In this document: piece by piece, positions 1 to 64,000 of the stretch
How the letters are laid out: each line of letters begins with the position of its first letter
How positions within the stretch are numbered: position 1 is the stretch's first letter
Notes under the pieces: generated by a model
Databases searched by the model: none
What the model saw: the letters and a program-made list of their open reading frames with translations, nothing else
Told to the model about the DNA's origin: nothing
Made by a program: the position numbers and the translations under genes
From: an uncultured Acidobacteriota bacterium
GTDB lineage: Bacteria > Acidobacteriota > Thermoanaerobaculia > UBA5066 > Gp7-AA6
DNA length: 64,000 nucleotides
Assembly: GCA_963782585.1 (NCBI GenBank)
Contig: CAWAKL010000006.1
Location: 15,982 to 79,981 of the forward strand
Reading direction: 5' to 3'

Positions 1-210
1 GGCCTCCTCGAAGGCCGGGCAGATGACGACCGGGTCCGCGTCCGGGAAGAGAAACAGGGCCGTCAGGCGTTCGCTCCGGTGGAAGTCGATGCCGGTCAGG
101 TAGTAAAGGTTCGAGGAAGGCGTGGCATAGAGTCCGTCGGCCGGAACCGAGCGCAGGCGCTCGCGGACGGTCTCGAGGCGCCGGAGATAGATTTCACGGG
201 GAGTCGGCAT
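1..210 (-). CDS. Xaa-Pro peptidase (M24) family protein, N-terminal part (runs off window)
   Basis: Manual translation MPTPREIYLRRLETVRERL...PSSNLYYLTGIDFHRSERLTAL...CPAFEE resembles the creatinase/prolidase N-domain. Not in the ORF track. Confidence 0.75.
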   Translation of the reverse strand, partial: MPTPREIYLRRLETVRERLRSVPADGLYATPSSNLYYLTGIDFHRSERLTALFLFPDADPVVICPAFEEA

Positions 211-2419
211 GGGGCGGATGCTAGCAGAGTCGAAAGCGCGTCGAGCGCGGGCAACGGGCCTCGCGGCGGCCGCGCTGCTGTTCTCCGCGCTGCCGTCCTG
301 CCGGAAAGACGACGGCCTCGTCTCCCGCGGCGCGCCGATCGTTCTCATCTCGGTCGATACGCTGCGGGCCGACCACCTTCCGGCCTACGGATACCGGGGC
401 GTGGAGACCCCGAGCCTCGATGCCCTGCGGAAGGATGCGGTCCTCTTCGAGAACGCCTACGCCCACGTGCCGCTGACGTTGCCCTCGCACGCGGCGATGT
501 TCACCGGGCTTCTGCCCCCGCAAAACGGCGTGCGCGACAACCTGGGGTACGCGCTCTCGAGCGGTCCGCCGACCCTCGCGTCGTACCTGAAGGAGAAGGG
601 CTACGAGACGGGCGGGGCGGTGTCCTCGATCGTGCTTTCGCACGTCACCGGAGTCGGGCGGGGATTCGACTTCTACGAGGACACCGTCGAGCCGGATCGC
701 GTCAGCCAGACGCTCTCGCGGGTCCAGCGCCGCGGCGACGAGACCACGGCCCTGCTGTCCGACTGGATCGGCCCCCGCGCCGACCGGCCGTTTCTCGCGT
801 TTCTTCACCTCTTCGAGCCCCACACTCCCTACGAGCCTCCGGAGCCCTACGCCAGCCGGTACAAGCTGGCCTACGACGGAGAGATCGCGCGCGCCGACGA
901 GATCGTCGGCGGATTTCTCCGGTACCTCAAGGACCAGGGCATCTACGACCGCGCGCTCATCCTCTTTCTCTCGGATCACGGCGAAGGGCTGAATGACCAC
1001 GGCGAGGACGAGCACGGCGTCCTGCTCTACCGCGAAGCGATCCACGTCCCGCTTCTGGTCAAGTTCCCGAAGTCGCGGCGGGCGGGGGAATCCGTCGCCG
1101 AAGCGGTCGCGCTGACGGACGTCTTCCCGACCGTGGCGGAGATCGCGGGCCTTCCCGTTCCGCCGGGCCTCTCCGGGCGGTCTCTCACTACGGTGCTTCC
1201 GGGAAATCCGAATCGCTCTGCCGAGCCGCGGCGGATCTACGGCGAGACGCTCTACCCGAGGCTCCACCTGGGCTGGAGCGACCTCGCCTCGCTGATCGAC
1301 GCGAAGAACCACTACATCGAGTCTCCCCGTCCCGAGCTTTTTGACCTCGTCGCCGACCCGGGCGAGAAGAACGACCTGTCCGCCGGGCTTCCTCCGGCCT
1401 TCCGCTCGATGCGCGCCGAGCTCGCCCGCCTGCCGAGGCCGCTCCAGGCGCCGGGAAGCTCGGATCCGGAGCAGGTCAAGAAGCTCGCCGCGCTCGGCTA
1501 CATCAGCGCATCCGCGACGGATCTCGCGGCCAAGGACCTGCCCGCGCCGCGCGACCGGATCGCCTCCGTTCAGAAGCTCAAGGCCGGCTTCGGCGCGCTC
1601 CTGGCGGGCCGTTACGCCGACGCCGCGAAGGGATTCGCCGCCCTTCTCGAGGAAGAGCCCGGGATGACGGACGTCTGGCAGATGTACTCCGAGGCGCTGA
1701 TGAAGCTCGGCCGCGAGAAGGAAGCGCTCGCGGCGCTCCAGACGGCGGCGAAGCTCTCGCCGGGCAGTCCGCAGGTCATGATGGCGCTCTCGGAGTACTT
1801 CATGGAGACCGGCGATTACGCCGAGGCGCGCCGGCACGCCGAGGCAATCGGCGACGCGGGCACAGCGAGCCCCCACGAGAACCTGGCCCGGATCGCTCTC
1901 GCCGAGGGCGACCTCGCCGCAGCGGAGAAGGAGGCACGGGCGGCGCTCGAGCGTTACCCCTCGCGCCGCGTGCCGCGACAGATCCTCGGAAAGGTCCTGC
2001 GCGACCGCGGCGACTATTCGGGCGCCCTCGTGGAGCTGGACCTTGCGGCGCAGCCCCGCGCCGGCGAGACCGCCGTGCCCCTGCAGAACCTGCAGTTTCT
2101 GCGCGGCGACTGCCTGGCCCGCCTCGGCCGCTTGAGGGAATCCGAGGCGGCGTTCCAGGAAGAGATCCGTGTCTTTCCCGGCAACCCCGCCCCGCGGGCC
2201 GCGCTCGCGATGCTCTACGCGAGCCAGGGGCGGGAGGCCGAGGCGCGTCAGGCGCTGTCGGACCTCGTCGTGCAGCTCAAGACGCCCGAGGCCTACTTCA
2301 CCGCCAGCCGCACCTACGAGGTGCTGGGCGATGCCGCGAGCGCGGGTCAGCTGCGCGCGGAAGCCCGGCGCCTGTTTCCCGACGCGAAAGACCGGGCCAG
2401 GGCGGGCGCGGCGGGCTGA
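209..2419 (+). CDS. Sulfatase-like hydrolase with C-terminal TPR repeats, probable lipoprotein
   Basis: ISVDTLRADH, PLTLPSH, FLHLFEPH, SDHGE and LAALGY motifs; TPR-like helices; lipobox-like ALPSC. Exact start uncertain. Confidence 0.85.
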   Translation: MGRMLAESKARRARATGLAAAALLFSALPSCRKDDGLVSRGAPIVLISVDTLRADHLPAYGYRGVETPSLDALRKDAVLFENAYAHVPLTLPSHAAMFTGLLPPQNGVRDNLGYALSSGPPTLASYLKEKGYETGGAVSSIVLSHVTGVGRGFDFYEDTVEPDRVSQTLSRVQRRGDETTALLSDWIGPRADRPFLAFLHLFEPHTPYEPPEPYASRYKLAYDGEIARADEIVGGFLRYLKDQGIYDRALILFLSDHGEGLNDHGEDEHGVLLYREAIHVPLLVKFPKSRRAGESVAEAVALTDVFPTVAEIAGLPVPPGLSGRSLTTVLPGNPNRSAEPRRIYGETLYPRLHLGWSDLASLIDAKNHYIESPRPELFDLVADPGEKNDLSAGLPPAFRSMRAELARLPRPLQAPGSSDPEQVKKLAALGYISASATDLAAKDLPAPRDRIASVQKLKAGFGALLAGRYADAAKGFAALLEEEPGMTDVWQMYSEALMKLGREKEALAALQTAAKLSPGSPQVMMALSEYFMETGDYAEARRHAEAIGDAGTASPHENLARIALAEGDLAAAEKEARAALERYPSRRVPRQILGKVLRDRGDYSGALVELDLAAQPRAGETAVPLQNLQFLRGDCLARLGRLRESEAAFQEEIRVFPGNPAPRAALAMLYASQGREAEARQALSDLVVQLKTPEAYFTASRTYEVLGDAASAGQLRAEARRLFPDAKDRARAGAAG

Positions 2420-2442
2420 GCGCCGCCGGCCGGGGACGCCGT

Positions 2443-3970
2443 CTACCCTCGGAGGTTTTTTCCCGTCATCTCCGCCGGCGTCTCGATTCGCTGGAGGCCG
2501 AGAAGTGTCGCCGCGACGTCGGCGAGCGTGCCGGCGGAGGCGAGCGAGGGGCCCGGGGCGCAGACGACGAGCGGCACGGGGTTCATCGTGTGGGCCGTGT
2601 GGGGCTCGCCGGTTTCGGGATCGATCATCTGCTCGGCGTTGCCGTGGTCGGACGTCATGACGAGGACCGCCCCGGCCTCGCGGCAGGCGGCCTCGAGGAT
2701 CCCGAAGCAGCGATCGAGGGTCTCGATCGCCTCGATCGTCTCGGGCAGCTTGCCCGTATGCCCGACCATGTCGGCGTTCGCGAAGTTGACTACGCAGGCC
2801 CCGAAGCGGCGCGAGGCGAGGGCACGGACGGCTTCCTCCGTGATCTCCGCCGCGCTCATCTGCGGGTGGAGGTCGTAGGTGGCGCCTTTCCAGGACGGGA
2901 CGAGGATCCGTTCCTCGCCGGGATAGGCCGCCTCCACGCCGCCGTTGAAGAAGTACGTGACGTGGGCGTACTTCTCGGTCTCCGCGAGGCGGAGATTCGC
3001 GATTCCCGCGCCGGCCCAGACGTCCGCGAGGATGTGGGCGGGGTTCTGAGGCGGAAACGCGGCGGCCAGCCCGAACTCCTTCTTGTATTCCGTGAACCCG
3101 ACGAAGGCGATCCGCGGCGGCTTGGGTCGCGGAAAGTCCGAGAAGGATTCCTCGGTCATCGCGCGGGTGAGCTGGCGGGCCCGGTCGGCGCGAAAGTTGA
3201 AGAAGACCACGGCGTCGCCGTCGCGGATCGGGCCGGCCGGCTCGCCCTTCTCCTGGATGACCGTCGGCTGAATGAACTCGTCCGACTCGCCGCGCGCGTA
3301 GGCGGCGTCGACGGCCTCCGCGGCGCTCCCGGCCTGGAGGCCGGACGAAAAGACCAGGGCCTGGTAGGCGCGCGCCACGCGGTCCCACCGTTTGTCGCGG
3401 TCCATGGCGTAGTAGCGGCCCGAGACCGTGGCGATCCGGCCGCCCGACCCGGCGAGGGCGCTCTTCGAGCCGCCGGAGGTACGTGCGCGCGGACTTCGGC
3501 GGTGTATCGCGTCCGTCGGTGAACGCGTGGACCCGGACCCGGGACACGCCCTGCTTCGCGGCGAGCTCGAGCAGGCCGAAGAGGTGTCGCTCGTGCGAGT
3601 GCACGCCGCCGTCGGAGAGCAGGCCCATCAGGTGCAGCGTCGCGCCACGGCGCCTGGCGGCCGCGCATGCCGCGAGGAGCCCCGCGTTGTCTAAGAAGGA
3701 GCCGTCGCGCAGAGCCAGGTCGATGCGGAGCAGGTCCTGCGGCACCATGCGGCCGGCGCCGAGGGTCAAGTGTCCGACCTCGGAGTTGCCCATGACTCCG
3801 GCCGGAAGCCCCACGGCTTCGCCGGACGCCTCGAGCAGCGTCCACGGGTATTCCGCCAGCCAGCGGTCGAAGATGGGCGTGCGCGCGAGCGCGATGGCGT
3901 TGCCCGGCGACGGGGGCGCGTGCCCCCAGCCGTCGCAGATCAGGAGGAAGACCGGCGTCGCTTTTTTCAA
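2443..3970 (-). CDS. gpmI: 2,3-bisphosphoglycerate-independent phosphoglycerate mutase (one frameshift near 3457)
   Basis: DGWG, MGNSEVGH, DGGVHSH and DGRDT in one frame; YYAMDRD, NFRADR, ETEKYAHVT, DMVGH and SDHGN in the next. An extra G lies in the GGG run at 3456-3458. Confidence 0.95.
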
Positions 3971-5205
3971 GCGCGCGGCGCAGGTCGGGTCGGAGAGGCG
4001 AGAGGGGCGGCGCGGCGGTGCGGACGCGGAAGGCGGCGCTCCAGATCCGACAACACGTGCATCACGGCGATGTAGGCCTCATAGGGGGACTCGTAGGGCG
4101 AGAAGTACGCGTGGACCTCGTCGTCGGCGGAGGACTTGGTCGCCATGTAGTAGAAGTGATCGGACGTCGTGAGACGCCGGAAGTCGGATCGCAGCTCCGG
4201 CGAACCCGCGGCGCGGACCCGACCCTCGAGCGCGAACAGCCGCTTCAGCGCGTCCCGCTGCAGGTCGTTGCCCTGCCAGGCGGAGAGGTCCCGGGCCTCG
4301 TCGGCCCACGAGATCGTCCGAGGCGCCGAAAGCAGGTCGCGGTGGGGAAGCCGTTCGATGGCCGCGGACGGCGTCAGGAACTCGGCCCCGCGGTGCGCGA
4401 GGTGCTTGTCGACCCAGGCCTCGAAGAATTCGAAGATCCCGGTCTCCTGCCACTGGTGCTCGCCGAACGTCTCGAAGTCCATGAAGAGCGAGACGACCTC
4501 GCCCTCGGAGCGCGAGACCCAGCGGTCGTACTTCTCGGCCGTCAACGGCCATTCGGGCCACGACCGGTTCGAGAAGCGGAACGCGATGTCGTCCGACAGG
4601 CGGAAATCGCGCAGGAGGAGGGGGAGGCCTCCCGGCGTCGAGGCGCGGTAGACGTGGCGCGGCGAGCGGGGGCCCGTCAGAGGCTCGACTCCGTCGGCGA
4701 GAACGCCGCGGAAGCCCTTCTCCTCGAGAAAGCCGGCCAGCGCGTCGGAGTAGATGAGCTCGGTGTTGCGGAAGACCGTCGGCTCGCGGCCGAACGCCTC
4801 GGCGACGGCCGCCCGGTGGAGCTCGACCTGCTCGGCGAACTCCTCCCTCGAGGCGAGCCACGCGAGCGAGTGGTGCGAGGTCTCGGCCAGGAACTCGACG
4901 CGGCCATCCGGGCCCGGGGCCGCGGCGAGGCGCCGGAACGCGTCGAGGGTGTCCGGTGACCACGTCGCGAGCTGCTCGAGCAGACACCCCGAGATCGAGA
5001 ACGCGACGGCGAAGCGCGGGTGGCGCTGGAGCAGCCGGGCGAGCATCGCCGTCGCCGGCCGGTAGGAGCGTTCGCAGACTCTCAGGAGCAGGTCGCGATT
5101 GACGGCCTCGTCGAAGTAACGATGCTCTCGCCCGACGTCGAAGTAGTTGTATCGACGCAGGCGCCACGGCTGATGGACCTGGAAGTAGAGACAGACCGGA
5201 ATCAT
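3967..5205 (-). CDS. Glycoside hydrolase family 57 (alpha-amylase-like)
   Basis: FQVHQP, ETxHHSL, FRNTELIY, MDFETFGEHQW and TTSDHFYYM motifs. Confidence 0.92.
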   Translation of the reverse strand: MIPVCLYFQVHQPWRLRRYNYFDVGREHRYFDEAVNRDLLLRVCERSYRPATAMLARLLQRHPRFAVAFSISGCLLEQLATWSPDTLDAFRRLAAAPGPDGRVEFLAETSHHSLAWLASREEFAEQVELHRAAVAEAFGREPTVFRNTELIYSDALAGFLEEKGFRGVLADGVEPLTGPRSPRHVYRASTPGGLPLLLRDFRLSDDIAFRFSNRSWPEWPLTAEKYDRWVSRSEGEVVSLFMDFETFGEHQWQETGIFEFFEAWVDKHLAHRGAEFLTPSAAIERLPHRDLLSAPRTISWADEARDLSAWQGNDLQRDALKRLFALEGRVRAAGSPELRSDFRRLTTSDHFYYMATKSSADDEVHAYFSPYESPYEAYIAVMHVLSDLERRLPRPHRRAAPLASPTRPAPRA

Positions 5206-5215
5206 CGCGCGGGCC

Positions 5216-6472
5216 TCATTCTCCCACCAATTCCCGATACACGGTCAGGCAGCGCCACGCCGATTCGCGCCACGAGAGCCTTTCCACGTCCGCGCGGCCG
5301 CGCAGCGAGAGCGCGTGCCGCAGGGGCGGGAAGAGGAGCACGGAGAGGATCTTCGATGCGAGGTCTTCGACGTCGCCGAAGCGGACGCGGAGCACGTTTT
5401 TGACGACCTCCGAGACGCCCGCGGAGCGCGACACGATGACCGGCGTGCCGTGCTGGAGCGCCTCGAGCGCCGTCAAGCCGAAGGGCTCGGAGACGGAGGG
5501 CATGACGTAGACGTCGGCGCGCGCGTAGAGCCGGTCGAGCTCGTCGGGAGGCAGGAAGCCGGTGAAGAGGAAACGTTCCTCGAGGCCGCGGGCGGCGACC
5601 CGCTGCATCATCGCCTGCATCCGATCGCCGGAGCCCGCGACGGCGAACTTGACGTCGGGCATCTCGGCCGAAACGCGCTCGGCCGCGTCGACGAAGTAGT
5701 CGGGCCCCTTCTGCCACGTGATCCTTCCGGCGAAGAGGACGAGCGGGTCGGTTTCGGCGACCGTCCAGCGGGCGGCCGGTTCCCGGAGATCGATGGCGTT
5801 GTGAACGACCCGCAGCTTCTCGCGCGGCACGCCGTAGCGCGACGCGAGAACGTCGGCCGTGTAGGACGACACCGCGACGACCCGGTCGGCCGCTGCGGCG
5901 CCGGCGCGCTCGATCGCGGTCACGAAGCCGTTCTCGCCGCCCGAGCGGTCGAACTCGGTGGCGTGGACGTGGAGGACCAGGGGCTTTCCGGTCGCGCGCT
6001 TGGCCCGCATGCCGGCCATGAACGTCATCCAGTCGTGGGCGTGGATCACGTCGAACGACTCGCGAGCCGCGATGTGCGCCGCTTCCTCGGCGAAGCGCAG
6101 GACCTCGGCGTGCAGGTCCGGGCCATAGATCACGGGCGCGGGCGCCTCCGTGTCCGGCGCCGTGAGCGTCTCGATCTCCTCCTCGTAGGTCTCCTCGGTC
6201 AGGTACGGCCGAAGCAACGTGCGCACGCGCCGAAGCTTCAGCAGGACCCGGCGCTCCCGCCGCGTGCGGGGACGCTCGGTCGCAGAGGCGCGGGCCGCGA
6301 TTCCGGCATCGAGGATGCGCAGGGCCGGGGTCGAGGACCGGGCGGGCCGTGGCAGGACGAGCACGATCTCGGTCGACAGCTCGAGGAGCCCCTTCACGAG
6401 GCCCTCGCACGCCACTCCCAGCCCCCCGGAAACGTAGGGCGGGAACTCCCAGCCAAACATGAGGACCTTCAT
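5216..6472 (-). CDS. GT4 glycosyltransferase (alpha-glucan/glycogen synthase-like)
   Basis: MKVLMFGWEFPP..SGGLG, HAHDW, HATEFDRSG and PSVSEPFG motifs. Confidence 0.92.
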   Translation of the reverse strand: MKVLMFGWEFPPYVSGGLGVACEGLVKGLLELSTEIVLVLPRPARSSTPALRILDAGIAARASATERPRTRRERRVLLKLRRVRTLLRPYLTEETYEEEIETLTAPDTEAPAPVIYGPDLHAEVLRFAEEAAHIAARESFDVIHAHDWMTFMAGMRAKRATGKPLVLHVHATEFDRSGGENGFVTAIERAGAAAADRVVAVSSYTADVLASRYGVPREKLRVVHNAIDLREPAARWTVAETDPLVLFAGRITWQKGPDYFVDAAERVSAEMPDVKFAVAGSGDRMQAMMQRVAARGLEERFLFTGFLPPDELDRLYARADVYVMPSVSEPFGLTALEALQHGTPVIVSRSAGVSEVVKNVLRVRFGDVEDLASKILSVLLFPPLRHALSLRGRADVERLSWRESAWRCLTVYRELVGE

Positions 6473-6480
6473 GGGGGAAA

Positions 6481-6581
6481 GTCGAGGGTTCAAGGGTTGA
6501 GGGTTCAGGGTGGATCGCCTCGTGTCCGCTACCCCATTTTCGACACTCCTCGCTCAACTCTCAACGACTTCAACGCTCGAC
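6481..6581. repeat. Imperfect inverted repeat built from ~7-nt tandem units
   Basis: GTCGAGGGTTCAAGGGTTGAGGGTTCAG (6481-6508) is the approximate reverse complement of CTCAACTCTCAACGACTTCAACGCTCGAC (6553-6581). Confidence 0.7.
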
Positions 6582-6585
6582 TCTT

Positions 6586-8571
6586 TCATTCCCCTCCCCG
6601 CATGTGCGTGTACAGCACGCGCGCGATCTCGCCGACGCTCCAGGCCTGCGCGAAGCAGCCCCGGGGCGCATGGGGAGGATCGCCGTCGAACATCTCCGAA
6701 ATGAAGCCCAGACCGGCCTCGCGGACGTGGGCGCGCAGCGGCGCGAGCATGGCCCGCATGGTCTTGCGGGACTCTTCCGTGTTGTCGAACACGCGGAAGT
6801 GCGCGTCGGCGAAGGCACCCATGAGCCAGGGATGCACCGTTCCCTGGTGCATCGCCGAGAGGCGCGACCGCTCGTCGCCCTCGCAGCGTCCCCGATAGCG
6901 AGGATCCTCGGGGTCCAGCGTCCGCAGCCCGAACGGGGTCAGCAGGCTCCGCCGCACCGCCCAGTAGACGGAGCGCGCGCGGTGAGGCGGAAGCAGGTCC
7001 TCCGTCAGCGCCACGGCCAGAATCTGGTTCGGCCTCAGGCTCGCGTCCGGGCCGAAGTCGCCAACGACGTCGTAGAGGCAACCCTTCTCGGCGTTCCAGA
7101 ACGTTTCGTTGAAGCGGCGGGCGACGTGCCATGCCTCGGACTCGAGCTCGCGCGCGTGCCCGTTTTCCCCGGCCAGGCGCTCGATGCGAGCCGCGCTCTT
7201 CAGGGCCGCGTGCCAGAGCGCGTTCACCTCGACCGCGCGGCCCTCGCGGGGGGTCACGGGCTGGTTGTCGAGGACGGCGTCCATCCACGTCAAGGCGCGC
7301 CCGGGCGCGTCCCCCGAAAGCAGCCCGTCCGCTCCGATGCCGATCGAAAACCGTGTCCCCCGGCGGTAGGCCTGGAGGATGGCGCGCACGGCGCCGAGAA
7401 GGGGCGAGGGCCGGCCCGGGTTGCGCCGGGCGCGGCTGAACCACTCGACGGCGAGGATGAACCAGAGCGCCGAGTCGATCGAGTCGTATTCGGGCTCGCC
7501 GACCTCGCCGGAGAAGTGGCCCGGGATCAGGCCGTCCCGGCGCTGCGACGCGAACGTGTTCAGGACCTGCGCGAGCGGGCCGATGCGGCCGTGGGCGAGG
7601 GCGAGGCCCGGCGCGGCGACCATCGCCTGCCGGCCCCAGTCCGAGAGCCACGGAAAGCCCGCGAGAATCGTGCTTCGGTTGCGGTCCGCCGCGACGAAGG
7701 CCTCGGCGCGGCTCGCCATCTCGTCGAAGACCGGATCGGACGTCGACGCAAACTCGCGCCGCCGACGCCGCTCGGAGTCGAAGAGGTGGTCGGGGTCGCC
7801 GGCGACCTCTTCGAGGGAGAAGAGGGCGAAGACCTGGGCGTCGGGCCGCAGCGTCCACTCCCACTCGATGGGACTCCAGAGATCCTCTTCACAGTCGTAG
7901 CCGCGCGCCGCTTCCTCCGCGTACCGGAAGTTGCGATACCAGGCAGGATCGACGCGCGTCGTGCCGAACACCCCCCGCATGAACAGACGCGGCAGGTACG
8001 GGAGCGGCTTGACCCAGGAGGTCTCGCCGCGAACCTCGGGCGTCGCATCCCAGTCGCTGGACTCCTTCTGGAGGCGGTGCGCGCCGCGGAAGGCCAGCAG
8101 CGGCCGGACGCGCAGGTGGACCTCGGCGGCTCCCCGGTTCGTCCAGCGGACCACCGTCATGGAGCGGTCGCGGACGACGCACAGCGAGCGCTCGATCGAA
8201 AGCTCGGCGGATTCGTGGAGCCAGGTCGGAAAAGGCTCGAGGCGGAACCGCGAGGCAGTCGCCGCGCCGTCGCCGGCGGTCGCGTCGCGGTAGACCTGTG
8301 TGGAGAGGCTCGTGGTCCGGCCCCGGACCGTCGCGAACTCGTCGCAGCCCGAGACCATCATCCAGCGCCGGCGGGGCGGCGGGATCGCCGGGACGTACCA
8401 GCCGTGGTAGCGGCGCGTCCGCGCGCCCAGCGCCGTGCCGCACGCGAATCCGCCGAGGCCGTCGGCCTCGAGCCACTCGAGGGTGAGTCCGCGGCCCCGC
8501 AGATCCTCGGCGGACCATTCGAGGGGCTTGCGGGCGCTGCGGGCGGCGGCGACGGATTCGTCGGTCTTCAC
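6586..8571 (-). CDS. Glycogen debranching enzyme (amylo-alpha-1,6-glucosidase)
   Basis: [47 protein letters not shown] and AQAWS motifs. Confidence 0.92.
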
Positions 8572-8698
8572 GGCAGGTCGCGGGGGGCCTTTCGGGGCGA
8601 TTGTGTATCACACCGCGCCGGCGGAGGCGCGTCGAGGCGACCCGCGCTTCTCCCGCTCTTCACGCGAGCGCGTAATAAGATCCGGCGAGGAGGCACGA

Positions 8699-10723
8699 TT
8701 GACGACCGCTCAGAAGTCACTCGACGAACTCTCGATCGACACGATCCGAACGCTCTCGATCGACGCCGTCCAGAAGGCCAACTCGGGCCACCCCGGTCTT
8801 CCGCTCGGTGCGGCGCCCATGGCCTACGTCCTCTGGCAGCGGCACCTTCGGCACAACCCGCGAGCCCCGCACTGGCCCGACCGGGACCGCTTCGTTCTCT
8901 CGGCGGGCCACGGCTGCGCGCTGCTCTACAGCCTGCTGTACCTGACGGGCTACGACCTCACGCTCGATGATCTCAAGGCCTTCCGCCAGTGGGGGAGCAA
9001 AACGCCCGGACATCCCGAGGTTCACCTGACGCCCGGCGTCGAGGCGACGACGGGTCCGCTCGGGCAGGGCACCGCGAACGCCGTCGGCATGGCCATGGCC
9101 GAGCGCTGGCTCGCCCATCGCTTCAATCGTCCCGGCCACGAGATCGTCGACCACCGCACGTTCTGTCTCGTGGGCGACGGGGACCTGATGGAGGGGATCT
9201 CCTCCGAGGCGGGCTCGCTCGCCGGGCATCTGAAGCTCGGCAAGCTCGTCTATCTCTACGACGACAACCACGTCACGCTCGACGGCCCGGCGAAACAGAG
9301 CTTCACCGAGGACGTCCTGGCGCGGTACGCGGCGTACGGCTGGCAGGTCCTGCGCGTCGAGAACGGAAACACCGATCTCGACGGGATCGACCGGGCCATC
9401 CAGACGGCCGTCGGACAGCAGGAGCGGCCCACGATCATCGCCATCCGGACGACGATCGGCTACGGCTCGCCGCACAAGGCCGGCACGAGCGCCGCGCACG
9501 GCAGCCCTCTCGGCCCCGACGAGCTCGCTCTCACGAAGAAGGCGCTCGGGTGGGAGTGGACGGACGCATTCCACGTGCCGGAGGACGCTCTCCGGCAATT
9601 CCGCACGGCGGTCGAGAAGGGCGTGAAGGCGGAAGCCGAGTGGGAGCGGCGTTTCGAGGCCTACGCGAAGGCGTTCCCCGATCTCGCGGAAGTGTGGCGC
9701 GAGGAACGCAAGGGGGCGCTTCCGCCCGGCTGGGATTCCGATCTGCCGAAGTGGAAGACGGGCGAGTCGCTCGCGACGCGGGTCGCCTCGGGCAAGGCGA
9801 TCAACGCGATCGCGAAGAAGGTTCCGTGGCTTCTGGGCGGCGACGCGGATCTTTCGGAGTCGACGAAGACGAAGATCGAGGGCGACGCCGAGTTCGACGG
9901 CCAGACCGGCGAGGGCAACAACATCCACTACGGCGTCCGCGAGCACGCCATGGCCGCGATCGCGAACGGGATGGCGTACCACGGGGGCGTCCGGCCCTTC
10001 GTCGCGACCTTCTTCTGCTTCTCCGACTACATGCGGCCGTCGGTCCGTCTCGCGGCCCTCAACCATCTCTCGACCATCTTCGTCTGGACGCACGACTCGA
10101 TCGGCCTCGGCGAAGACGGCCCGACGCACCAGGCCGTCGAGCACATCATGTCGTTGCGCGCGATGCCGCACTTCTCGATCCTCCGGCCGGGCGACGCGAA
10201 CGAAACGGCCGAGGCCTGGCGAGCGGCCATGGAGCATCGGGAGGGCGCCGTCGGCCTCGTGCTCTGCCGCCAGAACGTGCCCGTGCTCGACCGTTCGGGG
10301 GCGAAGGGCGACGTGTCGCGCGGCGCCTACGTCCTCGCCGAGGCCTCGGGAGGAAAGCCGCGCGTGATCCTGATCGGGACCGGCTCGGAGCTCCAGCTCG
10401 CGGTCGGCGGCCGCCAGAAGCTCGAGGCCGAAGGCATCCCGACGCGCGTCGTCTCGATGCCCTGCTGGGAGTTCTTCGACAAGCAGCCGCGCGAGTACCG
10501 CGACGAGGTCCTGCCGCCGTCGGTCCGGGCGCGCCTCTCGATCGAGGCCGGGGTCACGCTCGGCTGGCAGAAGTACGTGGGTGACAAGGGCGGTTCCATC
10601 GGAGTCGACCGCTACGGCGCCTCCGCGCCGGGCGAGGTGGTCATGCGCGAGTATGGCTTCACGGTCGACCATGTCGTGGATTTCGCCCGAGGCTTGCTCC
10701 GAAAGGAAGGAGGAGAGTCATGA
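8699..10723 (+). CDS. tkt: Transketolase
   Basis: [32 protein letters not shown] and [15 protein letters not shown] motifs; TTG start after GAGGAGG. Confidence 0.97.
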
Positions 10724-11835
10724 GCGCGAATCCGTTGAAGCGGCTGGGAGAGCTCGGCCAGAGCGTCTGGTACGACTACATCCGCCGGGATCTCTACACC
10801 GGGCCGAACCTCCAGAAGCTCATCTCGGAGGACGGTCTGAAGGGCATGACGTCGAACCCGACGATCTTCCAGAACGCGATCGCCAAGAGCGAACTCTACG
10901 ACGACGACATCCGCAAGGCCGCGGGGAAGGATCCGGCCGCCATCTTCGAGCAGCTCGCGGTCACCGACGTCCGGGCGGCGGCCGACCAGTTCCGCCCCGT
11001 CTTCGACGCCGCGGACGGGGGAGACGGCTTCGTCTCGATCGAGGTCCAGCCGAAGCTGGCCCGGAACACTCAGGGGACGATCGCCGAGGCGCGCCGCCTC
11101 TGGAAGGAGTGCGGCCGGGCGAACGTGATGGTCAAGATTCCGGGTACGGCGGAGGGGATCCCGGCGATCCGGCAGTGCCTCTCCGAAGGGATCAACATCA
11201 ACATCACGCTGCTCTTCGGCGTCCCGCGGTACCGCGAGGTCATGGACGCCTACCTGTCGGCGCTGGAGGACCGCGTGGCGAAGGGCGAGCCGATCGGCCG
11301 ACTCCGTTCGGTCGCGAGCTTCTTCGTCTCCCGGGTGGACACCAACGTGGACGCGAAGCTCGACGCGCTGACCGCGGCCGGCAAGACCGGGGCGAAGGCT
11401 GTACGCGCGAAGCTGGCGATCGCGAACGCCCGGGTGGCCTACGAGGCCTTCGAGGAGGTCTTCGGCGGCGCCCGGTTCACCGCTCTGAAGGAGAAGGGGG
11501 CCCGCGTCCAGCGTCCCCTCTGGGCGTCGACGTCCACGAAGGACAAGACGCTCCCCGACCTCTACTACGTCGAGGCGCTCATCGCTCCGGACTCGGTCGA
11601 CACCGTTCCGCCGGAGACGTTCGAGGCCTATCGGGATCACGGGGATCCGAAGGTCCGGATTCACGACGATCTCGCCGGCGCGCATGCGGCCTTCGCAGCA
11701 CTGCCGGGGCTCGGGATCGACTTCAATACCGTGACCCGGGAGCTCGAGGACGAAGGCGTGAAGAAGTTCTCCGACTCCTACGACAGCCTGCTGCAGGCGA
11801 TCACGGCCAAGGAGAAGGCCATGAGGGTCGCCTGA
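10720..11835 (+). CDS. tal: Transaldolase
   Basis: [35 protein letters not shown] and LWASTSTK motifs; ATGA overlap with tkt. Confidence 0.96.
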
Positions 11836-13355
11836 GCGGATCGACCGACTCCGTTCTCGTCTCGGTGCGCCGGACAGAGGACGAGATCCGGCCGCCCTGC
11901 ACGCTCGTCATCTTCGGCGCCTCGGGCGATCTGACGCATCGGCTCCTCGCGCCCGCGATCGCGCATCTGAACCGGGACGGCGCCATCTCCTCGGACTTCG
12001 CGATCATCGGCATCGGCCGGACGGAGTACTCCGACGAGGACTTCTGCCGCCGGCTCGAGGACGGCGCGAAAGAATTCACACCGCCGACTCAGGGGCGGCC
12101 GGGCGACATGCCGGCGGTCGTGCAGTACATCCCGGGAGCGTTCGGCGACCCGGCGCTCTACCGCCGGCTGCGAGAGGCTCTCGAATCGATCGAGGGTCGG
12201 CGCGGCGGGCCGCGCAACCGCATCTTCTACTTCGCGACGCCGCCGGACGCCGACGAGCCGATCGTCGAGGCCCTCGGCGAGCACGGGCTCGCGCGGGTCG
12301 AGGACGGCTGGGTGCGGGCGGTCGTCGAGAAGCCCTTCGGCCACGATCTCGCGTCCTGCCGCCACCTGAACGAGATCCTGCTCGGCGCGTTTCGCGAGAA
12401 GCAGATCTACCGGATCGACCACTACCTCGGGAAGGAGACGGTCCAGAACATCTTCGTCCTGCGTTTCGCGAACGGGATCTTCGAGCCGCTCTGGAACCAC
12501 CGCTACATCGACCACGTCCAGATCTCCGTGGCCGAGTCGGTGGGGGTCGGCCACCGCGCCGGCTTCTACGAGAGCGCCGGCGTCCTGCGGGACATGTTCC
12601 AGAACCACCTCATGCAGCTTCTGACGCTGACGGCCATGGAGCCGCCCGCGGCCTACGAGGCCGACGCGATCCGTGCCGAGAAGGTCAAGGTCCTCGAGTC
12701 CATCCGCCCCTTCCCGGAAAAGGAGATCGACGACTGGGCCGTCCGCGGCCAGTACGGGCCGGGCGTCGTCAACGGCAAGCGCGTGCCGGGTTACCGGGAA
12801 GAGGCCAACATCGATCCGCACTCGAGGACGCCGACGTACGCGGCGCTGAAGATCGCGATCGACAACTGGCGTTGGGCCGGCGTGCCGTTCTACCTGCGCT
12901 CGGGCAAGCGGCTCGCAAAGCGCGTCACGGAAGTGGCCATCGAGTTCAAGGGCGTCCCGCACCGCTTCTTCCACAAGGCTTCGGGCGAGCTCCTGCCCAA
13001 CGTGCTGCGCCTCCACATCCAGCCGGACGAAGGGGTGTCGCTGAAGTTCGGCGTCAAGGTCCCGGGCTCCGTGCTCCAGATCCAGTCCGTCTACATGGAC
13101 TTCCCCTACGCGAAGCTCGGCGCCGCGATCGCCGGAGGCTACGAGCGGCTGCTTCTCGACGTGACGCACGGCGACCAGACTCTCTTCATCCGCGGCGACG
13201 AGGCCGAGCACGCGTGGGAGGTCCTGACCCCGGTCCTCGAGGCCTGGGAGCGCCTGCCGCCCGCGGAGTTCCCGAACTACGCCGCCGGGACGTTCGGCCC
13301 GGAGACCGCGGACAAGTTCCTCGAGAAGGACCTGAGGCGCTGGCGTACGCTGTAG
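11832..13355 (+). CDS. zwf: Glucose-6-phosphate 1-dehydrogenase
   Basis: IFGASGDL, EKPFG, RIDHYLGKE, RDMFQNHL and GVPFYLRSGK motifs. Start is either CTG 11832 (overlapping the tal stop) or GTG 11865. Confidence 0.95.
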   Translation: MSGSTDSVLVSVRRTEDEIRPPCTLVIFGASGDLTHRLLAPAIAHLNRDGAISSDFAIIGIGRTEYSDEDFCRRLEDGAKEFTPPTQGRPGDMPAVVQYIPGAFGDPALYRRLREALESIEGRRGGPRNRIFYFATPPDADEPIVEALGEHGLARVEDGWVRAVVEKPFGHDLASCRHLNEILLGAFREKQIYRIDHYLGKETVQNIFVLRFANGIFEPLWNHRYIDHVQISVAESVGVGHRAGFYESAGVLRDMFQNHLMQLLTLTAMEPPAAYEADAIRAEKVKVLESIRPFPEKEIDDWAVRGQYGPGVVNGKRVPGYREEANIDPHSRTPTYAALKIAIDNWRWAGVPFYLRSGKRLAKRVTEVAIEFKGVPHRFFHKASGELLPNVLRLHIQPDEGVSLKFGVKVPGSVLQIQSVYMDFPYAKLGAAIAGGYERLLLDVTHGDQTLFIRGDEAEHAWEVLTPVLEAWERLPPAEFPNYAAGTFGPETADKFLEKDLRRWRTL

Positions 13356-13362
13356 GTCCGTC

Positions 13363-14123
13363 TTGACTGCGTTTCGCGACTTTCCCTTCCCGCTGAACGT
13401 GCTGCTCACCGTTCTCGAGCGCGAGGAGGGGAGCGTGCAGTCCATGCACTACGGTCTCTTCGAGACGCCGGGAGAATCCATCCGAGCGGCCCAGGAGCGC
13501 TCCACGGCGCTGCTGTTCTCGCGCCTTCCGCCTCCCCCCGCGCGCCTGCTCGAAGTCGGGATCGGCCTCGGGACCACACTGGCCCGTCTGACGGACATGG
13601 GCTACGCGGCCGAGGGCATCACGCCCGACCCCGTCCAGGCCGCGGCGGCGCGGGAGCGATTCGGCGAGCGGATCCGCGTCCAGACGTCCCCGCTCGAGCA
13701 CTTCCAGACGACGCAGCGCTACGACGCCGTGGTCTTCCAGGAGTCGTCGCAGTACATCGAAAGCGGCGCGCTTTTCCGTTAAGGTCCGCGAGCTCGCCGC
13801 GCCCGGCGCGCGCGTCGTCGTTCTCGACGAGTTCGCGCTCGCGCCCGTCGAGACGCCCGGCGCGCTGCACCGGCGGGATCGATTCCTCGACGCGGCGGAC
13901 CGGGAGGGTTTTCGTCTCGAAGAGGAGCTCGACGTCTCGCAGCCAGGCCCTGCCGACGATCGGGTGGTTTCTCGAGCGCATCCCGCGCCACCGGGCGGAG
14001 ATCGAAGGGAGTCTCGGGGTGGCGGCCGATCAACTCGACGCTCTCCTCGCGAGCGGCCGCGAGTATCGGCACTTCTACGAAACCGGGGCTTACGGGTACC
14101 GGCTCCTGAGGTGTTCTCGCTAG
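13363..14123 (+). CDS. Class I SAM-dependent methyltransferase (frameshifts near 13780 and 13942)
   Basis: MHYGLF, LLEVGIGLG and YDAVVFQES; shifted frames continue as ARVVVLDEF and end ...GAYGYRLLRCSR* at TAG 14123. Confidence 0.8.
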
Positions 14124-16201
14124 GCTTCCTTCGCCTCGCCGCTCTTGCTCTTGGACTGCGCGATCACCTTTTCCTGGAGAGCGTGCGGAACCTCGGCGTA
14201 GTGCGAGAACTCGAGGTGGAAGGAACCGCGGCCCTGCGTGATCGAACGCAGCTGCGCGCCGTACGTCAGAAGCTCCGACATCGGCACCTGGGCCTTGATC
14301 ACGGTGTCGTCGTCCGGGGCGTCCATGCCCTCCACCTTGCCGCGCCGGGAGGAGAGGTCTCCCATGAGGTCGCCGACGTACTCGTTCGGCGCGGTGATCT
14401 CGACGTTCATCACCGGCTCGAGGAGCGTCGGCTTCGCGGCGGCCATGGCCTCCTTGTACGCGAGCGCCCCGGCCAGCTTGAACGCGAGCTCCGAAGAGTC
14501 GACGTCGTGGTACTGGCCGTCGTAGAGGATCACGCGGAAGTCCACCATCGGGTAGCCGGCGAGGAAGCCCTTCCGGCGGACTTCCTGGATGCCCTTCTCG
14601 ACGGCGGGGATGAAGTTGCGGGGGATCGAGCCGCCGTAGATGTCGTCGACGAACTCGAAGTCCTTTCCGCGGGGCAGGGGCTCGACGCGGATGCGGCAGT
14701 CGGCGAACTGGCCGTGGCCGCCGGTCTGCTTCTTATGGCGCCCGTGCGCCTCGGCCTTGCGCGTGATCGTCTCCCGGTAGGGGACCTTCGGCGGATGGAG
14801 GATGACTTCGACGCCGTAGCGCTTCTTGAGCCGGGCGACCGCGATCTCCACGTGGAGCTGCGAGGCCCCGGCGAGGTGGAACTCCTTCGTCTCGTCGTCG
14901 CGCTGAAAGTTGAGCGAGGGGTCTTCCTCGATGAGCTTGTGCAGGGCGGTGGAGATCTTGTCCTCGTCGCCCTTGGCCTTGGGCTCGATGGCGTAGGCGA
15001 TCGAGGCTTCGGGGACCGACAGCTTCGGCAGCACCACGGTGTTGTCTTTGGTGGTCAGCGTGTCGCCCGTCAGCGTCTCCTTGAGCTTCGCGACGGCGAC
15101 GATGTCGCCGGCCCGCGCCTCGGGAACGTTGACGTGCTCCTTGCCCTGCGGCAGGAAGAGGCCCGAGAAACGTTCATGGACGCCCTTGGTCGAGTTCCAG
15201 TAGTTGCCGTCGGACTGGAAGTGGCCCGCGAAGACGCGCAGGTACGAAATCCGTCCGGCGAAGGGGTCGGAGACGGTCTTGATGACCTGAGCCACCGCGT
15301 GGTCCTTCTCGTTGCAGAAGACCATGACGGGCTTGCCGTCCTTGCCCGTGCCCTCGACCTTGCGGCCCTCCGGAGAGGGGAGAAGCGCGACGCAGGCGTC
15401 GAGGATGCGGAGCGTCCCGATGCCGGAGGAGGACGCCGTGCAGAAGACGGGAAAGATCTTTCGCTCGACGATCTCGCGCTTGAGGCCGGGAAGGATGTCC
15501 TGCGGCTCGAGCGTGCCCTGGGCGAAGAACTTCTCCATGAGGTCGTCCTCGCCCTCGGCGACCGCCTCGACGAGGGCCTCGTGCTCGGCCTTCGCCCGCT
15601 CGGCGTGCTCCGCGGGGATGGGCCCGTCGGCCCGCTTGCCGCCCTCGTTCAGGTGGGCCTCCATCCGGACGAGATCGATGGTTCCCTTGAAGGCCTTCTC
15701 CTCGCCGACAGGGATCTGCAGTGAGACGACGCCGCGGCCGAACTTCTTCTGGAGCGCCTCCATGACCCGCTCGAAGGACGCGCGCTCCCGATCCATTCGA
15801 TTCACGACGAACATGACGGGGCGGCCGAACTCGGTGGCGAACTTCCAGACGCGCTCGGTCTGGACTTCGACGCCGGAGACGGCGTCGAGCACGATGATCG
15901 CGGAGTCGGCGGCGTAGACGGCGGAGCGCGCCTCGGGGGCGAAGATGCCGTAGCCCGGGGCGTCCAGGAAGTTGATCCGGGTGTCGCGGTGCATCGCGTG
16001 GACGGCCGCGAGATTGATGGAGATCTTCCGATCGATCTCTTCGCCGTCGAAGTCGGTCGGACAGGTGCCGTCCTCGATCTTGCCGGGACGCGTGATGGCG
16101 CCGGCGGCGTAGAGGAGAGCGGCGACCAGCGTCGTCTTGCCCACGGTGTTGTGCCCGACCACGGCGACGTTGCGGATGTTGGGGGCGGAAAGTGGGTTCA
16201 T
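14120..16201 (-). CDS. fusA: Elongation factor G-like protein (EF-G II type)
   Basis: 693 aa; GHNTVGKT, DAPG, NRMD, VPYRETI, KKQTGGHGQF, HDVDSSE and LRSITQGRG. The divergent G-motifs indicate a secondary paralog. Confidence 0.92.
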   Translation of the reverse strand: MNPLSAPNIRNVAVVGHNTVGKTTLVAALLYAAGAITRPGKIEDGTCPTDFDGEEIDRKISINLAAVHAMHRDTRINFLDAPGYGIFAPEARSAVYAADSAIIVLDAVSGVEVQTERVWKFATEFGRPVMFVVNRMDRERASFERVMEALQKKFGRGVVSLQIPVGEEKAFKGTIDLVRMEAHLNEGGKRADGPIPAEHAERAKAEHEALVEAVAEGEDDLMEKFFAQGTLEPQDILPGLKREIVERKIFPVFCTASSSGIGTLRILDACVALLPSPEGRKVEGTGKDGKPVMVFCNEKDHAVAQVIKTVSDPFAGRISYLRVFAGHFQSDGNYWNSTKGVHERFSGLFLPQGKEHVNVPEARAGDIVAVAKLKETLTGDTLTTKDNTVVLPKLSVPEASIAYAIEPKAKGDEDKISTALHKLIEEDPSLNFQRDDETKEFHLAGASQLHVEIAVARLKKRYGVEVILHPPKVPYRETITRKAEAHGRHKKQTGGHGQFADCRIRVEPLPRGKDFEFVDDIYGGSIPRNFIPAVEKGIQEVRRKGFLAGYPMVDFRVILYDGQYHDVDSSELAFKLAGALAYKEAMAAAKPTLLEPVMNVEITAPNEYVGDLMGDLSSRRGKVEGMDAPDDDTVIKAQVPMSELLTYGAQLRSITQGRGSFHLEFSHYAEVPHALQEKVIAQSKSKSGEAKEA

Positions 16202-16210
16202 GACGCCGGA

Positions 16211-16363
16211 TTATATTGAAGGGCCGCCGCAGGCCCGGCTGAAAACGACCCACAAAAAGACGGCCGCCGCGGCGAACACGACGGCCGCCAGAAGGAGGGC
16301 CGCCGAGACCGCCTTGCCGCTCGAGAGTCGCCCCTCGGGGTCCCGGGCCTCGGGGTCCGTCAT
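16211..16363 (-). CDS. Putative 50-aa single-TM protein
   Basis: MTDPEARDPEGRLSSGKAVSAALLLAAVVFAAAAVFLWVVFSRACGGPSI; one hydrophobic helix; fills the gap upstream of EF-G II. Confidence 0.45.
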   Translation of the reverse strand: MTDPEARDPEGRLSSGKAVSAALLLAAVVFAAAAVFLWVVFSRACGGPSI

Positions 16364-16397
16364 GCCGATCCGGTTTGCGGCGACAATGGAAGCAGCC

Positions 16398-16550
16398 ATG
16401 ACCGCGCTCTCGTGCGTCGCGCTCGGCGTCGCCTTCCTCGTCGCCGTGGCGCTGCTCGTCTTCGCCGGCGTTCTGATCGGCTGGGTCATCCCGGCGATCC
16501 TCGAACGGGCGCGGGAAGCGCGAGACGCCCCTCCTCCGAATAGAGATTGA
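16398..16550 (+). CDS. Putative 50-aa single-TM protein
   Basis: MTALSCVALGVAFLVAVALLVFAGVLIGWVIPAILER...; strongly hydrophobic; overlaps the fdhD 3' end. Confidence 0.4.
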   Translation: MTALSCVALGVAFLVAVALLVFAGVLIGWVIPAILERAREARDAPPPNRD

Positions 16551-17325
16551 AGCCGCCGTCGCGCAGAAAGCCGATGAGCGCCACGCGCGACTCGCGCGCG
16601 AGGTCGATGGCGAGCGACGACGGCGCCGAGACGGCCGCGACGATCGGGATTCCGGCGGCCACGGCCTTCTGAACGATCTCGAAAGAGACGCGGCCGGAAA
16701 CGAGGAGGACGGCTCGCGAGAGGGGCACGCGGCCCTGGCGAAAGAGGTGCCCGATGACCTTGTCGACGGCGTTGTGGCGCCCGACGTCCTCGCGGGAGGC
16801 GAGGAGCGATCCGTCGAGGTCGAAGACCCCGGCGCCGTGGAGGCCTCCGGTCTGGGCGAACGTGGCCTGGGCGCCGCGGAGCTTCTCGGGCAGCCCGCCG
16901 AGGACTTCGGCCGAAACCCGGGCGTCCGACTCGACCGGCGGAAACTCTCCGCGGACCGACTCGATCGAGCCCTTGCCGCAGAGCCCGCACGAGGAGCTCG
17001 TCACGAGAATCCGGCGCGCCCGATCCAGCGCGTCCCCGGAGGCCGACGTGGCCCGGACGATGACGACGTTGCCTTCTTCCTCGGGCGAGCGGACCGCGCG
17101 GCAGTGCTCGAGCCGGACGATCTCCTCGGGGTGGCGGACGATGCCCTCGGCCAGAAGCCAGCCCGCGGCGAGATCGAAATCGTGGCCGGGCGTCCGCATC
17201 GTGACGGCGAGCGTCTGCGCTCCCACCCGGATCTCGAGAGGCTCCTCGACCGTGACGCGGTCCTCGCGAGCCTCGGCGGCGCCGTCCCGGTATCGCACCA
17301 CGCGCTCGTCGCGGACAGGGTCCAT
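16486..17325 (-). CDS. fdhD: Formate dehydrogenase accessory sulfurtransferase
   Basis: VEEPLEI, TMRTPGHD, SSCGLCGK, TGGLH, EDVGRHNAVDK, SGRVSFE and VSAPSSLA motifs. Confidence 0.95.
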   Translation of the reverse strand: MDPVRDERVVRYRDGAAEAREDRVTVEEPLEIRVGAQTLAVTMRTPGHDFDLAAGWLLAEGIVRHPEEIVRLEHCRAVRSPEEEGNVVIVRATSASGDALDRARRILVTSSSCGLCGKGSIESVRGEFPPVESDARVSAEVLGGLPEKLRGAQATFAQTGGLHGAGVFDLDGSLLASREDVGRHNAVDKVIGHLFRQGRVPLSRAVLLVSGRVSFEIVQKAVAAGIPIVAAVSAPSSLAIDLARESRVALIGFLRDGGFNLYSEEGRLALPAPVRGSPG

Positions 17326-17493
17326 TCCGGGAGAATATGCTCGGAAAGACCGCCCGGCGCCGCGGTCCGCCGTCCGGCCGACCCAGATCGGCGCGCGGGG
17401 GGAGGGCCAACCTGCTAGAATTTCGGCGGTCCGGCGTCCACTTGCAAACCGCGGGTCGTCCGCCGGGCGGGGAGGGACTCGTTCCGAGAGCCT

Positions 17494-19698
17494 ATGGCGG
17501 ATAAGGTAGCGGGAGCGCGCGTGGGCCGGCTCGGCCGCTACGAAGTACTGAACGAGCTCGGCAAGGGGGCGATGGGGATCGTCTACCTCGCCAAGGACCC
17601 CGTCATCGGCCGCCTCGTGGCCATCAAGACGATCAAGAACTCCCAGTCCGGCGAAGACGACTCGGAATCCCGGGAGTTCCGCGAGCGCTTCGTGCGCGAG
17701 GCCCAGACCGCCGGCATCCTCTCCCATCCGAACATCGTCACGATCCACGACATCGGGGAGGACGTCGACAGCCGCGCGTCCTTCATCGCGATGGAGTACA
17801 TCGAGGGACGGAACCTCAAGTCCCTCCTCACCGACAAGAACAAGTTCACCTGGGACGAGATCGCGGACCTGATCGGCCAGATCGGCGAGGCCCTCGACTA
17901 CGCCCACCGCAAAGGCATCATCCACCGGGACATCAAGCCCGCGAACATCATCCTGACGACCGACTCCAAGGTGAAGATCACCGACTTCGGGATCGCGAAG
18001 GTCGCCTCCTCGAACCTGACGACCACGGGGCAGTTCCTCGGCACACCCAACTACATGTCTCCCGAGCAGGTCTCGGGCGCTCCGGTGGACGGGCGCAGCG
18101 ACATCTTCTCGCTCGGCGTCGTGCTCTACGAGCTTCTGACGGGCCGCAAGCCCTTCCAGGGCGACAACCTGACGGCGATCTCCTACAAGATCGTGCACGA
18201 GGACTTCACTCCGCCGGCCGAGCTCTCCTCCGACGTTCCGCCGGAGTTCAATCCCATCGTTGCGCGTGCGATGGCCAAGGATCCCTGGAACCGCTACCAG
18301 CGCGGCAAGGACCTCGCGCTCGCGCTCTATCAGCTCAAGGCGCACATGGAGGAGCAGAAGGCCCTCCAGGACCTCGGCACGATGGTCTCCGCCGCGGAGA
18401 ACCTGCCGACGCTCAAGCTCGCGAACCTCCAGGAGATCGCGGCCCAGGGAGCGCCCGTGCGCGACACGACCGTGACGCCCGCGGCCGGAATGACCGCGGT
18501 GACCCCGCCACCTGTGTCGTTCACGCCTCCGCCTCCGCCTCCCACGATCCCGACGCCGCACCCCGCCGCCGCGCCCTGGCCGTCGGAGCACGACGGCCAC
18601 GACCCGGAGCTGACGGCGGCCGTCTCGGACTTCGCTCCGCCGCAGGACATTCCGACCTCCGGCTCGTTCGAGAACGAGGAGCAGCTCCCGCCGCTTCCGC
18701 CGCAGATCGCGCCTCCGCCGCCGGCAGGCGCCGCCGCTCTGGGGCCGCAGGAGTGGAAGAAGCTCGCGAAGGCGGAAGTCAATCCCAAGTGGTTCTGGCG
18801 CGTCGTCGTGGGCGTCGGCGCGTTCGCGATCGTCCTCATCGGGCTCTTCGCGCTCTTCGCGCGTTCGGCCGCGAAGCCCTCGGTGACACCGGACGCCGCG
18901 CTCGAGCAGGAAGTCCGCGAGACCCGGCAGGCGCTCGGGGAGGGGCAGAAGCTCTTCGGGGAAGGCAAGTACGTTGAGAGCCTCGCGAAGTTCCGCCAGG
19001 TCCTGACGCGCAGCCCCAACAACCAGGAAGCCCGCAAGTACGCGCAGATGGCCGAGAACGCCGTCAAGAGCCAGCAGGAGGAGCAGGCGCGGCTCGTGCA
19101 GGTCGCCGGCATCGCCACGGAGGCGCGGACCGCTCTGACCGAGGGCCGCGTCGACGACGCCAAGTTGAAGGCGGAAGAGGCCCTCGCCCTCGACGCGACC
19201 AACACGGAGGCCCAGGCCGTCCTCAGCGAGGCCGACGCCAAGATCGCCGAAGGCAAGGTGGCCGCCGAGGCCGCGGCTCGAAAGAAGAGCGTGCGGCCCA
19301 CACAGGTCGCGAGACGGAGGGATGCGGCACCGACGCCGGCCGCCTCTTCCCGAGTCGCCGCCTCCGCTCCGGTCCAGGGCCCCGCGCCGGCGCCCGTTTC
19401 GGGAAACGCCAGCGTACGGCTCGTCTTCGATTCTCCGATCAACGAAGGCCACATCATGGTCGCGGTCAACGACCAGATCCTTCTCCGCCGGCCCTTCTCC
19501 TTCAAGAAGTCCGAGAGCCACAGCGTTCTCGGCAGCTTCACCGTCCCCTCCGGCGCCTCGACCATCAAGGCCTGGCTCTCGGGCCCGGGGCTTCCGGCCG
19601 CCGTGTTCGCGCAGACGACCGCGCAGATCGGCGGGGGAGAGACGCGGACGCTGCGGCTGGACTACTCGTCCGGGAAGCTCGGCCTCCAGCTCCAGTAA
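17494..19698 (+). CDS. Hanks-type Ser/Thr protein kinase with Pro-rich linker, TM helix and TPR-like C-terminal region
   Basis: LGKGAMG, VAIK, HRDIKPAN, DFG and GTPNYMSPE motifs; TM segment WFWRVVVGVGAFAIVLIGLFALF. Confidence 0.93.
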   Translation: MADKVAGARVGRLGRYEVLNELGKGAMGIVYLAKDPVIGRLVAIKTIKNSQSGEDDSESREFRERFVREAQTAGILSHPNIVTIHDIGEDVDSRASFIAMEYIEGRNLKSLLTDKNKFTWDEIADLIGQIGEALDYAHRKGIIHRDIKPANIILTTDSKVKITDFGIAKVASSNLTTTGQFLGTPNYMSPEQVSGAPVDGRSDIFSLGVVLYELLTGRKPFQGDNLTAISYKIVHEDFTPPAELSSDVPPEFNPIVARAMAKDPWNRYQRGKDLALALYQLKAHMEEQKALQDLGTMVSAAENLPTLKLANLQEIAAQGAPVRDTTVTPAAGMTAVTPPPVSFTPPPPPPTIPTPHPAAAPWPSEHDGHDPELTAAVSDFAPPQDIPTSGSFENEEQLPPLPPQIAPPPPAGAAALGPQEWKKLAKAEVNPKWFWRVVVGVGAFAIVLIGLFALFARSAAKPSVTPDAALEQEVRETRQALGEGQKLFGEGKYVESLAKFRQVLTRSPNNQEARKYAQMAENAVKSQQEEQARLVQVAGIATEARTALTEGRVDDAKLKAEEALALDATNTEAQAVLSEADAKIAEGKVAAEAAARKKSVRPTQVARRRDAAPTPAASSRVAASAPVQGPAPAPVSGNASVRLVFDSPINEGHIMVAVNDQILLRRPFSFKKSESHSVLGSFTVPSGASTIKAWLSGPGLPAAVFAQTTAQIGGGETRTLRLDYSSGKLGLQLQ

Positions 19699-19720
19699 GG
19701 CGCCCGTCCGGGGCGGCCCT

Positions 19721-19749
19721 TTGCCAAACGCCCCGGAATCGCGTATAAA
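19721..19749 (+). promoter_or_regulatory. Sigma70-type promoter of tRNA-Pro
   Basis: TTGCCA-N17-TATAAA, 11 nt upstream of the tRNA. Confidence 0.7.
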
Positions 19750-19760
19750 GCCCAACTCCC

Positions 19761-19835
19761 CGGGGCGTAGCGCAGCCTGGTAGCGCACTCGGTTCGGGAC
19801 CGAGTGGTCGGAGGTTCAAATCCTCTCGCCGACCA
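19761..19835 (+). tRNA. tRNA-Pro (CGG); 3' acceptor strand 2 nt short
   Basis: CGGGGCG..., anticodon arm CTCGG-TTCGGGA-CCGAG, T-arm GGAGG-TTCAAAT-CCTCT. Ends CGCCGACCA where CGCCCCGACCA is expected. Confidence 0.92.
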
Positions 19836-20025
19836 ATCCTCTCAATCACTTGCGAGAGGATCCTTCGCCGATCCTGACCGAGTACGCTAGACTGTTCTCT
19901 TTGTCGGACGCCAGTCGTCGGCCAGGCGCGGGTTCGTGACGTCCAACTCCGGCGCTCGTGTAACTTCCGGCCGGCGACTACGGCGCGTGAGCGGAACGCC
20001 GTCGGCTCGAGATCGGAGAAACGAC

Positions 20026-21857
20026 ATCCGACAGGACAACCGCCGCGACGAACCGCCGAGCGCGGGCGCGGCCCCTCCGGGGGCGGGCCCGTCCATCGGC
20101 GCGCTGGCGTCGCGGTTCAACCAGATGTTTCCGGTCCTGTCCCCCGCCGAGATCGACCGCGTCCGCCGGTTCGGCGAGATCCGGCGGTTCCCGGCCGGCG
20201 AGTTCCTCAGCCGCGACGGGAGAGGCGGTCCCCCCGATGTACGTGATCCTCTCCGGCCGCGTCGCGATCGTTCTCAGGGATGCGCTCGGGCAGGCGCTGT
20301 CCATGGCCACGGTCGCAGCGCAGTTCGGGGCGCCGCTCGAGGAGATGACCGAGGTGGTCCCGGGCGAGGTCATGGCCGAGCTCGGACATCTCTCCGGAAG
20401 GCCGGACGTGAGCGCGATCGATGCCGGGCCGTAGGCGACGTGGAGGCGATCGTCGTCCCGCCCGAGGCGCTGCGAACTCTGCTGGTTGCCGAAGCCGAGC
20501 TCGGCGAGCGCATCCTGCGCGCGCTCATCCTCCGTCGCGTGGCGCTGATCGAGATGGGTTTCGGAGGGCCGGTCATGATCGGGGCCCTCAAGTCACCGGA
20601 CGTGACGCGGCTGTCCGACTTCCTCGAACGCAACGGCATTCCGTTCCGGGTCGTCGATCCTGATGCGCGACCCCGATGCCTCGCCGCTGCTCGCGCGCTA
20701 TGCGCCCGAGCCAGGAGAGCTCCCGGTCGTGGTTCTGCCGGGCGGGGCGGTACTCAGGAATCCGACGAAGCAGGAGCTGGCGCGGGCCCTCGGCCTCGTG
20801 GCGACCGGGTTCCGCTCCGAGCCGTACGACGTGGCGATCGTCGGCGCGGGCCCGGCCGGGCTCGCGACGGCGGTCTACGGTGCGTCCGAGGGCCTCTCGA
20901 TCCTGGTCCTGGAAAAGTCCGCGTTCGGAGGACAGGCCGGCGCCAGCGCGCGCATCGAGAACTACCTGGGCTTTCCGACCGGCGTGTCGGGGCAGGCGCT
21001 GATGGGGCGCGCGTTCACGCAGGCCCAGAAATTCGGGGCCGAGTTCAGCCTGTCTACCGAGGTCACGCGGCTGGACCGCACGTCGGAGAGCTCGGGCCCC
21101 GATCCCGTGCACATCCTCGAGCTTGCCGACGGCCGGCGGGTTCGGGCGCGCGCGGTCGTGGTCGCCACCGGCGCGCTCTATCGCCGACCGGAGATTCCGA
21201 ACCTGGCGCAGTTCGAGGGCCGCGGCGTCTCGTACTGGGCCTCGCCGGCCGAGGCCCGACTGTGCCGCAACGAGGACGTGGATCTCGTGGGCGGAGGAAA
21301 CTCGGCGGGCCAGGCGGCCGTGTTCCTGGCGAGCCACGCGCGTCAGGTGCGCGTGCTCGTGCGCGGGCCCGGCCTCTCGAGCACGATGTCGCGCTACCTC
21401 ATCGATCGAATCGCGGCCGCACCGAACATCGCGATTCTCTGCGATACCGAGGTCGTCGAGCTCCTCGGCGCACCCGAACAGCGGTCTGAACGGCGTGCGC
21501 TGCCGCAACAGGCGCACGGGTGCCGAGGAGCAGCACGCCATCGCCCACCTGTTCCTCTTCACCGGCGCCGATCCGGCAGCGAGCTGGCTCACCGGCTGCG
21601 GCGTTCCCCTCGACGAGAAAGGCTTCGTCCGAACCGGCGGCGACGTGGGTTCGACCGAGCGAATACCGCTGCCACTCGAGACCGGGGTCGAGGGCATCTT
21701 CGCGGTCGGCGACGTCCGTTGCGGCTCCGTGAAGCGTGTGGGGGCGGCCATCGGGGAGGGGGCGGCGGTCGTCGCGCAGCTCCACACCTTCCTCGCCCGG
21801 CGGGGCTCTGCGTCTGGTGCGGCATTCGCTCCCAGGCAGGAAACCGCTGCGTCCTGA
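20026..21857 (+). CDS. Cyclic-nucleotide-binding domain plus thioredoxin-reductase-like FAD oxidoreductase (about 4 frameshifts; start uncertain)
   Basis: QMFPVLS..cNMP segment, IVGAGPAGL, SARIENYLGFPTG, VGGGNSAGQA and GDVRCGSVKRV, spread over successive frames. Confidence 0.85.
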
Positions 21858-21922
21858 CCGGCGGGCGAGCGCGGGACTCGCATGGAGGAGAAGGCGAGAC
21901 GACCGGAGGCGGGCCTCCGCGG

Positions 21923-22843
21923 TCAGAGAAACTGGAGGAGTGCGTCGGTGGTTTGTTTGGGCTGTTCCTCGAGGATCCAGTGACCGGCGTCCTTCAGCAC
22001 CACGACCTTGACGTCCGTGCCCACGAGCCGGGCCTGTTCGCCGAGCTCCTTCCCAAGCGACTTTTCTCCGCCGATCGAGAGAACGGGCATGGTCAGCTTG
22101 GTTCGAGCCAGTCGCGCGAAGTCTTCGGCCGTCTTCGGAAAGGAAGCGAAGTAGGCCCATCCCGCTTGCATACGACCCGGCCGCGAGTATGCCGCGGTGT
22201 AGGCGGAGCGATCGGCCTCGGGAAGGGATCGATCCTTGTTCGCCGCAAAATCGTTCCAGTAGTGGTCGAAGTACGTCCTCTCTCGTCCTTTGACCAGGGC
22301 TTCCGGTGTCGGGCCGTGGAATCGGAAATGCCAGAACCCGGGGTTGTCGTAGATCGCTTCCCAACCAGCGACCCCGGGCAGGAAAGCGTCCATCAGAACC
22401 AGCTTCGTGACTTCCGACGGGTACTGAGCGGTGTAGGCAAAGGCGACCATCAACCCGATGTCGTGGCCAACCACCCTCACGTTCGAGATTCCGAGCGATT
22501 TGGCGAGCCCGTGAATGGATCTCGCCGCGGTCGACATGTCGATCTCGCCTGCCGGAATACCCGAGTCGCCGATGCCCGGGAGGTCCGGCGCGACGACGGT
22601 GAAGCGCTCTGCGAGCAGGGGAATGATCGGGCGCCACATCCGCGACGTCTCAGCGTACCCGTGGAGCAGAAGGACTGCAGGACCCTGGCCGGCCTTCAAG
22701 AAGTGAATCGTTTGCCCGTCGACGACCTCAGTGCGCGAGTCGATGCCGGCGGTCCGGGCCCCGGCCTCGTTGCCGGCGCCGAGCCCGACGCAAACGAGAA
22801 AGGCGACCATCAGGTTTCGGACGTTTCTGGGCGAGAACTCCAT
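21923..22843 (-). CDS. Secreted alpha/beta hydrolase (epoxide hydrolase-like)
   Basis: Signal peptide; LLHGY, PDLPGIGDS, GHDIG (Asp nucleophile) and GHWILEE motifs. Confidence 0.9.
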   Translation of the reverse strand: MEFSPRNVRNLMVAFLVCVGLGAGNEAGARTAGIDSRTEVVDGQTIHFLKAGQGPAVLLLHGYAETSRMWRPIIPLLAERFTVVAPDLPGIGDSGIPAGEIDMSTAARSIHGLAKSLGISNVRVVGHDIGLMVAFAYTAQYPSEVTKLVLMDAFLPGVAGWEAIYDNPGFWHFRFHGPTPEALVKGRERTYFDHYWNDFAANKDRSLPEADRSAYTAAYSRPGRMQAGWAYFASFPKTAEDFARLARTKLTMPVLSIGGEKSLGKELGEQARLVGTDVKVVVLKDAGHWILEEQPKQTTDALLQFL

Positions 22844-22890
22844 AGATTCCCCCTCGAGATGATGACGAGAAGACCCACCGACGGCGGTCG

Positions 22891-23382
22891 TCACTGTGGT
22901 TTCTTCGGCTCGTGTGCGGCGTCGACGTAGACCGTGTCGGTCGGCCCGAAGCCGGAGATCTGGACCACGGCCGATTCGTCGCCGGTGCGGGCGAAATGCG
23001 CGAGGCCGCCGGGCTCCGAATACACGCTTCCGGGCGGCAGCGCCTTCAGGGCCTTGGCGTCGAAGGCGCGGCCGTAGCCGAACTCCCACTTCCCGGAGAC
23101 CACGGTTGCGATGCGGTCGTCACGATGGGAGTGCGCCTGGATCGTGGTACGCGCGGGAACGGAGAGGAGAATCGAAAAGAAGCCGGCTTGCTCCGGGTCG
23201 CCGTAGAGCACCGTGGTGCGGACGCCCGGCAGCTTGGAGCTGCCAACCTGGCTCTGGCCGACCGCCATGGCCGCGACCTCGGCCGGTGTCATCCGCATCT
23301 CGGCCAGCGGAGAAGCCCCGAACAGTTGCGTCGTCAGAAGGACGGAGATGGCCCCCGCGAGTGCGCGTGGTCGGCTGTGCAT
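22891..23382 (-). CDS. Secreted cupin-domain protein
   Basis: AHSHRDDR..VVSG and YSEPGGLAHF cupin motifs; signal peptide. Confidence 0.85.
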   Translation of the reverse strand: MHSRPRALAGAISVLLTTQLFGASPLAEMRMTPAEVAAMAVGQSQVGSSKLPGVRTTVLYGDPEQAGFFSILLSVPARTTIQAHSHRDDRIATVVSGKWEFGYGRAFDAKALKALPPGSVYSEPGGLAHFARTGDESAVVQISGFGPTDTVYVDAAHEPKKPQ

Positions 23383-23438
23383 GAAGCCTCCGGACACGGA
23401 CTGTATCCCCGAAGTGCCCTGGGCGTTCTCGGCTCAGC

Positions 23439-23471
23439 GGCAGACAGGTACCGAAGGCAGACGGGTATCGA
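23439..23471. repeat. Tandem 16-bp direct repeat, candidate regulator site
   Basis: GGCAGACAGGTACCGA and GGCAGACGGGTATCGA (14/16 identical, 17-bp period) in a divergent intergenic region. Confidence 0.5.
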
Positions 23472-23525
23472 CCGGCGGGGAGACTGGTTCGCTGGAAGTT
23501 CGTGTGGCTGAGCTAGGGTCCGCCT

Positions 23526-23738
23526 GTGGCGCATTCGATGACGGAGATTCGTTGCCCCAACTGCGGCCAGTGGACGCCAGTTTGGACCGGGTTGATCGGG
23601 AACCTGGACGCCGTGGTGCGATGTGCGCACCGAGGATGCCGGATCGGGTTCGATCGGCGCGGAGCTGCGACCAGGCTCGAAGCGCCGCTCGAGGTCACTC
23701 GACCTTCCACCAACGCTCCGGCGAAAAAGGAGCCATAG
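23526..23738 (+). CDS. Putative small zinc-ribbon-like protein
   Basis: IRCPNCGQW...VRCAHRGC; TAGGGT 6 nt before the GTG start. Confidence 0.5.
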   Translation: MAHSMTEIRCPNCGQWTPVWTGLIGNLDAVVRCAHRGCRIGFDRRGAATRLEAPLEVTRPSTNAPAKKEP

Positions 23739-23749
23739 GTCCGCGACCC

Positions 23750-23947
23750 TCACTCAGTCTTCCGCTTCCTCCTGGGCTGCCGGGTTGGTTGCCCGGAGCT
23801 CTCCGAGCCTGCGAAGACCCAGGTCTTCGCGCTGCAGCCTGGCTCGGCACAACGGAGCGTCAACCGGCGGCGCGGGCCTTCACTTGCCTCAGCCGGTAGC
23901 TCGGTGAGGTTCTCGTGCCCCTGAGCGCAACGCCACGGGTGGACCAT
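23750..23947 (-). CDS. Putative small zinc-ribbon-like protein with basic tail
   Basis: WRCAQGH...LRCAEPGC...RRKRK. Confidence 0.5.
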   Translation of the reverse strand: MVHPWRCAQGHENLTELPAEASEGPRRRLTLRCAEPGCSAKTWVFAGSESSGQPTRQPRRKRKTE

Positions 23948-24042
23948 GGCGGAGAGCCTTTCGCCCCGATGCGAAGCCGACGTGAAGATCCCAGCCGCAG
24001 CCAGTGGTAGTTTCCGAGAAGGCGCGTCAGGAAGGAGCTGGG

Positions 24043-24726
24043 ATGGCTACGAAAGCGGTGGTTCTTGTGCACGGCGGCTTCGTCGACGGGTCCGGCTGGG
24101 AAGGCGTCTACAAGATCCTGAGGAAGGAAGGCTACAAGGTTGGCGTCGTCCAGAACCCGACGACGTCGCTCGCCGACGATGTCGCCACCACACGGCGCGT
24201 TGTGGCTTCGATGGGCGAGCCGGTCGTCCTCGTCGGCCACTCCTACGGTGGCGCCGTCATTACCGAGGCCGGTACGGACCCGAAGGTCGCGGGCCTCGTC
24301 TACATTACGGCATTCGCTCCGGATCAGGGCGAGTCGGTGCAGACGCTCATCAAGGATCCGCCACCGGGAGCTCCGGTGCCACCGATCCTGCCTCCCCAGG
24401 ACGGATTTCTCCTCCTCGATCGGACGAAGTTCGCCGCGTCCTTCGCCGCGGACGTGGACGCCGAGCAAGCCGCGTTCATGGCGGATTCCCAGGTGCCATG
24501 GGGCGTCGAAGCCCTCAGCGGGGCGATCACGAAGCCGGCCTGGAAAGCGAAGAAGAGCTGGTACCTGGCGGCGACCGACGACAGGATGATTCCCGTCTCC
24601 GCCCAGCGACAAATGGCAAAGCGCGCCGGCTCGGTGGTGACGGAGGTCGGCGGGAGTCACGCGATCTACGTTTCGAACCCGAAGGCGGTCGCGGACGTCA
24701 TCATGAAGGCCGCCAAAGAAGTCTGA
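24043..24726 (+). CDS. Alpha/beta hydrolase
   Basis: VLVHGGF, GHSYGG, DRMIP and SHAIYVS motifs; AAGGAG RBS. Confidence 0.92.
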   Translation: MATKAVVLVHGGFVDGSGWEGVYKILRKEGYKVGVVQNPTTSLADDVATTRRVVASMGEPVVLVGHSYGGAVITEAGTDPKVAGLVYITAFAPDQGESVQTLIKDPPPGAPVPPILPPQDGFLLLDRTKFAASFAADVDAEQAAFMADSQVPWGVEALSGAITKPAWKAKKSWYLAATDDRMIPVSAQRQMAKRAGSVVTEVGGSHAIYVSNPKAVADVIMKAAKEV

Positions 24727-24833
24727 TCGTGTTCCAAAGCGCCGACCCGGACTATTTCATTGCACACGTCGACGTGACGCGAATCAGCGAGTACCGGGTC
24801 GCGGCGGCGAAGTTGACGGGCGAAGCATCGCTC
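24727..24833 (+). pseudogene. Internal remnant of an enoyl-CoA hydratase gene
   Basis: Encodes VFQSADPDYFIAHVDVTRISEYRVAAAKLTGEASL, matching 29609-29716; no start and no C-terminal part. Confidence 0.9.
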
Positions 24834-24897
24834 CAAGGAATCGAGCATCCCGTGGTCTGAGTTTGCTGATAGGTTTCTGTGGACGCACGGAGGACCC

Positions 24898-25528
24898 ATG
24901 CCAGACGATCCGTCATCGGGCCCCGCGAAACCGACGCGCCGGGCTTTCCTTCCGCTCCACGGGAACGTCGGCCGCAGCCGCGATCGTCGTGGCGTCCGTG
25001 CCGGCGACGCTGCCGCGCAGGCTTCCCCCGCTGCAGCCGTGGCCGAAGCGCCGAGCATCGAGGGGACGGTTGCCGTGACGCTGCGAATCAACGGCCAGAG
25101 TCGGACGCTTCGGGTCGATCCGCGGGCCAGCCTCCTCGATTGCATCCGCGAGACCGTGGCCCTGACCGGGACGAAGAAGGGCTGCGATCACGGGCAGTGC
25201 GGCGCCTGCACGGTGCACGTGAACGGCCGGCGCGTGAACTCGTGCCTCACGCTGGCCCTGATGCACGACGGCGACGAGATCACGACGATCGAGGGGCTGG
25301 GCACGCCCGACGCCCTGCATCCCATGCAGGCCGCGTTCGTGGCGACGGACGGGTACCAGTGCGGCTACTGCACGTCCGGGCAGATCATGTCGGCCGTCGC
25401 GCTGCTCAAGGAGCCGTGCGGTCCGGACGACGCGGCCGTGAAGGAGCTGATGAGCGGCAACATCTGCCGGTGCGGCGCGTACGCCGAACATCGTGGCCGC
25501 GATCCAGCAGGTGCGCCAGAACGCCTAG
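24898..25528 (+). CDS. paoA: Aldehyde oxidoreductase 2Fe-2S subunit, PaoA/YagT-like (frameshifts)
   Basis: TRRAFL Tat-like motif; GTKKGCDHGQCGACT, QCGYCTSGQ and GNICRCGAY. Confidence 0.9.
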
Positions 25529-25546
25529 GCGCGAGGGGAGCGAACC

Positions 25547-26565
25547 ATGCACACCTTCGAATTCGTTCGGCCTCCGGATCGCCAACGCCGCGATCGGCGA
25601 TGGCCTCGAAGGCGAGGACGCGCGCAGCAGGGCGCGGACGTCCGGTTCGTCGCCGGCGGGACGACGCTCCTCGATCTGATGAAGCTGAACGTCGAGACGC
25701 CCGGCCGGCTGCTCGACATCAACCGTCTGCCCTGCGGAAGGATCGAAGCGACGCCGGACGGCGGGCTGACGATCGGCGCGACGGTTCGCAACTCGGACCT
25801 TGCGCTACCACTCCGGCGGTGCAAGCGGGACTACGCCGTCCTGTCGCAGGCGATTCTCTCGGGCGCGTCGGCGCAGCTGCGCAACATGGCCACCACGGCC
25901 GGCAATCTGCTCCAGCGGACGCGCTGCGTGTACTTCCGCGACACGGCGATGCCCTGCAACAAGCGCGAGCCCGGGACCGGCTGTCCCGCCATCACAGGGG
26001 CCAATCGCATGCTCGCCGTACTCGGCACGAGCGACCAGTGCATCGCGACCAACCCGTCGGACATGTGCGTGGCGATGGCGGCGCTGGAGGCCACGATCCA
26101 CGTGCAGGGGCCGAAGGGGAAACGCGCGATCCCTTTCGCCGACTTCCACCTCCTGCCGGGAGCACGCCGAGCCGCGAGACCGTGCTCGAGCCGGGGGACC
26201 TGATCACGCACGTCGACGCTGCCCCCGCCCGTCGCGGGGAGCAAGCAGGTCTATCTCAAGCTGCGCGACCGGGCGTCCTACGAGTTCGCCCTGGCGTCGG
26301 CGGCCGTCGTGCTCGACGCGTGGCGGCGGGAAAAGTGACTCGGGCGCGCATCGCGCTGGGCGGCGTCGGAACCAAGCCCTGGCGATCACCCGAGGCCGAA
26401 GCAGCGCTCGTCGGACAGACGGCGGACGCGGCGAACTTCCGCAAGGCGGGGGAGGCGGCCATGCGCGGCGCCAGGCCCCAGAGCGAGAACGGTTTCAAGA
26501 TCGAGCTCGCGAAGCGCTGTCGTCGCGCACGCGCTGCAAACGGCCGCGACGGCTTGACCTTCTAA
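25547..26565 (+). CDS. paoB: Aldehyde oxidoreductase FAD subunit, PaoB/YagS-like (multiple frameshifts)
   Basis: [47 protein letters not shown] and [11 protein letters not shown] motifs. Confidence 0.88.
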
Positions 26566-26575
26566 AGGACACCGC

Positions 26576-28841
26576 ATGTCAACGGCACAAGGAACCCCGC
26601 CGACGTCACCGATCGGTCGGAGCACGCCGCGCGTGGATGGCCCGCTGAAAGTCAGCGGGAAGGCGCAGTACTGCTCCGATTTCCACTTCCCCGGCCAGCT
26701 CTATGCCGTTCCCGTCGAGGCGACGATCACGAGCGGGCGGGTGGTCAAGCTCGACACGTCCGCCGCGGAGAAGATGCCGGGCGTTCGCGCGATCTTCCAC
26801 CGCACGAACATCGGGCCCATCTTTCGCTCGACCCTCGGGCCCGGGATTCGCCGGCATCGTCGACGAACGCCGCCCCCCGTTCGAGGACGACGTCGTCCGC
26901 TACTGGGGCCAGTACATCGCCCTCGCCGTCGCCGATACGTCCGAAAACGCCAGGGCCGCCGCGGCCGCGGTCCGAGCGACTTACGCGAAGGACAAGTTCA
27001 ACGTCGATTTGGACCTCCAACCCGACGACGAGCCCGACGAGGTGCCCGACGACCGTCGGAACGGTCAAGCGGCTGCAGAGCCAGCGAGGAAATGTCGAGA
27101 GCGGCTTCGCTTCGGCCTCCGCCAAGCTCGACCAGACCTACGTGACGCCCACCGAAACCCACAATCCGATCGAGCTTCAGGGCACGACGGCGATCTGGGA
27201 TGGCCAGAAGCTGACGATCTACGAGGAGTCCCAGGGCATCTTCAATCTGCGAGGAGTCCTCGCTCAGATGTTCGGCCTGCCGAAGGAAAACGTAGAGGTC
27301 ATCACGCGGTTCGTCGGCTCGGGCTTCGGCAGCAAGCTTTGGCCCTGGACGCATTGTGCGCTCGCCGTTGCCGCGGCGCGGCAGCTGAAGAAGCCGGTCA
27401 AGCTCGTCATCAGCCGCAGGATGATGTTCGAGACGGTGGGGCATCGTCCCCGCACCCAGCAGCGAGTGCGCATCGGCGCGGCGACCGACGGAAAGCTCGT
27501 CTCGCTCCAGCACGACTACGTCAACGCGCAGGCCATCCTCGACGACTATCACGAGGACTGCGGCGAGTCGACGGCGTTCATGTACAGCGTGCCCAACCTG
27601 CGGGTCGCGTTCGGCCGCGCGCGTCGGAACGTCGGCTCGCCGACGTCCATGCGCGGCCCCGGAGCCGTCCCCGGGCTCTATGCCACCGAGTCGGCGATGA
27701 ACGAGCTGGCCGACCAGCTCAAGATCGATCCGGTTCAGCTCCGCAGGATCAACGAACCGAAGATCGACGAGTCGCTGGGCATACCGTTCTCGTCACGTCA
27801 CCTGATCGAGTGCTACGACCTCGGCGCGGAGAAGTTCGGCTGGTCGAAGCGCAACCCCCAGGTCGGCTCGATGAGGCGCGACGGACTGATCCTCGGCTGG
27901 GGGATGGCCAGTGCGGCGTGGATCGCGGCGCGGTTCGCCGCGGAGGCCAGCGTCCAGCTTCGGGACGACGGCACGGCCCGCGTGGCGTCGGGCACGCAGG
28001 ACATCGGAACCGGGACGTACACGATCCTCGCGCAACTGGCATCCCAGAAGACGGGCGTGCCGGTCGACAAGGTCGAGGTGGCGCTCGGCGACACGACGCT
28101 TCCGGCAGGCCCGATCTCGGGCGGTTCGATGGTGACCGGCTCGATGGTTCCGGCCGTCTTCGAGGCCGGCGGACAAGGCCATCGCATCGCTGGTGACGGT
28201 CGCCACGACGACGCCGGGGTCGCCCTTCCAGAACCGCAAGCCGGAAGAGCTGAAGTTCGAAGGCGGCCGCCTCTTCGTGAAGGCCGACGGTCCGGTCGCG
28301 GGCGTGCCGTTCGGCGGATCTGCTCCGCCGCGCCAATCTCCGGGTGGTCACCGGCAACGGACGATCGGAGCGAGGATTCGGCGATCCCACGCCGAAGTTC
28401 TCGACGCGCTCGTTCGGCAGCCCAGTTCGTCGAAGTCACCTGGCAGCCCGAGATCGCCCGGCTGCGGGTCAGCCGGGTCGTGACCGTCATCGATGCGGGA
28501 CGGATCGTGAACCCTCTCGCCGGCCGAAACCAGATCGAGGGAGGGGTCGTGTTCGGGATCGGGATGGCACTGTTCGAGCACACGACCTACGACCCGCAGA
28601 ACGGCGCGCCCATCAACGCCAGCCTGGCGGACTACATCGTGCCGGTCAACGCCGACGTGCCGCCGATCGAAGTGCACTTCCTCGATTTTCCGGACAAGGC
28701 GCATCAACGAAATCGGCGCCCGCGGGATCGGCGAGATCGGCACGGCGGGCGTGGCGGCGGCGATCACCGGCGGCCGTCTACCACGCGACGGGCGTGCGGG
28801 TGCGGGAACTGCCGGTGAAGATCGAAGATCTGTTGACGTAG
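26576..28841 (+). CDS. paoC: Aldehyde oxidoreductase molybdopterin subunit, PaoC/YagR-like (multiple frameshifts)
   Basis: RVDGPLKVSG, HNPIE, GSGFGSK, MRGPG, QDIGTG, NQIEGG and ATGVRVRELP across several frames. Confidence 0.9.
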
Positions 28842-28874
28842 CGGCGCAACCCAGGGCACAGAGGGAGGGAGGAC

Positions 28875-29301
28875 ATGAAGCGCAAGGCGTCGGTTCAGTG
28901 GCAGGGCGATCTCAAGGCGGGGAAGGGCACGGTGTCGACGGAGAGCGGCGTCCTGAACGACACGCCCTACTCGTTCGCGAAACGGTTCGGCGAAGAGAAG
29001 GGAACCAATCCCGAAGAGCTCGTCGCCGCCGCCCACGCCAGTTGCTTCACGATGGCTGTGTCGGCCGAGCTCGGGAAGGCCAACCTGGTGCCCGAGCGGC
29101 TCGCGCACCACCTGCACCGTCACGCTCGACAAGGCGGACGGAGGCTGGAGCATCACCGAATCGCACCTGGAGCTGACGGCGAAAGTGCCGGGGGCTTCGG
29201 AGGAGTCCTTTCGCAAGGCGGCCGAGGCCGCCGAAACCGGCTGCCCGATCTCGAAGCTCTTCAAAGCGAAGATCACGCTGGATGCCCGGCTCGAGCCTTG
29301 A
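28875..29301 (+). CDS. osmC: OsmC peroxiredoxin (frameshift near 29105)
   Basis: [26 protein letters not shown], then GCPISKL in a shifted frame. Confidence 0.9.
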
Positions 29302-29451
29302 GACCTCGTGCCCAACCAGGTGTGGTCCCGCACCGACCCCGAGAGGCTTCGATGAGTCAAGGTGGCGAGCTGCCGCGGTGAGCGTTCCACGACGACGGCT
29401 TGAGCACCGCAACCGCTCCGGTATCGGCCGCAACGAGTAGGAGAACCCGCC

Positions 29452-30277
29452 ATGCCGATGGATTTCGAGACGCTTCGCGTTCGCGAGGAGGGAGCGGTTG
29501 TGTTCGCCGAGATCACGGCGCCGCCCATGAATCTCCTGGGTCCCGAGATGGTCCGCGACCTGGTCTCCCTCATTCAGCAAGCGGAGGCCGACCGCGCCGT
29601 TCACGTGCTCGTGTTCCAGAGCGCCGATCCGGACTACTTCATCGCCCACGTGGATGTGACACGGATCAGCGAGTATCGGGACGCGGCAGCGAAGTTGACC
29701 GGAGAAGCGTTCGCTCGGCCTCCTGTTTCGATATCTGAGCGCCAGCCGCCTCATCACCATCGCCCAGATCGAAGGACGGGTGCGCGGCGCCGGCAGCGAG
29801 TTCGTGCTGGCGTGTGACATGCGCTTCGCGGCGCGGGAGTCGGCGATCTTCGGCCAGCCGGAGCAGGGGCTGGGGCTGATTCCGGGAGCGGGCGGTATCC
29901 AGCACCTGACGCGCCTGATGGGTCGCGGGCGGGCGCTCGAGGTCGTGTTGAGCGGGGAGGACTATGACGCCGATCTAGCCGAACGGTATGGCTGGATCAA
30001 TCGGGCGATGCCCGCCGAGGCCCTCGCCGAATTCGTTCGATCCCTCGCTCATCGGATCGCCGCGTTCCCGACGGCCGGCCAGGCCGTGGCCAAGGAGCGC
30101 GTCAACGCGATCGCGCTGGCTCCTGCCGATGACTTTCGTCGCGACTCTGACCTTTTCGTCCAATGCGCACGGGACCCCGAGGCACAGGCCCGGACCGGTG
30201 CCGCGATGAAGCGCGGTCTCCAGACCCGAGACGCGGAGATGGCCCTGGGCCGCATGCTGGGCTCTCTGAAGGAGTGA
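29452..30277 (+). CDS. Enoyl-CoA hydratase/isomerase family protein (frameshift at about 29710)
   Basis: PPMNLLG, FIAHVD, GAGSEFVLACDMRF, QPE..GLIPG and AERYGWINRA motifs. Confidence 0.9.
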
Positions 30278-30325
30278 GGTGAAGCCCGTTCGGAATATCG
30301 GCTGGATTGAATAAAGGGGGTCCGC

Positions 30326-30721
30326 ATGAACCGACTCATGACTGTCACCTCGCTGCTCGTCGCCAGCGCAGTCGCCCAGCAAGTGGCGCGGGGGCAGCAG
30401 TTGGGAGTCAAGCGCACCGATCTCCAGCGGCACGATCTAAGCATTCCCGGTCGCGAGGTCGTCCAGGCCCTCGTCGAGATCGCGCCGGGAGTGGTGGCCC
30501 CCAGACACTCGCATCCGGGCGAAGAGATCATTTACGTCGTCGAAGGCGTGCTGGAGTACCAGCTCGACGGCAAGCCCGCGGTGACGCTCAAGGCCGGCGA
30601 GGTGCTGTTCGTCCCTGCCGGAGTCATCCACGCGGCGAAGAATGTCGGCGCCGGGAACGGGGCCGAGCTCGCAACGTACATCGTCGAAAAGGGAAAGCCA
30701 CTCGTCGTGATCGCCAAGTGA
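30326..30721 (+). CDS. Secreted cupin-domain protein
   Basis: RHSHPGEE..YVVEG and VPAGVIH motifs. Confidence 0.9.
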   Translation: MNRLMTVTSLLVASAVAQQVARGQQLGVKRTDLQRHDLSIPGREVVQALVEIAPGVVAPRHSHPGEEIIYVVEGVLEYQLDGKPAVTLKAGEVLFVPAGVIHAAKNVGAGNGAELATYIVEKGKPLVVIAK

Positions 30722-30734
30722 CGGCAAGAGGAGG

Positions 30735-31274
30735 GTGAAGATGAAGAGGAGACGGATCGCAGCGCTCGTAGCCATCGCGGCACTGTTCGGCGTGTGGAGC
30801 AGCGTGGCGGGCCCGAAGCAGGACAAGTATTCGCTGCAAGTTCCGGACGGGCTCTCATTCTCCGAGTTCCGGGGTTACGAGACCTGGGAACTGGTCTCCG
30901 TGAGTCACAGCGACGAGACGCTCAACGTGATCCTCGGAAACCCGGTGATGATCAAGGCCTACCAGGACGGCTTTCCCGGCAACGGCAAGCCGTGGCCCGA
31001 CGGCGCCAAGAACGTGAAGATTCAGTACTTTCCCAAGCAGAGCAAGGAGGCGCCGTTCGACGTGGCGATTCCGGACGGCTTGAAGGATGTCGCTTTCATG
31101 GCGAAGGATGACAAGAGGTTCGCCGACAGTGGTGGATGGGGGTACGCCCAGTTCGACTACGACGCCGCGTCCGACAGCTTCAAGCCCAACGGAAAGGGCA
31201 CAAAGTGCGGGGCCGCGTGCCATTCGGCCGTGAAGGCAAAGGACTACGTTTTCACGGCCTTCGGAAAGAGGTAA
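30735..31274 (+). CDS. Cytochrome P460 family protein
   Basis: Signal peptide, FRGYETW, PDGAKNVK, MAKD..RF..SGGWGYAQF and C-terminal CGAACH..KDYVF. Confidence 0.85.
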   Translation: MKMKRRRIAALVAIAALFGVWSSVAGPKQDKYSLQVPDGLSFSEFRGYETWELVSVSHSDETLNVILGNPVMIKAYQDGFPGNGKPWPDGAKNVKIQYFPKQSKEAPFDVAIPDGLKDVAFMAKDDKRFADSGGWGYAQFDYDAASDSFKPNGKGTKCGAACHSAVKAKDYVFTAFGKR

Positions 31275-31434
31275 GCGGAGCGCGAGGCTCGCCGGAGGCG
31301 CCAAGGCAGTTTGCATCGTCGGCGCCGTTCGGCGGATGGCAGCGATTGAACGCCGAGTACGCAAGGCCGTTCGGAGTTGAGACCCCCGGCGGGCCGCTCA
31401 ACCTCCCGAAGCGTTGAATCCAAGGAGGAGCCCC

Positions 31435-31854
31435 ATGGAATCGACCCTGCAGAAGCCCACGGAGGTGCGCACGCCCCGCTCCAGAGGAACCGTCATCGGC
31501 TACTGGATCGTCACCGCGCTCTTCTGCCTGCAGATCGGTTTTACCGCCTACGCGCAACTGCGCCTGCCGCAGGTGGCGGAGATGTTCACGCACCTCGGTT
31601 TCCCCGCTTACTTCCGCGTGGAGCTCTCTTGGGCCAAGCTCCTCGGCGTGGTGCTGCTGCTCGCGCCGGTGCCGGCGCGGCTCAAGGAGTGGGCCTACGC
31701 CGGCTTCGCGATCACCCTCGCCTCGGCGCTCATCGCCCACTTCGCGGTGGGCGATGCTCCGGCAGTGTGGGCGTGGGCGGCGGTCACCGGCGTGCTCTGG
31801 GGGCTCTCGTACTTCCTCTGGCTCCGCCTGCAGGCGACGCCGGCGAGCGCCTAA
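31435..31854 (+). CDS. DoxX-like membrane protein
   Basis: YWIVTALF, HLGFPAYF and LKEWAYAGF motifs; AGGAGG RBS. Confidence 0.88.
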   Translation: MESTLQKPTEVRTPRSRGTVIGYWIVTALFCLQIGFTAYAQLRLPQVAEMFTHLGFPAYFRVELSWAKLLGVVLLLAPVPARLKEWAYAGFAITLASALIAHFAVGDAPAVWAWAAVTGVLWGLSYFLWLRLQATPASA

Positions 31855-31880
31855 GATATGGGCGAGGGTTGGAGCGGAAC

Positions 31881-32308
31881 ATGAAAAAGCTCATGCCGGG
31901 GGAATCGCGTCTGCATTGATCGACGAGAAGATCAAGGGACTCGAGGACTGGCGCGGGAAGACGCTCGCGAAAGTGCGCGACATCATCCGCAAGGCCGACC
32001 CCGAGATCGTCGAAGAGTGGAAGTGGGGGACTCCCGTCTGGTCCCAGGGCGGCCTCATCTGCACGGGAGAGACCTACAAGAGCGTCGTGAAATTGACATT
32101 CGCGAAAGGCGCTGCGTTGAAGGACCCTTCCCGTCTGTTCAACTCCAGCCTCGAAGGGAATGTCCGGCGCGCGATCGACATCCACGAAGACGACAAGGTC
32201 GATGCGGCGGCCTTGAAGGATCTCATTCGCGCAGCGATCGCGCTCAATCACGTCATGGGCAAGAGCAAGCCGAAGCCCCGGCGACCGAGCAGCCCGCGGG
32301 GTAAGTAG
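31881..32308 (+). CDS. DUF1801/YdhG-like protein (frameshift near the 5' end)
   Basis: DWRGKTL, EEWKWGTPVWS, KLTFAKGA and FNSSLEGNVRRAID motifs. Confidence 0.85.
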
Positions 32309-32385
32309 GTTCATCGCGTGCCGGGGCGCGCGGTCGATACGGGGAGCCCGCCGGACTGAGGTAAAATGCGTCCACAGTCGACAGA

Positions 32386-33159
32386 ATGCGAACAACCCTT
32401 GCGACTTCCCAGGCCGCCGTGCGGCGCGACTCGTCCGAGTCGCGGCCGCTCCTTCTCGAGCCGGCCACCGTGGCCCGGGCGCTCGCGCTGGCCGCGCTGC
32501 TCTTTGTCCTGGTCAGCACGGCGGGGCAGCTGATCAAGTTCCTGACGGGGCACGACGAGCTGATGGGTCTCGTGTCGCTCACGTACGTCGACCAGGAAGG
32601 GAATCTCCCGACTTTTTTTTCGGCTCTGCTCCTGGCCGCGGCGTCGGCCGCCCTCACGCTCGCTGCCGGCATGGCGAGGAGCAACCGGGCGCCGGACGTT
32701 TCGCGCTGGGCCCTCCTCGCTCTGGGATTCCTTTATCTCGCGTTCGATGAGGGCGCGGCGCTCCACGAGCGGCTTCGCGCTCCGCTCTTCGCGTTCCTCG
32801 GCCGAAGCGAGGAGGCCGCTTCGTCCCAGGCCTACTGGGTGATCCGCGCCCTCGCCGTGGCGGCGGTCCTCGTTTGTCTCTTCGGGAAATTTCTCTTCCG
32901 CCTCCCGCCGCGGACGCGACGCACGTTCGTGATCGCCGGAGCGCTCTACTTCGCCGGGGCCGGCGGCCTGGATCTGGCGGGCCGCCTGTGGGCCCTGACG
33001 CACGGGGTGCAGAACCTGACTTATGTTCTCTTCGCCACGCTGGAGGAATCTCTGGAGATGGCGGGCGTGATCGTCCTGATCTACGGCGTGCTCAGCTACG
33101 TCAGCGATACCTGGGGTGAGGTCCGGCTTTCGTTCGGCAACGCGGTTTCCGACCCGTAG
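32386..33159 (+). CDS. Uncharacterised polytopic membrane protein (paralog 1)
   Basis: About 6-7 TM segments; DQEGNLPTFFS, AFDEG..LHE and EESLEMAG motifs. Confidence 0.85.
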   Translation: MRTTLATSQAAVRRDSSESRPLLLEPATVARALALAALLFVLVSTAGQLIKFLTGHDELMGLVSLTYVDQEGNLPTFFSALLLAAASAALTLAAGMARSNRAPDVSRWALLALGFLYLAFDEGAALHERLRAPLFAFLGRSEEAASSQAYWVIRALAVAAVLVCLFGKFLFRLPPRTRRTFVIAGALYFAGAGGLDLAGRLWALTHGVQNLTYVLFATLEESLEMAGVIVLIYGVLSYVSDTWGEVRLSFGNAVSDP

Positions 33160-33245
33160 GCGGAAGCTCCAGAGACTTCGCCCGACTTTCCCTGGCGGCT
33201 TCGCCGGCGGTTAGAATCGGGTAACTCCAAAGCCGACACCGGAGG

Positions 33246-33977
33246 ATGGACATCCACGCCATACAGCTGAAGCCATCGGCCGTCGCGCGCGCCCTCGGGG
33301 CGGCGGCGCTTCTCGTGGTGCTGCTGAGCACGGCCTTCCAGGCTGTGAAGTACCTCACCGGGCACAACGAGCTCATGGGACTGCTCGCGTTCACCTACGT
33401 CGACGACGAGCAGAATCTGCCGACCCTGTTTTCCGTGCTGCTTCTCGCTCTCGCCTCTCTCTGTCTCGTCTTCGCCTGTGTGCTGGCGCGGAAGCAGAAA
33501 TCGCCCGACTCCTGGCGCTGGGCGCTGCTCGCGTTGGGATTTCTGTATCTGGCGTTCGATGAGGGGTTGTCCCTGCACGAGAAGCTCGGTCCGATGATTC
33601 GCGCGGTCCTCGGCCGCGGCGAAGAGTCCGAATCCTCGACCACCTACTGGTGGATTCGCGGGCTGGTCGCCGCCGGCGTCCTGATGCTCCTGTTCTGGGG
33701 GTTCCTGCGCCGATTGCCGGCGAGGACGAGATTTCACTTCCTGCTGGGCGGCGCCCTCTATCTCGTGGGAGCCGTGGTTCTCGACATCCTCGGCATCAAG
33801 TGGGCGGACGCGCACACGGAACACAACCCCACGTACGTTCTCCTCGCGACGGTCGAGGAGAGCCTCGAGATGGCGGGCGTCATCGTCTTGATCTACGGAG
33901 TGCTGGCGTACATCGCCGAGAGCTGCGGCGAGGTCCGGTTCCAGCTCGGCAAGTCCGGGGAGAAGGCACGGTCGTAG
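33246..33977 (+). CDS. Uncharacterised polytopic membrane protein (paralog 2)
   Basis: Same motifs as the upstream paralog: DEQNLPTLFS, AFDEG..LHE and EESLEMAG; GGAGG RBS. Confidence 0.87.
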   Translation: MDIHAIQLKPSAVARALGAAALLVVLLSTAFQAVKYLTGHNELMGLLAFTYVDDEQNLPTLFSVLLLALASLCLVFACVLARKQKSPDSWRWALLALGFLYLAFDEGLSLHEKLGPMIRAVLGRGEESESSTTYWWIRGLVAAGVLMLLFWGFLRRLPARTRFHFLLGGALYLVGAVVLDILGIKWADAHTEHNPTYVLLATVEESLEMAGVIVLIYGVLAYIAESCGEVRFQLGKSGEKARS

Positions 33978-34019
33978 TCCGTAGGGGCCCTGACTCAGCA
34001 AACACAGCCCTGGAGGAGC

Positions 34020-34050
34020 TTGACAGCCATATGCTGTAATGGCATATAGT
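34020..34050 (+). promoter_or_regulatory. Promoter with 19-bp spacer and internal palindrome
   Basis: TTGACA (34020-25), N19, TATAGT (34045-50); ATATGC-N7-GCATAT at 34029-34047. Confidence 0.6.
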
Positions 34051-34075
34051 CGAGCCATCGCTCGGGGAGGGGACA

Positions 34076-36319
34076 ATGCGGCTTCCCGCCACCGGGACCT
34101 CTGGAAAAAGGCGTCCCGCGGGTCGACTGGGCCTGCTGGTCGTTCTGCTGGTGCTGTTCACGGATCGCCAGATTGCCCTTGCGCAGACGAAGGTCTGGGC
34201 GGGCCACACTGGCGGTCTCTGGTCGGATCCGGGCAACTGGGTCGGCGGCGTGGCCCCGGTCGACGGGGACTCGCTCGTCTTTCCCTACGCCTCGTTCAGC
34301 CACTCGATGTGGAACGACATCCAGGGCCTCACGGTGGGGTCTGTGACGTCGGAGGTCGATTTCCGGGTGAGCGGCGAAACGGTCATTCTGACGGGCGATC
34401 TGAGGTTTCACAGCTGGAACGTCCCGACGATCCTTGGGGCGTCCGTCGCGATGAACGCCGACGTGGGCAACGTGATCGAGCTCGCCGGCCACGCGCTGAC
34501 GCTCGACGGATCCGTACGAGGCAACATCCAGGGCGCCGGCTCGGTGACGGTCTCGAACAGCCTCTTTCTGAACGATACGTCGGCGTCGGCCTTCGCAGGT
34601 ACGTTCACCGTCTCGCCCGGCGCGAGCCTGATGGTGTTCGGGACGCTCTCTGTCGCGACGCTCGCCGGCGGAGTGGGCAGCACGCTCGGGGGGAGCGGGA
34701 CGGTCGGAGCGACGACGCTGACGGACGCAAGGCTCTCAGGCGGCGAGCCCTTCACGACCGGTGATTTTGCCGCGCAGGGCGGCCGGATGTTTTTCGAGAT
34801 CCGACGGAGCCCCACCGTCAACGGACAGACACAATTGCGGGTTCTCGGAACGGTGACCCTCGCGAATCCCGCTCTCGAGGTGAGGCTGCCTTTGAACCCG
34901 GCACTCGTGGGCGAGCAACTCATTTTGATCGACAACGACGGTTCCGACCCCGTTACCGGGACGTTCGCCGACCTCCCCGAGGGCGCCGTCTTCACGGCCG
35001 ACAACGAGTCTTTTCGGATCAGCTACGTGGGCGGGGACGGTAACGACGTGGTCGTGACGGCCGAGGCCTGGAACGGCCCGAAACGCTGGATCGGTGTCGT
35101 CAGCGGTCTCTGGTCCAATCCCGCCAACTGGTGGGACGGCGTTCCTCCCGTCGACGGCGACTCACTTCACTTTCCGTACTACGGCGCGTTCAGCCACAAC
35201 ATGTGGAACGACATCCCGGGCCTCTCCCTGAGCTCGGTCACGTCGGTGGCCGACTTTCAGGTCGGGGGCGAGACCGTGACGCTCACCGACAGCGCCAACT
35301 TCCAACGTTGGAACTTGCCGACGATCCTGGGCGGACCAGCAACGATCCAGGCGGAGGTCGGCAACGTGATCGAGCTCAACGGACAGGCCCTGACGCTCTC
35401 CGGCGTCCTGATCGGCTCCATCCAGGGAGCCGGCTCCGTGACGGTCGCGGAAACTCTGACATTGAACGGAGCGTCGAATTTTGCCGGGACGTTCACGGTG
35501 CAGTACGCGCAACTCATCGTGCACGGAACGATCGCGGTTTCGCCGGTCATCGTCAATGGTGGCTTTCTGGGCGGGCAGGGAACCGTGCCGGCGACGACCG
35601 TGACCGGAGGAACGCTGGCCGGGAATGTGCTGACGACGGGCGATCTCCGCGTCCAGGGTGGGCGGGTGTTGCTGCCGCTGGGCGGGCTTCCCCAGTCGCA
35701 AATCAACACTCTCGGCACGGTGACGCTCCAGAACCCGGCGCTCGAGATTCCAACGCACCCCCCTCCGTCACCGGGCCAGTCGTTCGTGCTGATCGCCAAC
35801 GATGGAACGGACCCGATCTCTGGAACGTTTGCCGGCCTTCCCGAAGGCGCCTTCGTTCCGAACGTTCCCTTCCGCATCTCCTACGTCGGAGGCACGGGCA
35901 ACGACGTCGTCGTCACCGCGCTCGTCTCGACGACGACCACGCTTGTCTCCTCGAGGAACCCGGCGAACGCCGGCGAGACGATCACGCTGACGGCGAACGT
36001 CGGCTCGGCCTCCGGACAGCCGAGCGGGTCCGTCGTTTTCGAAGAATGGACCTACCCGGGGACGAGAGTTCTCGGCTCCGTGCCGCTCGACGCGAGCGGA
36101 AACGCGGCGATCTCGCTCCAGCTCGCCCCAGGCACGCACGTGATCGTGGCGAGATTCGCGGGCGGGGGAGCGTTCGGTTCCAGCCTCAGCCCGGAGCTCC
36201 AGCAGGTGGTGCAAGGTGCGCCGAACGGCACGGCGACAATCCCGACGCTCGGCGGAACGGCCCTCGTCCTTCTGGCGATCGGTCTGGCGGCCGTCGGGGC
36301 CCGACTGGCCCTGCGCTGA
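34076..36319 (+). CDS. Secreted surface protein: two passenger-like beta-strand modules, Ig-like domain and IPTL-CTERM sorting signal
   Basis: Duplicated GLWS.P.NW...ISYVGG.GNDVVVT modules; TTTTLVSSRNPA..GETITLTA Ig-like repeat; C-terminal IPTLGGTALVLLAIGL..R. Confidence 0.85.
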   Translation: MRLPATGTSGKRRPAGRLGLLVVLLVLFTDRQIALAQTKVWAGHTGGLWSDPGNWVGGVAPVDGDSLVFPYASFSHSMWNDIQGLTVGSVTSEVDFRVSGETVILTGDLRFHSWNVPTILGASVAMNADVGNVIELAGHALTLDGSVRGNIQGAGSVTVSNSLFLNDTSASAFAGTFTVSPGASLMVFGTLSVATLAGGVGSTLGGSGTVGATTLTDARLSGGEPFTTGDFAAQGGRMFFEIRRSPTVNGQTQLRVLGTVTLANPALEVRLPLNPALVGEQLILIDNDGSDPVTGTFADLPEGAVFTADNESFRISYVGGDGNDVVVTAEAWNGPKRWIGVVSGLWSNPANWWDGVPPVDGDSLHFPYYGAFSHNMWNDIPGLSLSSVTSVADFQVGGETVTLTDSANFQRWNLPTILGGPATIQAEVGNVIELNGQALTLSGVLIGSIQGAGSVTVAETLTLNGASNFAGTFTVQYAQLIVHGTIAVSPVIVNGGFLGGQGTVPATTVTGGTLAGNVLTTGDLRVQGGRVLLPLGGLPQSQINTLGTVTLQNPALEIPTHPPPSPGQSFVLIANDGTDPISGTFAGLPEGAFVPNVPFRISYVGGTGNDVVVTALVSTTTTLVSSRNPANAGETITLTANVGSASGQPSGSVVFEEWTYPGTRVLGSVPLDASGNAAISLQLAPGTHVIVARFAGGGAFGSSLSPELQQVVQGAPNGTATIPTLGGTALVLLAIGLAAVGARLALR

Positions 36320-36326
36320 CCCGGCT

Positions 36327-36788
36327 TTAGCGGTGCAGGCGGACCTGACCGCCCGGCATCAGCTCCTGGTCGCCGGTGATGAGGTCCTTGTGAAAGTCGC
36401 CGACGACGAGGGAGAGCCCGCCGGATTCGAGGCGGCCGCTGACGCCGCCGCCGGTGCAGCCCACCATGCTGACGGTTCCGGTGAGCACGTCGCCCGAAAC
36501 CGTACCGAGGAAGGCGCCCTCGATCTGGCAGCCTGACGCCCGGAACCAGCCGCGAACCTCGCTGCCCGTCTGTGTGAACGTCGCCGAGGCCGCGCCATTG
36601 GTGCAGAACGATGGGATGTTCGAGGCGTATTGCCCGCTCCAGTCCCCCGAGACATCGGCGACGACTCCCACGGGGCCGGGACCAGCGACGTCGTTCGAGT
36701 CGTTGCAGCCGATCAGGAGAGTTGAGGAGACGAGGATGAAGAGCGTGGCGGCTGCGAGCAACCGAGGACCGCGCGCGTAGGCTCGCAT
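36327..36788 (-). CDS. Hypothetical lipoprotein
   Basis: LLIGC lipobox, DVSGDWSG and a beta-rich body; AAAGGAG RBS. Confidence 0.75.
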   Translation of the reverse strand: MRAYARGPRLLAAATLFILVSSTLLIGCNDSNDVAGPGPVGVVADVSGDWSGQYASNIPSFCTNGAASATFTQTGSEVRGWFRASGCQIEGAFLGTVSGDVLTGTVSMVGCTGGGVSGRLESGGLSLVVGDFHKDLITGDQELMPGGQVRLHR

Positions 36789-36904
36789 ACGGGCTCCTTT
36801 CGGCGGTGATGTGACCGAACCGCCTTCTTGGAACATTGTTACCACCATTCGACTCGGCGGGTATGTCCCTCAATGAAATCTCCATGCGGGCGTGACGCAG
36901 GCGC

Positions 36905-36933
36905 TTGACTTGCGCCTCTTTTGCGCCTATGCT
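36905..36933 (+). promoter_or_regulatory. Sigma70-type promoter upstream of the lexA leader
   Basis: TTGACT-N17-TATGCT. Confidence 0.75.
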
Positions 36934-36940
36934 GTTTTCA

Positions 36941-37007
36941 TAGGCCGATGGGCTGGCCCGCTCAGGCCTGCGGGCAGCCGCGGTGGTTCCCTCGGCCTTA
37001 TTTTTTC
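36941..37007 (+). ncRNA. Candidate structured small RNA or attenuator in the lexA leader
   Basis: Outer stem AGGCCGA/TCGGCCT, inner stem GCCCGC/GCGGGC, followed by TATTTTTT; begins at the predicted TSS. Confidence 0.45.
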
Positions 37008-37008
37008 T

Positions 37009-37041
37009 GCCATATGAGCTTATTTGGCTAAATAAATTAGG
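37009..37041 (+). promoter_or_regulatory. Candidate LexA operator(s)
   Basis: Imperfect palindrome GCCATATGAG|CTTATTTGGC and overlapping TTATTT-GGCT-AAATAA, immediately before the lexA ATG. Confidence 0.5.
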
Positions 37042-37047
37042 GAACCT

Positions 37048-37659
<612 letters not shown>

Positions 37660-37661
37660 GG

Positions 37662-39013
37662 CTAGAGCGACTTCAGGTACTCGACGAGCTGCGCCTTCTC
37701 GTCCGGGCTCAGCCGGAGCCCGAACTGCCGGTCGTAGTGATTGACCACGTCGAGATAGGTCGCGAACCGACCATCGTGGTAGAAGCCGCCCTTCTCCCGC
37801 ACGAAGAGGCCCTTCAGCGGCGTCGTCCGATAGAACTTCTTGTCCGGCGAGCGGCTGGCCTGGAAGTCGTCGATCCCCAGCTCCTCGGCGCTGTGCATGT
37901 TCCAGCCGGGCTCGGTGAAGAGGGGCGGCACGTGACACGACGCGCAGCGCGCCTTTCCTTCGAAGACCAGCTTCCCGCGATCCGCCGAGGCCTTGTCGAA
38001 GGAATCCGCCTTCGGCTCGGGAGCCGGGATCGAGAGCTGGTAGTAGTGGAGCGCGGCGAGCTTCGGCGTGACGAGGTCCGGGTTGCTGCGCTTGTTCCAG
38101 GCCCCGCTCTTCACGGCGAGGGGAAAGCGATTCGGGTCGTTCATCCGAGGGTCGTAGAACGTTCCCTTGCCCTGCATCTGCGTGTTCGCGACGTAGGCGT
38201 TCCAGTGCGTCACCGAGCCCCAGCCGGTGTAGGTGTGGAGGTTGACGCCCGGCGAGGCCGAAGGCCGCCGGCAGGAGGGTCGCCGCGGTCTTGCCGTCCG
38301 GGCGCGCCGCCTTGCCGTCCTGGTTCAGCTCCGCGTCGTACCGGCCCGGGCCCCAGCCGTTCAGCACCTTGCGCACCGTCGCTTCGTCCACGCCGAGAAG
38401 ATCCGAGAACGGCTTGACCGTCGGGCGCCATCGCCACGACGGCGCCGATGTTGAGGTCGCGGTTGGGCCAGCCGTCGAGCCGGCCGCCGATGCCCTTGGC
38501 GAAGGCGTCGTCGACCGTCGAGTGGCAGATCGCGCAGGTGATGCCGATCGAGACGAGGTTCTTCTGGGCGTCGAAGACCCCCTTGACGCCGACGACCGAG
38601 TCCGCCCGCAGGAGCTCGAGCGTCGTTTCGGGGTCCTCGAGGCTGACCTTGCCGCCCTTGACCGCTTCGACCAGGATCTTCGGCAGCTTTCCGATGTCGA
38701 CCTTGAGCCCGGCTTCGAGCGCCGCCTTCGGCGTGAGGCCGGGCCCGACGCCGCCCAGCTTCGCGCCGAGGATGGCCTCGTGCAGGCGGAGCTGGCCGCC
38801 CCAGAAATCCTCGCTGCCGAAGCTGTCGTAGCGGAAGATCTTCCGGCCCTCGGTCAGCATGTCGCTCGAGTTCTTGTCGATCCGGCCGTCGAAATCCAGG
38901 CGCGTCTTCTCGGCCTCGACGGCCGGATTCGTCTGGACGCTCTTGGGTCCGGAAAGGCAAGCCAGGACAGGGACGAGAGTTGCGAGAGGAACGACCCAGC
39001 GTGGGAGCGCCAT
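37662..39013 (-). CDS. Di-heme cytochrome c peroxidase-like exported protein (frameshifts near 38420 and 38250)
   Basis: CAICH and CASCH heme motifs; YRTTPLKGL and FYHDGRF (CCP/MauG-like C-terminus); signal peptide. Confidence 0.82.
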
Positions 39014-39132
39014 GTCCGCATCCTCCGTTCGGGGGCGGACTCCGGGCCGCCCCTGACTCCTTGGAGTGAGATTTGGGCTTTTGGTGACGGATGGGAGCCC
39101 CCGGTCTTCGCGGTAGAATCCGGCCCTCAAAA

Positions 39133-39208
39133 GGCGACGTACCCAAGTGGTTAAGGGAGAGGTCTGCAAAACCTTTATTCGGCGGTTCGAATCCGCCCGT
39201 CGCCTCCA
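39133..39208 (+). tRNA. tRNA-Cys (GCA)
   Basis: GGCGACG/CGTCGCC acceptor, loop CTGCAAA, GGTTCGAATCC and CCA end; TAGAAT at 39114. Confidence 0.97.
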
Positions 39209-39242
39209 TGTCTCCGGCGCCTTAGGAGGCTCGTCCGACCTC

Positions 39243-39331
39243 GCCGGAGTGGCGGAATTGGTAGACGCACGGGACTTAAAATCCCGAGGGCCGAAAGGCC
39301 CGTGCCGGTTCGAATCCGGCCTCCGGCACCA
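39243..39331 (+). tRNA. tRNA-Leu (TAA)
   Basis: GCCGGAG/CTCCGGC acceptor, CGGGA-CTTAAAA-TCCCG, long variable arm and CCA end. Confidence 0.97.
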
Positions 39332-39342
39332 CTGACCTGGTC

Positions 39343-40059
39343 ATGAACGGCGCCACGGCGGAAACGGCCTCCGCCTTCCAGCAGAGGCTCGGGTACACGT
39401 TCCAGAGCCTCGACCTGCTCGAGCGGGCGCTGACCCACAAGTCCTTCTCGAACGAGAACCGCGAGCTCCGCTCGCCCAACAACGAGCGCCTCGAGTTCCT
39501 CGGGGACGCGGTCCTCGGCTTCGTCATCGGCGAGCTGATCTATCGGTCCTTCCCGAACCTCCAGGAGGGGGCGCTCTCGAAGATCAAGGCGCATCTGGTC
39601 TCGGCGAACATGCTTTCGGCGAAGGCGCGGGCCCTCGAGATCGGCCGCTTTCTCCGCATGGGCGCCGGAGAAGCGCGCTCGGGGGGCGCGGAGAAGCTCT
39701 CGCTCCTGGCCGACGCCTTCGAAGCGGTCGTGGCGGCCATCTATCTCGACGGCGGCACCCCGGCGACGGAGGCCTTCGTGCGCCGGGTCTTCGAGTCCGA
39801 GGTCGCCGTCATCGACATCGGCGACCTCTCGTTCCACGACTACAAGACGACCCTGCAGGAAGCCGCCCAGAGCCTCGGGCTTCCGCTGCCGGAGTACCGG
39901 GTCATCGAGGAGTCCGGTCCCGACCACGAAAAGGCCTTCGTCGTCGAGCTCTCCTGGGACAGCGAACCCTTCGCTCGCGGCCAGGGGAACTCCAAGCGCG
40001 AGGCCCAGCGAAAAGCGGCGAAGGAAGCGCTGAAGCGGCTGGGCCGGATCCCGGCCTGA
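39343..40059 (+). CDS. rnc: Ribonuclease III
   Basis: ALTHKS, NERLEFLGDAVL, ADAFEA and dsRBD DYKTTLQE..GPDHEK. Confidence 0.97.
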   Translation: MNGATAETASAFQQRLGYTFQSLDLLERALTHKSFSNENRELRSPNNERLEFLGDAVLGFVIGELIYRSFPNLQEGALSKIKAHLVSANMLSAKARALEIGRFLRMGAGEARSGGAEKLSLLADAFEAVVAAIYLDGGTPATEAFVRRVFESEVAVIDIGDLSFHDYKTTLQEAAQSLGLPLPEYRVIEESGPDHEKAFVVELSWDSEPFARGQGNSKREAQRKAAKEALKRLGRIPA

Positions 40060-40069
40060 GGCGCGCGCC

Positions 40070-41839
40070 CTATTGGGCGCGTTCGATCCGCTTCAGAAAC
40101 GCGTCGGCGTCCTCGAAGCCTACGAGGCGCAGGTCCTTCTGCTCCTGGCCCGAAGCGTCGAGGAAGATGATCGTCGGGACCCCGAGGATCCCGAAGCGCT
40201 CGGCGAGAGCGACCGTCTCGGCCGAGCCGATCTTCGTCATGTCGGCCTTGTAGAGATCGTGGCCCGCGAGCGCCTTGCGGACGCGATCGTCCGAGAAGGT
40301 CCGCTTCTCGAGCTCGAGACACGGGAGGCACCACTCCGCCGAGAAGTCGATCACTGTGGGGCGGCCCGTGCCCGCGCCCACGGCCGCGGCGCCCGCACCG
40401 GCCGGATAGGGCTGCCAGCCCGAGAGAGTGCGCGGAACGAAGAACAGCGCGATTGCGAGGAAGAGCGCGGCGACGCCGGCGCGCAGGGGCCAGCGGAGCC
40501 CGTAACCCCGCACGAGCACGGCAATCAGCCCGACGACGAGCACGATCGGCAGCAGCCACAGGCCCGCCGGGCGCGGCAGAACGCTGCGGAGGAAGTAGGC
40601 GGCCATCGCGAGCAGGATCCAGCCGAAGACTTTCTTGACCGACTCCATCCAGGCGCCGGCGCGGGGGAGACGGGAGAGGCTTCCTGAGAAGGCGCCGAGG
40701 AACAGGTAGGGCAGCCCGAGGCCGAGCGACAGGACGAAGAACAGGAGCAGGCCGAGCCCCGGATCCTGGCGCGCCGCCACGAAGGCGAGCAGCCCCACGA
40801 TGAATCCGCCGACGCAGGGCGCCGCGACGACACCGACGAACAGGCCCATGCCGAAGGCCCCGGCGGCGCCGCCTCGTGCACCGGCGCGGTTCATCAGAAA
40901 CGAGGGCATCCGGATCTCCCAGTAGCCGAACATCGAGAGGGCCATGAGGACGAGGACCCCGGCGATTCCGGTGAGCACCAGCGGGTTCTGGAGGAGCGCT
41001 CCGAAGAGCTTGCCCGAGAGCGCCGCGGCGACTCCCAGGGCGGAGTATGTCGCGGCCATGCCGAGAACGTAGAGCGCGGAAAGGCCGAAGGCCCGCGAGG
41101 TCGAGCCGCCGGCCTCGCGCGAGAAGAATCCGACGGTCAGCGGAATGACGGGGTACACGCAGGGAGTGAGGTTCAGGGCGAGCCCGCCGAGAAACACCGT
41201 CAGAAGCACGAGCAGAAGGCCCCGCTTCTCGAGCAGGGCCTGGAGGTCGTGCCCGCCCGCCGGGGCTGCTCCGCCCTGAACGCGGCGCGCTTCCGAGAGA
41301 GGCACGGCGCCTCCCGCGAGAGGAGCCGCGACATCGTCCGTGGCGGCCGTCCCGCTCGGGGCGGCGGCGCCGCCCGTGCGGAACGCCACGCTCGCCGGCG
41401 CGAGGCACTGCGTGTCGTTGCACGCCTGGTACTCCACGGCGCCCGCGAGAGAGGGCGCCGCAGCGCCCGTCCACTCGAGGGGCACTTCGATCGTGAAGTC
41501 GTGCGCGTAGACGGAGAGAGGCGTCTCGGAAAACGAGAACTTCTCCATCTTTCCTTCCGGAAAGCGGGGCTCGCCGAACTTCACGCCCGGAGCGTCGGCC
41601 AGCGTGACGGTCGTCGGGATGAGGTACTCCTCGGTGGGCTTGTGGCTGTTGACGTGCCAACCCGACGCGAGCGTCGCGCGGAGGACGAGAGTTCCCCGTC
41701 CGGCCTCGCTCGCGGGCGAGACGGAGGCGTCCACCTTGAGCAGCGTCGACGGATCGGGCGCCGCGGCCGCTGCGAAGCGGGCCGTCACGACGCCGAGAAG
41801 GAGAAGGCCGAGAGCCGCGCGCTTCACGAGGAGCCTCAC
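40070..41839 (-). CDS. dsbD: Thiol:disulfide interchange protein DsbD
   Basis: N-domain CNDTQC, TM cysteines LTPCVYP and AAPCVG, C-terminal AEWCLPC thioredoxin. Confidence 0.92.
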   Translation of the reverse strand: MRLLVKRAALGLLLLGVVTARFAAAAAPDPSTLLKVDASVSPASEAGRGTLVLRATLASGWHVNSHKPTEEYLIPTTVTLADAPGVKFGEPRFPEGKMEKFSFSETPLSVYAHDFTIEVPLEWTGAAAPSLAGAVEYQACNDTQCLAPASVAFRTGGAAAPSGTAATDDVAAPLAGGAVPLSEARRVQGGAAPAGGHDLQALLEKRGLLLVLLTVFLGGLALNLTPCVYPVIPLTVGFFSREAGGSTSRAFGLSALYVLGMAATYSALGVAAALSGKLFGALLQNPLVLTGIAGVLVLMALSMFGYWEIRMPSFLMNRAGARGGAAGAFGMGLFVGVVAAPCVGGFIVGLLAFVAARQDPGLGLLLFFVLSLGLGLPYLFLGAFSGSLSRLPRAGAWMESVKKVFGWILLAMAAYFLRSVLPRPAGLWLLPIVLVVGLIAVLVRGYGLRWPLRAGVAALFLAIALFFVPRTLSGWQPYPAGAGAAAVGAGTGRPTVIDFSAEWCLPCLELEKRTFSDDRVRKALAGHDLYKADMTKIGSAETVALAERFGILGVPTIIFLDASGQEQKDLRLVGFEDADAFLKRIERAQ

Positions 41840-42768
41840 GGGGCCGGCGAGAGCCGGGCGATGAAGGACTGCACACGCTCGAGGTACTTCGAGTCCGGAT
41901 GGTCTTTCGCGAACTGCTTGTAGAGGGCGAGGGCTTCCTCGGGCCGGTTCTGCGAGAGCGGGATCTGGGCGCGGAAGAGCTCGGCGCGCTCCTTCTGGTC
42001 CGGGTTCTTCGTCGTGGCGATGAGCTGGTCGATCGACTTACGCGACGCGACGGGATCTCCGAGCTCGAGCTCGACCGCGGCGAGGGTTTCGAGCGCGGCC
42101 TCGCGAACGCCCGCGCCGGGGTTCGGCGCGACGGACGCGCGTTTCAGCCGCGGCAGCGCGGCCTTCGGGTCCTTGCGGGCATAGAGTTCGCGGCCGGTCG
42201 AGAGCGCCTCGTTCGCCGAGATCGTGGCGATGTCCTGCGCATTGACCTTCTTCGCGAACTGCCGGTAGACGTCGAGGTCCTTGTGTGCGTGACGATAGAA
42301 GTCCTGGGCGTCCTTGAATCCCTCCATGAGGAAGACGAGGCGACCCTCCGGAGTCGTGATCAGGATCGCGGGCGAGCGCGCGACGCCGTAGAGCTCCTGC
42401 AGCGGTTTGGCGTCCGGAAAGTCGTAGCGCACCTTGACGGGCACCATCCCGATGAGAAGCGCCTCGAAGTCGAAGGCCGGGTAGAGCAGGCTCTGCATGC
42501 GATGGCAGTCGCTGCAGTTCGGGCTGTCGAACTCGTAGAAGACGAGCTTGTTTTCGGCGGTCGCGCGTGTCCGTGCCTCCTCGATGGTCTGCGCCCAATC
42601 GGCGTTGCCGGGGCTCTTGACCGGACGGTTCTGGTCGGGGTTGGCATTCGGGGGTGGCGCGTGGTGATGGGCGTCCTGGGCGGCGGACGGGGCCGCGACG
42701 AACAGGCCGGCCAGGGCGGCGAAAAGGGCCGCGGCCACACCGCGGGCACTCCGGATTCTTGGATACAT
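41836..42768 (-). CDS. Exported thioredoxin-like protein with TPR C-terminus
   Basis: Signal peptide, W..TIEEA...NKLVFYEFDSPNCSDC, SPAILI and a TPR-like tail; overlaps the dsbD start. Confidence 0.8.
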   Translation of the reverse strand: MYPRIRSARGVAAALFAALAGLFVAAPSAAQDAHHHAPPPNANPDQNRPVKSPGNADWAQTIEEARTRATAENKLVFYEFDSPNCSDCHRMQSLLYPAFDFEALLIGMVPVKVRYDFPDAKPLQELYGVARSPAILITTPEGRLVFLMEGFKDAQDFYRHAHKDLDVYRQFAKKVNAQDIATISANEALSTGRELYARKDPKAALPRLKRASVAPNPGAGVREAALETLAAVELELGDPVASRKSIDQLIATTKNPDQKERAELFRAQIPLSQNRPEEALALYKQFAKDHPDSKYLERVQSFIARLSPAP

Positions 42769-42838
42769 CTGGCCAGCAAACCTCAATGGCCGCTGTGGAA
42801 TTCCCGAATGGCGGGCGCAGGCCCTATGATCTCGCACG

Positions 42839-44593
42839 ATGACGAATCAACGAAAGCACGGCCAGCGCCTCGGCGCAATGCTCATCATCGCGATGGCGCC
42901 GCTGGCCGTCGCGCCGCGGCCCGCCGCGGCCTCGGAATGGCTGCAGTGGGGCCGGACGCCCCAGCACCGCGGCGTCTCTCCCGTTCAGGGACAGCGGCCC
43001 GAGCGGATCCTCGATTCCCTCGTCTATGACCCCTTCGTCCCGCAGATGCGAGCGGACAGCGGGTTCGACGCGCTGCTCGCGCACTACTCCGTTCCCCTGA
43101 TCTCCGGAGGCGCGGTCTACATGGTCTTCAAATCCGGCGCCCACACGGGCCTCGGAAACTACGACTCGATCGACTGGAGCGTAAAGAAGCTCGAGTGGAT
43201 CAACGGGCATCTCCAGGCCGTCTGGACCTTCGAGACCGACTGGAAGCCCGTGCCGCTCGCGTTGGCGGGATGGGAATCCGTCCTGCTTCCGGCCATCTCG
43301 GGGCACGACGTCTACGTGCCCGGCCTCGGCGGCACGATCCATCGTGTGGCCACCGAGACCGGAATCTCGGAAGGGCGAGTCAATCCCTTCAACGATGTTG
43401 ACCCGAGCCGCTACGTGGCCGGCGGTGTCGCCGCGGCGCCGGACGGCAGCGTCGTCTACAACGTGATCGATCTTCCGGCCAACGTCGAGGGCGACGCCGA
43501 AGGCGCCTGGCTCGTCAAGGTCGGGCATGAGAGCGACGAGCCGGAGCGCGTGAGTTTCTCGGCACTCGTGCCCGGCGCGCCGGCGGCGTCGGCCCTGTGT
43601 CAGCAGCAGTTCTCCACCGACGAGCGTCCGTGGCCGCCCACGCCGACCGCCGTGCCGCCCTCGGCGCCGTGCGGCTCGCAGCGACCCGGAATCAACGTCG
43701 TCCCCGCGATCGCGGAAGACGGAACCATCTACACCGTCAGCCGGGCGCATCACTCGGACCGCTACGGCTATCTCGTGGCCGTGAATTCCGACCTGACGCC
43801 CCGGTGGGCGGAGTCGTTCCGCGGGATCCTGAACGACGGTTGCGGCGTCCTGATCCGGATCGACGACACCAACCGCGGCTGCCGCACGGGGGCGACGGTC
43901 GGAGTCGATCCCGCGACGAACGATCAGCCCGCGGGCCGCGTCCGCGACGCCGGGACCTCCTCGCCGGTGGTCCTCTCCGACGGCAACGTGCTCATCGGGA
44001 CGTCGACGGGCTACAACTTCAGCCGCGGCCACCTCTTCAAGTTCAGCGCGCAAGGCGACGTTCTCGCGACCTACGACTTCGGCTGGGATCTCACGCCCGC
44101 CGTTTTCGAGCACGACGGCACGTACTCGATCCTCATCAAGGACAATCACTACAACAGCCCGGACGGCATCCCCTCCTACAACGTGACCTCCCTCGACGCC
44201 AACCTCGTGCCGGAGTGGACGTTCCTCGCGACGAACACCGAGAGCTGCGTGCGCCAGCCGGCCGGTCCGATCGTGTGTGTCGATGACCATCCCAACGGGT
44301 TCGAGTGGTGCGTCAACCAGCCGGCCCTCGACGCCGACGGCACGGCGTACCTCAACGGCGAGGACGGCGTGCTCTACGCGTTCGACCGCGCGGGGAACGT
44401 CGTCGGAGAGATCTTCCTCGACACCGCCCTCGGTGCGGCCTATACGCCGCTCTCGCTCGGGCCCGACGGCATCATCTACACGCAGAACAACGGCGTCCTC
44501 TTCGCGATCGGCCAGATCGAGCGCGCTCCGCGCGGAGAGCCGGTCACACAACCGGTGGAAGAGCGTGCCCCGAGGGTCCTGGCCCGGGATTAG
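42839..44593 (+). CDS. Secreted beta-propeller-like protein
   Basis: Signal peptide, EWLQWGRTPQHRG, repeated PA.A.DGT.Y motifs (PQQ-like) and several Cys. Confidence 0.8.
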   Translation: MTNQRKHGQRLGAMLIIAMAPLAVAPRPAAASEWLQWGRTPQHRGVSPVQGQRPERILDSLVYDPFVPQMRADSGFDALLAHYSVPLISGGAVYMVFKSGAHTGLGNYDSIDWSVKKLEWINGHLQAVWTFETDWKPVPLALAGWESVLLPAISGHDVYVPGLGGTIHRVATETGISEGRVNPFNDVDPSRYVAGGVAAAPDGSVVYNVIDLPANVEGDAEGAWLVKVGHESDEPERVSFSALVPGAPAASALCQQQFSTDERPWPPTPTAVPPSAPCGSQRPGINVVPAIAEDGTIYTVSRAHHSDRYGYLVAVNSDLTPRWAESFRGILNDGCGVLIRIDDTNRGCRTGATVGVDPATNDQPAGRVRDAGTSSPVVLSDGNVLIGTSTGYNFSRGHLFKFSAQGDVLATYDFGWDLTPAVFEHDGTYSILIKDNHYNSPDGIPSYNVTSLDANLVPEWTFLATNTESCVRQPAGPIVCVDDHPNGFEWCVNQPALDADGTAYLNGEDGVLYAFDRAGNVVGEIFLDTALGAAYTPLSLGPDGIIYTQNNGVLFAIGQIERAPRGEPVTQPVEERAPRVLARD

Positions 44594-44605
44594 GCGGGGT
44601 CCGCG

Positions 44606-44634
44606 TTGCCCCGCGAGCGCCGATCCGCTAGACT
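44606..44634 (+). promoter_or_regulatory. Sigma70-type promoter of tRNA-Phe/def
   Basis: TTGCCC-N17-TAGACT. Confidence 0.6.
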
Positions 44635-44673
44635 CCGCCCTCGGTTTCCGGTGCCGGTTCACGCTTCAAGGAT

Positions 44674-44749
44674 GCCCAGGTAGCTCAGTTGGTAGAGCAA
44701 GGGACTGAAAATCCCTGTGTCGGCGGTTCAATTCCGTCCCTGGGCACCA
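44674..44749 (+). tRNA. tRNA-Phe (GAA)
   Basis: GCCCAGG/CCTGGGC acceptor, AGGGA-CTGAAAA-TCCCT and CCA end; 76 nt. Confidence 0.97.
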
Positions 44750-44770
44750 TCTTCCACTGAGAGCCCACCG

Positions 44771-45286
44771 ATGATCCTCAAAGTCGCGAAGCTCGGCGTT
44801 AAGACGCTGCGCCAGGTCTCCCGGGACGTGGACCCGAAGGCGCTCTCCCGCGGCGACTACGAGCCGTTCATGTCGGATCTCGAAGACACGATGCGCGAGT
44901 ACGACGGGACGGGCATCGCGGCGCCCCAGGTCTTCACGCCCCTGCGCGCGTTCCTCTACGAAGTCCATCCCGAGACGCGCAAGCGCAAGGAGCCGGACGT
45001 GCCGTTGACCGCGCTCTTCAATGCGACCTACGAGGCTGTCGGAGACGAGATGGAGGAGGACTCGGAGGGCTGCCTCTCGGTGCCTTTCCTCTGGGGCGGC
45101 GTCGTGCCGCGGTTCTCGACGATCCGCGTCCAGGCCCTCGACCGCAGCGGAAAGAAGACCTCCTTCGAGGCGTCGGGGTATCACGCCCGGGTGCTCCAGC
45201 ACGAGATCGACCACCTGAACGGGCTCGTCTACCTCGACCGCATGCCCGATATGAAGAGCCTCGCCTACACGGTCAAGTTCGGCTAG
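44771..45286 (+). CDS. def: Peptide deformylase
   Basis: [13 protein letters not shown] and QHEIDHL motifs. Confidence 0.95.
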
Positions 45287-45307
45287 CGGATATAGAATCC
45301 CGGGCCG

Positions 45308-45856
<549 letters not shown>

Positions 45857-45860
<4 letters not shown>

Positions 45861-47602
45861 CCGAAGCGGGCGTCGTCGAGGCCGCGGTTCTCTCGCCGCC
45901 GGCCGAGAAGCTGCGCGAGCGCATCGAGGCTTCGCCGGTCGCCGCACGGACCCGCGTCGTCGATCTCGACCTGCCCACGATCGAAGTCGGGCCGACGGAC
46001 TGGCTCGCGTTGGCGAGCTACCTGCGCGACGACGCGGGCTGTCAGTACGACCTCTTTCTGGATCTCTGCGGCGTCGACAACCTGAGACGACGGGGTGTGA
46101 AGAAGGCCAGCCGCTTCGAGGCGGTCGTCCACCTTCACTCGCTCTCCCGAAACGAGCACGTGCGTGTCCGGGTGGTCCTCCCCGACGACGCGAAGCCCTC
46201 GCTGCCGAGCGTCGACGGCGTCTGGCCGGCGGCGAACTGGTTCGAACGTGAGGCCTACGACCTCTACGGCTTCGACTTCCCGGGCCATCCCAACCTGCAC
46301 CGCATCCTCTGCCACGACGCATTCGTCGGGCACGCGCTCCGGAAGGACTATGCGCCGGGCCAGCGCTGGTTCTTCGCGGAGGAAGACCTGCGGTTCCCGG
46401 AGTGGGCGAAGGAGACCGACGTCAGGGCCGGGCACTTCGAGACGCAGACGATCTCGATCGGCCCGTCCCATCCCGCGACGCACGGCATCATCCACCTGGT
46501 CGCCCGTCTCGACGGCGAAAGGATCGTCCGGGCCGAGACGATGATCGGCTACCTCCACCGGTGCTTCGAGAAGATGGCCGAGAAGCACCACTGGAACCAG
46601 ATCATCCCCTACACCGACCGGCTCAACTACGTCTCGGCCATGATCAACGGGGTCGGTTACGTCCGGACGGTCGAGAAGATGCTCGGGATCGAGATCCCGG
46701 ACCGCGGACGGCTCGTGCGCACGATCCTCTCCGAGTTCTCGCGGATCATGGACCACTGCGTCTGCATCGGCGCGAACCTGGTCGACATCGGCGCCCTGAC
46801 CAACTTCACGTACCTCTACCAGAACCGCGAGTTCATCTACGACCTCCTCGAGGCCTGCTGCGGCGCGCGTCTGACGGTGTCGTACGTTCGCGTCGGCGGC
46901 CTCGCGGTCGACGTCCCGGATGACTTCGTGCTGCGCTGCCGGAAGCTCCTCGACACGATTCCGGAGTTTCTCGACGACGTCGAGAAGCTCGTCAACAACA
47001 ACCGGATCGTGCGCAACCGGCTCTCCGGGACGGGGATCATCAGCCGCGAGCAGGCCATCGCCTGGGGCCTGACGGGACCGATGCTCCGCGCCTCGGGCGT
47101 CGCCTACGACGTCCGCCGGGCGCGGCCCTACGACTTCTACGACAAGTTCGACTGGGACATCCCGATCGCCCAGGACGGCGACAACTTCGCGCGGTACCTC
47201 GTGCGGATGGAGGAGATGAGGCAGTCCCTCAAGATCATCCGCCAGGCCCTGGAAATCCTTCCGCCGAAGGGTCCCGTGAACTCCGACGACTGGCACGTCG
47301 TGCTGCCGCCGAAGGACGCCGTCTACCACGACATGGAGTCGCTCATCTATCACTTCAAGCTCGTGATGGAAGGCATCCGCGTTCCCGCGGGGGAGCGCTA
47401 CGAGTGGATCGAAGGCGGAACCGGCGAGCTCGGCTTCTACGCGATCTCGGACGGACGCGGCGGGCCGTACCGCCTGAAGGTCCGGCCGCCGTGCTTCCCG
47501 AACCTGGCGGCCTTCGAGAAAATGATCGTCGGCGGCAGGGTTTCCGACGCCGTGGCGACCCTGGGGACCCTCAACGTCATCGCGGGGGAGCTCGACCGAT
47601 GA
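45857..47602 (+). CDS. nuoCD: NADH-quinone oxidoreductase fused subunit C/D
   Basis: [44 protein letters not shown] and GELDR motifs; TTGA overlap. Confidence 0.93.
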
Positions 47603-48294
47603 GCGGCGTCGTCGACGTTTCCCGGAAGTACCCGGAGAAGCTGACGTTTCTCCAGCGGCTCTACATCCCGGAGATCCTGCGCGGCATGTCCGTCACGATC
47701 CGCCATCTCGTGCGGAATCTCGCGAACATGAAGCGGATGCCGACGATCCTCTACCCCGAGGTCAAGCGCAACTATTCCGGGCGGTTCCGCGGCAAGCACA
47801 TCCTCAAGGCGCGCGAAGACGGCACGCTCAAGTGCGTGGCCTGCTACATGTGCCAGCAGGCGTGCCCGGCCGAGTGCATCACGATCGTCGCGGGCGAGCA
47901 CCCGAAGATCGCGTACGAGAAGTACCCGGTCGTATTCGACATCGACATGATGCGCTGCGTCTTCTGCGGGTTCTGCGTCGACGCGTGCCCGAAGGACGCC
48001 ATCTGGATGACCCGCAACTACGAGATGGCCTTCTTCACGCGCGAGGACGCCGTCTATTCGATCGACCGGCTGAAAGAGACACCCGAGGAGATCGCGAAGC
48101 ACGGCTACGGCTACCGTCCGTACTACCCGGGAGACGGCACGACGCCTCCCACCGACGCGTCGCGGCTTCCGGTCCTGCCGGGCTCGGGCGAGCGCGACCG
48201 GCTGCGCGAGGGCGCGGTCCCGCTGCCCGACCGCGACGCGGGCCCGGGCCCCCTGAACGCACCGAGCCAGGCGGAAAGACCGTTCCCCGCCTGA
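47599..48294 (+). CDS. nuoI: NADH-quinone oxidoreductase subunit I
   Basis: [21 protein letters not shown] and [12 protein letters not shown] motifs. Confidence 0.93.
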
Positions 48295-49055
48295 GAATCT
48301 CCTCCCTCCGTCTTCCGGGTCTCCTGCGGGGCAGCGGCGCGAAGAGCGTCGCCGCGCTGACCGGGCTCGACGAAGCGGGCTGGCGCGCGCTCGCCGGGGC
48401 CTACCCTGAGCTCCCCGAGAACCCCGGTCCCGCCGCCGCCCGGCAGCGGGCGAGGCTCGTCCGAATGGCCTCGCGGGCGCTGGCCACGGGGAAGTGGGAT
48501 CTGCGTCTCGAGGGCGACCCGCCGGACGCGAGGCCCTGTGTCTACGTCACGGCCCACATCGGCGCGATGCAGGCCCTCCGCTATGCGCTGCGCGCCCGCG
48601 GCGTTCCCGCCGCGACGGTTCTGGGCCCGCACAACCTCGACCGGCGCGAGGCTATCCCGCAGGATGAAGTCTTCGACCGCCGCTACGCTCTCGACTTTCC
48701 GCACGCGCTGCCGTCCTCGGCCACCCATCGGCTTCGCAGCGCCCTCAAACGCGGGAGCCTCGTCGCCGCGGGCGATTTGCCCGAGCGCGGCGGAGTGCCG
48801 GCGCGCGTCCTCGGAGGGCCGGCGCTCCTGGACCCCCGTCCGTTCCGGCTGGCCCGCGTCGCCGGCGCCGCCTGCCGTCCCGCCTTCGCGACGTTTCCCG
48901 GCGGACGCTGGACGCTGACGCTCGGGCCGGCGCTCGCGGGCGACGAATCGGCCTGTGCCGAAGCCTACGGCCGGGTGTTCGCCCGCGTCGCTGCGGCGGC
49001 GCCGCTCGACATCGACGGCATGGTGTACGCGTATCGCTGCGGTCTGACTCGATGA
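48291..49055 (+). CDS. Divergent LpxL/HtrB-like (LPLAT) acyltransferase
   Basis: VYVTAHIG, RSALKRG..AAGD, VPARVLGGPALL..PFRLAR. Start inferred as CTG overlapping the nuoI stop; ATG 48465 is the alternative. Confidence 0.7.
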   Translation: MRISSLRLPGLLRGSGAKSVAALTGLDEAGWRALAGAYPELPENPGPAAARQRARLVRMASRALATGKWDLRLEGDPPDARPCVYVTAHIGAMQALRYALRARGVPAATVLGPHNLDRREAIPQDEVFDRRYALDFPHALPSSATHRLRSALKRGSLVAAGDLPERGGVPARVLGGPALLDPRPFRLARVAGAACRPAFATFPGGRWTLTLGPALAGDESACAEAYGRVFARVAAAAPLDIDGMVYAYRCGLTR

Positions 49056-50368
49056 GCCTCATCGAGCACCTGCGTTCGGTGGCCCGACGCGCGCCGGGGG
49101 CGAGGGCGCTCTCCTCCGGCGAGCGTTCGCTGACTTACGACGAGCTCATCGAGACGATCGAGCGGCGCGCGGAGATTCTCGGCCCGGGTTCCCGGGCGAA
49201 ATGCGTTCCGCTGGACGGCCGGGACGCCGTCGGGTTTCTCGTCGATCTCTTTGCGGCCGGCCTCTGCGGCCGGGCCGGAGTGGCCCACTCGCCCTCGATA
49301 CCGGCTTCGGTGCGGGCTCTTCGCGAGGCAAGCCTCGAACGCGTGCCGCCGCCTCCAGGCTCGACGGTCTTCTATTCCTCGGGCAGCGTCGGTCCGGCCC
49401 GGGCCGTGCCGCTCTCGGAAGCGAACCTGGAGTCCGCCGCGCTCGCCTTCGAGCCGTGGGGGGAGCTCACGTCCGAGGACCGGCTGGCGATCGGGCTGTC
49501 CCCGGCCCAGATCTTCGCCTGCGTGCGCGGAGCGCTGAACGCTCTGTTCGTCGGCGCTGAGGCCTTCTTCTTCGCGACGCATCGGGACCCTCTGCGGGAC
49601 GCCGAGAATCTCGGCGCGACCAAAGTCCTGCTTCCCAGCGCGCTCGTCCGGCTGGCCGCGCGCCACGCCTCCCGCACGAACCTGCGGGCTCTCGTCTGCG
49701 GAGGCGGCGCGCTCGACCCGGAAGCGGCCGAGGCCGTCGAGAGACAGCGCGGCGTGCCTGTGCGGGCGGGGTACGGGATGACGGAGTCGGCGGGCCTCGC
49801 CTCCCGGCAGCCGCTGAGCCGTCCGCGGCGCGCGGGGTCCGTCGGGGTTCCGGCGCCGGGCCTCGCGGTGGTGATTGCGTCCGAAGACGGAAGCCCGGTC
49901 GCGCCGGGGGAATCCGGAGAGATCCGGCTCTCGGGTCCGGCCGTGTTCTCCGGGTACCTATCTTCCGAGGACGGCTCGCCGTTCGACGCCGCCGGGAGGC
50001 TTCGGACGGGAGACGTCGGATTCCTCGACGAGGCGGGGGAGCTTCACGTGCGCGGGCGCCTGGCCTTTGCGCTCACGGCCGGCGATCGCATCCTCTGCGT
50101 CGAGGAGGTCGAGGCCGCGCTCGCCGAACACCCGGACGTGTTCGAGGCCGCGGCGGCGCCGCTCGAGCGCGATTTCGGCGTCCTCGTCGTTTCCCGCGAT
50201 GGCCGGCTCGCGGTCGACGAGCTCCGCGCCTACGCCGAGAAGCGCCTCCCGGCTTTCGCCCGCCCCCGGCGGATCCTGGCCGTCCCGGCGCTCCCGCGCA
50301 CGCCCGCGGGCAAGATCGACCGCGCTGCCGCTTCCCGATGGCTGACGGACTCCTCGGGCGCCGCGTGA
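49052..50368 (+). CDS. Class I adenylate-forming enzyme (AMP-binding)
   Basis: YSSGSVG, GYGMTES, RTGDVG and PRTPAGKIDR motifs. Confidence 0.9.
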   Translation: MSLIEHLRSVARRAPGARALSSGERSLTYDELIETIERRAEILGPGSRAKCVPLDGRDAVGFLVDLFAAGLCGRAGVAHSPSIPASVRALREASLERVPPPPGSTVFYSSGSVGPARAVPLSEANLESAALAFEPWGELTSEDRLAIGLSPAQIFACVRGALNALFVGAEAFFFATHRDPLRDAENLGATKVLLPSALVRLAARHASRTNLRALVCGGGALDPEAAEAVERQRGVPVRAGYGMTESAGLASRQPLSRPRRAGSVGVPAPGLAVVIASEDGSPVAPGESGEIRLSGPAVFSGYLSSEDGSPFDAAGRLRTGDVGFLDEAGELHVRGRLAFALTAGDRILCVEEVEAALAEHPDVFEAAAAPLERDFGVLVVSRDGRLAVDELRAYAEKRLPAFARPRRILAVPALPRTPAGKIDRAAASRWLTDSSGAA

Positions 50369-51495
50369 CGGCCGCTGCAGGGGGAGCCGGGCGAGCGGCG
50401 CGGGCCGCGCGCGGCCGCGCGACGCCGTTCTACCTCTTCGACCGGGACGTCGCGCGGAGAAACCTGCGCCGCCTGCGCGAGGCGGCGGGTCCGGACGCCG
50501 AGCTCTTCTATCCGTGGAAGTGCAATCGTCATCCGGAGCTTCGAAATCTCGCGGAGCAGGCCGGATTCGGCGCGGAAGTATCGGCCGCGGACGACCTCGT
50601 GGTCTCCCTGCGTTCGCACGGCTCCCGCGTTCTCTACCAGGGCCCGGTGAAGCCGGAACGCTGCATTGACCTCGCCCTCGCGGCCGGCGCGTGGCTCGTC
50701 GCCGATTCCGCGGAGGATGCCGGGGCGATTCTCGAGCGGGCGCACGCTCGGCGGATCGTCCCGCGCTACCTCCTCCGGTTCCGTCCAGGCGCGGCGCAGC
50801 CGACGCAGAGGGCGTTCGGGCTCACGCCGTCCCGCGTGCGGGGCTTCTGCGCCCGGCTCGCGCGCGAAGGTCGGCCTCTGCCCTCCGGTCTCGCTTTTCA
50901 CCTGGGAACGCGGCTGTTCTCGCCCGCGCCCTACGTCTCAGCCGTGCGCGAAGCCGGACGGCTTGCCGCGAGTCTGCGGCCCTACGGGGTCCGGGTCGAA
51001 GTCCTCGACGTCGGAGGTGGCTTTCCCGCCGGAACGCCGTGCGCGCACCTGCGTGCCATCCGGGGTGCGGTGCGCAGCGCCGGACTCGGAGCCGCCACGC
51101 TCTTCCTCGAGCCGGGCCGCGCCGTCGCGTCCGATGCCTTTCATCTCGTGACGCGTGTCGTGCGGGTCACCGGCCGGAGGGTCTACGTGGACGCGTCGCG
51201 GATGTCCCACGCCTTTTTCGCCGCATGGGCCCCCCACGACTTCCACCCCGTGCCGAGGCGCCCGGGCCGCGGCACCGTGGAAATCGCCGGACCGCTTCCG
51301 GTGGGCATCGACCGCTTCTCGAATGCGGAAGAGATCGGCCGGCCGCGCGAGGGCGATCTGCTCGTGATCGGCTCGGTCGGCGCCTACAACCTGAACGTGG
51401 CCAACACCTGGGCCGGCCGGTTGCCGGAAGTCGTGGCGATCGGCGTCAGTGCGTCGCGGGGTGCCCGTCGGTCCGGTGGACGGACTCGACGGTAA
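50365..51495 (+). CDS. Group IV PLP decarboxylase (diaminopimelate decarboxylase-like, divergent)
   Basis: TPFYLFD, YPWKCN (PLP Lys), FHLGT, LDVGGGF, EPGRAVA and GAY motifs; GTGA overlap. Confidence 0.85.
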   Translation: MTAAAGGAGRAARAARGRATPFYLFDRDVARRNLRRLREAAGPDAELFYPWKCNRHPELRNLAEQAGFGAEVSAADDLVVSLRSHGSRVLYQGPVKPERCIDLALAAGAWLVADSAEDAGAILERAHARRIVPRYLLRFRPGAAQPTQRAFGLTPSRVRGFCARLAREGRPLPSGLAFHLGTRLFSPAPYVSAVREAGRLAASLRPYGVRVEVLDVGGGFPAGTPCAHLRAIRGAVRSAGLGAATLFLEPGRAVASDAFHLVTRVVRVTGRRVYVDASRMSHAFFAAWAPHDFHPVPRRPGRGTVEIAGPLPVGIDRFSNAEEIGRPREGDLLVIGSVGAYNLNVANTWAGRLPEVVAIGVSASRGARRSGGRTRR

Positions 51496-51880
51496 TCACG
51501 ATCTCCTGGTCCGAGACGCCCTTTTCCTTGAGCTGCCACGCGAGGCGCGCCTCCGCCAGGCAGATCCCGCAGCCCGCCGCGTGCTTGTCGACGAAGCAGG
51601 TGAGAAGCGTCTTGTGCTTGAACATCGGGCTCTCCGCGCACTCGCAGAAGCAGTGGAGCTTGTCGAGCGTCGCGGGGATCTTGCGGGCGATCTCGTAGCC
51701 CTGCTTCACCTCGGCGTCCCAGCCCTTCTCGAAGAGCTTCGGGTCGAGCGTGGGACGCGTCTCCTTGCAGTCCGCGCAGGAGCTCTTGGGCTCGGGCGCG
51801 GCCTTGCCTTTGGCAGTGTCCCCGACCAGCGACAGCGCGGGCGCGAGCAGGAGGATCCCGGCGAGCGTTCGGATCTTCAT
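51446..51880 (-). CDS. Exported PCYCGC-motif-like Cys-rich protein
   Basis: Signal peptide, CADC and HCFCEC..H..LLTCF..HAAGCGIC. Confidence 0.8.
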   Translation of the reverse strand: MKIRTLAGILLLAPALSLVGDTAKGKAAPEPKSSCADCKETRPTLDPKLFEKGWDAEVKQGYEIARKIPATLDKLHCFCECAESPMFKHKTLLTCFVDKHAAGCGICLAEARLAWQLKEKGVSDQEIVITVESVHRTDGHPATH

Positions 51881-51936
51881 GCCGCCCTCAACCCGCAGGA
51901 CGTCCGCCTTCTTCCCCGAAAAACGGCACGGACAAC

Positions 51937-52989
51937 CTACTTGAGGCTCTCCATGATCTCTTCGAGCGCCGCCCGTCCCGGCCGCAGGCGCGCGTCGGGA
52001 ACGGAGACGATCGGCTCGGATCCGAGGCCCGACAGCTCGAGGAAGTCCTTCTTCGCTGGCTCGACGTAGATGAGGCCGGTCAAGAACTCCTGCTTCTGCT
52101 GGGACTCCTGGCAGAGCGCGAGGGCCTGCGCTTTGTCGGTGGCGTCGTAGTCGGCGCGGAGCTTCTTGAGCCGGATGTGCGAGCCGTCGTGGAGCTCGAT
52201 GTCCTGGGTCGTTCCCGGATCGTAGTCGACGGTGATGTCCTCGTAGTAGGGCACGAAGCCGATCTCGTGGATGGGGATCTCGTGGTCCTTGGCCCACTTG
52301 TAGGACTTCGTCGAGGAGTCGTGATTGTTGAACGTCACGCAGGGCGAGACGATGTCGAGCAGCGCCGTCCCGCGGTGGGCGAGGGCGCCCTTGAGCAGGG
52401 CGACGAGCTGCTTCATGTCGCCCGAGAACGAGCGCGCCACGTAGCCGCAGCCGAGCTCGATCGCGATCGCGCAGAGATCGATGGCCGGCAGGTCGTTGGT
52501 GACCCCGGTCTTCAGCTTCGAGCCGGCATCGGCCGTCGCCGAGAACTGGCCCTTCGTCAGACCGTAGACGCCGTTGTTCTCGACGATGTAGACCATCGGA
52601 ACGTTGCGCCGCAGAAGGTGAACGAACTGGCCCGCGCCGATCGACGCGGTGTCCCCGTCGCCCGACACGCCGATCGAGAGAAGCGAGGGATTGACCATCA
52701 TCGCGCCCGTCGCCACCGCGGGCATCCGGCCGTGCACCGCGTTGAACCCGTGGCCGCGGTCCGCGAAGTACGCCGTGGTCTTCGACGAGCAGCCGATCCC
52801 CGACATCTTCGCGACCTTGTAGGGCGGGATCGACATCTCGTACATCGCCTGCGTGATCTGGCGCGTGATGACGTCGTGGCCGCAGCCGACGCACAGGGTC
52901 GACTTGAGGCCGCCGTATTCCTTGACGGTGAGGCCGACGCGGTTCGAAGGGGGAGCCTTGGGCTCGGTCGTGCCTGGCGTGGAGGACAT
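51937..52989 (-). CDS. korB: 2-oxoacid:ferredoxin oxidoreductase beta subunit
   Basis: LCVGCGH, SGIGCSSK, HGRMP, GDGD, NGVYGLTKGQ and SPCVTFN motifs. Substrate not determinable from sequence. Confidence 0.93.
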   Translation of the reverse strand: MSSTPGTTEPKAPPSNRVGLTVKEYGGLKSTLCVGCGHDVITRQITQAMYEMSIPPYKVAKMSGIGCSSKTTAYFADRGHGFNAVHGRMPAVATGAMMVNPSLLSIGVSGDGDTASIGAGQFVHLLRRNVPMVYIVENNGVYGLTKGQFSATADAGSKLKTGVTNDLPAIDLCAIAIELGCGYVARSFSGDMKQLVALLKGALAHRGTALLDIVSPCVTFNNHDSSTKSYKWAKDHEIPIHEIGFVPYYEDITVDYDPGTTQDIELHDGSHIRLKKLRADYDATDKAQALALCQESQQKQEFLTGLIYVEPAKKDFLELSGLGSEPIVSVPDARLRPGRAALEEIMESLK

Positions 52990-54838
52990 CAGAGCTTCTC
53001 CCCGGCCTCGATTCCCTCGATCACCGTTTCGGCGTCGAGGGGGAAGCCGTCGTAGTGGCGGATGGACCGGAGCTTCGAGGCGTCCGCGCCGACTTCGAGA
53101 CGGAGCAGGTCGTACATCTGGCCGTCGCGGTTCTGGTCGACGACGTAGACGCGCTCGTGCGCGGCGACGAACGCGGCCGTTTCGGGAGTGAAGGGAAGCG
53201 CGCGGAGGCGCAGGTAGCCTGTGGCGAGCCCCCCGCGCCCGAGAAGCGTCCGCGCCTCCTCGACGGCGAAGTCCGAGGACCCATAGGCGATGACCCCGAC
53301 CTGCGCGCCATTTTCGGCGGACACGACGGGCTTCGGAACGAACTGCTTCGAGGTCTCGAACTTGCGCGCCAGGCGGTCCATGTTGTTCTTGTAGTCGTCG
53401 CCGCGCTCGGTGTACGTGGCCCGGTCGGTGTGCCCCGAGCCGCGGGTGAAGTACGCGGCCGCCGGAGCGTCGATGAAACCGGGCAGCGTGCGGTAGGGGA
53501 TGCCGTCTCCGTCGACGTCGCGGTAGCGGGCGAACTCCCGGAACTTCGCGACGTGCGCCTCGAAGGCTTCCTTCGTCTTGAGGACCTTGCCGCGGTCGAG
53601 CGGCTTCTCGGGATACGGGAAGGGCTCGGCCATCCAGTTGTTCATCCCGAGATCCAGGTCGGTCATCAGGAAGACCGGAGTCTGGAAGCGCTCCGCGAGG
53701 TCGAAGGCGTCCATCGCCATCTCGTAGCACTCCCGGATCGAGCCGGGAGGAGCAGGATGTGCTTCGCGTCGCCGTGGCCGAGGTAGTAGGTCGACGTGAT
53801 GTCCCCCTGCATCGTCCGCGTCGGCAGGCCGGTCGAGGGACCCACGCGCTGGACGTCGACGATCACGGCGGGGACCTCGGCGTAGTAGCCGAGGCCCGTG
53901 AACTCGGACATGAGCGAGATGCCCGGCCCCGACGTCGTCGTCATCGCGCGCGCTCCCGCCCATCCGGCGCCGAGGACCATGCCGAGCGCCGCGAGCTCGT
54001 CCTCGGCCTGGACGACCGAGAGGGTGGGCTGGCCCGTTTCGGGATCGACCCGGTGGCGGCCGGCGTAGTCGATGAGCGACTCCGCGAGCGAAGACGAAGG
54101 CGTGATCGGGTACCAGGCGAGGAACTGGACGCCGGCCATCATGCAGCCGATCGCGGTCGCGGCGTTGCCCTCGATGATGATCTTGCCGGCGGTTTCGTTC
54201 ATGCGCTCGACGCGGAAGGGGTCGCTCTTCTTGAGGTTCTTCTCGGCCCACTCGCGCCCGCCGCGGATCGCCTTCATGTTGATCTCGACCGCCGCGGCCT
54301 TGCTCTGGAACTGTTTCGCGACGGCCTTCTCGATCTCGGCCATGTCGATGTCGAGGAGCCAGGCCGCGACGCCGACATAGATCATGTTCACCGCGAGCCG
54401 CCGGAGCTTGCCGTCCTGGACCAGCTCGAGGACGAGCTTCGAGAACGGAACGGCGTAGAAGTGAACGTCGTTCCGCAGGCCCTCGAGCTTGAGGTTCTCC
54501 TCGTAGATGACCGCCGCGCCGGGAGCGACCGTCTTGACGTCGTCGTGGGCGGTCTCCGGGTTCATGCAGATGAGCACGCCGATGTCCCGACGGCGCGCGA
54601 TGAAACCCTCCTTGGAGGCCCGGATCGTGAACCAGGTCGGCAGGCCCTGGATGTTGGAGGGGAAGAGGTTCTTGCCGGAGACCGGGATCCCCATCTGGAA
54701 GATCGCGCGCATGAGGATCGTGTTGGAGGACTGGCTGCCCGAGCCGTTGGCCGTGGCGACGTGGATCGAGAAGTCGTTGATGACGGGGGGTCGGCGCGAG
54801 GCCTCCGCCCGTTTTTCCTCGAGGACGGCAGTCGACAT
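52989..54838 (-). CDS. korA: 2-oxoacid:acceptor oxidoreductase alpha subunit (frameshift at about 53745)
   Basis: NGSGSQS, FPSNIQG, WYPITPSS, QAEDELAA and TSGPG; then DLDLGMN and QNRDGQ in the next frame. Confidence 0.93.
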
Positions 54839-54958
54839 GTTTCTCCTTGCCGCAGGACTCCAACCCAAAGCCCGGCGGGCCTCGATAATACCAAACGAAG
54901 ACGCGGCCTAAGGCCTTGGCGCGAAGGCGGATAGAATCCGCCGCCGGAGGATTTCCCC

Positions 54959-57052
<2,094 letters not shown>

Positions 57053-57096
57053 CCCTTCCACCGTAGAATTGCGGCCGCCAACCCGAGGAGGATCCG

Positions 57097-58800
57097 ATGG
57101 CGCGCTCGCGTGGCCTCGCCCTTGTCGGTTGTTTCGTCGCGTTCCTGGCCGGTGCGGCGGAGCCCCCGGCGCCTTCGGCGCCCACCGCTTCCGGACTGCT
57201 CTACGATAACGGCCCATTCGTCAACAGTCCGGGCACGGGCGCGGGCGGCGCGGACGAGAGTGTGATCCAGCTGTCAATCGGGCTGAGTATCGTCGGTTTC
57301 CATCACACGGCGGGTTCCCATGCCATCGCGGACGACTTCACCGTTCCGGGGCCCAGCGGCTGGTGGGTCGACTCGGCGACCACCTTCGGATCCCAGTTCG
57401 GCGACCCCGAGGACAACTTTTATACGGCGGTCTCCATGCAGGTATGGGACGGGCCGCCCGGCCAGGTCGGAAGCCGCATCGTCTTCAACACGGTCTCCGA
57501 CGACGACCTCCGCTACACCACCTGGACGGGAGCCTATCGCGTCGGGAACACCGGCGATACGGATCTCCCGATCAACGCGAATACGGTACGTCTCGGCGTC
57601 CTGCTGACTCCGGGTACTTACTGGCTGGTTTGGGCGGTGGAGGCGGAAGGCGATTCGGGAGAGGCTCCCCCGATCACGATCACCGGACAGGCGGATACCG
57701 GCAACGCGCTCCAATTCAGCTTCAGCACCGGGTTATGGACTCCGGTTGAGGACGCCGGCCACCCGCAGGGGTTCCCCTTCGTCCTGCGCGGAAGACAGGT
57801 GTCGTGCCGGGCTCCCGGCGCGCCCGTCCCCGACGACGATCCGGCCGGTGTCACCGACAGCCTCCCGATCGGGGCGGGCGCCGGCCTCATCGACGTCAAT
57901 CTCCACGTCGCCGCGACGCACCCGTCTGTCGACGATCTCGTCGTGCGCCTCGAGCGCGAGGAGAGCGGGACCACGGTGACCACGCTGGACCGGCCGGACT
58001 GCAACGAGGAAGGCCTCCGAGTGACGTTCGACGATGAGGCGTCCGACTCGGTCGTCGGCTACTGCTTCCCCGGGGTTCCGGCGATCCAGGGCCGCCTGAC
58101 CCCCCAGAGTCCCCTCATGCCCTTCGACGGCCAGAGCTCCGTCGGGACGTGGAGCCTGACGGTCTCAGACGAGGAAAACGGGGGGACCGGTACGCTCGAC
58201 GCCTGGTGTCTCGATCTTGTCGTTCCGACGTTCGCAGACGTATCGGCGGGAACGCTCGGAGCGGAGCACATCGAGGCGTTGTCGGGTGCGGAAGTCACCG
58301 GGGGTTGCGGGACGGCGCCGCTCATCTACTGCCCGAACGGCTTCGTCACGCGAGCGCAGATGGCCGTCTTCCTGCTCAAGGGACGCAAAGGGCCGTACTT
58401 CCGCCCCGGGACGGCGACGGGTGCGGTCTTCGACGACGTCGGGGCGGGCGACTTCGCCGCGGTCTGGATCGAGCGGCTCTTCGCGGACGGCGTCACCAGC
58501 GGATGCCAGGCGGTCCCGCCGCTCTACTGCCCGGGATCGAACGTGACCCGCGCGCAGATGGCGGTCTTTCTTCTCAAGTCCAAATTCGGCTCGTCCTACG
58601 TTCCGCCTCCCGCCACGGGTCTCGTGTTCCAGGACGTCGGCGCCGGAGATTTCGCCGCCGCGTGGATCGAGGCTCTGGCGGCCGAGGGAATTACCGGAGG
58701 CTGTTCGGCCGCGCCGCCCCTCTACTGTCCCGGGGCGAGCGTGACCCGGGCCCAGATGGCGATCTTCCTGGTGAGGGCGTTTGGCCTGCCGCTGCCGTGA
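57097..58800 (+). CDS. Secreted protein with proprotein-convertase P-domain and three SLH-like repeats
   Basis: Signal peptide; THPSVDDL..GTWSLTVSD..GTL..WCL P-domain; three copies of GC..YCP...VTRAQMA.FL. Confidence 0.88.
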   Translation: MARSRGLALVGCFVAFLAGAAEPPAPSAPTASGLLYDNGPFVNSPGTGAGGADESVIQLSIGLSIVGFHHTAGSHAIADDFTVPGPSGWWVDSATTFGSQFGDPEDNFYTAVSMQVWDGPPGQVGSRIVFNTVSDDDLRYTTWTGAYRVGNTGDTDLPINANTVRLGVLLTPGTYWLVWAVEAEGDSGEAPPITITGQADTGNALQFSFSTGLWTPVEDAGHPQGFPFVLRGRQVSCRAPGAPVPDDDPAGVTDSLPIGAGAGLIDVNLHVAATHPSVDDLVVRLEREESGTTVTTLDRPDCNEEGLRVTFDDEASDSVVGYCFPGVPAIQGRLTPQSPLMPFDGQSSVGTWSLTVSDEENGGTGTLDAWCLDLVVPTFADVSAGTLGAEHIEALSGAEVTGGCGTAPLIYCPNGFVTRAQMAVFLLKGRKGPYFRPGTATGAVFDDVGAGDFAAVWIERLFADGVTSGCQAVPPLYCPGSNVTRAQMAVFLLKSKFGSSYVPPPATGLVFQDVGAGDFAAAWIEALAAEGITGGCSAAPPLYCPGASVTRAQMAIFLVRAFGLPLP

Positions 58801-58821
58801 AGCGACCCGGCAGGGGATCCG

Positions 58822-58881
58822 TCAGTCTACGGACACGCGGCGGATCCGACGGCGCTGGGGATGATTTACAGCGCGACGAAG
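58822..58881. repeat. Chimeric repeat: copy of the AAA gene 3' end fused to a copy of the S9 gene 3' end
   Basis: 58822-58842 matches 59324-59344 (16/21, stop codon kept in register); 58839-58881 matches 57007-57049 (39/43). Confidence 0.8.
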
Positions 58882-58895
58882 GAGAGGGTGCTCCG

Positions 58896-59327
58896 ATGAA
58901 CAAGAACTCCGGGACGCTCCACGACCTCAAGATCCACGTGAAGCTGAAACTCTCCGCCCTGTGGACGAGCGTGATGTTCTGTTACATCTACGGGGACTAT
59001 TTCGGCCTCTACCCGCCGGGGAAACTGCAGGGGATGCTGGAGGGACGAATGGGGCCGCTCGGAGCCGTGACTCAGGGAGTGTTGCTGGGAACCGCGGCCT
59101 TGATGGCGATCCCCAGCCTCATGGTGGTCCTGTCTCTTGTCTTGAGGCCGGCCGTCAGCCGGTGGGCGAACATCATCGTCGGAGCGCTCTTCACCGTCAT
59201 CATGCTGATCACGATGCCGGGGGCGTGGGCTTTCTACCTCTTCCTGGGCGTCATCGAAGTTGTGCTGACGGCGCTGATCGTCTGGTACGCGTGGACCTGG
59301 CCCAGGCAGGCCGCGGACGAAACCTAG
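58896..59327 (+). CDS. DUF6326-like membrane protein
   Basis: KLKLSALWTSVMFCYIYGDYF..YAWTWP; four TM segments. Confidence 0.85.
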   Translation: MNKNSGTLHDLKIHVKLKLSALWTSVMFCYIYGDYFGLYPPGKLQGMLEGRMGPLGAVTQGVLLGTAALMAIPSLMVVLSLVLRPAVSRWANIIVGALFTVIMLITMPGAWAFYLFLGVIEVVLTALIVWYAWTWPRQAADET

Positions 59328-60808
59328 TCCGCGGACACGCAGCGCCCCTTCGCCCACTGCCTCAGCGCGTCGATCCTCTCCGCTCGAACGACTGACAGCG
59401 GGCGAGTCGAGCGAAGGGCCGTGATGACCGCGGCGGTGTCCAGGGGGAACCGTCCGGCCCGCGCTTCGTAGAGGGCGGAGACGACGGCCTGCTCGATCTC
59501 GGCGCCCGAGAACCCTTCGGAGGCATCGGCGAGGGCGTCGCTGTCGAAGCGCGTCGGATCCTCGTCGCGACGCGAGAGGTGGAGGCGGAAGATCTGCGCC
59601 CTCGCCGCCCGGGACGGCAGATCCACGAAGAAGACTTCGTCGATCCGGCCCTTGCGCATCATTTCGGGCGGAAGCTCGTCGACCGAGTTGGCGGTCGCGA
59701 CGAGGAAGACGCGCGCGGCGCGCTCCTGCATCCAGGTGAGAAGCGTCGCAACCAGGCGTTTGGAGACGCCTCCGTCGGACTCCGAGGTGCGCGCCGAGAC
59801 GAAGGCCTTCTCGATCTCGTCGATCCAGAGAACGCAGGGGGCCATGCGCTCGACCCTCTTGAGGGCGTCGCGGAGGTTTCTCTCCGACTCGCCGATGTAG
59901 GGCGCGAGCAGCTTGCCGGCGTCGAGCGCGAGGAGCGGGAGGCCCCAGGTCGCCGCGATGGACTTGGCGGCGAGGCTCTTCCCGCAGCCCTGGACGCCGA
60001 GGAGCAGGATCCCCCGGGGGGGATCCAGGGGCTTCTCGCCGGCTACGGGCAGGAAGCCGACCTTCCGGGTCGCGACCCACTTCTTCAGCTTCTCGAGGCC
60101 TCCGACCTGATCGAGCCCGTCCGGCGCGGGAACGAACTCGAGCAGGCCGCCGCCCTCGACCAGGACCTTCTTGGTCTCCCGGATCCGGGGCCGGTCCTCT
60201 ACGGTCAGCGCCTGGTCGTAGACGATGGCCCGCGAGAGCGCGCGCTCCGCCTCGAACATGGTCAATCCCTGCAGGTCGGCCACGATGCCGCTCGCCTCCT
60301 CCGGGGAGAGGGAGATCCTCGGCGCGGGGACGTCGCGGGATTGGCGGCGGATGACTCGCTTGAGAAGCTCCTCGAGCTCGGCCGGGCCGGGAAGGGCGAA
60401 CTCGAAGCGCACCTGGACGTCCTCGAGCTCCGGCCGGGAGGGCAGCGTGGGCCCGACCAGCACGAGCGTCCGCGCAGCGCCGGCGAACTCCTGCGCCGTC
60501 TCCCGCAGCAGGCGCAGCGTGGCCGGCGCCTCGAGGTGCGCGCCGGGGTCCTTGAGAAGCCAGGTGCCCTCCCCGGTCGCCCGGCGGATCAGCCGGAGGG
60601 CGAAGGCGAGGTCGATCGACTTCTCGGAATCGTGGGGGTGGGCCGGCAGAAGCCCGCTCGCCGCGCTCCAGCTCCAGAAGGGGATCGTCAGCTCGCTCGA
60701 AACCGCGCGGACGAGGGCCTCGAAGCGCTGCTCCTCGACCGTCTCGCAGACGATCAGGGGGTGGCGCGACTTCAGCAGAAGTGCGAGGTCTTTGGCGGCG
60801 ACGTCCAA
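59324..60808 (-). CDS. AAA+ ATPase (Ycf46-like)
   Basis: VGGLEKLK, GVQGCGKS, WIDEIEK, ATAN and RKGRIDE motifs. Confidence 0.92.
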   Translation of the reverse strand: MDVAAKDLALLLKSRHPLIVCETVEEQRFEALVRAVSSELTIPFWSWSAASGLLPAHPHDSEKSIDLAFALRLIRRATGEGTWLLKDPGAHLEAPATLRLLRETAQEFAGAARTLVLVGPTLPSRPELEDVQVRFEFALPGPAELEELLKRVIRRQSRDVPAPRISLSPEEASGIVADLQGLTMFEAERALSRAIVYDQALTVEDRPRIRETKKVLVEGGGLLEFVPAPDGLDQVGGLEKLKKWVATRKVGFLPVAGEKPLDPPRGILLLGVQGCGKSLAAKSIAATWGLPLLALDAGKLLAPYIGESERNLRDALKRVERMAPCVLWIDEIEKAFVSARTSESDGGVSKRLVATLLTWMQERAARVFLVATANSVDELPPEMMRKGRIDEVFFVDLPSRAARAQIFRLHLSRRDEDPTRFDSDALADASEGFSGAEIEQAVVSALYEARAGRFPLDTAAVITALRSTRPLSVVRAERIDALRQWAKGRCVSAD

Positions 60809-60852
60809 ACTGCCGCTTAGTGTAGCGAACCGATCGAGAATAGACTGGGCCC

Positions 60853-61612
60853 GTGCCGCCGATGCGGGTGGTTTCCCTCTGCCCGTCGATCACGGAGACG
60901 ATCGTCGCGATCGGCGGTTTGAAGGCGATCGCCGGCGTCACCCGTTACTGCACGCGGCCGAGCGGGATGCTCTGGGGTCTGCCGCGCGTGGGCGGCACCA
61001 AGAGCCCGGACATCCCCCGCATCCTCGACCTCAAGCCCGACCTCGTGTTCGCCAACGCCGAGGAGAACCGCAAGGTGGACGTGGACGCGCTCCGCGCGGC
61101 CGGCGTCGAGGTCGACGTCACGATGCCGAAAACCGTGGGGGAGGTGCCTCGGGCCATCCGCCAGTGGGGCGCCCTCCTCGCGACCGAGGCCGAGGCGAAC
61201 GTGCTGGCCGATCGGATCGAGGCGGAGATCGAGAAGCTCGCCGCCAGACCGCCGACCACCACGTTTCTGTACGCCTACTGGATCTGGAAGGACCCCTGGA
61301 TGACCATCTCGGACGACACGTACGTGGCGGATCTGATCCGTCTCGGGGGCGGCGTCAACGTGTACGGAAGCGAGAAGGTCCGCTATCCCACGACCAGCCC
61401 GCGTGAAGCCCAGGCGCGGCGGCCCGCCGTGCACATCTTTCCGAGCGAGCCCTTCCCCTTCACCGAGGAGAAGCACGGGGCGCTGACCGCTCAGCTTTTC
61501 GGGCGCGGAGAGCCGGCGGCGGTTCGTTCCGGGGGACGACTATTGCTGGCACGGTGTCCGAACACTCGAGGGTCTGAGAGCGGTCCGGACCCTAATGGAA
61601 TTCGGAGATTAG
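60853..61612 (+). CDS. Helical-backbone metal receptor, BtuF-like (frameshift near the 3' end)
   Basis: RVVSLCPSITE, VGGTK.PD, EEN and SEPFPF; shifted tail GDDYCWHGVRT ends at TAG 61612. Confidence 0.85.
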
Positions 61613-61625
61613 GAGTATTTGCCGA

Positions 61626-62921
61626 ATGAAATCAGGATACTGGCTGGGCTTGTCGTTTACTGTTGCCGCTGCCGGTCTTGCCCAGACACCCGCGCCGGCG
61701 CCCGTCACCGTGATTCGAGCCGGTGCGCTCATCGACGGCACGTCGGCGTCCGTCCGGCGGGACCAGGCCATCGTCGTGCGCGGAAACCGGATCGAGAGCG
61801 TCGGGCCATTCGCGCAGGCCGCCGTGCCGGCCGGCGCGGTGGTCACCGATCTGTCGATGGCGACCGTGCTTCCGGGGATGATCGACGCCCACACGCACGT
61901 CCTTCTCGACCCGAAGGAAGACAGCTACGACATGCAGATCCTGAAGGAGTCGACCGCCTTTCGGGCGGCGAGAGCGACGGGTCTCGTCGGCCGGATGCTC
62001 GAGCAGGGATTCACGACCATTCGCGACGTCGAGACGGAGGGCGCCGGCTACGCCGACGTCGGCGTCAAGCAGGCGATCGACAAGGGCTACGTGGCCGGTC
62101 CGCGGATGTTCGTCTGCACCCGGGCGATCTCCTCGACCGGCGGCTACGCGCTCGACGGTTACTCGCCCGACCACGTGCTGCCGACGGGCGCCCAGCTCGT
62201 GGACGGCCCCGTCGAGGCGCGCAAGGCCGCCCGCGAGCAGCTCGCGAACGGCGCCGACTGGATCAAGGTCTACATGAACCACCGCTCCTGGGTGGACGCG
62301 AAGGGGAACCTCGTCTCGCAGCCGACGCTGACCGCCGAGGAGCTCGCCGCGATCATCGACGAGGCGCACGGGCAGGGGAAGAAAGTCGCCTGCCACGCCT
62401 ACAACGGGCCGGGCATGCGCCGGGCGCTCGACGGCAAGTGCGACTCGATCGAGCACGGCCTGGATCTCTCCGACCAGGACGTCGCCCAGATGGTCCGGCA
62501 GGGGACGTGGCTATGCCCGACGATGATGCCGTACTTCTACGAGCAGCAGCCGGAAGGAACGCCGGGCGGCATCCGGGACCGCAAGCGCGTCGAGGTCCAT
62601 GGTCCCGCGCTCAGCCGTGCGGTCAAGGCCGGCGTGAAGATCGCGTTCGGCACCGACGCGGGAAGCTTTTCCTGGGACGAACCGCTCGTTCGCGAGTTCG
62701 TTCTCATGGTCGAGGCCGGGATGACACCCATGGCGGCGATCCAGTCGGCGACCTCGAAAGCGGCCGAGATGCTCGGGATGTCGGGGCAGCTGGGCGTCGT
62801 TGCGCCGGGAGCCTACGCGGACATCGTCGCGGTCCAGGGCGATCCACTGGCCGACGTGAAGGCGCTCGGAAACGTCGTTTTCGTGATGAAGGACGGGAAG
62901 GTCTACCGAAAGGCGCCCTAG
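61626..62921 (+). CDS. Secreted metal-dependent amidohydrolase
   Basis: PGMIDAHTH, GFTTIRD, DWIK, SIEHG, FGTDAG and ADIVAV motifs. Confidence 0.93.
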   Translation: MKSGYWLGLSFTVAAAGLAQTPAPAPVTVIRAGALIDGTSASVRRDQAIVVRGNRIESVGPFAQAAVPAGAVVTDLSMATVLPGMIDAHTHVLLDPKEDSYDMQILKESTAFRAARATGLVGRMLEQGFTTIRDVETEGAGYADVGVKQAIDKGYVAGPRMFVCTRAISSTGGYALDGYSPDHVLPTGAQLVDGPVEARKAAREQLANGADWIKVYMNHRSWVDAKGNLVSQPTLTAEELAAIIDEAHGQGKKVACHAYNGPGMRRALDGKCDSIEHGLDLSDQDVAQMVRQGTWLCPTMMPYFYEQQPEGTPGGIRDRKRVEVHGPALSRAVKAGVKIAFGTDAGSFSWDEPLVREFVLMVEAGMTPMAAIQSATSKAAEMLGMSGQLGVVAPGAYADIVAVQGDPLADVKALGNVVFVMKDGKVYRKAP

Positions 62922-63514
62922 CCGCGCCGGTTCAGCAGGTCCAGAAACTCCTCGCGCACCGACTGCGAGTTGAAGATGCCGCGCAGGGCCGAGGTCACGG
63001 TCAGGGCCCCCGGCTTCTTGATGCCCCGCATCTCGACGCAGAGGTGGCGCGCCTCGACGACGACCATGACCCCCTGCGGGTCCAGCTTCTGGGCCATGAA
63101 TCCCGCGATCTGCTCGGTCAGGCGCTCCTGGAGCTGCGGCCGCCGCGCGTAGAACTCGACGATGCGGGCCATCTTGGACAGCCCGACGATCGACTCGTTC
63201 GGAATGTACGCGACGTGGGCGTGGCCGTAGAAGGGGACGAAGTGGTGGGAGCAGAGCGAGTAGAACGGGATGTCCTTCTCGATGACCATCGAGCTGTAGC
63301 GCTCGTCGTTGGGGAAGAAGGTGACCTTGGGCTCGGCGCCCTCGGAGAGGCCTGCGAAGAGCTCGAGGTACATCTTCGCGACGCGCTCCGGCGTCTCGAC
63401 GAGGTTCGGGTCGGCCATGTCGAGGCCGAGCAGCTCGATGATCTTGCGGAAGTGCGCCGCGATGTCCCGGATGCGGTCTGTGTCGGCCAGGGTCGGGACT
63501 CCGAGCTCGCTCAT
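62918..63514 (-). CDS. folE: GTP cyclohydrolase I
   Basis: ETPERVAK, SLCSHHFVPF, GLSK, QLQERLT and HLCVEMRG motifs. Confidence 0.96.
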   Translation of the reverse strand: MSELGVPTLADTDRIRDIAAHFRKIIELLGLDMADPNLVETPERVAKMYLELFAGLSEGAEPKVTFFPNDERYSSMVIEKDIPFYSLCSHHFVPFYGHAHVAYIPNESIVGLSKMARIVEFYARRPQLQERLTEQIAGFMAQKLDPQGVMVVVEARHLCVEMRGIKKPGALTVTSALRGIFNSQSVREEFLDLLNRRG

Positions 63515-63569
63515 GGCGCTCCGATCCTTCACGGTTGCCTGCCGGCCCGCCCGGTGAGACGTCCCGTCC

Positions 63570-64000
63570 TCAGGCCGCCCGGGCCGTCTCGATCAGCCGG
63601 GCGATGTCGCGGGCCACGGGGATTTCGCTGCCCACGATCTGCTTGATCTTGCCGTCCTTGCCGATGATGAAGGCCGTCCGCGCCGCCATGCCCTTCTCGG
63701 GAAGGTAGACGCCGTATTTCTCGGCGACCGCGCCCTTGGGGTGAAAGTCGGCGAGGAGGGGGTACGTGACGCCCTGCTGGGCCGCGAAGGCCTTGTGGGA
63801 CCAGAGGGAGTCGACCGAGACCCCCAGGACCTCGACGTCCCCGGCCCCCTTCGTCGGCAGCATCTCGGCGCACTGCTTGTTTTCCACCGAGCACACGGGT
63901 GAGAAATCCAGCGGATAGAAGAGGAGGATCACGTTCTTTTTTCCCCGGTAGTCCGAGAGGGTCACTTTCTCGTTGACGGTGGAGGGGAGCGTGAAATCGG
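63570..64000 (-). CDS. Peroxiredoxin (AhpC/TSA, AhpE-like); 5' end beyond the window
   Basis: FYPLDFSPVCSVE, VSVDS, LLADFHP and RTAFII motifs. Confidence 0.9.
   Translation of the reverse strand, partial: DFTLPSTVNEKVTLSDYRGKKNVILLFYPLDFSPVCSVENKQCAEMLPTKGAGDVEVLGVSVDSLWSHKAFAAQQGVTYPLLADFHPKGAVAEKYGVYLPEKGMAARTAFIIGKDGKIKQIVGSEIPVARDIARLIETARAA

Follow-up and report, generated by a model that had tools for sequence, protein, structure and literature searches.

In Vibrio cholerae, the AlmEFG operon combines an adenylating ligase with an LpxL-family transferase and places glycine onto lipid A (PMC4278540). In BtrJ/BtrI/BtrK (butirosin), CtaD/E/F and FlvN/L/O, glutamate or aspartate is adenylated, tethered through its side chain and alpha-decarboxylated by a group IV PLP enzyme, and the GABA or beta-alanine unit that results is passed on by an acyltransferase (PMC11350588). 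In the mycobacterial PIM acyltransferase PatA, His126 is paired with a remote Glu200 (PMC8519569).

Here, three tightly packed genes (A, B and C; 48291-51495) are described from the window, i.e. the whole 64,000-nt stretch of DNA analysed, which comes from an uncultured soil acidobacterium. All three genes are real and conserved, and together they form the A-B-C portion of an operon that is conserved and lineage-restricted. The ancestral operon probably had four genes in the order MT-A-B-C, where MT is a class I SAM methyltransferase. The preferred reading, offered tentatively by analogy and judged somewhat short of an even chance, is that the operon would be a carrier-free form of the known "activate, decarboxylate, transfer" logic of Btr/Flv and Alm, decorating a membrane lipid or glycolipid.

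Results

The features of the region are as follows.

48291..49055, + strand: gene A, divergent PatA/LpxL-type (LPLAT, Lip_A_acyltrans-like) acyltransferase, ~254 aa, from a putative CTG start
48291..48294, + strand: CTGA at which the nuoI stop (48292-48294) meets the probable non-canonical start of A, kept in the three closest genomes
49052..49055, + strand: ATGA stop/start overlap of A and B, read from the sequence
49052..50368, + strand: gene B, compact ANL adenylating enzyme, CoA-ligase-like, 438 aa (Pfam AMP-binding and AMP-binding_C)
50338..50368, + strand: overlap of B and C, 31 nt with the C start at ATG 50338 (from homologue N-termini) or 4 nt (GTGA, 50365-50368) with the start at 50365
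50338..51495, + strand: gene C, divergent group IV (fold-type III) PLP decarboxylase, 385 aa from ATG 50338 (Pfam, fold and motifs)

The three reading frames are intact with a strong third-position GC bias, and homologue counts argue against chance (A, n=114; B, n=85 at E<=1e-30). The sequence-only reading had named an acyltransferase, an AMP-binding enzyme and a decarboxylase, and these classes are confirmed by Pfam for B and C and by fold and hhalign for A. The deviations that it had listed, 'HIGAMQ' in A, 'YPWKCN' and 'GPLP' in C and a ligase of 438 aa, are all seen in the sequence and alignments. No curated-family cut-off is reached by any of the three genes, and profile searches against LysA, TIGR03098/TIGR03099, MenE and Lip_A_acyltrans models, all under cut-off, bear out its view that these are non-housekeeping forms. 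Its 4-nt overlaps hold for A/B, and the GTGA at B/C exists, but homologue N-termini favour ATG 50338 over 50365 as the start of C and with it the longer overlap. Upstream, no in-frame ATG, GTG or TTG is available to A between 48051, where the scan started, and 48465, its earliest ATG; the non-canonical CTG at 48291 is the probable start, and the CTGA at the nuoI/A junction is present in the three closest genomes too. The absent canonical start in this copy of A counts against the preferred reading.

Profile searches with A gave no Pfam match at E<=0.1, and in NCBIfam a PIM acyltransferase model was matched with E 0.01 (14.9 bits vs a 209-bit cut-off). The AlphaFold model of A (pLDDT 90.5) matches PatA (Foldseek E 4e-10, TM 0.62-0.64) and LpxM (Foldseek E 6e-7), and PF03279 clusters account for 26 of its 30 ESM Atlas matches. 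The same genome holds elsewhere three canonical LpxL-type PF03279 genes (190, 115 and 96 bits), to which hhalign relates A with 92% probability (E 6.6e-7). The family alignment of A has H89, G91, D162, R186 and R189 invariant. D162, a candidate for a remote acid of the PatA Glu200 type, falls on the Asp of the 'DQ/DR' block in the paralogues, and 'HIGAMQ' aligns with their motifs 'HIGGWE', 'HVGNWE' and 'HLGNWE'. The His of the HX4(D/E) dyad is invariant; at +5, 22/22 aligned family members have Q, A or R and all three paralogues have E. The predicted structure places A among PatA/LpxL-fold O-acyltransferases, with catalytic His and D162 retained and the HX4E acid replaced by Q/R/A, a loss that could mean other chemistry and counts against the preferred reading. 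The membrane glycolipid acyltransferase fold found by Foldseek counts for the preferred reading.

Gene B matches AMP-binding (6.8e-37) and AMP-binding_C in Pfam and scores far under the NCBIfam cut-offs in all 25 models listed, e.g. menE (TIGR01923; 101 bits vs 330) and the FadD7 family model (145 bits vs 650). The top NCBIfam matches are fatty-acid-CoA ligase models, all far under cut-off, and the top PDB match is oxalate-CoA ligase 5ie0 (6.4e-38), followed by MenE and malonyl-CoA ligases. The B family forms a separate clade, with identity of at least 42% inside and at most 34% outside, the exception being one 551-aa match at 41%; the nearest proteins beyond the family are malonyl-CoA synthases (33-34% identity). 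The SSGS.G, YGxTE, GD, GR and GK motifs are invariant. On its sequence, B can be assigned as a short, adenylation-competent ANL ligase, with malonyl- and oxalyl-CoA ligases as its closest characterised relatives. The substrates of these relatives are small dicarboxylates, which counts for the preferred reading.

Gene C matches Orn_Arg_deC_N (1.2e-20) and Orn_DAP_Arg_deC in Pfam, and its close relatives are rare (12 cluster representatives at E<=1e-30 among 1.84 billion). Its PDB matches are led by DAPDC 3vab (5.7e-20) with BtrK, which decarboxylates carrier-bound glutamate, as second-best solved structure (4.7e-16), a match that counts for the preferred reading. The predicted model (pLDDT 85) has fold matches to all group IV decarboxylases (Foldseek, TM 0.69-0.78 among those listed). 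K61, H188, G226-228, E258-R261 and G348-Y350 are invariant in the family, and the group IV hallmarks are kept, i.e. the PLP Lys, the stacking His, the GGG phosphate loop, EPGR and GAY. 'GPLP' sits at 'GPVC' of Brucella LysA and 'GPLC' of BtrK, and the active-site Cys position is P or G in 19/19 aligned members. These residues identify C as a PLP decarboxylase in which all cofactor-binding residues are kept and P/G takes the place of the active-site Cys, whose absence could again mean other chemistry and likewise counts against the preferred reading. The earlier claim that C is not the housekeeping LysA stands, with 96.1 bits against the lysA model (TIGR01048; cut-off 297.9) and a canonical lysA that contig 12 carries as three frame pieces (156, 134 and 104 bits); another paralogue is found on contig 14 (213 bits). 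The window's copy of C is without a loop of 15-17 aa that follows the GGGF motif and elsewhere holds a near-invariant Glu and Arg. This deletion is private to the window and counts against the preferred reading. C is frameshifted in 5/19 loci.

The sequence-only reading saw no carrier-protein gene in the window, and a genome-wide scan (genome 72% complete) agrees, with no PP-binding domain on the window's contig. Across the 37 loci compared, no carrier-protein gene lies beside the module in any locus, and the genes abut or overlap, leaving no room for one. The search for spare ACPs that it had proposed gave two PP-binding matches in the genome, both on other contigs, the first inside an NRPS-like A-T-TE protein and the second an ACP in a FabD/FabG/dehydratase cluster. 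The absent adjoining carrier counts against the preferred reading; the known analogues all use one.

The distribution of the module was surveyed in 401 sampled genomes and 133 sampled genera of the class, and 37 related loci were compared. The module occurs in only 4 of the 133 genera, which are related to each other, and is absent from 5 of the 23 other genomes of its own genus. Synteny is kept across the 37 loci, 19 of which have the order A-B-C, in two different genomic contexts, so that the triplet is indeed co-located in other genomes. The order MT-A-B-C, overlapping or near-abutting, is found in two unrelated contexts (nuoI...PCYCGC/OFOR and purEK/Sir2...SOD), which counts for the preferred reading. 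MT is missing from the window.

B, C and MT are optional genes. A stands without B or C in 14/37 loci, a pattern for which the tree of A needs no fewer than four changes. In genus g12, A and MT-B-C are separated, by 1.6 Mb in G080 and by their location on different contigs in G060 and G204. With B, C and MT optional, A persisting alone and the split in g12, the three genes do not make up an obligate unit; A is independent of B/C, and adjacency is not universal. The earlier description of a three-gene module is thus upheld for co-location but not for its extent, the ancestral unit probably having four genes. A full-length C-family gene (at least 466 bits) is present in 16 of the 401 genomes, a small count from mutually related genomes; all 16 also have A, within ~3 kb of C in 13. 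C without B was never found among the 37 loci, and a GC excess of 2-8 points over the flanks is common to all module genes in 21/21 loci tested and in the window. The A-C co-occurrence, the linkage of C with B and the common GC excess all count for the preferred reading. A C-like fragment of 119 aa (200 bits) at a contig end of the A-negative genome G352 (99% complete, 4% contaminated) counts against it.

Discussion

The fold family of A, taken by itself, is what suggests a lipid or surface modification as the product. That the products of A, B and C together would attach an amine-bearing small group to a membrane lipid is a tentative proposal by analogy, given slightly less than an even chance. 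In the scheme envisaged, B would link one carboxylate of a small amino-dicarboxylic acid (Asp/Glu type) as a thioester to either CoA or a distant ACP, and C would strip the remaining alpha-carboxylate to leave a beta-alanyl or GABA-type aminoacyl thioester. Where MT is present the amine would be N-methylated, and A, acting at the membrane like PatA, LpxL or AlmG, would pass the group to a lipid or glycolipid hydroxyl. Optional tailoring would fall to B, C and MT, A alone presumably taking an ordinary acyl donor.

In its most specific form, this becomes a carrier-protein-free Alm/Btr hybrid. A MatB-like ligase would give aspartyl- or glutamyl-CoA via the side chain, a group IV decarboxylase that naturally lacks the Cys and has another proton donor would give beta-alanyl- or GABA-CoA, and a PatA-like transferase without the HX4E acid would esterify lipid A or another envelope glycolipid, N-methylation being optional. 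Such a hybrid is judged unlikely. If true, soil Acidobacteriota would have a new lipid decoration, cationic or zwitterionic, that lineages gain and lose as a cassette.

The main rival, unlikely but with a sizeable chance, is that A is a lineage-specific late acyltransferase that acylates lipid A or another glycolipid from ordinary acyl-ACP or acyl-CoA, and is functionally separate from a soluble MT-B-C that shares its variable locus. MT-B-C would then activate (to CoA), decarboxylate and methylate a small organic or amino acid, giving a compatible solute, an amine or a signal, or serving catabolism. Such a division fits the 14 loci in which A lacks both partners and keeps its invariant residues, the contiguous MT-B-C without A in all three g12 genomes, the soluble malonyl- and oxalyl-CoA ligases nearest to B, and G130, which holds a distant decarboxylase and ANL pair without any acyltransferase. 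G080 has a gene for a short-chain fatty acid transporter (PF02667) immediately upstream of MT-B-C on the same strand, but the transporter is present in only 1/3 g12 genomes. Two separate functions are harder to reconcile with the position of A, flanked by MT and B at tight or overlapping junctions in each of two genomic contexts, with A in every genome that has a full-length C, and with one GC signature common to all four genes.

Rather improbable is an aminolipid pathway in which B adenylates a (3-hydroxy) fatty acid and joins it to an amino acid or amine, in the role of OlsH, and A adds a 'piggyback' acyl group, i.e. an ester-linked fatty acid, by the acyloxyacyl chemistry of LpxL/OlsA. MT would N-methylate the head group as OlsG does, and C would decarboxylate the head-group amino acid. 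The precedent is a Singulisphaera operon for an adenylating enzyme, an N-methyltransferase and an O-acyltransferase that makes (trimethyl)ornithine lipid (PMC12493201). The route works without a carrier protein, head-group tailoring fits an optional MT and C, and fatty-acid-CoA ligase models top the NCBIfam list of B, all far under cut-off. The known N-acylation routes were not found in the five genomes searched, four of them at least 97% complete (GH3, PF03321, 0/5; OlsB/OlsF, PF13444, 0/5). However, B is an ANL enzyme and not GH3, is closest outside its own family to malonyl-/oxalyl-CoA ligases and not to long-chain or amide-forming enzymes, and A would be left substrate-less in genomes with A alone; a literature search found no report of such lipids from Thermoanaerobaculia.

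The window's copy may be decaying or mis-assembled, which is compatible with the other readings and is itself judged improbable. The missing ATG, GTG and TTG starts of A, the loop that C lacks only here, the loss of MT, the C frameshifts at other loci and the frameshifted nuoB, lysA and nuoH of this assembly point that way. Against this, all three frames are intact with strong third-position GC bias, the three nearest genomes keep the CTGA junction, confident folds are predicted for A and C, and the frameshifts, which are common throughout these assemblies, may stem from sequencing errors. That the genes are divergent housekeeping enzymes (LysA, MenE or FadD, LpxL) is hardly credible, the weak family-level matches to lysA, menE and fatty-acid-CoA ligase models, and the sole NCBIfam match of MT, a demethylmenaquinone methyltransferase model far under cut-off, being contradicted by scores 3-10 times under curated cut-offs, by the separate canonical lysA and PF03279 genes and by the sparse distribution across genera and within the genus.

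Gene by gene, the known enzymes share folds and motifs with the module. PatA and LpxL/LpxM (PF03279) resemble A in fold, in the catalytic His of an 'AH.G' block, in the Asp at the 'DQ' block and in length (~250 aa), but A is under the Pfam threshold and has the HX4E acid changed to Q, R or A family-wide. B keeps the core ANL motifs of its nearest characterised relatives, malonyl-CoA synthase (MatB) and oxalate-CoA ligase, but lacks 55-75 aa of their length, chiefly from the N-terminal domain. LysA (TIGR01048) has the fold, the PLP-binding Lys and the HxG, GGG, EPGR and GAY motifs of C, whereas the Cys of its 'GPxC' is P or G in C. The exosortase A-associated pair (TIGR03098/TIGR03099) likewise sets an ANL ligase beside a group IV decarboxylase. 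The sequence-only reading had cited such pairs, but neither gene belongs to this one: B was rejected as TIGR03098 (99.5 bits vs 592.35) and C as TIGR03099 (62.7 bits vs 478.45). No exosortase/PEP-CTERM linkage of the module was found, PF09721 matches being on a different contig or separated from it by hundreds of kb, and one also occurs in G024, a genome without C.

At the level of operons, OlsH-OlsG-OlsI of Singulisphaera acidiphila is similar in joining an adenylating enzyme, an N-methyltransferase and an O-acyltransferase in a carrier-free route to an amine-bearing membrane lipid, but it uses GH3 and not ANL, an alpha/beta-hydrolase and not LPLAT, and no decarboxylase (PMC12493201). Btr/Cta/Flv use a dedicated ACP, whereas the module has no adjoining one, and BtrK keeps its Cys ('GPLC'), unlike the C family. 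Alm needs the carrier AlmF and has no decarboxylase or methyltransferase; like the module, its operon encodes both an adenylating ligase and an LpxL-family transferase, a likeness of logic only (PMC4278540). The 'activate, modify, transfer' logic first proposed for these genes matches that of Btr/Flv/Cta (PMC11350588) and of AlmEFG (PMC4278540).

Locus and gene junctions

The module consists of genes for an acyltransferase of the PatA/LpxL fold (A), an ANL adenylating ligase (B) and a group IV PLP decarboxylase (C), and in related loci a SAM methyltransferase gene (MT) may accompany them.

Features at and around the module in the window
44717-45286: pdf, first in the gene order
after pdf and before nuoCD: nuoB, with one frameshift
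to 47602: nuoCD
47599-48294: nuoI
48291?-49055: A (start queried)
49052-50368: B
50338-51495: C
51013-51060: loop deletion in C (loop '..R.E.RRD...'), directly after the GGGF phosphate-binding motif
51446-51895, minus strand: small secreted PCYCGC-domain protein (PF13798), converging on the module
beyond the PCYCGC gene, minus strand: 2-oxoacid:ferredoxin oxidoreductase (OFOR) genes, also converging

The sequence-only reading had joined all three genes by 4-nt stop/start overlaps. This holds for A/B, where the overlap is ATGA, but probably not for B/C, where the N-termini of homologues favour an ATG at 50338 and a 31-nt overlap; a GTGA overlap is also available at 50365. No in-frame ATG, GTG or TTG for A was found from 48051 to 48465, and the stretch before 48465 encodes conserved residues of A. 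The CTG at 48291 shares bases with the nuoI stop, a junction kept in the three nearest genomes. The window and loci L001-L003 lack MT, and in these four genomes A begins at the nuoI stop, at CTGA, without a canonical start, which suggests either translational coupling or a non-canonical start made by deletion of MT.

Genes A, B and C have a G+C content of 72-75%, against 67-68% in their flanks and 68% for the window, with a third-position GC of 0.82-0.86; in 21 of 21 loci tested, all genes of the module, lone A genes among them, exceeded their flanks by 2-8 G+C points. Upstream, the complex I Q-module genes nuoB, nuoCD and nuoI (45308-48294) are grouped after pdf without nuoA or nuoH; two further contigs, C1 and C5, carry the nuoH genes. 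The frame of nuoB changes once, at about 45515, its N-terminal 70 aa lying in the nuoCD frame and the remainder in the +1 frame.

The source genome is a MAG of 3.57 Mb in 14 contigs, 72% complete. C had been set apart from housekeeping LysA, and a canonical lysA is indeed encoded elsewhere, on contig 12 (L039-L041), where three pieces in different frames score 156, 134 and 104 bits. With lysA divided in this way and the nuoH copy on contig 5 broken into six pieces, the assembly seems to be rich in indel errors, which may explain its completeness and limits what can be inferred from frameshifts within the module.

Distribution and synteny

A pattern scan with the A profile across 185,579 species genomes returned 37 loci, all titled Acidobacteriota or Thermoanaerobaculia. 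B is present in 23 loci and C in 19, never without B, so that the triplet is co-located in other genomes as well; four loci have B without C, and 14 have A with neither, one of these with what is left of MT at the edge of a contig. MT lies directly upstream of A in 18 loci. The nuoI...PCYCGC/OFOR setting is common to 29 loci, in most of which the PCYCGC gene keeps its place, and is absent from eight (L028-L035). MT-A-B-C is present in five of the latter (L029-L033); in the three of these with scanned flanks, purE/purK or Sir2 genes stand on one side of it and superoxide dismutase on the other. Genes are split over frames in 5/19 loci for C, 1/37 for A and 2/23 for B, but frameshifts are common in these assemblies and no conclusion is drawn from the splits. 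On a tree of A with 36 rows (L003, L035 and L036 being omitted as frameshifted or partial), MT-A-B-C occurs in all parts of the tree, and at least four changes are needed to account for the loci with A alone.

Within the class, A was found in 30 of 401 sampled genomes and 4 of 133 genera: 18/23 genomes of g1, 7/7 of g6, 3/3 of g12 and 1/1 of g14. The source genome is counted among the 30 and excluded from the g1 fraction, while the unpublished genome G104, also among the 30, is the sole basis of the g14 count. Full-length C-family genes (at least 466 bits) occur in 16 genomes, all A-positive, and lie within about 3 kb of A in 13 of them. All three g12 genomes have a contiguous MT-B-C without A; in one of them, G080, it is separated by 1.6 Mb from A, whose neighbours are genes for a STAS protein and a TonB-dependent receptor. 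In the A-negative genome G352, a C-like fragment of 119 aa was found at the end of a contig. Because A persists by itself and MT-B-C can be separated from it, a reading in which the two are unrelated units, A being independent of a soluble MT-B-C pathway, stands as the main rival, somewhat less probable than lipid decoration.

Directly upstream of MT-B-C in G080, on the same strand, is a gene for a short-chain fatty acid transporter (PF02667; L050:3162-4574), which was rejected as a substrate clue as it occurs in one of the three g12 genomes and is absent from the sister loci L052 and L053. A genome from another family of the class, G130, encodes a group IV decarboxylase of 491 aa that shares 30% identity with C and is directly followed by a 437-aa weakly ANL-like protein (L051:6817-9598); this distant pair, in the opposite order, has no acyltransferase and adjoins cytochrome c' genes.

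The three enzymes

Each module gene belongs to a known superfamily and, within it, to an uncharacterised narrow clade. A had no Pfam match at E<=0.1, and its profile had no match among PDB sequences at E<=10, so that its kinship is visible only through fold search and profile-profile comparison. Its 114 homologues share 40-95% identity, and some are named 'lauroyl/myristoyl acyltransferase' or 'LPLAT superfamily' by their sources. With the AlphaFold model (pLDDT 90.5, pTM 0.88), Foldseek placed PatA of Mycobacterium smegmatis first (E 4e-10, TM 0.62-0.64), followed by LpxM (6e-7) and then PlsC (9e-4). The same genome has three canonical PF03279 genes (190, 115 and 96 bits), with which the A profile aligned at 92% probability, placing 'TAHIGAMQ' opposite 'SAHIGGWE' and 'AAGDL' opposite 'ILVDQ'. 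H89, G91 and D162 do not vary among 22 family members, which have Q, A or R at the acid position of HX4E. The catalytic His126 of PatA is helped by a distant Glu200 (excerpt of PMC8519569), a part that D162 may play in A.

B carries both ANL domains by Pfam, and the core ANL motifs, including the C-terminal GK lysine, are invariant in its family, yet it falls below every curated NCBIfam cut-off. Among solved structures it is closest to oxalate-CoA ligase (6.4e-38), MenE and malonyl-CoA ligases. In a search of 5.8 billion proteins, its own family extends down to 42% identity, followed by one unnamed 551-aa match at 41% and then by malonyl-CoA synthases at 33-34%. Two relatives, P0129 and P0117, appear to be B-C fusions; P0129 was rejected as a natural fusion because it comes from the L009 contig, where the region is frameshifted.

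Pfam and fold both class C as a group IV PLP decarboxylase, and it scores 96 bits on the lysA model against a cut-off of 298 and 63 bits on TIGR03099 against 478. Only 12 clusters, out of 1.84 billion, had representatives matching C at E<=1e-30. The cofactor-binding residues are invariant among 19 family members, and in all 19 the Cys of 'GPxC' is replaced by P or G. In ornithine decarboxylase the active-site Cys directs protonation, and the title of PDB entry 9cpz, which lists PMP and an aldehyde as ligands of a Cys-to-Ser variant of a relative, is in line with this role. The window copy alone has lost the loop of 15-17 aa after GGGF, which holds a near-invariant Glu and Arg and is kept in all 18 other aligned members and in the six other loci read there (L001-L003, L009, L024, L030). 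Among the Foldseek matches listed, all kinds of group IV decarboxylase fit the C model about equally (TM 0.69-0.78), which therefore gives no information on specificity. The 20 outgroup proteins closest to C are labelled 'lysA-like' by NCBIfam at sub-threshold scores, one of them exceeding the lysA cut-off, and no substrate pointer was found in these names.

Interpretation and comparison with known systems

From the observed enzyme classes, family deviations and linkage pattern we infer, tentatively and by analogy, a carrier-free pathway that may activate and decarboxylate an acid and transfer the product to a membrane lipid or glycolipid. The substrate would preferably be an Asp- or Glu-type acid carried on CoA, a guess that follows from the kinship of B to dicarboxylate-CoA ligases and of C to BtrK. 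No carrier gene had been seen by the module, and the genome bears this out: its two PP-binding matches (at 72% completeness) are both distant, one an NRPS-like A-T-TE protein of at least 792 aa (L043:148-2526, contig 7) and the other an 86-aa ACP (L044:1480-1740, contig 1). Around the latter are genes for a FabA/Z-like dehydratase, a FabD-like transacylase and a FabG-like reductase that is frameshifted; together they make up a second cluster of fatty-acid type, and its ACP could be available to other pathways. No linkage of exosortase-family genes to the module was found.

A second lipid reading, an aminolipid route modelled on the OlsH-OlsG-OlsI operon (described in part of PMC12493201), is improbable. 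In its favour, five genomes in which the known N-acylation enzymes were looked for yielded no GH3 and no OlsB-type gene. A menaquinone reading, raised by the weak resemblance of B to MenE and of MT to UbiE/MenG and by the adjoining nuo genes, was rejected on scores far below cut-offs and on the missing nuo linkage in 8/37 loci.

Literature searches on ligase/decarboxylase/acyltransferase clusters gave nothing relevant and those on Thermoanaerobaculia lipids no paper on that subject, although the OlsH paper surfaced there; a late-acyltransferase fold combined with an ANL ligase and a group IV decarboxylase, with or without MT and with no carrier, did not turn up in the literature searched. If true, lipid decoration by the module would be a new route for amine groups onto bacterial envelope lipids, involving two enzymes that each lack a residue supposedly central to the family, the acid of HX4E in the case of the late acyltransferase and the active-site Cys in that of the group IV decarboxylase. 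The hosts of the module are soil Acidobacteriota, abundant and uncultured, about whose envelope chemistry very little is known, and its repeated loss offers natural comparisons with and without it. Should the reading fail, a small lineage-specific operon remains.

The Btr, Cta and Flv systems start from Glu or Asp. After adenylation the amino acid is tethered through its side chain, a group IV enzyme removes the alpha-carboxylate, and the aminoacyl unit so formed is passed on (from part of PMC11350588). In AlmEFG glycine is put on lipid A by a ligase and an LpxL-family enzyme (from part of PMC4278540). The module fits both logics and differs in having no carrier protein, which, if the decoration reading is true, would set it apart from every characterised analogue.
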